Virus record (IMG/VR): IMGVR_UViG_3300020045_007415
Span: 1 to 32,965 of that record
Direction: 5' to 3' (one strand)
Length of the DNA stretch: 32,965 bases
Origin: a virus
Taxonomy: Duplodnaviria > Caudoviricetes
The stretch's first letter is position 1. Each line of letters begins with the position of its first letter. Under the pieces are notes generated by a model that searched no databases, was not told the DNA's origin, and saw only the letters and a list, made by a program, of their open reading frames with translations. The position numbers and the translations under genes are program-made. Below are positions 1 to 32,965 of this stretch, piece by piece.

Positions 1-38
1 TATAATTGATAATAATTTTTTGATAATTACAAACATGG

Positions 39-170
39 TTAATCAATATTAAAAATATATTCAATTGAAACTTTTTTTAGTTCTTTAGTTTTTTTATTTA
101 TTAATATTAATAAATCATTTTCAAAATCAAAACCTATTTTATATTTTTCTGTTTCTGTTAGTTTTTTCAT
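39..170 (-). CDS. small hypothetical protein (43 aa, MKKLTETEKYKIGFDFENDLL...)
   Basis: Manually translated, below the ORF-track cutoff; AATTATG start context; its 5' part lies in copy 1 of the 86-bp repeat. Confidence 0.45.
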   Translation of the reverse strand: MKKLTETEKYKIGFDFENDLLILINKKTKELKKVSIEYIFNID

Positions 171-209
171 AATTTAGTTGTATCAATATTTACTATTTGT
201 TCTTTAGGT
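124..209. repeat. 86-bp exact direct repeat, copy 1 (copy 2 at 4981-5066)
   Basis: AAATCAAAACCTATTTTATATTTTTCTG...TTTGTTCTTTAGGT is identical at both positions. Confidence 0.95.
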
Positions 210-238
210 TGTGATAATGATAATACTCCGTAAATATT

Positions 239-448
239 ATGAATCCATTTGAAATATCTTTAGCGGTACAAAAAAGTAATAAAGATTATGAGCAATATTG
301 TGCTTTCAATAATTTATTAAAATATAAAAAGTTTAATCTAAAACAAGAAAAAAACAAAGAAATAAAAGAAAGGCTAAAAGAAGAAATAAAGCATCTTAAA
401 ATTAGTATCAAGTCTTTTGGATTTAAAACTTTAAATGAATTATGTTAG
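239..448 (+). CDS. hypothetical protein
   Basis: 69-aa ORF overlapping the next ORF, upstream of terS. Confidence 0.55.
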   Translation: MNPFEISLAVQKSNKDYEQYCAFNNLLKYKKFNLKQEKNKEIKERLKEEIKHLKISIKSFGFKTLNELC

Positions 449-666
449 TATTAGTAGAATTAGATAGAAAAGATTTAGAAAATTTATTAAAAGCAACATA
501 TCCAACGTATAACCAGTTTGATAACCAGTTTGATAACGAATTAGTAAAAAAAGCTGGTCACGAATATTCTGATGCGTATGGTAAAACTTATTGGACTAAA
601 TTAGGACTTTTAACAGATGACGAATTACAACAATTATATAAACTTTGTAAAGATAGTTGGTTATGA
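442..666 (+). CDS. hypothetical protein
   Basis: 74-aa ORF with an in-frame 12-bp tandem duplication (NQFD NQFD). Confidence 0.55.
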   Translation: MLVLVELDRKDLENLLKATYPTYNQFDNQFDNELVKKAGHEYSDAYGKTYWTKLGLLTDDELQQLYKLCKDSWL

Positions 667-836
667 AAATAGAGTCAAAAGATTATGAAAGTTTACCAAA
701 TGACAAAATACACGAAGATTGTCCTTTGCTTAATGAAAAAGAAATAATTGTTTTTGTAAATAAATAAAATATGGTTATGGCTAATACCATTATAAAGAAG
801 TATTGAGATAATACTAGACCATTAAAATATAATATT

Positions 837-1247
837 ATGGCAAGACCGAGCGAATATAACTATGAATTATGCGAAGAAATTTGCAACGAACTTGCTGAAG
901 GGCAAAATATAAAACGTATACTTAATTCAAAAGAAGAATATCCAGACTGGACAACTTTCAGACGTTGGAAGAATCAAAATGAAGAATTACGCACCCTGTA
1001 CATAAATTCACAGCACGACAAAGCAATAGCTCTTGAAAACGAGTTAGACGATTTAAGGGATATGCTAACTTCAAAAGAAATTGACGCTTCTACTTACAAT
1101 GTATTAGCTAATACTATTAAATGGAAAATGGCTAAATTTTATCCTAAAGTTTTTGGAGATAAAACAATTCATTCAGGAGACGAAGATAATCCTATTAAAA
1201 CAACTACTACAATAATTAATTTAGGTTCAGGAAAAAGACCAGAATAA
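837..1247 (+). CDS. terS: terminase small subunit (Sf6-like)
   Basis: MARPSEY..ELCEEICNELAEG...P.WTTFRRW HTH-like N-terminus; KW...K..PK.FGDK motif; overlaps terL by 1 nt. Confidence 0.85.
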   Translation: MARPSEYNYELCEEICNELAEGQNIKRILNSKEEYPDWTTFRRWKNQNEELRTLYINSQHDKAIALENELDDLRDMLTSKEIDASTYNVLANTIKWKMAKFYPKVFGDKTIHSGDEDNPIKTTTTIINLGSGKRPE

Positions 1248-2569
1248 TGCAATTATTAGAAAAACAAGAACATGCTATTTATTATTTAAACGACGATGAA
1301 ACCGAAGAGGTTTTGTATGGTGGCGGTGCTGGTGGTGGCAAGTCCGCTTTAGGTTGTTTAAGATTAATAGAATTATGCCAGCAATACGCTGGTATTCGTT
1401 GTTTAATGGGTAGAAGTAAATTAAAGGCATTAAAAGAAACAACTTTAAACACTTTTTTTCAGTTAGCTAATGATTTAGGTATAAGTAGTCAATTCAAGTA
1501 TAATGCGCAATCAAATATTATCTATTGGAATAATGGTAGTGAAATACTTTTAAAAGATTTATTTTTATATCCTTCAGACCCAAATTTCGATAGTTTAGGT
1601 TCTTTAGAAATAACATTTGCTTTTATAGATGAATGTAATCAATGTTCTTATAAAGCTGTACAGATTGTAAAGTCACGTTTACGTTATAAGTTGAAAGAAT
1701 TTAATTTAAAGCCTAAAATGTTAATGACTTGTAACCCCGCAAAAAATTGGACTTATTCAGAGTTTTATAATCCTAATTTAAAAGGTAATTTAATACCTGA
1801 AAGAAAATTTATACAGGCTTTGCCAACCGATAACCCGCACTTGCCAGAATCATATATTAAAACGTTAAATTCATTAGATGAAGCAAGCAAAAAGCGTTTA
1901 TTATATGGCGACTGGGAATTTGATGACAATCCTTATGCAATGTTTGAGTATTCAAATATTTTAGGAATGTTTACAAATGATTTTATAAAACCAACACAAG
2001 AGCGTTATTTAACTTGCGATATTGCTTATACTGGTTCAGATAAGTTTGTTTTAATAGTTTGGGCTGGTTTAGTTATTCAAAAGATTATAGCTATTGATAA
2101 AATAGATGATACCCAAGTAAGTAAAAAAATAAACGAATTACGAATAGAATATAGAGTTCCTTTAAAAAATGTTATTTATGATGCTGATGGATTGCAGACT
2201 TTTACACGTAACTCTTCAAAAAGTGGCGTTTTGTCTGGAGCAACTCAATTTAATAATAATGCAACACCAATAAAAGTTTCAGGTAAAAAAGAAAACTTTA
2301 AAAACTTAAAGGCGCAATGTTATTTTTATTTTGCCGAATATTGCAAGGATAATTTAATATTCATACAAGAAAAAGATTATAGAACACAAATAATTCAAGA
2401 ACTTGAGCAAATTAATAGAAACCCATTAGACGACGACGGTAAAATCTCTTTAGAAAAGAAAGATGCTATTCGTGAAAGGTTAGGTCGCTCTCCTGATTTT
2501 GCTGATGCAATTATGATGCGTTTCTACTATGAAATAAAAGGAAAAAATAAAATTGCAATTATTTGGTAA
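1247..2569 (+). CDS. terL: terminase large subunit
   Basis: Walker A GGGAGGGKS, Walker B FIDE, motif TCNP, DNPHL, RLLYGDW, nuclease domain DIA..GSD and RSPDFADA. Confidence 0.95.
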   Translation: MQLLEKQEHAIYYLNDDETEEVLYGGGAGGGKSALGCLRLIELCQQYAGIRCLMGRSKLKALKETTLNTFFQLANDLGISSQFKYNAQSNIIYWNNGSEILLKDLFLYPSDPNFDSLGSLEITFAFIDECNQCSYKAVQIVKSRLRYKLKEFNLKPKMLMTCNPAKNWTYSEFYNPNLKGNLIPERKFIQALPTDNPHLPESYIKTLNSLDEASKKRLLYGDWEFDDNPYAMFEYSNILGMFTNDFIKPTQERYLTCDIAYTGSDKFVLIVWAGLVIQKIIAIDKIDDTQVSKKINELRIEYRVPLKNVIYDADGLQTFTRNSSKSGVLSGATQFNNNATPIKVSGKKENFKNLKAQCYFYFAEYCKDNLIFIQEKDYRTQIIQELEQINRNPLDDDGKISLEKKDAIRERLGRSPDFADAIMMRFYYEIKGKNKIAIIW

Positions 2570-2577
2570 ATTATTTG

Positions 2578-2585
2578 TATATTTG
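2578..2585 (+). promoter_or_regulatory. Bacteroidota-type -7 promoter motif TATATTTG upstream of the portal gene
   Basis: Matches TAnnTTTG, in the intergenic gap. Confidence 0.5.
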
Positions 2586-2604
2586 AAAAATTTATATTAT
2601 TAAA

Positions 2605-4224
2605 ATGATATTTAAAGACGACAACGAGGCAATTGAGTATTTAAAAGCTAATCAAAAAGTTTCAGATGACTTTGTTGAAATGCGTAAATATTCCAAAGAA
2701 TTAAAAGCATTAGTAAATGGAGAAGATTTTATTGATGAATTAATTTGTAAGATTGAGAATTTAGAAAGCGATAAAAAAGCAAATGCAAGGGCTTTATATA
2801 GTCGTAGTATTAAAGACTTATTTTCACGTTTATTTCAGCCTATTGATAACATTTATTATGCTTCAGGCGGTGTAAAAGAATACGATATAAATAACCAAAC
2901 TGTTAGGACTAATTTCTTAAAGCAAATTGCAAATATTAGAGATAATAAAAGCCTTTCTGAATGGGTGCAAACTTATGCTGTTCAGCTTTATAACACAGAC
3001 CCAAACGGAGTTATATTTTTAGAATATAAAACAGAACCTAAAATAGATGTTTACCCAACTTATAAAAGTATTGGTAAAATTAGACACTACAAAGAAAAAG
3101 GTCAAATATTAGAATACATTATATTTGAACCTAAAGTAAAGAATAAAAAAACTTATTGGCGAATTGTAGATGATTTAACGGATAGAACTTTTGAGCAAAT
3201 TGGTAATGATTTTGTTTTAGTTCCAGAAAAAACATTTATACATCCTTTCGGGCAAGTTCCAGCGTTAATTTGTTCTAACATCCAATTAGCAGGAGAGGAT
3301 GAAAAACTTGCACCAATTGACCCTATTATTGATATTGCAAAAGAATACGCTCGTGACCAATCTTTTCTAACTCTTTATAAAATTTACAAAGGAAACCCTA
3401 TATTTTGGCGTTATGTTCAATATTGTAGTGATTGTTCTGGAACAGGTAAACAAGATGAAAGCAATTGTACTTCTTGTAACGGAATGGGTAAAATAGTTGC
3501 TAAATCAGACGTAACAGATGTAGTTGAGTTACCAATTCCAACAGACCAAGAAAGCCCAGTTATTGCGCCTAATATTGCTGGGTTTATTTCGCCTGATTTA
3601 GAAGTTTGGACAAAGTATGAAGAAACATTAAAGCTATTAGAAGAACAGATGTATAAATCGCATTGGGGTACTTCTTACGGAATGAATAATGTTCAAGGAA
3701 TGAAAACAGCCACAGAAGTTACTTTTGATAAACAGCCTTTAGAAAATCAATTAAACAAATATGCTGATTTTATTGAGTATATTGAATGGAAACTTTCAGA
3801 ATGGATTTTAAATTTGTTAGATGTTCAAAAAACAGATAAATTTGATAGTAAAATAACTATTAATTTAGGGCGTAGATACATTATTGAAAGCTACGATGTT
3901 TTACTTGAACGTTACGAAAAGTCAGTTTTAGCAGAAGAAAACAGCGTTGTATTAGATAAATTATTCACTGAATATTTAGGAGCAAAATATAGAAACAATC
4001 CTATTGATTTACAAATTAATTTATTAAAAGCAAGGATAGAACCATATTTACACCTATCTTTGACTAAAGTGAAAGAAATATTTGGAAACGAAGAAGCACA
4101 AAAAAAGGTATTATTTAGTAAATGGTGGCAATCACTAACAAACTATTCGCAAGATGAAGCTAAATTATTAGCTGATTTTAATAAGTGGTTTGAACAAAAT
4201 AAAAAAGTAGTAACATTAAATTAA
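2605..4224 (+). CDS. portal protein with a CxxCxGxG zinc-finger-like insert
   Basis: 539 aa directly after terL; HPFGQVP motif; KTATEV motif; CSDCSGTG...CTSCNGMG. Confidence 0.75.
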   Translation: MIFKDDNEAIEYLKANQKVSDDFVEMRKYSKELKALVNGEDFIDELICKIENLESDKKANARALYSRSIKDLFSRLFQPIDNIYYASGGVKEYDINNQTVRTNFLKQIANIRDNKSLSEWVQTYAVQLYNTDPNGVIFLEYKTEPKIDVYPTYKSIGKIRHYKEKGQILEYIIFEPKVKNKKTYWRIVDDLTDRTFEQIGNDFVLVPEKTFIHPFGQVPALICSNIQLAGEDEKLAPIDPIIDIAKEYARDQSFLTLYKIYKGNPIFWRYVQYCSDCSGTGKQDESNCTSCNGMGKIVAKSDVTDVVELPIPTDQESPVIAPNIAGFISPDLEVWTKYEETLKLLEEQMYKSHWGTSYGMNNVQGMKTATEVTFDKQPLENQLNKYADFIEYIEWKLSEWILNLLDVQKTDKFDSKITINLGRRYIIESYDVLLERYEKSVLAEENSVVLDKLFTEYLGAKYRNNPIDLQINLLKARIEPYLHLSLTKVKEIFGNEEAQKKVLFSKWWQSLTNYSQDEAKLLADFNKWFEQNKKVVTLN

Positions 4225-4231
4225 ATATATT

Positions 4232-4597
4232 ATGTCACAAATGGGAGTTTACAGGCTTCACAAATTAGCCAGAGTAGGTAACAATTTCACAAAAGATGTG
4301 AAAGTTAATTTAGAACGTGATTTACACGTTATCCAAAATGAATATGCAGAAACAATAAATGCACATTCAGAAGTAAACGGATTAGTTTATGAAAAAGATG
4401 AACAAGCAACAAAGTTGTATTTAGAAGGTAAGCCTTTCAAAGTGGTAAAAGAATACGTAAAATTTGAAGAGGTTAAAGACGACGAAAAAGAAGCTCTTTT
4501 AAAAGAGTATTTAGAACTACAAGGCGAACCAGCGAAAGGAACGTGGGGAGTTAAGAAATTAAAAGAAGAAATTGAGAAATTAAAAACAATTGAATAA
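4232..4597 (+). CDS. hypothetical head-module protein
   Basis: 121 aa between portal and scaffold; C-terminal short helical repeat-like motif (W..KKLKEEI). Confidence 0.6.
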   Translation: MSQMGVYRLHKLARVGNNFTKDVKVNLERDLHVIQNEYAETINAHSEVNGLVYEKDEQATKLYLEGKPFKVVKEYVKFEEVKDDEKEALLKEYLELQGEPAKGTWGVKKLKEEIEKLKTIE

Positions 4598-5034
4598 TGG
4601 CATTAGAAAACATTACAGAGCTGGAACAAGCTTTAGGAATTGAAGGCGGTAAGCTACAAGAAATGATTACAAGTGAAGAAGTTCACAAAATAGATTTATC
4701 TGAAAAGATAATTTTAGACAAACCAATTTATGATGAGCGTATTTCTAATATTAAAAAAGAAAGTTCACAACAAGCTTTAGAAGTAGCTATTAAAGAACAA
4801 CGAAATGCTTTAGGGTTAGATTTTCAAGGTAAAACGATGGAAAACCTTGTAACTGCATTAAAAGCTAAAGTAGAAGCCGAAAGTAAAATTGAACCTGAAA
4901 CAAAATACAAAACTCTAAAAGCAGATTTTGAAAAGTTACAGGAAAACTTACAACAAAAAGAAAATGAGTTTAACACTTTCAAATCAAAACCTATTTTATA
5001 TTTTTCTGTTTCTGTTAGTTTTTTCATAATTTAG
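4597..5034 (+). pseudogene. probable capsid scaffolding protein, truncated at about 4980 and fused to unrelated sequence
   Basis: Coiled-coil, E/K-rich protein switches abruptly to hydrophobic PILYFSVSVSFFII where repeat copy 2 begins; no capsid gene follows. Confidence 0.55.
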
Positions 5035-5066
5035 TTGTATCAATATTTACTATTTGTTCTTTAGGT
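4981..5066. repeat. 86-bp exact direct repeat, copy 2
   Basis: Identical to 124-209. Confidence 0.95.
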
Positions 5067-5173
5067 GCTTTTTTAATAGTTGGAAAAGTATTAACATATA
5101 TCTGCTGTTCGCTTTCTTTAATGTCTTTGATAGCGTTTTTTTTAGCTTTTATATGGTTATACTTTATGTTCAT
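5024..5173 (-). CDS. small hypothetical protein (49 aa)
   Basis: Manually translated MNIKYNHIKAKKNAIK...; TATATTTG motif just upstream (5178-5185); stop overlaps the next ATG (ATGA). Confidence 0.45.
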   Translation of the reverse strand: MNIKYNHIKAKKNAIKDIKESEQQIYVNTFPTIKKAPKEQIVNIDTTKL

Positions 5174-5327
5174 ATTTCAAATATACGATTTTATTTTAAA
5201 CCGAAGTATATATAATCTAATTTTTTAATAATCTCTTTTAATCTTTGTGGGTTATCTTTAGTTATATAAAGCTTTCTTTTTTCTTCTTCGAGTTCGTTTA
5301 TTGTTGGTTGTTTAGGTTTGTTTTTCA

Positions 5328-5606
5328 TTAATCATTTTTTTTATATTTTTCAATAATTAACAAACAACTATCTCCAACTTTCCATTTATTTTCATATTCA
5401 AAAGGCAAAATTACTTTTTCTGTAGCAATATCTGATTGTACAAAAATAACTGGATTTTCTGAAATAGAGCCTCTTCCATATCTTTTTATTCCTTTTTTTA
5501 AAGCAGATACTCTACCTTCAATAATTTGCTGTTCTATTCTTGTATATTCATTATTTTCACATGAAATAAATAATACTGCTGTTATTAATAAAAACATTTC
5601 TTTCAT
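5328..5606 (-). CDS. putative lipoprotein
   Basis: Hydrophobic signal ending in lipobox-like FISC. Confidence 0.6.
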   Translation of the reverse strand: MKEMFLLITAVLFISCENNEYTRIEQQIIEGRVSALKKGIKRYGRGSISENPVIFVQSDIATEKVILPFEYENKWKVGDSCLLIIEKYKKND

Positions 5607-5618
5607 AATAATTATTTT

Positions 5619-6245
5619 TTAGTTATATATTCCTATCATTTTGTTAAACTTGTTTCTTAACTCTATACGCTCTTTTGCGTTATAGGTTTTATTTTCAGTT
5701 TCTAAATACTTTACTATTTGTCTTGCTATTTGTGTTTTTTCTTTTAAATCGTTAATAGTTAAATCAATTAGCTTGTATTTTCTTGTCAGTTCAAACTTTA
5801 CATATTCCCAATATTCTTTACCATAGCGTTCAATAAGTCCATTATCGTATTCTATTATGTTTGCCGACTTTTCAACGTTACAATAGTAATCTTGTAAATG
5901 TATGTTATGAAGATTATATCTTAATGTTTTATTACTGCCTACACTTCTATAATGTCCTCCTTGTGGAGATTTATGGCTATTACAACTTATACAACCACTT
6001 CCTTTATCAATTAGAATAGCAATTTTATTTACTGGAGCTTCTAATTCTTTTTCGTAGTCTGTTTTAGTTTTTAACTTTTCCTTAATCTCTTTCTTTTCCT
6101 TTTGCCATTGCTTTGCTTTTTTCTTTTCGTTTAGTTCTTTTACATATTCGTTAAAAGCTTTTATACATTCATCGTCTGATAAGCAAAACTTTTGATTAAA
6201 GTATTTAGAATCGAATTTTGTTTTATGATATAGACATCTTGGCAT
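5619..6245 (-). CDS. ninG: NinG/Rap-family recombination endonuclease
   Basis: N-terminal Cys region; CISC...GGHYRSVG...LRY...NIHLQ...CN; Y..GLIERYG. Confidence 0.85.
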   Translation of the reverse strand: MPRCLYHKTKFDSKYFNQKFCLSDDECIKAFNEYVKELNEKKKAKQWQKEKKEIKEKLKTKTDYEKELEAPVNKIAILIDKGSGCISCNSHKSPQGGHYRSVGSNKTLRYNLHNIHLQDYYCNVEKSANIIEYDNGLIERYGKEYWEYVKFELTRKYKLIDLTINDLKEKTQIARQIVKYLETENKTYNAKERIELRNKFNKMIGIYN

Positions 6246-6268
6246 TGTAAGTTGTTGATTTTTAATTT

Positions 6269-6302
6269 TTTGCCTTAGTTAGTTGCGTCAAGCGAATAGT
6301 TA
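6269..6302 (+). other. attI-like 34-bp array-terminal site, copy A
   Basis: 31/34 identical to the reverse complement of 19366-19399; ends in G|TTA at the first cassette boundary. Confidence 0.6.
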
Positions 6303-7397
6303 ACCGCTATTTTAAAAGACGTTCGGTAATCTTTCACGAACTTTAGCGAAAACGAAATGTTGAAGCGTTTTAAAATTAATAGTTGGGTTACGATTTTCTT
6401 TAACGAAATTCCAACATTCCTCTTTTACTATTTCGTAGTAAATTACATTTAATAATCTTGGTATCATTTTACTACTCCAACCATCAATACTTTCAATTTT
6501 AGCAAACTCTTTTTCGCAAAAAGCAATTGTAACATATTTTTCAGCAATTTCTTCTTCAACCATTCTTTTACCTTCAATAGTTGATTTTCCCATAACTTTA
6601 GCATGTTTCTCTTTAAACTCGCTTGTTACTATTTTTGCCCAAGTTTGGCGACCATATTTATTCTTATAATCGTAGTTTTTAACAACAATACCTTCTCCAT
6701 AACCTTTACCATCTTCAATAAGAAAATCGTTTTTCATTAATTGATTCACTAATTGTTCGTAATTACTATTTCTGATTACTGCGATTGGCGGTATGAAATC
6801 AATTTCGTGTTTCTCTAATAATGGCTTATAATCGTTGTAATGCAAATAATTAAACTTTTCATCTGCATCGTGTTGTAATTCTGATAAATCTCTATCTTCT
6901 ACAACTTCAAAAACATAAAACTTTCTCCAAGCATCGTTTCTGTAAGTTTTTAAAGAATGTGGCACAAGCCATTCGCCAAAAAGTCTATGTGTTGGGTTTT
7001 CTTTTAGATAATTTAATAAGTTTTCTTGTTTTAAAACCCATTCTAAAAATCCTGCATTATCTTTTTCAAGTGATAAATGACGTGTTCGACTTCCAGCTTG
7101 TATTTCTCCGTTATGAAGCCATACACTTGCATTTGTGCCATCAATTTTTGGGAATATGTGGCATTCTCCTAATTCAATGTTTTGAACTTCTGTAGTCCCA
7201 AATCTTTCTAAATGTTGATACTTTTTAAACATATTTATAAATTTTAATTTGATTAATAAAAAAAACAGCGGTTAACACACGTTTGGCAAAAAAGCGGGTT
7301 CGGTTATTAATTTAAAGTTTGTTTTTTCTTTATATGTTTTGGTGCTTAATCAAAAGTTTTGGTTTATTTATCCGCTTCTTCGCCAAGCACTAGGACG
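6300..7397. mobile_element. integron-like gene cassette A1 (RNA ligase plus attC-like site)
   Basis: Bounded by G|TT; GTTAACCGCTATTTT (6299-6313) pairs with AAAACAGCGGTTAAC (7262-7276). Confidence 0.7.
6312..7232 (-). CDS. RNA ligase (Rnl2-like nucleotidyltransferase)
   Basis: Motif I KIDGTN, motif Ia GSR, motif III FGEW, IIIa FYVFEV, IV GEGIVVK, V WAK. Confidence 0.85.
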   Translation of the reverse strand: MFKKYQHLERFGTTEVQNIELGECHIFPKIDGTNASVWLHNGEIQAGSRTRHLSLEKDNAGFLEWVLKQENLLNYLKENPTHRLFGEWLVPHSLKTYRNDAWRKFYVFEVVEDRDLSELQHDADEKFNYLHYNDYKPLLEKHEIDFIPPIAVIRNSNYEQLVNQLMKNDFLIEDGKGYGEGIVVKNYDYKNKYGRQTWAKIVTSEFKEKHAKVMGKSTIEGKRMVEEEIAEKYVTIAFCEKEFAKIESIDGWSSKMIPRLLNVIYYEIVKEECWNFVKENRNPTINFKTLQHFVFAKVRERLPNVF

Positions 7398-7400
7398 TTA
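7273..7400 (+). repeat. attC-like site (128 bp)
   Basis: TAAC at 7273, arms CGTTTGGCAAAAAAGCGG (7280-7297) and CCGCTTCTTCGCCAAGCA (7372-7389), ends GGACGTTA. Confidence 0.75.
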
Positions 7401-8269
7401 ACCGCTATTTTAGCTCAACCTTATCTATAATTATGCCTTTATAGTTAATCGGGTAAGGTAAGCGTTTTAAATAGTTGTAAGGCAATCCTAAAATAGTACA
7501 CATTTTTTTAAATCCTGTATAACCTTCAATTGTGGTTTCGGTTCTTACTATTATTGCGGTTCGCATGATATTATATTATATAAAATTGTTAATAAAACAA
7601 GAACTATAAAAATAGCATTAAACCATTCACTGCTTTCTTTTTTTGTCATCTTTTATAGTTATTATTTTCTTTTTTTTACCTAATTTTTTTACTGAAACAG
7701 GTTCGTAATAAGTGTTTCTAACTCTTTCTTGATAACTTGCACTATCAAAAGAATGTGCTATTATTAGAACTAAAATTATTCCTAAGATGATTAATATTGC
7801 CATGTTATTTAGTTTTTAAAATTATACAAAATACATTATATATAGATAAATCTAATGTGTTTAATTGTAACCATATAGATTTTATTTCTCCATAAGTTTC
7901 AGGTTCTACATTGTAAATCCAATCCCCAGTTTGGTCTTTCTTGTGAGAATATGCTATTCTTACATCGTTGTAAGATGAAATAGATAATAAAAAACTTTCG
8001 TTTTTAATTTTAATAGTTTTAACTGTTAAATCTGTTGTCATGTTTTCAGCTTGTTTTTTAGTTTCTAAAGTTGTCATAATTTCTATTTATTTATTATTAT
8101 AGTGTAAAGATAGTAATTATATTAACACTACAACTATAAAATTAAAAAAATCGATGAAATGCACTAAATTTTAACATTTGAATATAAAAACAGCGGTTAA
8201 CAAGTGTTTTGCTCAATTGTGCCGAAAGTAGTTTGCGGTTAGGCACAACTGAAGCAAAGCACTCGGACG
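7398..8269. mobile_element. integron-like gene cassette A2 (several small ORFs, own promoter, attC-like site)
   Basis: GTTAACCGCTATTTT (7397-7411) pairs with AAAACAGCGGTTAAC (8187-8201); contains ORF 7805-8077 and about three shorter - strand ORFs. Confidence 0.7.
7805..8077 (-). CDS. hypothetical protein (cassette cargo)
   Basis: 90-aa ORF with AATTATG start; TATCTTTA promoter-like motif at 8105-8112. Confidence 0.6.
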   Translation of the reverse strand: MTTLETKKQAENMTTDLTVKTIKIKNESFLLSISSYNDVRIAYSHKKDQTGDWIYNVEPETYGEIKSIWLQLNTLDLSIYNVFCIILKTK

Positions 8270-8272
8270 TTA
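8198..8272 (+). repeat. attC-like site (75 bp)
   Basis: TAAC A AGTGTTTTGCTCAATTGTGCC ... GGCACAACTGAAGCAAAGCACT CGGAC GTTA; imperfect hairpin with one extra base in one arm. Confidence 0.8.
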
Positions 8273-8686
8273 ATAATATTGTTGTATTTCTTCTTCAATA
8301 GTTTCGTTTGATATTCCTATCCATTTACAAATAACGTCTTTTGTTTTTTCGTATAACTCGCTGAATTGTATATCATCCATATTTCCGAATGAAATCGAAT
8401 CCGCTTTTTTAACAATTTCTCCAGTTATTTTATTAATGTGTTCGTTATAATATCCGCAAACTATTGTTAAATCGTGTCGCATTTCTTCGAGTGTTCTATA
8501 ATCGATTTGGTTTTCAAAAGCTAATTTAAGAAGTGCAAAGTACTTTCGATGAAATTTCGAGTTTCTGCGTTTGGTATATTCTATTTCAAACGTTTCGTTA
8601 ACTGGCATTTTAGCAAAGTTTTCAAAGTCCGAATCATAAGCAGGCTTTAAAAATCCGTTTATTGTTTTAACTACTAAAATTTTCAT
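8270..8686 (-). CDS. DUF1367-family protein
   Basis: RNSKFHRKYFALL..AF, ...SISF.NMD..F.ELY pattern typical of nin-region DUF1367. Confidence 0.8.
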   Translation of the reverse strand: MKILVVKTINGFLKPAYDSDFENFAKMPVNETFEIEYTKRRNSKFHRKYFALLKLAFENQIDYRTLEEMRHDLTIVCGYYNEHINKITGEIVKKADSISFGNMDDIQFSELYEKTKDVICKWIGISNETIEEEIQQYY

Positions 8687-8886
8687 AACTCATCGTCTGT
8701 TATATCTTCACGTTCTTTTAAAATTTGTAGTAATCTTTCAGGTTTTAATAAATATCCAGCTATTGCTTCATCAGTTCCAAATTTACCGCAATCAGAATAA
8801 AAATCTATCTGAATTTTACCGTTTGGTAAAATATCTATTAAACAAGTTGTTGTTTGTTCTTCTAAAGGTTTGTATAAAATACTCAT
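8683..8886 (-). CDS. hypothetical protein
   Basis: 67-aa ORF overlapping the next gene by 4 nt. Confidence 0.55.
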   Translation of the reverse strand: MSILYKPLEEQTTTCLIDILPNGKIQIDFYSDCGKFGTDEAIAGYLLKPERLLQILKEREDITDDEL

Positions 8887-8914
8887 AATTTATTTATTTA
8901 GTTATGATAATTTA

Positions 8915-9217
8915 CTAATTTTCAACATTATATCCTAATTCTTTTTGAACTTTTTTAACTTTTCGTTGGCGTTTTTCCCATTCTTTACCACGTAATTCAG
9001 GATTTTGTTCTTGTAGTTGACGTGATAATCTTGATATTGTTTGTTCACTTGGTATTCTTAAAGTTCCTCTTAAAATATAAAAGTCAATTAATGTAGTAAA
9101 ATCATTTACTTCACAATATTTTCTATAATAGTAAAATGGTAAAAGATTATCATTATCCCTTAATTCTGGTTTTTCAATAAGCAACTGCTTAACGTTTTCT
9201 TTAATTGTTGTTTTCAT
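8915..9217 (-). CDS. hypothetical protein
   Basis: 100 aa; PELRDND...SR.LQE..PELRG pattern resembling small phage proteins. Confidence 0.65.
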   Translation of the reverse strand: MKTTIKENVKQLLIEKPELRDNDNLLPFYYYRKYCEVNDFTTLIDFYILRGTLRIPSEQTISRLSRQLQEQNPELRGKEWEKRQRKVKKVQKELGYNVEN

Positions 9218-9429
9218 AATCTTTCAGTTTGTTTAATTACTTCTTGTTTTAATTCTTTAATAGCTATTTCTAAACTTGAAAATTCAAATATCCTATCTGA
9301 ACCGCTATAAGTTATAAAAGGCTTTAATACTTCTTTACCTTTAAAAAAATAAGAAGTTCCTACTATTTCAACATAGTAAACTTCAAATTTACCTTTGTTA
9401 TTTTGTTTGATTCTAAATTCTGGTTTCAT
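9214..9429 (-). CDS. hypothetical protein
   Basis: 71-aa ORF in operon with 4-nt overlap. Confidence 0.55.
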   Translation of the reverse strand: MKPEFRIKQNNKGKFEVYYVEIVGTSYFFKGKEVLKPFITYSGSDRIFEFSSLEIAIKELKQEVIKQTERL

Positions 9430-9447
9430 AATTATTCTTTTTAATTG

Positions 9448-10320
9448 TTAATTTACCCAATTTTCTCCATCGGGGTTATCTATAATTTCAGGCAACCATT
9501 CATCGTTAACTTTAATGCAAAATTCTCTAAATTTCTTTCCTCTACCACGTTGACAAGTTACTAAAGAGTGTTCCCCTTTATCTGAAATAATAACAACTGT
9601 TTCACATTTTTGTTGCAATATAGTTCCTAAATGTCCCCTTGCTTTGTCGCTGTTTGGGTTTAGGTGCAAAACTCCAGTAATGTGAGCCTTACTTATACTT
9701 GACCATTTCATTAACTTTTGAGTTAACTCGGAGCTTTCTAATTGCGAATTAAAATCGTTTATCAAATCTACATAGCCATCTATTGAAACAACTCCTAATT
9801 TATTTCTATACTCGCTTTCTAAAAATAACCACTCAACATATTGCAGTCTTTCGTTTGGCGTGAACTCTCTTAACTTAATTGGTAAATAGTTGTCAGGTTT
9901 AGCGCCTACTAATTTAGGTATTCTAATAGCATTTAACCAACTATCATAAGAATCTTGTTCCGTATCTATATCGACTATATACTTATCTTTTAAATCGTGT
10001 CCTAAAATATCAATTGAATTAGTGTATAAATTAGAACTACCCCCAAAAGAACAACCTAATATCAAAGATTTTAAAAATGATTTTCTTGCCTTTTCCTCTC
10101 CCTTAATCATCGATATATTTCCAGCAGTACCAAAGCGCAATGGGTAGTGAACTCCGTTATATGCTTTGTCATCTCTACCGATTGAAATAACTAAAGGAGG
10201 TCTTTCATAAACTAAATCTAAATCAATTAAAGCTTTTTCGTGAATCTCTTTAAAATTAATTCCGCTTTTTATTTCTTCATCATTTATATTTATTTCGTTA
10301 AATTTATCTAATATACTCAT
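9448..10320 (-). CDS. RecA-fold/AAA_25-like ATPase, probable replicative helicase or loader
   Basis: Variant Walker A GEEKARKS, IDTEQ, Walker B VSIDG, VLHLN...KARGHLG. Confidence 0.7.
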   Translation of the reverse strand: MSILDKFNEININDEEIKSGINFKEIHEKALIDLDLVYERPPLVISIGRDDKAYNGVHYPLRFGTAGNISMIKGEEKARKSFLKSLILGCSFGGSSNLYTNSIDILGHDLKDKYIVDIDTEQDSYDSWLNAIRIPKLVGAKPDNYLPIKLREFTPNERLQYVEWLFLESEYRNKLGVVSIDGYVDLINDFNSQLESSELTQKLMKWSSISKAHITGVLHLNPNSDKARGHLGTILQQKCETVVIISDKGEHSLVTCQRGRGKKFREFCIKVNDEWLPEIIDNPDGENWVN

Positions 10321-10826
10321 GGTAAATGTTTAAATTTATTAATAGCAAATACTATTTGTTCTGTCATTTTTTGTTCAAACTCAATATCGTTAAAAACACC
10401 AAAAGAATATTTTAAAAACTCATCTTCGTTTTCTTTTATTAGTTTTTTGTCAGATTCCTGCTCTTCTTTTGTTCTTATGAATTTTTTAGAAAATCCTAAA
10501 CTTTCAGCAAACAAAGTATATTCGTGATTATTAACCTTATTTCTTAATATTTCTAAACTTAAATACAAAGGTCTTTTTAAATATTCGTGTAAATTATTTT
10601 GAGTAATTTTATAATTAAACAAGTATGAATCTTTTAAATGTTGTATTTCATGAATAAAATTATAACAATACATTTTAGCAAATAAATAACCATCTCTTAT
10701 TTCTTGTTTTTTAGAATTATCAACATATTCAGCAATACATTTTAAAGCTTCTAAATCTGTTTGATTAGGTTTGTTTTGTTTACTAATTGTAAAAATCAAT
10801 CTTTCAAATGCTTTATCTGTTGTCAT
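10317..10826 (-). CDS. hypothetical protein
   Basis: 169-aa ORF in the replication operon. Confidence 0.65.
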   Translation of the reverse strand: MTTDKAFERLIFTISKQNKPNQTDLEALKCIAEYVDNSKKQEIRDGYLFAKMYCYNFIHEIQHLKDSYLFNYKITQNNLHEYLKRPLYLSLEILRNKVNNHEYTLFAESLGFSKKFIRTKEEQESDKKLIKENEDEFLKYSFGVFNDIEFEQKMTEQIVFAINKFKHLP

Positions 10827-10830
10827 AATT

Positions 10831-11517
10831 TTATTTTTTAGATGATACTTTACTTGCCCAATTCTTTAAATGCTTTAAAAAATCCTCTCGAGTGTAAACT
10901 AATTGTTGCGTATCTTCAAGATTTTTATAAAACTCATTTAACATTAAAATCCTTTTTTCTTTTGTTAGTTCTAATTTACCTACTTTGAAATTATTTAAAA
11001 ATGGTTCGTCTTTTAATAAAATGTTTTTAAGTTCTAAAATATGATATTTTTTGTATTTCAATTCATATTCAAGAGTTTCCAAATCAATATTATTATTAAT
11101 ATCATTATCATTTACATTTACATTATCATTAACAGCGATTTTTGCGATGGTATGCGATGGCACAATATCGGTATGCGATGTTTTGCGACTTTCTGCGATT
11201 TTTTCAGCTTCTTCTAAAGTTAATTTTTTATCTATTACTTGCTTGTGTAAATCTTCATTCCAACGTTTTAAATTACCTAAACGACCGCCATTAGATTTAA
11301 TTTCTTTTACTTCTTCAAATTTTTTTAAATCTCTTTTTAATTGTTGTTTTATAGGCTCAAAAGTTAGATTAATAATTAAATCTTCTGTTTGTGGATTCAT
11401 ATCATTTACATACATTAGAATATGTTTAAATAGCTCTCCAGCTTTATCGCTTGGCATTTTTTCTATTGTGTGTATTAAATCACAATATAAAATGAAACTT
11501 TTTTTATTTTCTGCCAT
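10831..11517 (-). CDS. DUF6291-domain replication initiator
   Basis: KKSFILYCD...AGELFK.I..Y N-terminus, GG..G...RW, NDNVNVNDN linker. Confidence 0.75.
   Translation of the reverse strand: MAENKKSFILYCDLIHTIEKMPSDKAGELFKHILMYVNDMNPQTEDLIINLTFEPIKQQLKRDLKKFEEVKEIKSNGGRLGNLKRWNEDLHKQVIDKKLTLEEAEKIAESRKTSHTDIVPSHTIAKIAVNDNVNVNDNDINNNIDLETLEYELKYKKYHILELKNILLKDEPFLNNFKVGKLELTKEKRILMLNEFYKNLEDTQQLVYTREDFLKHLKNWASKVSSKK
11095..11200. repeat. iteron-like GCGA(T/C) repeats plus AT-rich tract, candidate replication origin
   Basis: GCGAT/C at 11135, 11144, 11154, 11175, 11185 and 11195, next to (CATTAT/CATTTA)n. Confidence 0.55.
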
Positions 11518-11519
11518 AA

Positions 11520-11732
11520 CTATAAAACATTTTCTAAATTACCAATTTGCTTTTTTAATTCTCTAACAAGTCTAACAGCTGTTGACTTATCTAAACAAAT
11601 AAAACTTGGATAATTGTTTGGAATTTCTATACTTAAATAAATTTCATTATTAGTGTTTGAAAACGCCACTAAAGAGTGTTCATCAGTTTTGCTTTTTTCT
11701 GTTCCGTAGAACTTTAATAATATGTTTGCCAT
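11520..11732 (-). CDS. hypothetical protein
   Basis: 70 aa; ICLDKSTAVRLVRELKKQI; first gene of the replication operon. Confidence 0.65.
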   Translation of the reverse strand: MANILLKFYGTEKSKTDEHSLVAFSNTNNEIYLSIEIPNNYPSFICLDKSTAVRLVRELKKQIGNLENVL

Positions 11733-11775
11733 AATTAATAAAGGTTTAAAGATTACCTATAACTATTTAGTTAAA

Positions 11776-11884
11776 ATAAAAAAGCACGCATAATCAAAAA
11801 GCCTCTTACCTCTTTTATCCTATACGTGCCGTATAATTTCTTTAAGTTGATATAATGTAAGAGGTCAACTATGAAGCAAATATA
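11776..11884 (-). promoter_or_regulatory. TATATTTG promoter (11877-11884) followed by a structured 5' leader with two loop-complementary hairpins
   Basis: Hairpin AGTTGA/TCAACT with loop CCTCTTAC; second hairpin GCACGTATA/TATGCGTGC with loop GTAAGAGG, then a T-run. Confidence 0.55.
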
Positions 11885-11915
11885 CAAAAACTTTTTAATA
11901 TACAAACTATTTTAT

Positions 11916-11946
11916 AAAAAAAACCGATAAAATTAATTATCGGTTT
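11916..11946 (-). terminator. intrinsic terminator after ssb
   Basis: AAACCGATAA-AATTAA-TTATCGGTTT perfect stem followed by a T-run on the - strand. Confidence 0.7.
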
Positions 11947-11984
11947 CAATGTATAAATCAAATGTTTTCATTAATAGTTTAATA

Positions 11985-12368
11985 TTAGAAGGGCAAATCG
12001 TCGTGTTCTTCTTCGTTAAATTCAACATTAACAGGTTCTGAAACATCAGTTGTTTTTTTAGTAAAAACTTTTAAATTACCCAAATAAGGCATAAAAATTT
12101 CTTTTGCTTTTTCTGCTCCAAGTTCTTTATATTTTTCACTTGGTAATTTCTGAACTTGAAAACCCCAATTTCCGTTAGTGTCTTCGCTATCCATTGTTAC
12201 AACGTCTGTTTGCATATAAACAGCAGTTTGTCCGTCTTTTTCAATTGCTGTTAAATAATTATCATTAATTGGTAATACTAAGCATTTTTGACCGCTTTTA
12301 GCAGTAATTATTGAATGCTTCATTTTTGTTAGTGCTACGCTTAAAGCGTAAGATTGCAATTTTGCCAT
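11985..12368 (-). CDS. single-stranded DNA-binding protein-like
   Basis: Acidic C-terminus EEEHDDLPF; PYLGN motif; follows the recombinase. Confidence 0.65.
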   Translation of the reverse strand: MAKLQSYALSVALTKMKHSIITAKSGQKCLVLPINDNYLTAIEKDGQTAVYMQTDVVTMDSEDTNGNWGFQVQKLPSEKYKELGAEKAKEIFMPYLGNLKVFTKKTTDVSEPVNVEFNEEEHDDLPF

Positions 12369-12395
12369 AATATAATATATAAAATTTAGCTTACT

Positions 12396-12992
12396 CTATT
12401 CGGTTTTCAGCTCCCCCGTTAATTTTTCTATTTGTTCAGTTGATAAAGATACTTTTTTATCTTCATGTAATTTTAAATATTTTTTAATTTCTGTAATTCC
12501 CTTACCTATTAAATCATCAATTGCTTTATCACTTAATTTAATTGGAGCTGGAGCTTCTGCAAATTCTTTTGTAACTTCTGCTAAATATCTTGTATCATCA
12601 AATTTACCCATAAAAATATCAGCATTAAAACCAAGTTTAGAAATAGCTTTTGTTAAAGCATCTGTTTCTAATTTCTTTGCAAAGTTATCATCTATTTTTG
12701 TTTTAGCGTTATCCATAAACATTTTAATAGAGTTTATAATTGGAAATTCGCCTTCTGGATAAAAGAAAGTTCCTTTAAAAACTATTAAATTAAATTCTGA
12801 AGCTAAAGTATAATCTAATTCTATATTTTTAAAACCCCAATTTTTACCATAGCTACCAAATTGTTCAGTAACATTCATTATTTGATATTGTGGAGCAATA
12901 GAGGTTATTTTATTTCCACCAACATTAGCTTGCTTTGTATATTTTGGATTTGTCTTTTCAACTTTATGCCAAAGTTCTAAATTATTGTTCAT
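12396..12992 (-). CDS. ssDNA-annealing recombinase (Rad52/Sak-like)
   Basis: TSIAPQYQI...TEQFG..G.NWG and AKK.ETDAL.KA.S.LGF.ADIF.G motifs. Confidence 0.6.
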   Translation of the reverse strand: MNNNLELWHKVEKTNPKYTKQANVGGNKITSIAPQYQIMNVTEQFGSYGKNWGFKNIELDYTLASEFNLIVFKGTFFYPEGEFPIINSIKMFMDNAKTKIDDNFAKKLETDALTKAISKLGFNADIFMGKFDDTRYLAEVTKEFAEAPAPIKLSDKAIDDLIGKGITEIKKYLKLHEDKKVSLSTEQIEKLTGELKTE

Positions 12993-12994
12993 AA

Positions 12995-13438
12995 TTAATA
13001 TTTAATAGTTAGTGAATCAGCTGAATATTTTACAGAAACTTTTGGAACTTCACAACCTTCTGAATCGTAAAAAGGTTCATTATTTTTTAAAGCTACTTTT
13101 AAAAGTTCCTCACGTTGTGAAAGTTTTTCTTTTAATTCTGACCAAACTAAATCCTCATTGTATTGTATCATTTGGCGACCATTAACTGGATTTATCTCAA
13201 TACCAAAAAACGTTTGCTTTTCACGTGGCAAAGATGCTTTTATTTCATCTCTAATATTAGTAATTGCAGTTGTAAGTCTTTCTGCTTGTGCAAATGCTTC
13301 TAATTTGTTTACTTCGCCTGAATCAATTAAGTTTTTAACGAATTGTTTTGAAGAAATTTCAATTTCTTTTTTGTTTGGTAAAAAGTTTGATGTAGCAATT
13401 TCTTGTTGTTGCATCAACTCAAATAAATGTTTACTCAT
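12995..13438 (-). CDS. hypothetical recombination-module protein
   Basis: 147 aa; TATATTTG motif upstream at 13459-13466. Confidence 0.65.
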   Translation of the reverse strand: MSKHLFELMQQQEIATSNFLPNKKEIEISSKQFVKNLIDSGEVNKLEAFAQAERLTTAITNIRDEIKASLPREKQTFFGIEINPVNGRQMIQYNEDLVWSELKEKLSQREELLKVALKNNEPFYDSEGCEVPKVSVKYSADSLTIKY

Positions 13439-13679
13439 AATTTTAATTTTAAGTTATTCAAATATAGTCAATTAAATTTAGAATTGCAAGTAATAACATA
13501 CTAAATACTATGCCAATTGCCATTCCTAAAAGTGTGTAATCTCGTTTAAGTTTTTTCATTTAATAATTGTTTATAAGTGGAATTAATTTTCTCCGAGTTT
13601 TGTCCTCTTTTTTCAAGTTTCTTCATTATGCGAATTACTTGCTCTAACTTTTGTTGGTGGGTTTTCATAATAATAGTTT

Positions 13680-14390
13680 TTATTGTTTATAATGTTTAGG
13701 ATATGGTTCTTCTTTTAACAGGCATTTTTTCTTCAATTTTTGATTAATGAATTTAATGTAACGAAATTGTCTTAATGTGTGGCTTGTGCATCTTTCTTTA
13801 TTCGCTTGTAATAAATCATATTTTTTACCGCCAGCTTTTTTGCTTGTCATCATGCTATTATGATAAACAACCCCATCAAGTTCCCAAAATGTAGAAGTAT
13901 GTTCACCATAAAAATCAAAACTACAAGCTTGATAAACTATACCAAAACCTCCACATCTTTCATCTGCAAATGATTGTATCCATTTAATTTTAGGTAACTT
14001 TCTTTTAATATATTTAATTGAAAAAGATATTGCACGACTTTCGGGATATTTAGTTTCTATTTCATCACTTAACCACATTCTATTAAGTTCTAAGTATTCA
14101 TCCATTGCGGTATCTTTTACAACACTTCCACAACTTGCTGGATTCATAGCGTAGCCATATTGTAATACGCCTACAATTTTGTCATTTTCAAATACGCCTA
14201 AATTTATGTAAGTTCCGTTATAAACTTTTTTAGAATAATGATTTTCTATTATTGTTTTAATAGCCACATCTCTATTAATTTCCTTTACATAAAATTCATT
14301 GTTTCCAAATCCTATGCAATCACGTTCACCATATAAACTTATTTGGTCGGATAGTATATATTTATTTATTATTTTATCTGTTACGTTCAT
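13680..14390 (-). CDS. Mom-like adenine-modifying GNAT-fold enzyme
   Basis: NHYS.K...LGVF...GVLQYG...ELNRMWL...ESRAI...IQSFADERCG..GIVYQA..F motif series. Confidence 0.8.
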   Translation of the reverse strand: MNVTDKIINKYILSDQISLYGERDCIGFGNNEFYVKEINRDVAIKTIIENHYSKKVYNGTYINLGVFENDKIVGVLQYGYAMNPASCGSVVKDTAMDEYLELNRMWLSDEIETKYPESRAISFSIKYIKRKLPKIKWIQSFADERCGGFGIVYQACSFDFYGEHTSTFWELDGVVYHNSMMTSKKAGGKKYDLLQANKERCTSHTLRQFRYIKFINQKLKKKCLLKEEPYPKHYKQ

Positions 14391-14545
14391 CGTTTCAAAT
14401 CAAATTTAGTTGGTTGTTTCAATTTCGGGTCGCAGTTGTTAGCTACCATTAAAGCCTGCTCTCTATTGTTTTTTGTTAACTCATAGGTAGTATCAATTCT
14501 ATTGCCTACTAATACTATTGTTTTGCGTTTTGTTAATTTGTTCAT
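14387..14545 (-). CDS. small hypothetical protein (52 aa)
   Basis: Manually translated; overlaps both neighbours by 4 nt. Confidence 0.45.
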   Translation of the reverse strand: MNKLTKRKTIVLVGNRIDTTYELTKNNREQALMVANNCDPKLKQPTKFDLKR

Positions 14546-14889
14546 ATTTTTGATGCTACTATTATTGTGTTATCTTCAAACCATTCATTAACAGTTGTGC
14601 TTACAAAATATACTGGAACTCCCATTTTTTTTGCTATTTCTACACAACTATTATTTTTGTGTGTTAAATAAAAATCAATTACGTTTATTTTTTTTGGACT
14701 ATATTTTTGAACTAAACGTAAATCATCTCTATTTTTAAATTTTCTTATTTCTTCAATTTCAGTATCATTTAAAATTCTTTTTTGTCCTTGAAATCGATTA
14801 AATCCTAAAACTAAAGCTCTATAATTTACAACTGTTTTTGAAAGATTTAATTTTCTTGAAGCGTCTAATACTGTGTTATAATTTGGCAT
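14542..14889 (-). CDS. HTH DNA-binding protein
   Basis: SCVEIAKKMGVPVYFVSTTV HTH-like segment. Confidence 0.55.
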   Translation of the reverse strand: MPNYNTVLDASRKLNLSKTVVNYRALVLGFNRFQGQKRILNDTEIEEIRKFKNRDDLRLVQKYSPKKINVIDFYLTHKNNSCVEIAKKMGVPVYFVSTTVNEWFEDNTIIVASKI

Positions 14890-15014
14890 AATTTCATTTT
14901 TTAAATTAACACCTACTTACTATGCTTCGGTAGGTGGATTGCAATGTAATACAAAATCTAACTAACAAATTAATATTAAACATTGCGGTTGGTTAACTTT
15001 TATTTTACTTCATA

Positions 15015-15257
15015 TTAAATATTTTTTAAAAATAACATTGAGATTATAAGACCAAATAAAGAACCGAATCCAGCGCCAATAGAATAAATAATTCTATCTT
15101 TAAAAGTTCCAAATGCTATTTTTTTAACATTCCAGCTCCAAATTAAAGAAATTATAGTTCCACAAAAAAACACTCCTAAATAAAATCCTTTACTAATAAA
15201 ATAAGTATTAATTGCTACAAAAAATACTTGTACAAAACCCGTTATAAATAATTTCAT
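15015..15257 (-). CDS. small membrane protein
   Basis: Three hydrophobic segments in 80 aa. Confidence 0.65.
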   Translation of the reverse strand: MKLFITGFVQVFFVAINTYFISKGFYLGVFFCGTIISLIWSWNVKKIAFGTFKDRIIYSIGAGFGSLFGLIISMLFLKNI

Positions 15258-15637
15258 AATTCACATTTACAATTTCCTAATTCATCCCAATTACCACAAC
15301 AAGGTTTTTTATATCTTGTATCAAATTCTTTTTTAAATTCGTGCATATAACTTAAAAACATTGCATTACATAAAATATGCCCAGTATGTGGTAAGCCTGT
15401 TTCTTTGTCATTATCCTCTCCGTTTAGATATGCCGTTAAATGTCTAATAAGGCTTTCAGCTACTTCAGTAGTTTTTAGTCCTTTTTTCCAATTGTGGTCA
15501 TCATATTTTTGTGCTCCAAATTCCAAAACTTTAACCATTGGTTTAAGGCTTTCAAAATCAACTAAAGACCAACGCTCTTTTCCTTCGTTAAATCTCATTC
15601 CTTTTTCTTCTAATGTTGGTTTATTTTTCATAATCAT
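15254..15637 (-). CDS. dATP/dGTP diphosphohydrolase domain protein (DUF5664-like)
   Basis: GK.RWSL...VLEFGA.KY..HNWKKG...SL.RHL..Y..GED.D.ETGLPH..H..CNAMFL. Confidence 0.8.
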   Translation of the reverse strand: MIMKNKPTLEEKGMRFNEGKERWSLVDFESLKPMVKVLEFGAQKYDDHNWKKGLKTTEVAESLIRHLTAYLNGEDNDKETGLPHTGHILCNAMFLSYMHEFKKEFDTRYKKPCCGNWDELGNCKCEL

Positions 15638-15742
15638 AGCTTTTAATAAATTGACACAATGCGTTTTTTTCGTTTGGATTTAACTCGTTTAATTGTTTTC
15701 CGTTAACAGTCCATTTCCCGTCTATAACTTCTATTGTTAGTT

Positions 15743-15967
15743 TCATAAGTTTTTAATGATTTCGTTAATTCTTTTTTGATACTCTTTTTTTAGTCTTTTA
15801 CTTCTTGCAATTTCTTTATATTGCTTTTCTGTAAATTTAAAACCTTGCTCAAAATATAAGCTGTTGATATGCTTAATGTTTAGTTTGAGATTTTCAACTC
15901 TACTAACTAAATCTTTTAAGTTAGTTAGTTTTTCCTGCGGTATTAGTGTGTCGTTCATAGTTTTCAA
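15743..15967 (-). CDS. hypothetical protein
   Basis: 74-aa ORF in operon. Confidence 0.55.
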   Translation of the reverse strand: MKTMNDTLIPQEKLTNLKDLVSRVENLKLNIKHINSLYFEQGFKFTEKQYKEIARSKRLKKEYQKRINEIIKNL

Positions 15968-16182
15968 TATTTTTCAATTTCTTGTTTAACTTCTTGCCAA
16001 TACTTATAATCTGTCGTTAAGTGATAATAAAGCTTTGATATTTCATCAACTGCTATTAAAGCGCATTTTTTAGCATTTCTAAAAGCCCATTTTCTATTTG
16101 TGCAATCTTCTTGTAAGTCATTCCAATCTACGAACGGTAAAAATTGTTTTATTAAATTTTCTGCTTTTTCTTTTGGTGTCAT
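15964..16182 (-). CDS. hypothetical protein
   Basis: MTPKEKA..L...AKKCALIAVDEI...YWQEVKQEIEK, a recurrent small phage-protein pattern. Confidence 0.7.
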   Translation of the reverse strand: MTPKEKAENLIKQFLPFVDWNDLQEDCTNRKWAFRNAKKCALIAVDEISKLYYHLTTDYKYWQEVKQEIEKY

Positions 16183-16201
16183 AATTATATTGTTTTATTT
16201 G

Positions 16202-16435
16202 TTATTCTTCGATAAAAATTTGAGGTTCTGATAATAATTGTTTTATTTTGTAGTCTTTTATTAATAAAATTGCTTTTATTCTATTCTCTTTAAACTTTTT
16301 CAACTCGCATCGAACTTCGTAAGGTATTTCTAAATTTTCTAAATATTCAAATAAACCTATTGTTTCGCCTTGTAATTCTTCTTTATTAAAAGGTGCGTGT
16401 GGGTTGTTTTCGGCTCCTACTGGGTAATTACTCAT
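16202..16435 (-). CDS. hypothetical protein
   Basis: MSNYPVGAE..P.APFN start. Confidence 0.6.
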   Translation of the reverse strand: MSNYPVGAENNPHAPFNKEELQGETIGLFEYLENLEIPYEVRCELKKFKENRIKAILLIKDYKIKQLLSEPQIFIEE

Positions 16436-16573
16436 AACTATTTATTTTTAAATATTAATACTAAACCTAAACATACACACGCTAACATTAATAAGTAGCT
16501 TTCTGTATGTGTTCCTATTGTGCAAATCAATAAACCTGTAATTGTTTTCATAATTTATGTGTTTTAATTTTGA

Positions 16574-16687
16574 CAAATGTACGACTTATTTTCATATATA
16601 CAAATTTATAAGTATGTAAATTAGTAATTTATAATGAATATAAATAACAATACAAATTTGTTAGTTTGTAAAATAGTTGTATATTTG
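16574..16687. promoter_or_regulatory. divergent promoter pair (TACATTTG on - at 16574-16581; TATATTTG on + at 16680-16687)
   Basis: Both match TAnnTTTG at the point where gene orientation switches. Confidence 0.65.
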
Positions 16688-16707
16688 CCTTATAAAATTT
16701 TAATATT

Positions 16708-17205
16708 ATGAAAATCACAAAGAAACAAATCGTCGCATTAGACAAAAACGAAACAACAGTTAGAGAGTTATTCCCTGAAGTGTTTGAAACTAAATTAGAA
16801 GACAATACTTATTACATTTTTGAATCTGGAGAAATTCAATTTAATGTAAAAGATGGAGGAGGTTATGGATTTAATAAATTTGGATTTCACGAAGAAGTAA
16901 AATGGGTAAAATATCCACACAACGGAGTTTACAGAAAAGCCACCAAAGAAGAAGTAGAAACCGCTTTGATTAATGAAGCTAAAAGAAGAGGGTTTAAAAA
17001 AGGAGTAAAAATAAAAGATGTTACTTTTTTGGATATCGATTATGTTAGAGATAATTCTTTTGTATATTATCCACTTATAAATAGGTTGCAAAGTAAAGCA
17101 GTAATTTTTGATAATGGCACTTGGGCAGAAATTATCAAACCTAAACAAATGACAAAAGAAGAAATTGAAAAAGAACTTGGTTACGAAATTGAAATTAAAT
17201 TATAA
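16708..17205 (+). CDS. hypothetical protein
   Basis: 165 aa; AT.EEV..ALI.EAK.RG and C-terminal MTKEEIEKELGY motifs. Confidence 0.7.
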   Translation: MKITKKQIVALDKNETTVRELFPEVFETKLEDNTYYIFESGEIQFNVKDGGGYGFNKFGFHEEVKWVKYPHNGVYRKATKEEVETALINEAKRRGFKKGVKIKDVTFLDIDYVRDNSFVYYPLINRLQSKAVIFDNGTWAEIIKPKQMTKEEIEKELGYEIEIKL

Positions 17206-17353
17206 ATATTATGAAAAAAACAATTAAAAAAAGAAGACAATTTAAAAATCAATTAATGAAGTCTAAATTTATGAAAACATGCCCAGTTGGTGGAGGAATT
17301 TGTTTAAACCCTATTTGTGCATTTGGTTGCATTGAACGATAATACTATAAATA

Positions 17354-17572
17354 ATGAAAGAAAAGTATAAAAAATTAGACAAGAAAACAGCTTTTTTAAA
17401 ATCTGTAGCAATTAGATTAGGCGTTGAATTAGCAACTTTAAAAGGTTATTTTACTGAAAATGGAACTATCCCTGCTAAACACAAAGAAAGAATAGAAAAA
17501 GCTATTGAATTGCAACTGTTGGCAGATGAGAAAATAAGACAAATTGAAGTAGATGTTTTTGAGAAAATATAA
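17354..17572 (+). CDS. putative HTH (Cro-like) DNA-binding protein
   Basis: VAIRLGVELATLKGYF; its stop TAA is the TAA of the first TAAC of the array. Confidence 0.5.
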   Translation: MKEKYKKLDKKTAFLKSVAIRLGVELATLKGYFTENGTIPAKHKERIEKAIELQLLADEKIRQIEVDVFEKI

Positions 17573-17698
17573 CGTTATCAGGCTTTGTGTCTGTTGCGTG
17601 CAAACAAACCAAAACATTAATTTAAACACTAAAAAATACAGATTATGACTAAACAAAATTTAAACACCGAGCCAAGCAATAGCACAAAACCTGTGTTA
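17570..17698 (-). repeat. attC-like site (129 bp)
   Basis: + strand TAAC (17570), arms CAGGCTTTGTGTCTGTTGC (17579-17597) and GCAATAGCACAAAACCTG (17676-17693, one-base bulge), GTTA (17695). Confidence 0.75.
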
Positions 17699-17953
17699 TG
17701 TGATGCTTTTATTGATGCTTTACCTAATACAAATGAAAAAATAATTGATAAATACATTAAACAAATATCAACTGAATTATATCATTTGTCTAAAGAATTT
17801 GAAGCTAATGGAGATACAAATGCTCATGTAAATGCAAGATGTGAAATAAATAAAAAATATGGTAAGTTTTGGCGTGAAAGATTGAATATGAAAAAGATTT
17901 ACAATTCCCCTAATCCCTTCGGAAAGATGTCGTACTACTAAAGTATCACATAA
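17573..17953. mobile_element. integron-like cassette B4
   Basis: GTTATGTGATGCTTT (17695-17709) pairs with AAAGTATCACATAAC (17940-17954). Confidence 0.7.
17645..17941 (+). CDS. hypothetical protein (cassette cargo, starts inside the attC loop)
   Basis: 98 aa; residues SNSTKPVLCDAF are encoded by the hairpin arm and core. Confidence 0.6.
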   Translation: MTKQNLNTEPSNSTKPVLCDAFIDALPNTNEKIIDKYIKQISTELYHLSKEFEANGDTNAHVNARCEINKKYGKFWRERLNMKKIYNSPNPFGKMSYY

Positions 17954-18168
17954 CGTTATCACAGCTTGTTGCAGTTGCAAAGATTAATAACTAAACATTA
18001 CAAAAATTATGAAACTTTTAGATATAGCTAAAAATTTAGCAAACAGAATAAACCAAGAACATTATATTGTACACGAACTTAAAAAAGTATTCGATACAGC
18101 TTACAAATTAGGATTTGAAGAAGCTAACAAACAAAACCAATCCTTGCAATTGCAACAAGCTGGTGTTA
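17951..18168 (-). repeat. attC-like site (218 bp, long coding loop)
   Basis: Arms CAGCTTGTTGCAGTTGCAAAGATT (17962-17985) and AATCCTTGCAATTGCAACAAGCTG (18139-18162). Confidence 0.75.
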
Positions 18169-18332
18169 TGCCTCGTTTATTTTATGTCGTTGCAAGAAAT
18201 TCAGAAGAAAATTTGGAACAAATAACACAAGGATTAGATACCTATGAAAAAGCTAAACATTTTAAGAATAGTGATTTTTGTAAAAAAAGATTTGAATATG
18301 CTTTTATTATATGCACTATAAATGAGGCATAA
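17954..18332. mobile_element. integron-like cassette B3
   Basis: GTTATGCCTCGTTTAT (18165-18180) pairs with ATAAATGAGGCATAAC (18318-18333). Confidence 0.7.
18009..18332 (+). CDS. hypothetical protein (cassette cargo, reads through the attC arm)
   Basis: 107 aa; SLQLQQAGVMPR is encoded by the arm and core; its stop is the TAA of the next TAAC. Confidence 0.65.
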   Translation: MKLLDIAKNLANRINQEHYIVHELKKVFDTAYKLGFEEANKQNQSLQLQQAGVMPRLFYVVARNSEENLEQITQGLDTYEKAKHFKNSDFCKKRFEYAFIICTINEA

Positions 18333-18456
18333 CGTTTTGTAGCTTGTTGCAGTGGCGTGCAAGTAAGTGAGTAGTTTCGGTTTAAAAACTATAATAACAG
18401 AGAAGCCAAATCATTAAATTAAACACGATACCAGCCATTGCTACAAACTACTGTTA
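18330..18456 (-). repeat. attC-like site (127 bp)
   Basis: Arms GTAGCTTGTTGCAGTGGC (18339-18356) and GCCATTGCTACAAACTAC (18434-18451). Confidence 0.75.
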
Positions 18457-18807
18457 TAAGCTGTTATCTTAATACTAAAAATTATGCCTTGTTACGACGG
18501 AAGAGACAACGAACCTAGAATTATTTATCAGGACAGAGATAATCCAGAAGATAAAAGAAAGATTGCAGAATTAATTGACCAAAACAGAAGATTAGAAGCT
18601 GGATTGTGTGCGATTATTACTGAATTAGAAAAAAAGAATATTGCAAATGAAGTTATTTCACAAGCAAGTAAAAGCGGATTAATTAATCTTATGGATTTTT
18701 GGCTACACCACAGCAAAGAAGATGAAACAAGATTAGCAAGAGAACTTCATAAGTTTAGCGAACACGAACAGATTATTTTACGTAGGCTTCTGAATAATAG
18801 CTTATAA
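18333..18807. mobile_element. integron-like cassette B2
   Basis: GTTATAAGCTGTTAT (18453-18467) pairs with ATAATAGCTTATAAC (18794-18808). Confidence 0.7.
18484..18807 (+). CDS. hypothetical protein (cassette cargo)
   Basis: 107 aa; MPCYDG...LCA...W..H..ED; its stop is the TAA of TAAC. Confidence 0.7.
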   Translation: MPCYDGRDNEPRIIYQDRDNPEDKRKIAELIDQNRRLEAGLCAIITELEKKNIANEVISQASKSGLINLMDFWLHHSKEDETRLARELHKFSEHEQIILRRLLNNSL

Positions 18808-18932
18808 CGTTCCCGCGCTACACGCAGGCTGGGATTAAAGATGCGTAATCTTTCGGTTAAAAACAAATATAAACAAGTACAAAATTATCAACAAATACAG
18901 CCAATTGCCCAGCTTGTTTGTAGCGTGTGTTA
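18805..18932 (-). repeat. attC-like site (128 bp)
   Basis: Arms GCGCTACACGCAGGCTGGG (18815-18833) and CCCAGCTTGTTTGTAGCGT (18908-18926). Confidence 0.75.
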
Positions 18933-19368
18933 GTGGCTGTGTTTTTAAACTCAAACGTAATGAAACTAAAATTTACCATTGATTATAAAGGATTAGAGGC
19001 ATATCTAAAGTCTTTGAATTATAAAACCGAAATAGAAACAACTTGGAACAAACCTCAAAACGCCAAACTAATAGAAGGAGTTGCTATGGATGATATTGAA
19101 TTTTTCAATAAAGACAAATCAAAAATTCCTTTAGAAAAAGTTATTGATTACGGAACTCCTTTTTTAGTTGATGCTTTAGGAAATGATTTATCAATTGTAA
19201 TTCTTTCAAGAAGAAAATACAGACTTCCAAACGGAAGGGCTATACGTGCTAAGTTTGTAACTACAGTTATAGAAGATTGCAGATATATATATGGCACTCC
19301 GTTAAATGGATATTGGAAAATACCAAATGAATTTATTAAACCTAAAGTTCTTATAACATAGCCACTAA
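18808..19368. mobile_element. integron-like cassette B1
   Basis: GTTAGTGGCTGTGTT (18929-18943) pairs with AACATAGCCACTAAC (19355-19369). Confidence 0.7.
18960..19361 (+). CDS. hypothetical protein (cassette cargo)
   Basis: The ORF track starts at GTG 18927; the in-frame ATG at 18960 is the more likely start. Confidence 0.6.
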   Translation: MKLKFTIDYKGLEAYLKSLNYKTEIETTWNKPQNAKLIEGVAMDDIEFFNKDKSKIPLEKVIDYGTPFLVDALGNDLSIVILSRRKYRLPNGRAIRAKFVTTVIEDCRYIYGTPLNGYWKIPNEFIKPKVLIT

Positions 19369-19399
19369 CTATTCGATTGGCGAAACTAACTAAGGCAAA
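19366..19399 (-). other. attI-like 34-bp array-terminal site, copy B
   Basis: + strand TAACTATTCGATTGGCGAAACTAACTAAGGCAAA versus TAACTATTCGCTTGACGCAACTAACTAAGGCAAA (6302->6269). Confidence 0.6.
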
Positions 19400-19402
19400 T
19401 AT

Positions 19403-19648
19403 ATGAAAATAAATATTTTATATCGTTTTAAAATTTACACAAATTTAATAGTAGACGATAATAAAAACATTTGGGAGTTGCCAAATTGCCCTAAAAAAAG
19501 AACGCGTAATTTAAGAAAATTAACTTATTACAAAGAGCGTGATGCTTATCGTTATAAAAATCAATATTTATCACGTAAGAGATTATCACGCTTGATGTAT
19601 AGAGTTAATGAAACTTTCGGTAAAGAATATAACATTTTACCATTTTAA
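19403..19648 (+). CDS. hypothetical basic protein
   Basis: 81-aa K/R-rich ORF. Confidence 0.55.
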   Translation: MKINILYRFKIYTNLIVDDNKNIWELPNCPKKRTRNLRKLTYYKERDAYRYKNQYLSRKRLSRLMYRVNETFGKEYNILPF

Positions 19649-19684
19649 TTATTACATTTGTTTAACTAACTAAAAATTAAGATT

Positions 19685-20053
19685 ATGAACTTACAACTTT
19701 CATTAAAAAAGCAATGGTTTGAAATGACTAAAGCAGGAATTAAAACCGAAGATTATAGAGAGATAACTCCTTATTGGGTTAAAAGATTAGTTGAGCCAAA
19801 CGATGAAGGCGTTACTATTGAAGCTGTAATATACTATTTAAACGGAGGTAAGCAACATGCTTTTTATAGTGATAAATTTGAATTAAAAAAATTTGTTCAC
19901 AACATCATGACTTTAGGCTATCCAAAATCAACCGACACGGAACGTATTTTTAAACTTGAACACAAAGGAATTGAAATTCGTACTGGCAATCCTGAATTGG
20001 GAGCAGAGCCAAATAAACTTTATTTTGTCATTAAACATGGAAAAATTATTTAA
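19685..20053 (+). CDS. ASCH/PUA-like domain protein
   Basis: L.LKKQWFEM..AG.K.EDYRE..PYW..RL, GYP, YFVI..G; TACATTTG motif upstream (19653-19660). Confidence 0.75.
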   Translation: MNLQLSLKKQWFEMTKAGIKTEDYREITPYWVKRLVEPNDEGVTIEAVIYYLNGGKQHAFYSDKFELKKFVHNIMTLGYPKSTDTERIFKLEHKGIEIRTGNPELGAEPNKLYFVIKHGKII

Positions 20054-20064
20054 TAATTATAAAA

Positions 20065-20256
20065 ATGAAAAAAACACTAATACTATTAACCGCATTTTTA
20101 AAAAATCTAATTATCTTTTTTAAATACAAAAAAGAAAACACACAAAACTTGCAAGAAAACACAAATAACTTACAAGATAAATTTTATATGTATTTTAAAA
20201 AAGAAATTGATTCGGAAATAAAAAAAGAAGAAAAATATAAATCTTGGAACATTTAA
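20065..20256 (+). CDS. hypothetical protein
   Basis: 63-aa ORF. Confidence 0.45.
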   Translation: MKKTLILLTAFLKNLIIFFKYKKENTQNLQENTNNLQDKFYMYFKKEIDSEIKKEEKYKSWNI

Positions 20257-20267
20257 AAATTAAAATT

Positions 20268-20516
20268 ATGAAATTAGAGAATTTAGACAAATTACTTATA
20301 TCGTCATTTATTTTTTGTATTGCATCATTTTTTGTTTTATTGATTTATCATCGATTAAAATATTATAAATCAAATTATCAAAAATTTGAATACTACTTAA
20401 CGGCTGAATCAAAAATGTCTGGTATTCTTTTGTTAGCGGACTTAATATTTCAATCTGCTTTTTACATTGGATTTATTTTTTTATTTGGATATTTTACTTC
20501 ATTTATAATTTTTTAA
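20268..20516 (+). CDS. small membrane protein
   Basis: Two hydrophobic segments; the ATG in AATTATG context is preferred over TTG 20244. Confidence 0.55.
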   Translation: MKLENLDKLLISSFIFCIASFFVLLIYHRLKYYKSNYQKFEYYLTAESKMSGILLLADLIFQSAFYIGFIFLFGYFTSFIIF

Positions 20517-20536
20517 TTAATCACACATTTTTAAAA

Positions 20537-21058
20537 ATGAAAAAAAAACTAATACTTATAACCGTATTTGCTTTTGTCGGATGCGGTTCGTTTAAAAAAA
20601 ACGTCGACAAACAAAGTAAAGAATCTGAAACTACTGAACAAACATATTCTAAAAAAGAAACTGAAACCACTACAGAAACTACAGAAAGCGGTTCTAAAGA
20701 AACTAAAATAGACTACAAGGCAAATACATTCACTTTCACTCCTTTTGACGCTGTAACGCCTTATTTTGTAGATGGTAAAGAATATAAAGGCGGTACTTTA
20801 GTTATTAAAGACGAAAACAGCTCTACTCAAAGCAATGAAGTTTACGAAAATATTATCAATGAGTACAAAAAAGAATTAGAAAGTTTACGCCAGTTATACG
20901 AAAATAGCCAAAAAGAAACCGATAAAAAAGTAGATACTGAATTTAGCAACACTTGGTTAATGTTAGGAATAGCTTTTTTATTCTTTGTTCTTTTACTTTT
21001 TGTTATTTTTTACTTTAACAATAGAATTAAATCTATTACTAATCAAATTAAAATATGA
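20537..21058 (+). CDS. lipoprotein with C-terminal TM helix (unimolecular spanin-like)
   Basis: Lipobox FVGC near residue 15, polar linker, hydrophobic WLMLGIAFLFFVLLLFVIFYF. Confidence 0.55.
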   Translation: MKKKLILITVFAFVGCGSFKKNVDKQSKESETTEQTYSKKETETTTETTESGSKETKIDYKANTFTFTPFDAVTPYFVDGKEYKGGTLVIKDENSSTQSNEVYENIINEYKKELESLRQLYENSQKETDKKVDTEFSNTWLMLGIAFLFFVLLLFVIFYFNNRIKSITNQIKI

Positions 21059-22074
21059 AAACAAATCAAAATTCAGCTACTTACAAAAAAGATATTGTAA
21101 TTGAATTTATTGAAAAATATCCAAAAGCTTCTACAATGGCTTTAGCTCGAATGATTTATAAAGACTATCCTTTAGATTTTAATTCAGCAGAATCAGTAAG
21201 AAGTAATGTAAGGCGTTATCGTGGCGAAATTGGTGTAAACAATTCATCATTAACTACGCATTTACGAAGAGATGAACAAACAAAAAAACAATTTATGAGA
21301 AAAAAAATTGACTTACCAGAATCAGATTATGAAAAATGCGAGCCTTTCATAATTCCAAAAGGACAAAATCGAATATTAGTTTTGTCTGACATTCATTTTC
21401 CTTATCAAGATAACAAAGCATTAGAGTTAGCTTTAAACTACGGACTTCAAAAGAAAGCAAATGCAGTATATTTAAACGGAGATATTTTAGATTTTTACCA
21501 ATGTAGTAGATTTACTAAAGATAGACTTTTAAGAGATATGGCTGGTGAGTTAGAAATGGGTAGAGCATTTTTAAAAATGGTTCAAGAAATGTTTAAGTGT
21601 CCTATTTACTACAAAATAGGAAACCACGAAAAAAGATACGAAGATTATCTAATGATTAAAGCTCCTGAACTTTTAGGAATTGACGATTTTAAATTAGAAC
21701 AACTTTTAAGATTTAGAGAGTTTGGAGTTACTTTGGTAAAAGATAAACAAATGGCAATGGCTGGAAAATTACCAATATTACACGGTCACGAATGGTACGG
21801 AGGATTTGCTCCACCAGTTAACCCTGCAAGGGGTTTATTTATGAAAGCTAAAGAAAGCGCATTAGTAGGACATCATCATAGAACATCTGAACATACTGAA
21901 AAGACTTTAGGAGGTCATGTTATTACAACTTGGTCAACTGGTTGTTTATGTGGTTTAGAGCCAGAATATGCTCCTTATAACGGATATAATAGCGGGTTTG
22001 CATTTGTAGAAGTGGCAAAAAATGGTAATTATAATGTAAAAAACATTAGAATTATAAATGGTAATATAGTTTGA
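21055..22074 (+). CDS. calcineurin-like metallophosphoesterase
   Basis: SDIH, GDILD, GNHE, HGH and GHHH motifs; GCLC. Confidence 0.9.
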   Translation: MKTNQNSATYKKDIVIEFIEKYPKASTMALARMIYKDYPLDFNSAESVRSNVRRYRGEIGVNNSSLTTHLRRDEQTKKQFMRKKIDLPESDYEKCEPFIIPKGQNRILVLSDIHFPYQDNKALELALNYGLQKKANAVYLNGDILDFYQCSRFTKDRLLRDMAGELEMGRAFLKMVQEMFKCPIYYKIGNHEKRYEDYLMIKAPELLGIDDFKLEQLLRFREFGVTLVKDKQMAMAGKLPILHGHEWYGGFAPPVNPARGLFMKAKESALVGHHHRTSEHTEKTLGGHVITTWSTGCLCGLEPEYAPYNGYNSGFAFVEVAKNGNYNVKNIRIINGNIV

Positions 22075-22110
22075 TTTTGTATATTTACATTATAATCAAA
22101 TTTATTTTTT

Positions 22111-22746
22111 ATGAAAGTTTGTACAAGATGTAATAAAGAAAAAGAACTTAATTTATTTGTAACAAGAAAAATATCATCTGATGGATATGCTTCTCAATGT
22201 AAGGAATGTCATTCATTAATCTATAAAGGCAAAAACAAATATAAAGATATTAATAAGTTTAAAGAATATCAAAAGCAATATAGGTTAAAAAATAAAGACA
22301 AACTTACTAAATATACAAATGAATGGTATCTTGAAAATAAAGAACGTCTTTTAAGTTATCAAAAAAAATATAGAGAAAAAAATAACGTTAATATTAATTT
22401 GCAGAAAAAAGTTTACAGAAAGAATAGACTTGAAAATGATGATTTGTATAAATTTAAACAAAACATTAGAAATAGAATGTCGCAAGCGTTTAGAAAAACA
22501 TCATGGAAAAAAGATGGTAGTGAATTATTAATAGGCTGTTCTTTTAATATAGCAAAAGAACATATTGAAAATAATTTTAAATTAGGGATGTCATGGTCTA
22601 ATCATGGAGAATGGCATATTGACCATATTATTCCGTTATCAAGTGCAAAAACTAAAGATGAATTAATTAAACTTTGTCATTATACAAATTTACAGCCATT
22701 ATGGGCTATAGATAATTTAAGTAAAGGAAATAAATTACGAAGTTGA
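22111..22746 (+). CDS. HNH endonuclease (probable free-standing homing endonuclease)
   Basis: N-terminal CxxC...CxxC; WHIDHIIPLS...HYTNLQPLW..DNLSKGNK. Confidence 0.9.
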   Translation: MKVCTRCNKEKELNLFVTRKISSDGYASQCKECHSLIYKGKNKYKDINKFKEYQKQYRLKNKDKLTKYTNEWYLENKERLLSYQKKYREKNNVNINLQKKVYRKNRLENDDLYKFKQNIRNRMSQAFRKTSWKKDGSELLIGCSFNIAKEHIENNFKLGMSWSNHGEWHIDHIIPLSSAKTKDELIKLCHYTNLQPLWAIDNLSKGNKLRS

Positions 22747-22837
22747 AAATATTAAAATTATTAATTACAAAATAGTTTAATTAAAAAAAAATTTGTATAT
22801 TTGATTATTCATAATTTAATTTTTTGGTTGGTTAATT

Positions 22838-22867
22838 AGAGGTTGCAGAAATGTAGCCTCTTTTTTT
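22838..22867 (+). terminator. intrinsic terminator
   Basis: AGAGGTTGCA-GAAA-TGTAGCCTCT followed by a T-run. Confidence 0.75.
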
Positions 22868-22887
22868 GTATATTAAAAATAAAGTGT

Positions 22888-22950
22888 TATATTTGTACTT
22901 CGCTACACGTAAAATATTAATGCCTGACGTTTGTAGCGAGCGTTGGGCAT
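22888..22950 (+). promoter_or_regulatory. TATATTTG promoter plus pseudoknot-like leader
   Basis: CGCTACA (22901-22907) is complementary to loop TGTAGCG (22932-22938) of hairpin ATGCCTGACGTT/AGCGTTGGGCAT. Confidence 0.5.
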
Positions 22951-22964
22951 AATTTTTAATTATT

Positions 22965-23198
22965 ATGTTTAAAAACACACCTTACAAGAAAATTTTTGAA
23001 AACGGAGTATTACAAAATCCAATTACAAAAGAAAATCCTTATGTACAAATTGCTTCACAAAAAAGTAATTTAAAAACAAGGGCTAAAAACAACAGAAAAG
23101 GCAATGGGTTAATGGTTACAAGGATAGGTACATTTTCTTTTTTAAAATACAAACTTGTTAAAGACACAAGACAAACTCACGCAATTCTTTGTAATTAA
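22965..23198 (+). CDS. hypothetical protein
   Basis: 77 aa; PY.K....G.L.NPIT. Confidence 0.6.
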   Translation: MFKNTPYKKIFENGVLQNPITKENPYVQIASQKSNLKTRAKNNRKGNGLMVTRIGTFSFLKYKLVKDTRQTHAILCN

Positions 23199-23205
23199 CA
23201 GAAAC

Positions 23206-23240
23206 AAAAAAACCGCTATCTTAATTGGTAGCGGTTTTTT
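23206..23240. terminator. bidirectional terminator between convergent operons
   Basis: AAAAAAACCGCTATC-TTAATT-GGTAGCGGTTTTTT. Confidence 0.8.
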
Positions 23241-23263
23241 AATTTCATATTGCGATATAACAT

Positions 23264-23704
23264 TTATACGTGTACAAATATCGAAACGTTTTTATTCCTT
23301 TTACGCAACATCACTTGGCCACCATTTGAATCATTGCCTATAGCTGTATTACCTTCAATAGATTCAAATTCGTTTTCGTTTATCCAGCTTACAAAAATAC
23401 CTGTATGGTCATAACGGCCATCTTTATTCCAATCAAAAAAAACAATATCTCCAGCAATAGGTGTTTTTGTTACTTGGCCAGATTTCTTAAAATAGGCCAC
23501 AGCTGTTTGACATCCAGCAAATCCTTTTGAAAAACCTATCTTTGGCAATTGTTGTCCAGCTTGTGAATAACACCAACTTACAAACATTCCGCACCAAGCA
23601 ACGCCATCAAATCCAAACCATTTACCATATTTAGTTTTGTTTGAGTTTTTAGGAACTTCTACTTGGCCAACTTCTTTTTTTGCTATTTCTACTATTTTAC
23701 TCAT
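23264..23704 (-). CDS. CHAP-domain endolysin
   Basis: AWCGMFVSW, GDIVFFDW, DHTGI, IEGNT. Confidence 0.9.
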   Translation of the reverse strand: MSKIVEIAKKEVGQVEVPKNSNKTKYGKWFGFDGVAWCGMFVSWCYSQAGQQLPKIGFSKGFAGCQTAVAYFKKSGQVTKTPIAGDIVFFDWNKDGRYDHTGIFVSWINENEFESIEGNTAIGNDSNGGQVMLRKRNKNVSIFVHV

Positions 23705-23714
23705 ATATTTATTT

Positions 23715-24176
23715 TTACATACAACTTGCTTTGTCGTCGAATAATTTTATTAATTTATCCATATATTTTGTCAAATTATATTCTATTTTCTCAATTAATA
23801 AGCTGATAAAATCATTTGATTTAAACTCCTTTTTGGCTATAATTGAGCGTATAGAATTAAAGATACTTATTCCTTCATTTAAAACCATTATTTTCATAAC
23901 TATAGTTACCATTTGCTTAAAATCTGCAAATCCTAACCCTTTAGCAACTAAAGCCAAAACCATTATTATAATAAGTAACAATGATTTTTTTAGTAAGCCA
24001 GTCCAAAAAGTAGTTGATTTAAACTTCATTGTTGGAATTACTGAAGCTTTAACTGCTCCAGCAAACATATCTATAAAAATTAATATAATTAAAACACTCG
24101 CTATTTCTTTATCTATTTGTAGATATACAACAACACCATACAAAAAAGCCTTTATTTGGTCTATAAATTTTTCCAT
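23715..24176 (-). CDS. holin (Phage_holin_4_1-like)
   Basis: TM segments, ID..AG..KA, GLLKK, NEG.SI; directly upstream of the endolysin. Confidence 0.75.
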   Translation of the reverse strand: MEKFIDQIKAFLYGVVVYLQIDKEIASVLIILIFIDMFAGAVKASVIPTMKFKSTTFWTGLLKKSLLLIIIMVLALVAKGLGFADFKQMVTIVMKIMVLNEGISIFNSIRSIIAKKEFKSNDFISLLIEKIEYNLTKYMDKLIKLFDDKASCM

Positions 24177-24583
24177 GTCGCTAAAAATAGTATTGATAAA
24201 ACAAATAGAAAAGCGTAATTAATTGTATTACTATAATCACTCCAACAAACTGGAGCAATTATAGTAATTAAATTAAAAACAAAGTATAGGATAAGAAACA
24301 AAACAATAAGTTTTTGTCTTATACAAAATCTCAATCTTTCTGAATGAATTAAAATAGCCAAAAATATAACTCCAAATTCAAAATTTACGAGGGCTGGGTA
24401 AATTTTGTAAGCATAAACTTCTTGCGGTACATAATTCTGCATTTGCATACTCATAAACTCTATCAAAATAATAGCTAAAAAAGCATACATTTTGATATTT
24501 TTTGCAATGTTAGTTTTTGCTTTTACTACGATGTCATTTGCTAATTTGCAAATTAAACAACTTCCTTTAGGGTTAGAAGGCAT
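24161..24583 (-). CDS. membrane protein
   Basis: About four hydrophobic segments; start uncertain. Confidence 0.55.
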   Translation of the reverse strand: MPSNPKGSCLICKLANDIVVKAKTNIAKNIKMYAFLAIILIEFMSMQMQNYVPQEVYAYKIYPALVNFEFGVIFLAILIHSERLRFCIRQKLIVLFLILYFVFNLITIIAPVCWSDYSNTINYAFLFVLSILFLATWKNL

Positions 24584-24992
24584 ATTTAATTGATTTAAAA
24601 ATTGATACTATTGTTAATCCTACAAATATAAAACACCAAGTCCAAATCCAATTGGCGTTAATTTTTCTCAAATTTACACAATATTTTTTATTAGCCTTGT
24701 ACAAATCACTAAAACTTTTTGCTATTATCCACTCAAAATCATGAGTTACGCTCATCGGTTCAAGTCCTTTTATTATCCATCTGTCATTTATTACGCTTGT
24801 TCCATTAAATTCTTTCGGGTACATTGTAAAATATAACCACGCCTGATAAAAATTATCATCTACTATTCCGAAGTTCTTATACAAACTAACTATTAAAGAA
24901 TAGTCTTTATCTTTAGGATTCTCAAAATAGTTATTCTTTGACTTCTTATTTAGAATGAATACTAATAATAAAAAAGCTATTAAGTAAATCAT
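24573..24992 (-). CDS. hypothetical membrane-anchored protein
   Basis: N- and C-terminal hydrophobic segments; FNG.S...HD..W core. Confidence 0.55.
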   Translation of the reverse strand: MIYLIAFLLLVFILNKKSKNNYFENPKDKDYSLIVSLYKNFGIVDDNFYQAWLYFTMYPKEFNGTSVINDRWIIKGLEPMSVTHDFEWIIAKSFSDLYKANKKYCVNLRKINANWIWTWCFIFVGLTIVSIFKSIKYAF

Positions 24993-25591
24993 ATTGCTAA
25001 CATTTGATTAGTTAAAGTTTCAGCATCTTGCATTGTTAATACTTCAGGCACGTTTTCCATCATAACAACAATTGCTTCAGCTTTTACAAAATCGTTAATT
25101 TCAAGCATTGTTAAAGCCTTTGTTCTTGCTCTTTCAATCATTGCTGTAAAAGATAAATAAGCACTTTCGCCTTGCTCAAACTTATCAATAACTAATTGAT
25201 TCATTTGCTGTTCAGTTATTCCAAAATCTAAAGCTTCATTCGCTATCATTTGAGAAACAAAAGCATCTGTAATATTGCCTTTTGCAACCGCGTATTTATA
25301 TCTGTATTGGTCAGCTTGTTCTTTGATATATTCCCACCCTAAATTAATAGGCTTTCCAATTGAAGACGCTAAAGCTCTTTGACGTAAATGGGTGAAAGCA
25401 TTTGTTATTCTTAATGTTAGCTCATTCGTTTTGGTTTCAGTTATTTCTTCAGGTGTTGCTTCAGTTTCTTCAAATACTCCACCATTAGTCAAAAACTCAC
25501 ATCTATCGATAAACAATTGATTAGTATCATCTTTTGGTATTTCAACACCATTGAAATATTCTTTGCCTGTTAATTTTGATATTTGATACAT
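24989..25591 (-). CDS. putative tail fibre assembly/chaperone protein
   Basis: 200 aa immediately downstream of the tail fibre gene. Confidence 0.45.
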   Translation of the reverse strand: MYQISKLTGKEYFNGVEIPKDDTNQLFIDRCEFLTNGGVFEETEATPEEITETKTNELTLRITNAFTHLRQRALASSIGKPINLGWEYIKEQADQYRYKYAVAKGNITDAFVSQMIANEALDFGITEQQMNQLVIDKFEQGESAYLSFTAMIERARTKALTMLEINDFVKAEAIVVMMENVPEVLTMQDAETLTNQMLAI

Positions 25592-26862
25592 TATAATAAT
25601 TTTAAAAGTGTCATATCCATTATTGAAAGCCTAACTGCTAAAGCTGTAGTTCCGTTATTTCTCCATAAACGAGGGTTAATATAGCTTCCTGATGTTGTGC
25701 TTGGTAAATCTGTTGTTACTTCTGCCCAAGATGTAGCAACTCCACTTGTAACATTTATTAAACGCCACCAAATAGAAGATAATTCATTTGGTAAATTATA
25801 GCATTGAAACAAATATTCGTCTGTTGCGCTTGTATTAGCTGGAAAATCAAAACCTAAATCTACTTTTGTAGCTGTTCCAGAAGCGTCATTGTGTATTAAT
25901 TGCAAATTAGCATCTCCTGTATCAGCACCAACTCCAAAAATGTTCACTTGAGAACTGGGGTTAACATTACCAAAAACAGCTAAAGAACTAAACAAGCCAG
26001 CAAACACACGAGCGTTTGCAACTGTAGCCGCATCTTCATTAGCAAATTTTATAGAAAAGAAGAATCCACAACCAACACAAGTCTGTCTAAACGAACCTTC
26101 GTAAAAATCAACTGAATTACCAGATGTAGCAGAACTTACATGTCTTTTTCTTGTTGCTTTTTGTACTTGTGTTCCTGTAAATATTGGCGAAGCATTATCT
26201 GCTGTGCCTACTATAGTGGGAGTTGTAAACCCATACCAAGATGCTGGCTGTGGTTTCCATGCGTAAATTGAATATTTTAATAAATCGTTAATGTCAAAAA
26301 TATTATTATCTACATACTCTTTCACAAGCCTATTTGTTGGGTATTTTAGTGTACTTGTGTCTAACGTTGTATTCTCTTTATTAGCTACATCTTCAGGCGT
26401 AAACGTTAAAGTGTCTTGTTTGGAATTTAAAGCATCTTGCAAATCGGTTTGGTCTGATAATGTTCCTGTTATAGAGCCCCAAGAACCGCCACCGCCACCA
26501 GAAGCAGAAACAAATAATTTACCATCAGTACCTTCTTCTAAAGCGTTAGATGGGTCTGTACTGATTAAATCAGCTATTACAACATCTCCATCTTTATTAA
26601 AACCCACATAACCAAGTACAGACAAACGTTCCATTAATTCTAATGAACTTGTAAACGTTTCAGCACTTCCGCTGTTTAAATCGTCATAAACTTCAATTTC
26701 GTCAAAGTTGTATTCGTTTTTTTGAGTTCCGCCATCTTCTACAACTCTAAATTTATCTCCGTTAGTTTTGCAATAACATTTAGAGAAAATAAAATCACTT
26801 CCATCAACTATAAAATGTTGCCAAACTTTAGCCGTTTTTCTTCTTATTTGAAACTTTATCAT
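25591..26862 (-). CDS. tail fibre / receptor-binding protein
   Basis: STDPSNAL..GTDG.L, GGGGSWGSITGTLSDQTDLQ..L..KQ and PEDVANK motifs; beta-rich C-terminus. Confidence 0.7.
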   Translation of the reverse strand: MIKFQIRRKTAKVWQHFIVDGSDFIFSKCYCKTNGDKFRVVEDGGTQKNEYNFDEIEVYDDLNSGSAETFTSSLELMERLSVLGYVGFNKDGDVVIADLISTDPSNALEEGTDGKLFVSASGGGGGSWGSITGTLSDQTDLQDALNSKQDTLTFTPEDVANKENTTLDTSTLKYPTNRLVKEYVDNNIFDINDLLKYSIYAWKPQPASWYGFTTPTIVGTADNASPIFTGTQVQKATRKRHVSSATSGNSVDFYEGSFRQTCVGCGFFFSIKFANEDAATVANARVFAGLFSSLAVFGNVNPSSQVNIFGVGADTGDANLQLIHNDASGTATKVDLGFDFPANTSATDEYLFQCYNLPNELSSIWWRLINVTSGVATSWAEVTTDLPSTTSGSYINPRLWRNNGTTALAVRLSIMDMTLLKLL

Positions 26863-26864
26863 AA

Positions 26865-27875
26865 TTATATACCTTTATGAGTTCTTGTACATTGTATGTA
26901 TCTGTTTGCTATTGTTATGTTTACACTTGGATTAACATAAAATTCGCCACCATTTGCAAAAAAATCAGTTTCTACTGGTAAATTAAAAGAAACAGCAACA
27001 TAGTTAGTTTCTCCAGTAGGCGCTAAAATATTAAAACTTTGTGCTCTATAAATTACTCCGTCTACTATAAATTTTACACTTAAATAATCATCTGTACCAA
27101 TTGGAGTAGGGAAAGAAAAAACAAAATCAATACTCAAAGCATCGTTCATTCTTGCTGGTGTTATTTTCCCTAAACTATCCATTAAGGTTATTCCGCCATT
27201 ACTTGCATCTGTTCCAATAAAAGCTATTAAATTATCAGTATCAGCCGTTAAGTTTTGAGTGTTTACTGTATCAACTTTACTTTGCCAAGCAGTTGTTTGT
27301 TCAAGCGGTTTTGAGTAAATAGACGGAATGTTTAAAAATCTATCGTCATACTCTAATTTGAATCCATCTAAATAAAAAGTTATGAATGATAAAGGATATG
27401 AAGTATCTGCTTCTATTTCAAATGAAAAATCTATTTCAGCACCAGTAACATTAAAACTTTGCCCCCAAGTTACCCATTTTTTAGAATCGTTAACTTCATC
27501 TCCTGAAGATTGAAAAGTAAAAGTTTGAGTATTTATACCATCTTCCCATAATTTAACGTGCATTGTGAAAGGAACAAAAAACTCATTTGTTGTATTTGGG
27601 TTTAATAATCTAAAAGTAAAAAAATAATTACCTAAATGAGAAACTGTTTTTTGTAATGCTGTTCCAAAATTAAAAGCAATATTTGTAGTGTCATACGATG
27701 TAGGTCTTAAAAATAAAGACTTATTACTATCAAACAAATATGTACTTCCGTATGAACTTGTCATAGTTCCAGAAGTTACATTTATTGTAGGCTCATTCTG
27801 AAAGTTTGCCATTTCTGAAAATAAGTTTTCAGAATATTCAGATTTAAAATTTGTGATTCTTACTAAATTTGCCAT
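26865..27875 (-). CDS. virion structural protein, probable carbohydrate-binding/jelly-roll domains
   Basis: T/S/F-rich; FYLDGFKLE; located in the tail module. Confidence 0.55.
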   Translation of the reverse strand: MANLVRITNFKSEYSENLFSEMANFQNEPTINVTSGTMTSSYGSTYLFDSNKSLFLRPTSYDTTNIAFNFGTALQKTVSHLGNYFFTFRLLNPNTTNEFFVPFTMHVKLWEDGINTQTFTFQSSGDEVNDSKKWVTWGQSFNVTGAEIDFSFEIEADTSYPLSFITFYLDGFKLEYDDRFLNIPSIYSKPLEQTTAWQSKVDTVNTQNLTADTDNLIAFIGTDASNGGITLMDSLGKITPARMNDALSIDFVFSFPTPIGTDDYLSVKFIVDGVIYRAQSFNILAPTGETNYVAVSFNLPVETDFFANGGEFYVNPSVNITIANRYIQCTRTHKGI

Positions 27876-27876
27876 T

Positions 27877-28350
27877 TTAATTTTGTGTAAAATATGTTAA
27901 TGAAAAGTTCAATATCGGAGAACTTGATGCTGTTGCCAAATACAACTTATTGTTAACTATTTTTATAGGAACAGCAACACCAGAAATATCAATACTTGGT
28001 TGCCAATACTCCGAACTATCTACATGCGGAATATAATCAGAACCTATTATTTCAAAAAAATAGTTGTCTGCTTCATCTGAAATTATTATTTCTGAGTTGT
28101 TTATAATTTCTCCTTTAATAGTTACTAAACGTCCTTGTTTTATAATATAGATATTATAGCCTAAATCTGTGTTTATGGTATTTTTATCTGTTATATTAAA
28201 ATCTACTCCAGAATCTGATTCGTTTACTATATCTGGGTATAGTTCGTTTAATAAAGCATTTTCTACTGCTCTATGCTCACTTGCTAATATATCAGACGAA
28301 TCTGCTAAGTTAGTATTAATTAATGTTTGTATTGTTGATTTTGTACTCAT
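27877..28350 (-). CDS. putative tail structural protein
   Basis: 157 aa in the tail operon. Confidence 0.55.
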   Translation of the reverse strand: MSTKSTIQTLINTNLADSSDILASEHRAVENALLNELYPDIVNESDSGVDFNITDKNTINTDLGYNIYIIKQGRLVTIKGEIINNSEIIISDEADNYFFEIIGSDYIPHVDSSEYWQPSIDISGVAVPIKIVNNKLYLATASSSPILNFSLTYFTQN

Positions 28351-28354
28351 TTGT

Positions 28355-29518
28355 TTAATTTGTTAAATAATTATTTGAATAATGCAAACTTGAATAGTCT
28401 CCGTTTCTAACCTCAAAACTCCAATTTGTACCACCATAAACATATAATCCATCTGAAAATAAACCGCTTGAAATCACTACATAGTAAGTATCGTTTTCTG
28501 TTATCAATCCAGTTATATCAACACTAAATGAATTACCTACTGTTGTTGCGGTTGTAAATGTTTCTAATAAAGTAACTCCTTTGTATAGTTTAATAGTTCC
28601 GCTACCTAAAATTATATTTCTATTAAAATTACCTGTTATTTCAGTTGGTAAACTCGACAATGTATAAACTCCTTCAGGACTTTTAGTAACTAAATTTATA
28701 AGCTCATAAATAAACGGATAAGGCAAGTATTTTTGATTATAATCTTTGTAACAAGAAAACTCTGTTTTAAAAATATTGCTAGCTTGTATTCTTTGACCGC
28801 TTTTTAACGTTGTCTTGTTTGTCATTCTTACACCATCGATATATATAATATCACTTAACAACATTGCATTAATACGCTCAAATGCAAAGTTTGACATCAT
28901 TTCACAAGCATAAATTTCAGCTTGTTTATAAAGTGGTCGTGTGCTAATTGTATTTCCGTTACTGATTTGATAGTAGTCGCTAACTTCTGTTTTATCCTCT
29001 AAATTATTAAACCACAATTGCAGTCTAATAGATTGATAGTTTGAAGTTTTATCATAAGGAATACCAAATACTACATTATGGTTAAAATAGTCAAAACGGC
29101 TTGTTTTATAGCTTTCATACTCCGTAATGTATAATGAGTTTGAATACCAAACAGCATCTGAATAAGTATTTACTAATTTTATATGTACTGGCTGTTTGTA
29201 AAAATCAACACCTAACTTATAAAACTCAATATCTAACTGATTAATTCCATTTCTATCTACAAATTCATAAACAGCAACGTTATTTGTAATATCTGCTAAA
29301 GTCTTATCGTTACAATCAACAACTAAAACTTGTAAATCTCCGTCAAAAGAAATTCCATTTTCTGTATTTGTTTTTTGTAAATAATGCTCTGTAGGTAGTA
29401 GTTGTATAGCCTCTTGATAAGGAATATTAGCTAAAGGCGAATCTTTAAGTAAGTTCGCCTCAGCTAATGTTTCGCTAAATCTTATAAAAGAATAGTCCAT
29501 AATAATCTGCGTTATCAC
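28355..29518 (-). CDS. tail protein with C-terminal Ig-like domain
   Basis: FNRNI..GSGTIKLY...L..N.TYYV.I.SG.F.D...W.F pattern. Confidence 0.6.
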   Translation of the reverse strand: MITQIIMDYSFIRFSETLAEANLLKDSPLANIPYQEAIQLLPTEHYLQKTNTENGISFDGDLQVLVVDCNDKTLADITNNVAVYEFVDRNGINQLDIEFYKLGVDFYKQPVHIKLVNTYSDAVWYSNSLYITEYESYKTSRFDYFNHNVVFGIPYDKTSNYQSIRLQLWFNNLEDKTEVSDYYQISNGNTISTRPLYKQAEIYACEMMSNFAFERINAMLLSDIIYIDGVRMTNKTTLKSGQRIQASNIFKTEFSCYKDYNQKYLPYPFIYELINLVTKSPEGVYTLSSLPTEITGNFNRNIILGSGTIKLYKGVTLLETFTTATTVGNSFSVDITGLITENDTYYVVISSGLFSDGLYVYGGTNWSFEVRNGDYSSLHYSNNYLTN

Positions 29519-32211
29519 AACGTTAATAGTTCATCTGAAAGTTCTACAATATTAGTGAAAATATTTGAATTAACTCTAACTTTGTCAAATTTTATTTTAT
29601 TATTTAACGCAATGCCTTTTGCGTCTAATATTTGTATGTAATCTCCTTCTGTTCTCAAAGATAATGGTTTTATAATATCGGTATCATATCCTACTTCATC
29701 AATAATTATTAAACCGCTTGTAGTAGAAGTAATTTCTAAATATTCGCTTTCTTGTTTTACCTCTCCAGTTATATCTAATTCAGCAGTTGACCATTTATAA
29801 GTAAATTTAGTAGGGTAAATTTTAGACATTCTAAACTCATTATCCATAACACGAATAAATCCTCCTATAGAATTATCTGCATTTATAGTTTCCATTTTTT
29901 CAAGAACACTTAAAACATCGTTGTAATCAGCTACTAATTTAGTTGTATAAACATAAGGCGATAAAATAGCATCTCCTAAATCAGCTACTAATATATCAGC
30001 GTTTTCTTTGATAATTCTACCACTTCTAAATTGAGTTGTTGCTTCTCCGTTTGATTTAAAATAAGTATTTTTAATTTTGCCGTTTTGCCAAAACTTGCAA
30101 GCAGTTTTTAAATACGAATACCAATGCTCTAAATTACGCCCTATTGAATATTGTAGGTTACTAAAATTATCCCCAGTTGCTATATTTTCAATAAGGTTAA
30201 ATTCTTGATTTGTTCTATTTTGCCAGCCTACATTTGTAAGAGGATAATCAATTGTAAACACTTCCGAACCTGTGTCGTCACTTGAACTTGTGTAAACTAA
30301 TGTAATAATACTACTTTCATACGCTTGTACTACATAGTCAATACCATTTACTTTTATTGTGTCGCCAACATTAAACCCTAATAAAGTCCAATTAAAATAA
30401 CCATTTGATAGTATTTTAAAAGTATTGTCGTCATCTGAATATTGATACTGCAGAACCGCTGTAAAATTCTTTCTTGTATTTGGTGCTAACGGCACACAAT
30501 CAATAATATATACTTTGTCGTCATTGCTTAAAGAAGTAGTATCTTTTGTATAAATACCTTGTTTTCTTGCGCTTTCAATTTCAAAATGGTCACGACCAAA
30601 ATCAACTTCTATTTTTAAGTTGTTTTCTACTTGTTTATTTGGCAATAGCCATTGTGTAGAAGTATGAATAGCGTCTATAGTGTTACTCTCATCTCTATCC
30701 TGCTCAAAAGATTTATATTTATATTCAAGTCTATTTAGTGCGTATCTATCGTTAAATTCACTTTTAAAACTTTGCTCTGGAGCAGTTAAAAAAGCACCTA
30801 TTTCTTTGTTAGGGTAAAAATCATTATATTGACCGATATAAACATTGTCTTTATTTATTTGGTAGTCGCTGTTTAATTCTACTAATTGAGAAACGTTTTC
30901 TTTAATAGTTCCATAAAATGCTTGGTCTGAAAATTGACGTATTAATTTACCATTAAATACAAAGTTATCGTAAAATTTACCGCCAACATCATATTTTGGA
31001 GCAATAACATTTAAACCAGTTGCGCTTTTAAATGCTTGCTTTTTATAATCAACGTGTCTAACTCCATCAATAACTGAATCAATTGCTGTTGATATTCCAG
31101 ATATTTCTACAGTCATTCTTTCAAATGGCACTATTATTTCAAAACTTGAATTTATACCACCAGCTGTTGGGCTTACTGAATTGTCAACTGATTGGAAACA
31201 TTCAATATAAATATAAAGCCTTTGACCTCTTTTTATTGCTGGTATGCTTAAATTATAATCATTTGGCATAGATACAGAAGGATTGTCTGCTAAAGTAAAA
31301 TTTCTTTCATATAAAACCTCAGTAGTCATATCTGTACCGTCAACAGTATCATATCCATATTTTACTAATAATCTAACTCTACCATTTCCAGTTAAAACAT
31401 CATCTGGGTCGTTAAAAAAAGAATACGAAGATGCAATTAAGTCTGTTATTTTAACATTTACATTTGTTAATTCTTCTTGAGCTTCTATATAAGTAAAGTT
31501 TAATCCATCATTTGGAAACCCAATAGAATTTAATGCAAAAACATTGTCCATAAATCCCAAAGTATTTTCTATTCCGTATTTTTCAACAACATTACAATTA
31601 TTAACCCCAGTATTTAAGTTAAATACACTTATAGGGTCTAAAGAAAATTGTTTTATTACAGAATATCTTGCAACTCCATTTGATAGTATTTCGTTACTTT
31701 TAAATTTGCTTAATTGCGGAACTGGTTTTGCATTCAATAATATTCTTTGCGTTGCAACTGGCGTAATTGCGTTATCGTCTAAATCTTTATCGCTAAATAC
31801 GTCAACATTTACATCCTCTCTACGCTTAACAATAGCTTGGTTAGTGTTTTGTATTACTTTAGTTTTAAAATAAGTTATTTGGTCTGTTTCTGCTAATTTA
31901 AAGTCTAATAAACCTACAACAAAATCAACTCCATTTTTATTTACTATAAATTCAACCTCGCTTTCAAAGCCATAATCGATATAATATTGTAATAAGTTTT
32001 CTAATTGGTGCGTTAATCCGTTGTTATAAACACCGCTAAAAAAAGACATAGAAACCTCTTCACTACCATAAGCAACATCACGCCCATATCGTTTACTGTC
32101 TTGCTCAATTGTAAAAGTTGCTCCGTCAAAAGCAATCGGTTCGGCTATTTCTAACCTACCGATTGCATTATTTTTGAAGTTTAAATAAAATCTGAAATTA
32201 ATTCCGTCCAT
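29515..32211 (-). CDS. large minor tail / baseplate hub protein
   Basis: 898 aa directly after the tape measure gene. Confidence 0.6.
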   Translation of the reverse strand: MDGINFRFYLNFKNNAIGRLEIAEPIAFDGATFTIEQDSKRYGRDVAYGSEEVSMSFFSGVYNNGLTHQLENLLQYYIDYGFESEVEFIVNKNGVDFVVGLLDFKLAETDQITYFKTKVIQNTNQAIVKRREDVNVDVFSDKDLDDNAITPVATQRILLNAKPVPQLSKFKSNEILSNGVARYSVIKQFSLDPISVFNLNTGVNNCNVVEKYGIENTLGFMDNVFALNSIGFPNDGLNFTYIEAQEELTNVNVKITDLIASSYSFFNDPDDVLTGNGRVRLLVKYGYDTVDGTDMTTEVLYERNFTLADNPSVSMPNDYNLSIPAIKRGQRLYIYIECFQSVDNSVSPTAGGINSSFEIIVPFERMTVEISGISTAIDSVIDGVRHVDYKKQAFKSATGLNVIAPKYDVGGKFYDNFVFNGKLIRQFSDQAFYGTIKENVSQLVELNSDYQINKDNVYIGQYNDFYPNKEIGAFLTAPEQSFKSEFNDRYALNRLEYKYKSFEQDRDESNTIDAIHTSTQWLLPNKQVENNLKIEVDFGRDHFEIESARKQGIYTKDTTSLSNDDKVYIIDCVPLAPNTRKNFTAVLQYQYSDDDNTFKILSNGYFNWTLLGFNVGDTIKVNGIDYVVQAYESSIITLVYTSSSDDTGSEVFTIDYPLTNVGWQNRTNQEFNLIENIATGDNFSNLQYSIGRNLEHWYSYLKTACKFWQNGKIKNTYFKSNGEATTQFRSGRIIKENADILVADLGDAILSPYVYTTKLVADYNDVLSVLEKMETINADNSIGGFIRVMDNEFRMSKIYPTKFTYKWSTAELDITGEVKQESEYLEITSTTSGLIIIDEVGYDTDIIKPLSLRTEGDYIQILDAKGIALNNKIKFDKVRVNSNIFTNIVELSDELLTL

Positions 32212-32965
32212 TATACATCTTTTGATTTAATTCTTAACCTGCTGTTTAAAATAGTTGTTTGTGCTGTTCCTCGCATAATGGTTTTTTTAATTCCACCCTC
32301 GTCAATATTAAAATGATAACTATCTTTGTTTAAGTTTCTACTCATAACATCTTCTAAATCTGATTTTGTTAAACCTTGATAATTATTTTTTTGCATCGGT
32401 GTAATACCATTTCCTAAAAGAATATTATTCATTTGGTCTTGCCATTGGTCGTGAGTGAAAATTTTAGTTCCTTTCGGCGCATTCATTACTACATTTCTAC
32501 CTTGTGGGCTGTGTACTTTTCCATCTGGAGTTACAACTTTTTCGTTATAATTAGAGCCTTTACCATCATTAACTAACATCAAACCTCCGTCGTGAATACC
32601 CCCTTTTTCAAACGCTGGTATTGGTTGATTAGCAACCATTGCTAACTGAACTGCTCCAATAGCTCCTACCGCTACAGCTAAAGGAATACCTGCAGGCGGT
32701 GGCGTTTTAGCTAATGTTGCAATAATAGCTTGTGCTGTATCTGTTACAATATTAAACATAGCTAAACGTTTTTGACTTTCTGCTTGTTGGCGTTGTATTC
32801 TTTTTCGTCTTTCTTCGTATTGTCTTTCAATTTCCTCACGTGCCGTTGTGCTTTCTCCAGCAAACAAAATAGCAACATCTCTTTGTTGTTCTAAATTACG
32901 ATACATTTGTTCATAGTTAGCATTTGAATATTCTGCAATAGTGTTAAATGCTTGTTGAAAGGCAT
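32211..32965 (-). CDS. tail tape measure protein, C-terminal part (5'-truncated by the window)
   Basis: Frame is open to the window edge; I..DTAQAI..., GAVQLA.V..QP.PAF.KGG motifs. Confidence 0.75.
   Translation of the reverse strand, partial: AFQQAFNTIAEYSNANYEQMYRNLEQQRDVAILFAGESTTAREEIERQYEERRKRIQRQQAESQKRLAMFNIVTDTAQAIIATLAKTPPPAGIPLAVAVGAIGAVQLAMVANQPIPAFEKGGIHDGGLMLVNDGKGSNYNEKVVTPDGKVHSPQGRNVVMNAPKGTKIFTHDQWQDQMNNILLGNGITPMQKNNYQGLTKSDLEDVMSRNLNKDSYHFNIDEGGIKKTIMRGTAQTTILNSRLRIKSKDV

Follow-up and report, generated by a model that had tools for sequence, protein, structure and literature searches.

The window analysed here, a stretch of 32,965 nt of phage DNA, probably carries an integron-like cassette array of reversed polarity, in which whole units are exchanged at the core TAAC by a Xer-like enzyme that the host supplies in trans, and in which some genes start inside hairpin loops. 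The array is a variant of integron-like cassettes with a reversed layout, which is new relative to the literature searched; each phage gene sits behind its hairpin, opposite to the arrangement in host arrays. Comparison of sequences shows where the units begin and end, which polarity they have, that they are exchanged at TAAC, and that hairpins are joined to other cargos at the second core, GTTA.

Layout of the two arrays

Each of the four units of array 1, all on the + strand, opens with a long, imperfect, attC-like hairpin, and a TAAC that has no hairpin (19366–19369) closes the last. The coding strand of every hairpin begins with TAACGTT and ends with TGTTA, so that the opposite strand reads TAACA...ACGTTA, as an earlier note on this DNA had read it on the non-coding strand. 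Ahead of the array lies an ORF of 72 aa (17354–17572, + strand), and its end may once have formed the left side of the original insertion site. Cassette 1 (17573–17953, 381 bp) consists of hairpin 1 (17570–17698, 129 nt), whose loop contains ATG 17645 and a 17-codon leader, and a cargo; its ORF (17645–17941) has 98 aa. Cassette 2 (17954–18332, 379 bp) begins with hairpin 2 (17951–18168, 218 nt), which is of a long-loop type and codes in its loop for the first 52 residues of a predicted 107-aa leader–cargo hybrid (ORF 18009–18332). Cassette 3 (18333–18807, 475 bp) contains hairpin 3 (18330–18456, 127 nt), recognized by our site finder and by comparison with other phages, and a 107-aa ORF with its own start (18484–18807). 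Cassette 4 (18808–19368, 561 bp) contains hairpin 4 (18805–18932, 128 nt; site finder) and an ORF of 133 aa (18960–19361) that most likely starts at ATG 18960 and not at GTG 18927; its homologues are mostly 126–135 aa long among the at least 120 matches listed. The four unit sizes, which result from a cut after TAA, are those given in the earlier note, and the TAA of TAAC is indeed the stop codon of ORFs 17354, 18009 and 18484; the stops of ORF 17645 and of the fourth ORF lie 12 and 7 nt upstream of TAAC. PHROGs, Pfam and a protein atlas yielded no function for the four cargos.

The site finder, which is our own, accepted only sites of TAACG/GTTA geometry with the first three pairs of the outer stem in place; eight shuffles yielded 0, 0, 0, 0, 0, 0, 0 and 1 such sites, as against six in the window. 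Rfam gave no matches within the window, and a search for exact repeats left the hairpins ungrouped. Behind every second core, 13 of 14 nt of the flank can pair with the end of the same unit, compared with 6–9 of 14 for the other ends. On its own, this complementarity cannot identify the cut core, since the two flanks of a cargo would move together whichever core is cut; the polarity was derived from comparison.

A second array, overlooked in the earlier note, lies on the − strand (8272–6300) and has the same terminus as array 1. Its first cassette (7399–8272, 872 bp) contains a 75-nt hairpin (8272–8198) and an ORF at 8077–7805, and its second (6301–7400, 1098 bp) a 128-nt hairpin (7400–7273) and an RNA ligase ORF (7232–6312). 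The array ends in an attI-like half-site (6270–6302, − strand), detected with the site finder and by alignment; aligned with this end, the hairpin-less terminal half-site of array 1 (19366–19398, + strand) is identical at 30 of 33 nt. From 19366 onwards, the window and phage L013 have the half-site and the next gene in common, and the cassettes in front differ. A half-site is also located around 105 bp behind the gene in 5 of 12 Flavobacterium recombinase loci, and 56 bp before a 266-aa recombinase in another phage (L003). Position and comparison support the attI-like site that the earlier note had placed at the array end, and this half-site may be the entry point for new cassettes. An exact pattern of the terminal site matched none of 150 loci, the likeness being visible only in alignment, and the relatives of ORF 19685 (26 loci) were too distant to provide an empty site.

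A motif scan predicted a Bacteroidota-type promoter at 16658–16687 (+ strand; TTTG, a 19-nt spacer and TATATTTG); the accessible text of PMC6847099 gives the Bacteroidota consensus as TTTG/TANNTTTG. The rightward operon that includes array 1 opens with this predicted promoter, a mirror-image motif faces leftwards at approximately 16603–16574, and no + strand terminator was predicted within the array. The motif and the negative terminator prediction favour the promoter upstream of the array that had been proposed, and the cassettes may be transcribed by read-through from this phage operon promoter, new units entering at the promoter-distal half-site. A sigma-70 scan remained at chance (18 vs 21.1), and the sigma-70 model does not cover the host phylum. 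From sequencing runs, a fraction of at most 0.13 of the window's words was recovered; four runs labelled as RNA consisted of contigs, and three are probably DNA.

Polarity and exchange at the two cores

The longest ORF lies on the hairpin-first strand in 88 of 93 phage cassettes (two opposite, three with none), whereas cassettes with the same hairpins in Bacteroidota chromosomes show classical polarity in 83 of 101 cases (14 reversed, four with none); these counts are not independent, since the phages are related and the long-loop family was gathered by its arm pattern. The reversed polarity claimed earlier is supported by this difference and by recent exchange between sister cultured Flavobacterium phages, in which all six indel or swap events break at TAAC. 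These events (deletions of 506, 439, 342 and 476 bp, an insertion of 794 bp and a swap of 728/468 bp) move whole units, the hairpin leaving with its downstream gene. In a set of 226 phage units, 12 pairs have the hairpin and downstream cargo in common and not the upstream side, and one pair shows the reverse; where the upstream end is the same, the next hairpin differs in 18 of 22 pairs. In 12 cultured phages, one preceding hairpin is kept for 18 of 21 shared cargos and one following hairpin for 13 of 21. Among the 226 units, 104 pairs have the same hairpin with neither neighbour in common, and the link between hairpin and cargo is thus loose over longer times.

Alternatively, the cassettes could be classical ones inserted backwards by top-strand recombination, or cut only at GTTA. 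Top-strand recombination leads to backward insertion in Fig. 1D of Nivina et al. 2016 (PMC5027507) and, in the accessible part of that paper, occurs at low frequency; exchange at GTTA is, moreover, observed in phages. However, the long spacer and the G-T pair stand in the same position to the cut core as in bacterial arrays, the hairpin travels with its downstream gene by 12 to 1 and in every recent event, and each array would have to begin with a hairpin lacking its gene and end with a gene lacking its hairpin. Already largely refuted, this alternative is the least probable of those considered.

It is unlikely, though less remote, that the hairpins are dispersed repeats for homologous or micro-homologous recombination by the phage, with no site-specific enzyme; T4-type phages have promoter/stem-loop modules. 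The window encodes the recombination genes NinB/Orf and NinG/Rap, and there is no integrase among its 55 ORFs; tblastn of the window with three array-associated recombinases gave no match at E ≤ 1. One of the six sister-phage events, the 342-bp deletion, carries a 12-nt direct repeat as well, and mosaics within hairpins and cargos need more than cleavage at either core: unrelated ORFs bracketed by the same hairpin and 5′ leader in front and the same 3′ end behind, unrelated loop ORFs within one arm pair, and a methyltransferase leader whose first nine codons are constant in three arm pairs. Against these observations, the other breakpoints have only some 6–8 nt in common and all fall on TAAC, even though longer homologous stretches are available in the arms; the array-end half-site adjoins a tyrosine recombinase in bacteria and in phage L003; and a strand-asymmetric geometry is maintained.

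Under site-specific exchange, which we prefer, units come and go at TAAC, the folded + strand would be the recombining (bottom) strand, and the cut would probably be made on this folded coding strand. The earlier note had regarded the other core as unused and recombination there as contrary to its reading. This did not stand, because hairpins and cargos are re-paired exactly at GTTA. A copy of hairpin 1 (85–88% identical) occurs in 46 Flavobacterium phage records, where it is joined at GTTA to other cargo, and copies of hairpin 3 (89–95% identical) precede unrelated genes in other phages; of the pairs with the same cargo, 10 of 25 have different hairpins. Cassette 3 recurs in its entirety (18329/18330 to 18811/18812) on contigs from two further studies, and its gene was found also behind a different hairpin (L178) and without any (L179–L185).

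As a result of re-pairing at the second core, loop-start proteins become hybrids, and the predicted ORFs 17645 and 18009 are leader–cargo hybrids with the junction at GTTA. ORF 17645 has 66 homologues with many different leaders, and some of these homologues start at a Met of their own close to where the core lies. In ORF 18009 the joint is the Val codon of the GTTA core; its cargo occurs with five other leader types and its leader with three other C-termini. A search of viral contigs gave no real relative of this ORF. A rarer exchange at the second core, probably of the top strand and by the same enzyme, may join a leader to a new cargo, only frame-matched joins being kept.

More tentatively, and at somewhat less than an even chance, the two cores may form, in Bacteroidota phages, a system of protein shuffling on the host's IntI-less recombinase, in which the first moves hairpin–gene units and the second joins hairpin leaders that carry a start to start-less bodies of phage genes, giving rise to new hybrid proteins and to cassettes made from ordinary phage genes; the reversed polarity would silence host defence cassettes and phage cassettes in each other's arrays. 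The origin of integron cassettes is, to our knowledge, an open question. Since one gene can be found with no hairpin and with two alternative hairpins, and hairpins probably provide start codons, intermediates of cassette building become directly comparable.

Predicted translation starts in the hairpin loops

The second core lies 50 nt downstream of the start of ORF 17645 and 156 nt downstream of that of ORF 18009; the arm is part of both reading frames (STKPVLCDAF and LQLQQAGVMPR), as the earlier note had it. An in-frame loop ATG precedes 49 of 51 cargos that have no ATG in their first 70 nt, against 16 of 102 off-frame; in bacterial hairpins, taken as a control, 61 of 495 frames have one. 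For short hairpins alone, an in-frame loop ATG is found for 27 of 28 distinct cargos. The start contexts of 17645 and 18009 rank at the 95th and 96th percentile and that of the core ATG 18168 at the 73rd, and the loop ATG wins over the core ATG in all 16 contests. Frame and context make these predicted starts inside the hairpin loop well supported, and translation may begin in the loop. The A-rich loop would then give a start codon to start-less cargos, and some hairpins are likely to supply the start of the gene, making hybrid proteins.

The loop ORFs might instead be chance extensions in stop-poor, A-rich DNA, with the polarity as described, translation truly starting no earlier than the core, and the hairpins acting on RNA in processing or termination. 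We consider this very unlikely. ORF 18009 does have an in-frame ATG (18168) inside the core, phage loops contain 49% A (35% in bacteria), and the protein search was blind to forms under 58 aa. On the other hand, ORF 17645 has no further in-frame ATG before residue 82, the excess of in-frame loop ATGs and the start-context scores speak for use of the loop, and 47 of 49 hairpins of the long-loop family contain an ORF of 40–56 codons in one frame. The leaders of this family show a pN/pS of 0.21 (10 overlapping pairs, 57 changes), and the negative + strand terminator prediction is at odds with a role in termination.

Relation to known systems, recombinase and hosts

The sites of phages (166 compared) and of bacteria (78) have the same geometry: the 5′ spacer exceeds the other by 4 nt in 124 and 64 of them, a G-T pair occupies outer position 7 in 149 and 64, and the TAACG-first strand folds at lower energy in 160 and 71, respectively. 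Because the better-folding strand is non-coding in bacteria, the fold bias is not an mRNA effect. The likeness to Vibrio VCRs suggested in the earlier note was not borne out; the family is one of Bacteroidota and differs in its enzyme (below), in its spacers and in the motif RYYYAAC, which occurs in none of the 5 window sites, in 13 of 238 from phages and in 9 of 192 from bacteria. A 5′ bulge betters the alignment in only 56 of 166 phage sites, the spacers differing by 4 nt. The bottom strand of aadA7 printed by Qi et al. (PMC9892861) starts with TAACG and ends with TGTTA.

As in classical integrons, in so far as these are described in the accessible text of Nivina et al. 2016 (PMC5027507), single-gene units lie between imperfect hairpins with AAC conserved at the crossover, a hairpin-less, attI-like insertion site is found by position and comparison at the cassette-entry end, and the cut (bottom) strand is the better-folding one, with more G-T pairs and purines. 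That text holds correct cassette orientation to be essential. In contrast, the phage gene is on the cut strand, behind its hairpin; genes before their attC that read away from attI are found in the bacterial cassettes (83 of 101), and the reverse is found in the phages (88 of 93). The spacers are approximately 5 and 1 nt, not 5–6 nt on both arms, the R′ consensus and the two to three extrahelical bases are lacking, no bulged bases are fixed, and the outer stem has at least 10 pairs with G-T at position 7. Loop starts are predicted, no Pc was seen at the insertion site, no intI lies next to the array, and the associated recombinase, which lacks the IntI insertion, is not of the IntI type.

In the available portion of its description, rAID-1 of Bacteroidales (Ross et al., bioRxiv 10.1101/471110) has a XerD-like tyrosine recombinase followed by co-directional genes and repeats 'reminiscent of integrons', and no hairpin, cut site or phage form is given. 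Our bacterial loci with the same hairpins (such as L035, L053, L070 and L077) have this layout of a 5′ XerD-like recombinase and at least two co-directional genes; the window, unlike rAID-1, is without a recombinase and its genes run towards the insertion site. The phage CALINs of Qi et al. 2023 (PMC9892861) are integrase-less attC clusters in virulent phages with methyltransferase cargo; the window has four plus two attC-like sites by our own finder and no intI (the CALIN definition being at least two sites within 3–4 kb). Their P12002L_attC1 has the geometry of the Bacteroidota hairpin family, and our finder detects 10 hairpin-first sites in P12002L, a Polaribacter phage, whose 'divergent directions' were put down to mosaicism; reversed polarity, starts in the loop and hybrid proteins go unmentioned in the accessible text of that paper. 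Reversed cassettes and loop starts were described nowhere in the literature searched, which mostly did not extend to subscription journals, nor in the accessible part of PMC12614218.

The bacterial arrays adjoin a Xer-like recombinase without the IntI insertion, and this cassette recombinase of the host, acting in trans, is the likely enzyme. On TIGR02249, whose cut-off is 265, all seven array-associated enzymes reach 150–226 bits, spread over two stretches, and that of L003 has 33 residues where IntI, in VchIntIA (2a3v), spans 80. The L003 recombinase matched only phage integrases of 32–36% identity in cultured phages, with no match in Muminvirus or Lillamyvirus records at E ≤ 1e-30. P12002L_attC1, the sole site of the family tested in print, gave no recombination with IntI1 in the results available from PMC9892861; this removes direct support and does not address the cognate enzyme. 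In a sample of the genus Flavobacterium, the recombinase was found in 72 of 121 genomes at E ≤ 1e-50 and the other 49 had no match at this threshold, the sample including neither the phage's host nor LMO6 and LMO9.

The hosts are likely of Flavobacterium type. Twelve genomes of Muminvirus and Lillamyvirus, which grow on Flavobacterium sp. LMO6/LMO9, have 10–15 such cassettes each; mumin gp013 and gp018 are among the genes with a candidate loop ATG. In published plating data, a methyltransferase cassette of 893 bp with a loop start tracks plating efficiency in 20 of 20 phages, matching a published difference of 1,000- to 10,000-fold. The arrays may pay off by letting phages exchange accessory genes quickly, DNA methyltransferases that counter host restriction among them. 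With this cultured, non-pathogenic phage–host set, the recombinase, the strand and the start are addressable in one system. On the bacterial side of the hairpin family, the cassettes include tet(X), class D beta-lactamase and aadS, which makes the enzyme of wider interest.

Arrays of the window and orientation of the cassette genes

The window, a complete virus record of 32,965 bases, derives from a tailed phage with terminase, portal, holin, CHAP endolysin, tape measure and tail genes, and its G+C content is 23–33%. Because its hairpins match those of Flavobacterium phages and Bacteroidota chromosomes, we infer a Bacteroidota host. Outside the arrays it encodes a Mom-like DNA modification gene and a dATP/dGTP pyrophosphohydrolase (13680–14390 and 15254–15637); in the Polaribacter phage P12002L a Mom-like gene adjoins hairpins. 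A near-identical 94-nt direct repeat (86 nt exact) occurs near the contig start (116–209) and at about 4974–5066, where it cuts into ORF 4597–5034 and gene direction flips, possibly through misassembly or rearrangement.

Array 1 (+ strand) is divided by four hairpins (17570–18932), and at its end by a TAAC without hairpin, into units of 381, 379, 475 and 561 bp, the sizes given in the earlier note. Every cargo (the gene body 3' of the GTTA core) is bracketed by an inverted repeat of its own (13/14 nt); these repeats mark the cargos as discrete modules, and the core that is cut cannot be read from them. A second array lies on the - strand (8272–6300) and has two sites; its units measure 872 bp and 1098 bp, and the larger one carries an RNA ligase gene. 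The end of this array is identical to that of array 1 (half-site 19366–19398) at 30 of 33 nt. The site finder returned six sites in the window versus one in total over eight shuffles. In another locus (L167) the ligase gene follows a different hairpin, and L018 and L020 have related ligases as cassettes.

Gene direction was counted in the window and 24 viral loci retrieved with a search pattern built on hairpins 2 and 3. The longest ORF lies on the hairpin-first strand in 88 of 93 phage cassettes with a defined end, some rows being merged neighbours (two on the other strand, three without ORF), which agrees with the reversed genes first proposed for the window. With a second pattern, 127 stretches were retrieved from bacterial genomes (estimated total about 880); among the 80 matches listed, nearly all are from Bacteroidota. 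There the polarity is classical in 83 of 101 cassettes (two from L046, an unpublished genome) and reversed in 14, with four lacking an ORF; the reversed ones include four phage-like genes with loop starts, found in two loci. The bacterial bins L084 and L093, which hold reversed loop-start cassettes, are probably prophage or phage contigs.

Phage and bacterial sites have the same geometry: the 5' spacer is longer by 4 nt, a G-T pair occupies outer position 7 and a C-A mismatch inner position 5. The TAACG-first strand folds better in 160 of 166 phage sites and 71 of 78 bacterial sites, and since this strand is non-coding in bacteria, the bias is a property of the DNA. The bias agrees with the bottom strand as described by Nivina et al. 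(PMC5027507, in the part covered), and the sequence that Qi et al. (PMC9892861, likewise in part) give for the bottom strand of aadA7 starts and ends as these sites do. Shared site geometry combined with opposite gene direction argues that in phage arrays the polarity of the site is unchanged and the gene has been turned round.

Exchange at the two cores

Among 226 of 248 phage units (those with full flanks), same-hairpin pairs had the downstream side alike and the upstream side different in 12 cases, the reverse in one, both alike in two and both different in 104. In 22 pairs sharing the upstream end, the next hairpin was different in 18. In phage L013 homology to the window begins at 19366 and takes in the terminal site and the gene after it, with other cassettes ahead; cassette 3 is covered from TAAC to TAAC by contigs of two other studies. 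The clearest evidence on the cut comes from cultured Flavobacterium phages from the Baltic, 46 records of which have hairpin 1 at 85–88%; 14 genomes were retrieved and 12 analysed, and these have 10–15 cassettes and arrays ending in a half-site. Sister isolates differ by whole units, hairpin and downstream gene together: 506 bp in mumin6-1/6-3, 439 bp in sniff9-1/9-2, 342 bp (at the terminal site) in snork6-1/6-2, 476 bp and 794 bp in lillamy9-1/morran9-1, and a 728/468-bp swap. The cut within TAAC put forward earlier is borne out by all six sister-isolate events, with about 6–8 nt shared at the breakpoints (12 nt in one). In the snusmum pair the hairpin ahead of one cargo has also changed.

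Leaders and cargos are also re-paired at GTTA. Of 20 homologues of ORF 18009 (cassette gene 2), 16 match its C-terminal half and begin with leaders of five other types, one has part of that half, and three have the N-terminal half with other C-termini; the two halves meet at the Val codon of GTTA. In the long-loop hairpin family one leader occurs with different cargos and one cargo with different leaders, and in cultured phages hairpin 1 and its EPSNSTKP leader are joined in the same frame at GTTA to another cargo. In the 12 cultured phages, two different hairpins were seen with 3 of 26 cargos, and two different cargos with 4 of 25 hairpins. Such exchange probably reflects a rarer top-strand recombination. 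The earlier note took recombination at the opposite core as fatal to its reading; it does occur, but the reversed polarity still stands.

Some mosaics are accounted for by neither core. The hairpin, the 5' leader and a 3' end of about 20 nt stay constant around unrelated ORFs, both in the hairpin 3 family (L005, L006, L007, L009, L010, L018) and in a second locus group (L008, L017, L021, L022, L024); one pair of arms surrounds unrelated ORFs, and one leader start lies beneath three arm pairs. Short-homology recombination is the obvious candidate.

Translation starts and transcription

We searched 168 phage cassettes for a reading frame that runs from the core through the cargo without a stop, and for an ATG in its first 70 nt. 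The frame is closed in 67, 50 have their own ATG (25 of these also a loop ATG, the other ATG often lying in the core itself), and 51 have an open frame without ATG. An in-frame loop ATG precedes 49 of these 51 start-less cargos versus 16 of 102 off-frame, in line with the loop starts noted earlier; in bacterial hairpins the figure is 61 of 495 frames. Behind short hairpins it is present for 27 of 28 distinct cargos, and all three frames are used among the 51 (38, 12 and 1). Ranked against all ATGs by a weight matrix built on 45 genes of the window, the candidate starts at 17645 and 18009 fall at the 95th and 96th percentiles, the core ATG 18168 at the 73rd, and the loop ATG outscores the core ATG in 16 of 16 cases having both. 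Long-loop leaders have a pN/pS of 0.21 (10 overlapping pairs). Flavobacterium ribosomes use upstream adenines, not Shine-Dalgarno sequences (PMC6847099, in the part covered), and the loops contain 49% A in phages versus 35% in bacteria. An A-rich bottom-strand loop would therefore be a ready-made start site, which is likely why reversal works in Bacteroidota.

Several homologues of ORF 17645 (cassette gene 1) begin with a Met of their own close to where the core would lie, as judged from the protein sequences, and the gene of ORF 18484 (cassette gene 3) lies behind another hairpin in L178 and without any hairpin in L179–L185; on these comparisons the cargos resemble phage genes that have been captured.

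A motif scan found a Bacteroidota-type promoter motif, TTTG-19-TATATTTG, at 16658–16687 (+ strand), ahead of the operon; a mirror-image motif points leftward. No + strand terminator was predicted in 16500–20100, and array 1 is likely expressed by read-through; cassettes of some relatives have their own promoter motif. Hairpin 4 bears a Bacteroidota promoter-like motif pointing antisense (18894–18864, - strand). The -7 motif is commoner on the TAACA-first strand (51 vs 12 of 238 phage sites, 30 vs 4 of 192 bacterial sites), perhaps through composition or as a promoter that serves the following cassette in host arrays.

Recombinase, plating and known systems

No integrase was found among the 55 window ORFs or by tblastn of the window. 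The tyrosine recombinase motif set is present in 9 of 151 loci; seven recombinases scanned all fell below the integron-integrase cut-off and matched in two pieces. That of phage L003 (1106–1906, - strand), a short Xer-like protein of 266 aa, begins 56 bp past the terminal site, is co-directional with the cassette genes and, compared with VchIntIA, lacks the IntI insertion. In bacteria the gene is mostly upstream of the cassettes and co-directional (divergent in bacterial locus L064), and in 5 of 12 Flavobacterium loci a half-site follows it at about 105 bp; the Bacteroidales cluster rAID-1 has the same recombinase-first layout (Ross et al., in the part covered). The recombinase is encoded in 72 of 121 sampled Flavobacterium genomes and in all five named ones, including the unpublished G005. 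With the enzyme in these genomes and in L003, supply in trans to the window phage is plausible.

Nilsson et al. 2020 (PMC7077304) reported phages, grown on LMO9 and without one methyltransferase, that plate 3–4 logs lower on LMO6; the parts of the paper covered do not mention integrons or cassettes. In its tables LMO9_12.orf_13 is the only column separating the groups, present in 9/9 high and absent in 11/11 low platers, where the morran9-1 value comes from the text, seven isolates are near-identical lillamy and the table was read without its cell colours. The gene corresponds to mumin gp013, which forms a cassette of 893 bp with its ATG 69 nt before the core, and its presence or absence was confirmed in the 12 genomes analysed. 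Its start in the loop is rated only likely, since the mumin copy has an internal Met at residue 38.

The window array works like a classical integron but falls outside that class on several membership tests. Our literature search turned up phage CALINs and rAID-1 and no description of the reversed layout. Qi et al. 2023, in the part covered, described phage CALINs and one site of this hairpin family that failed with IntI1. In P12002L (L264) our finder gave ten hairpin-first sites, including long-loop types and often with CAAC/GTTG cores, compared with the two they tested. Hairpins of the same family bound resistance genes in five bacterial records (L025, L030, L063, L083 and L086): tet(X), an OXA-1327-family beta-lactamase and aadS have the classical orientation, a gene resembling Lnu(H) is below the cut-off, and ereD, erm(F) and mef(C) lie between hairpins on the opposite strand.
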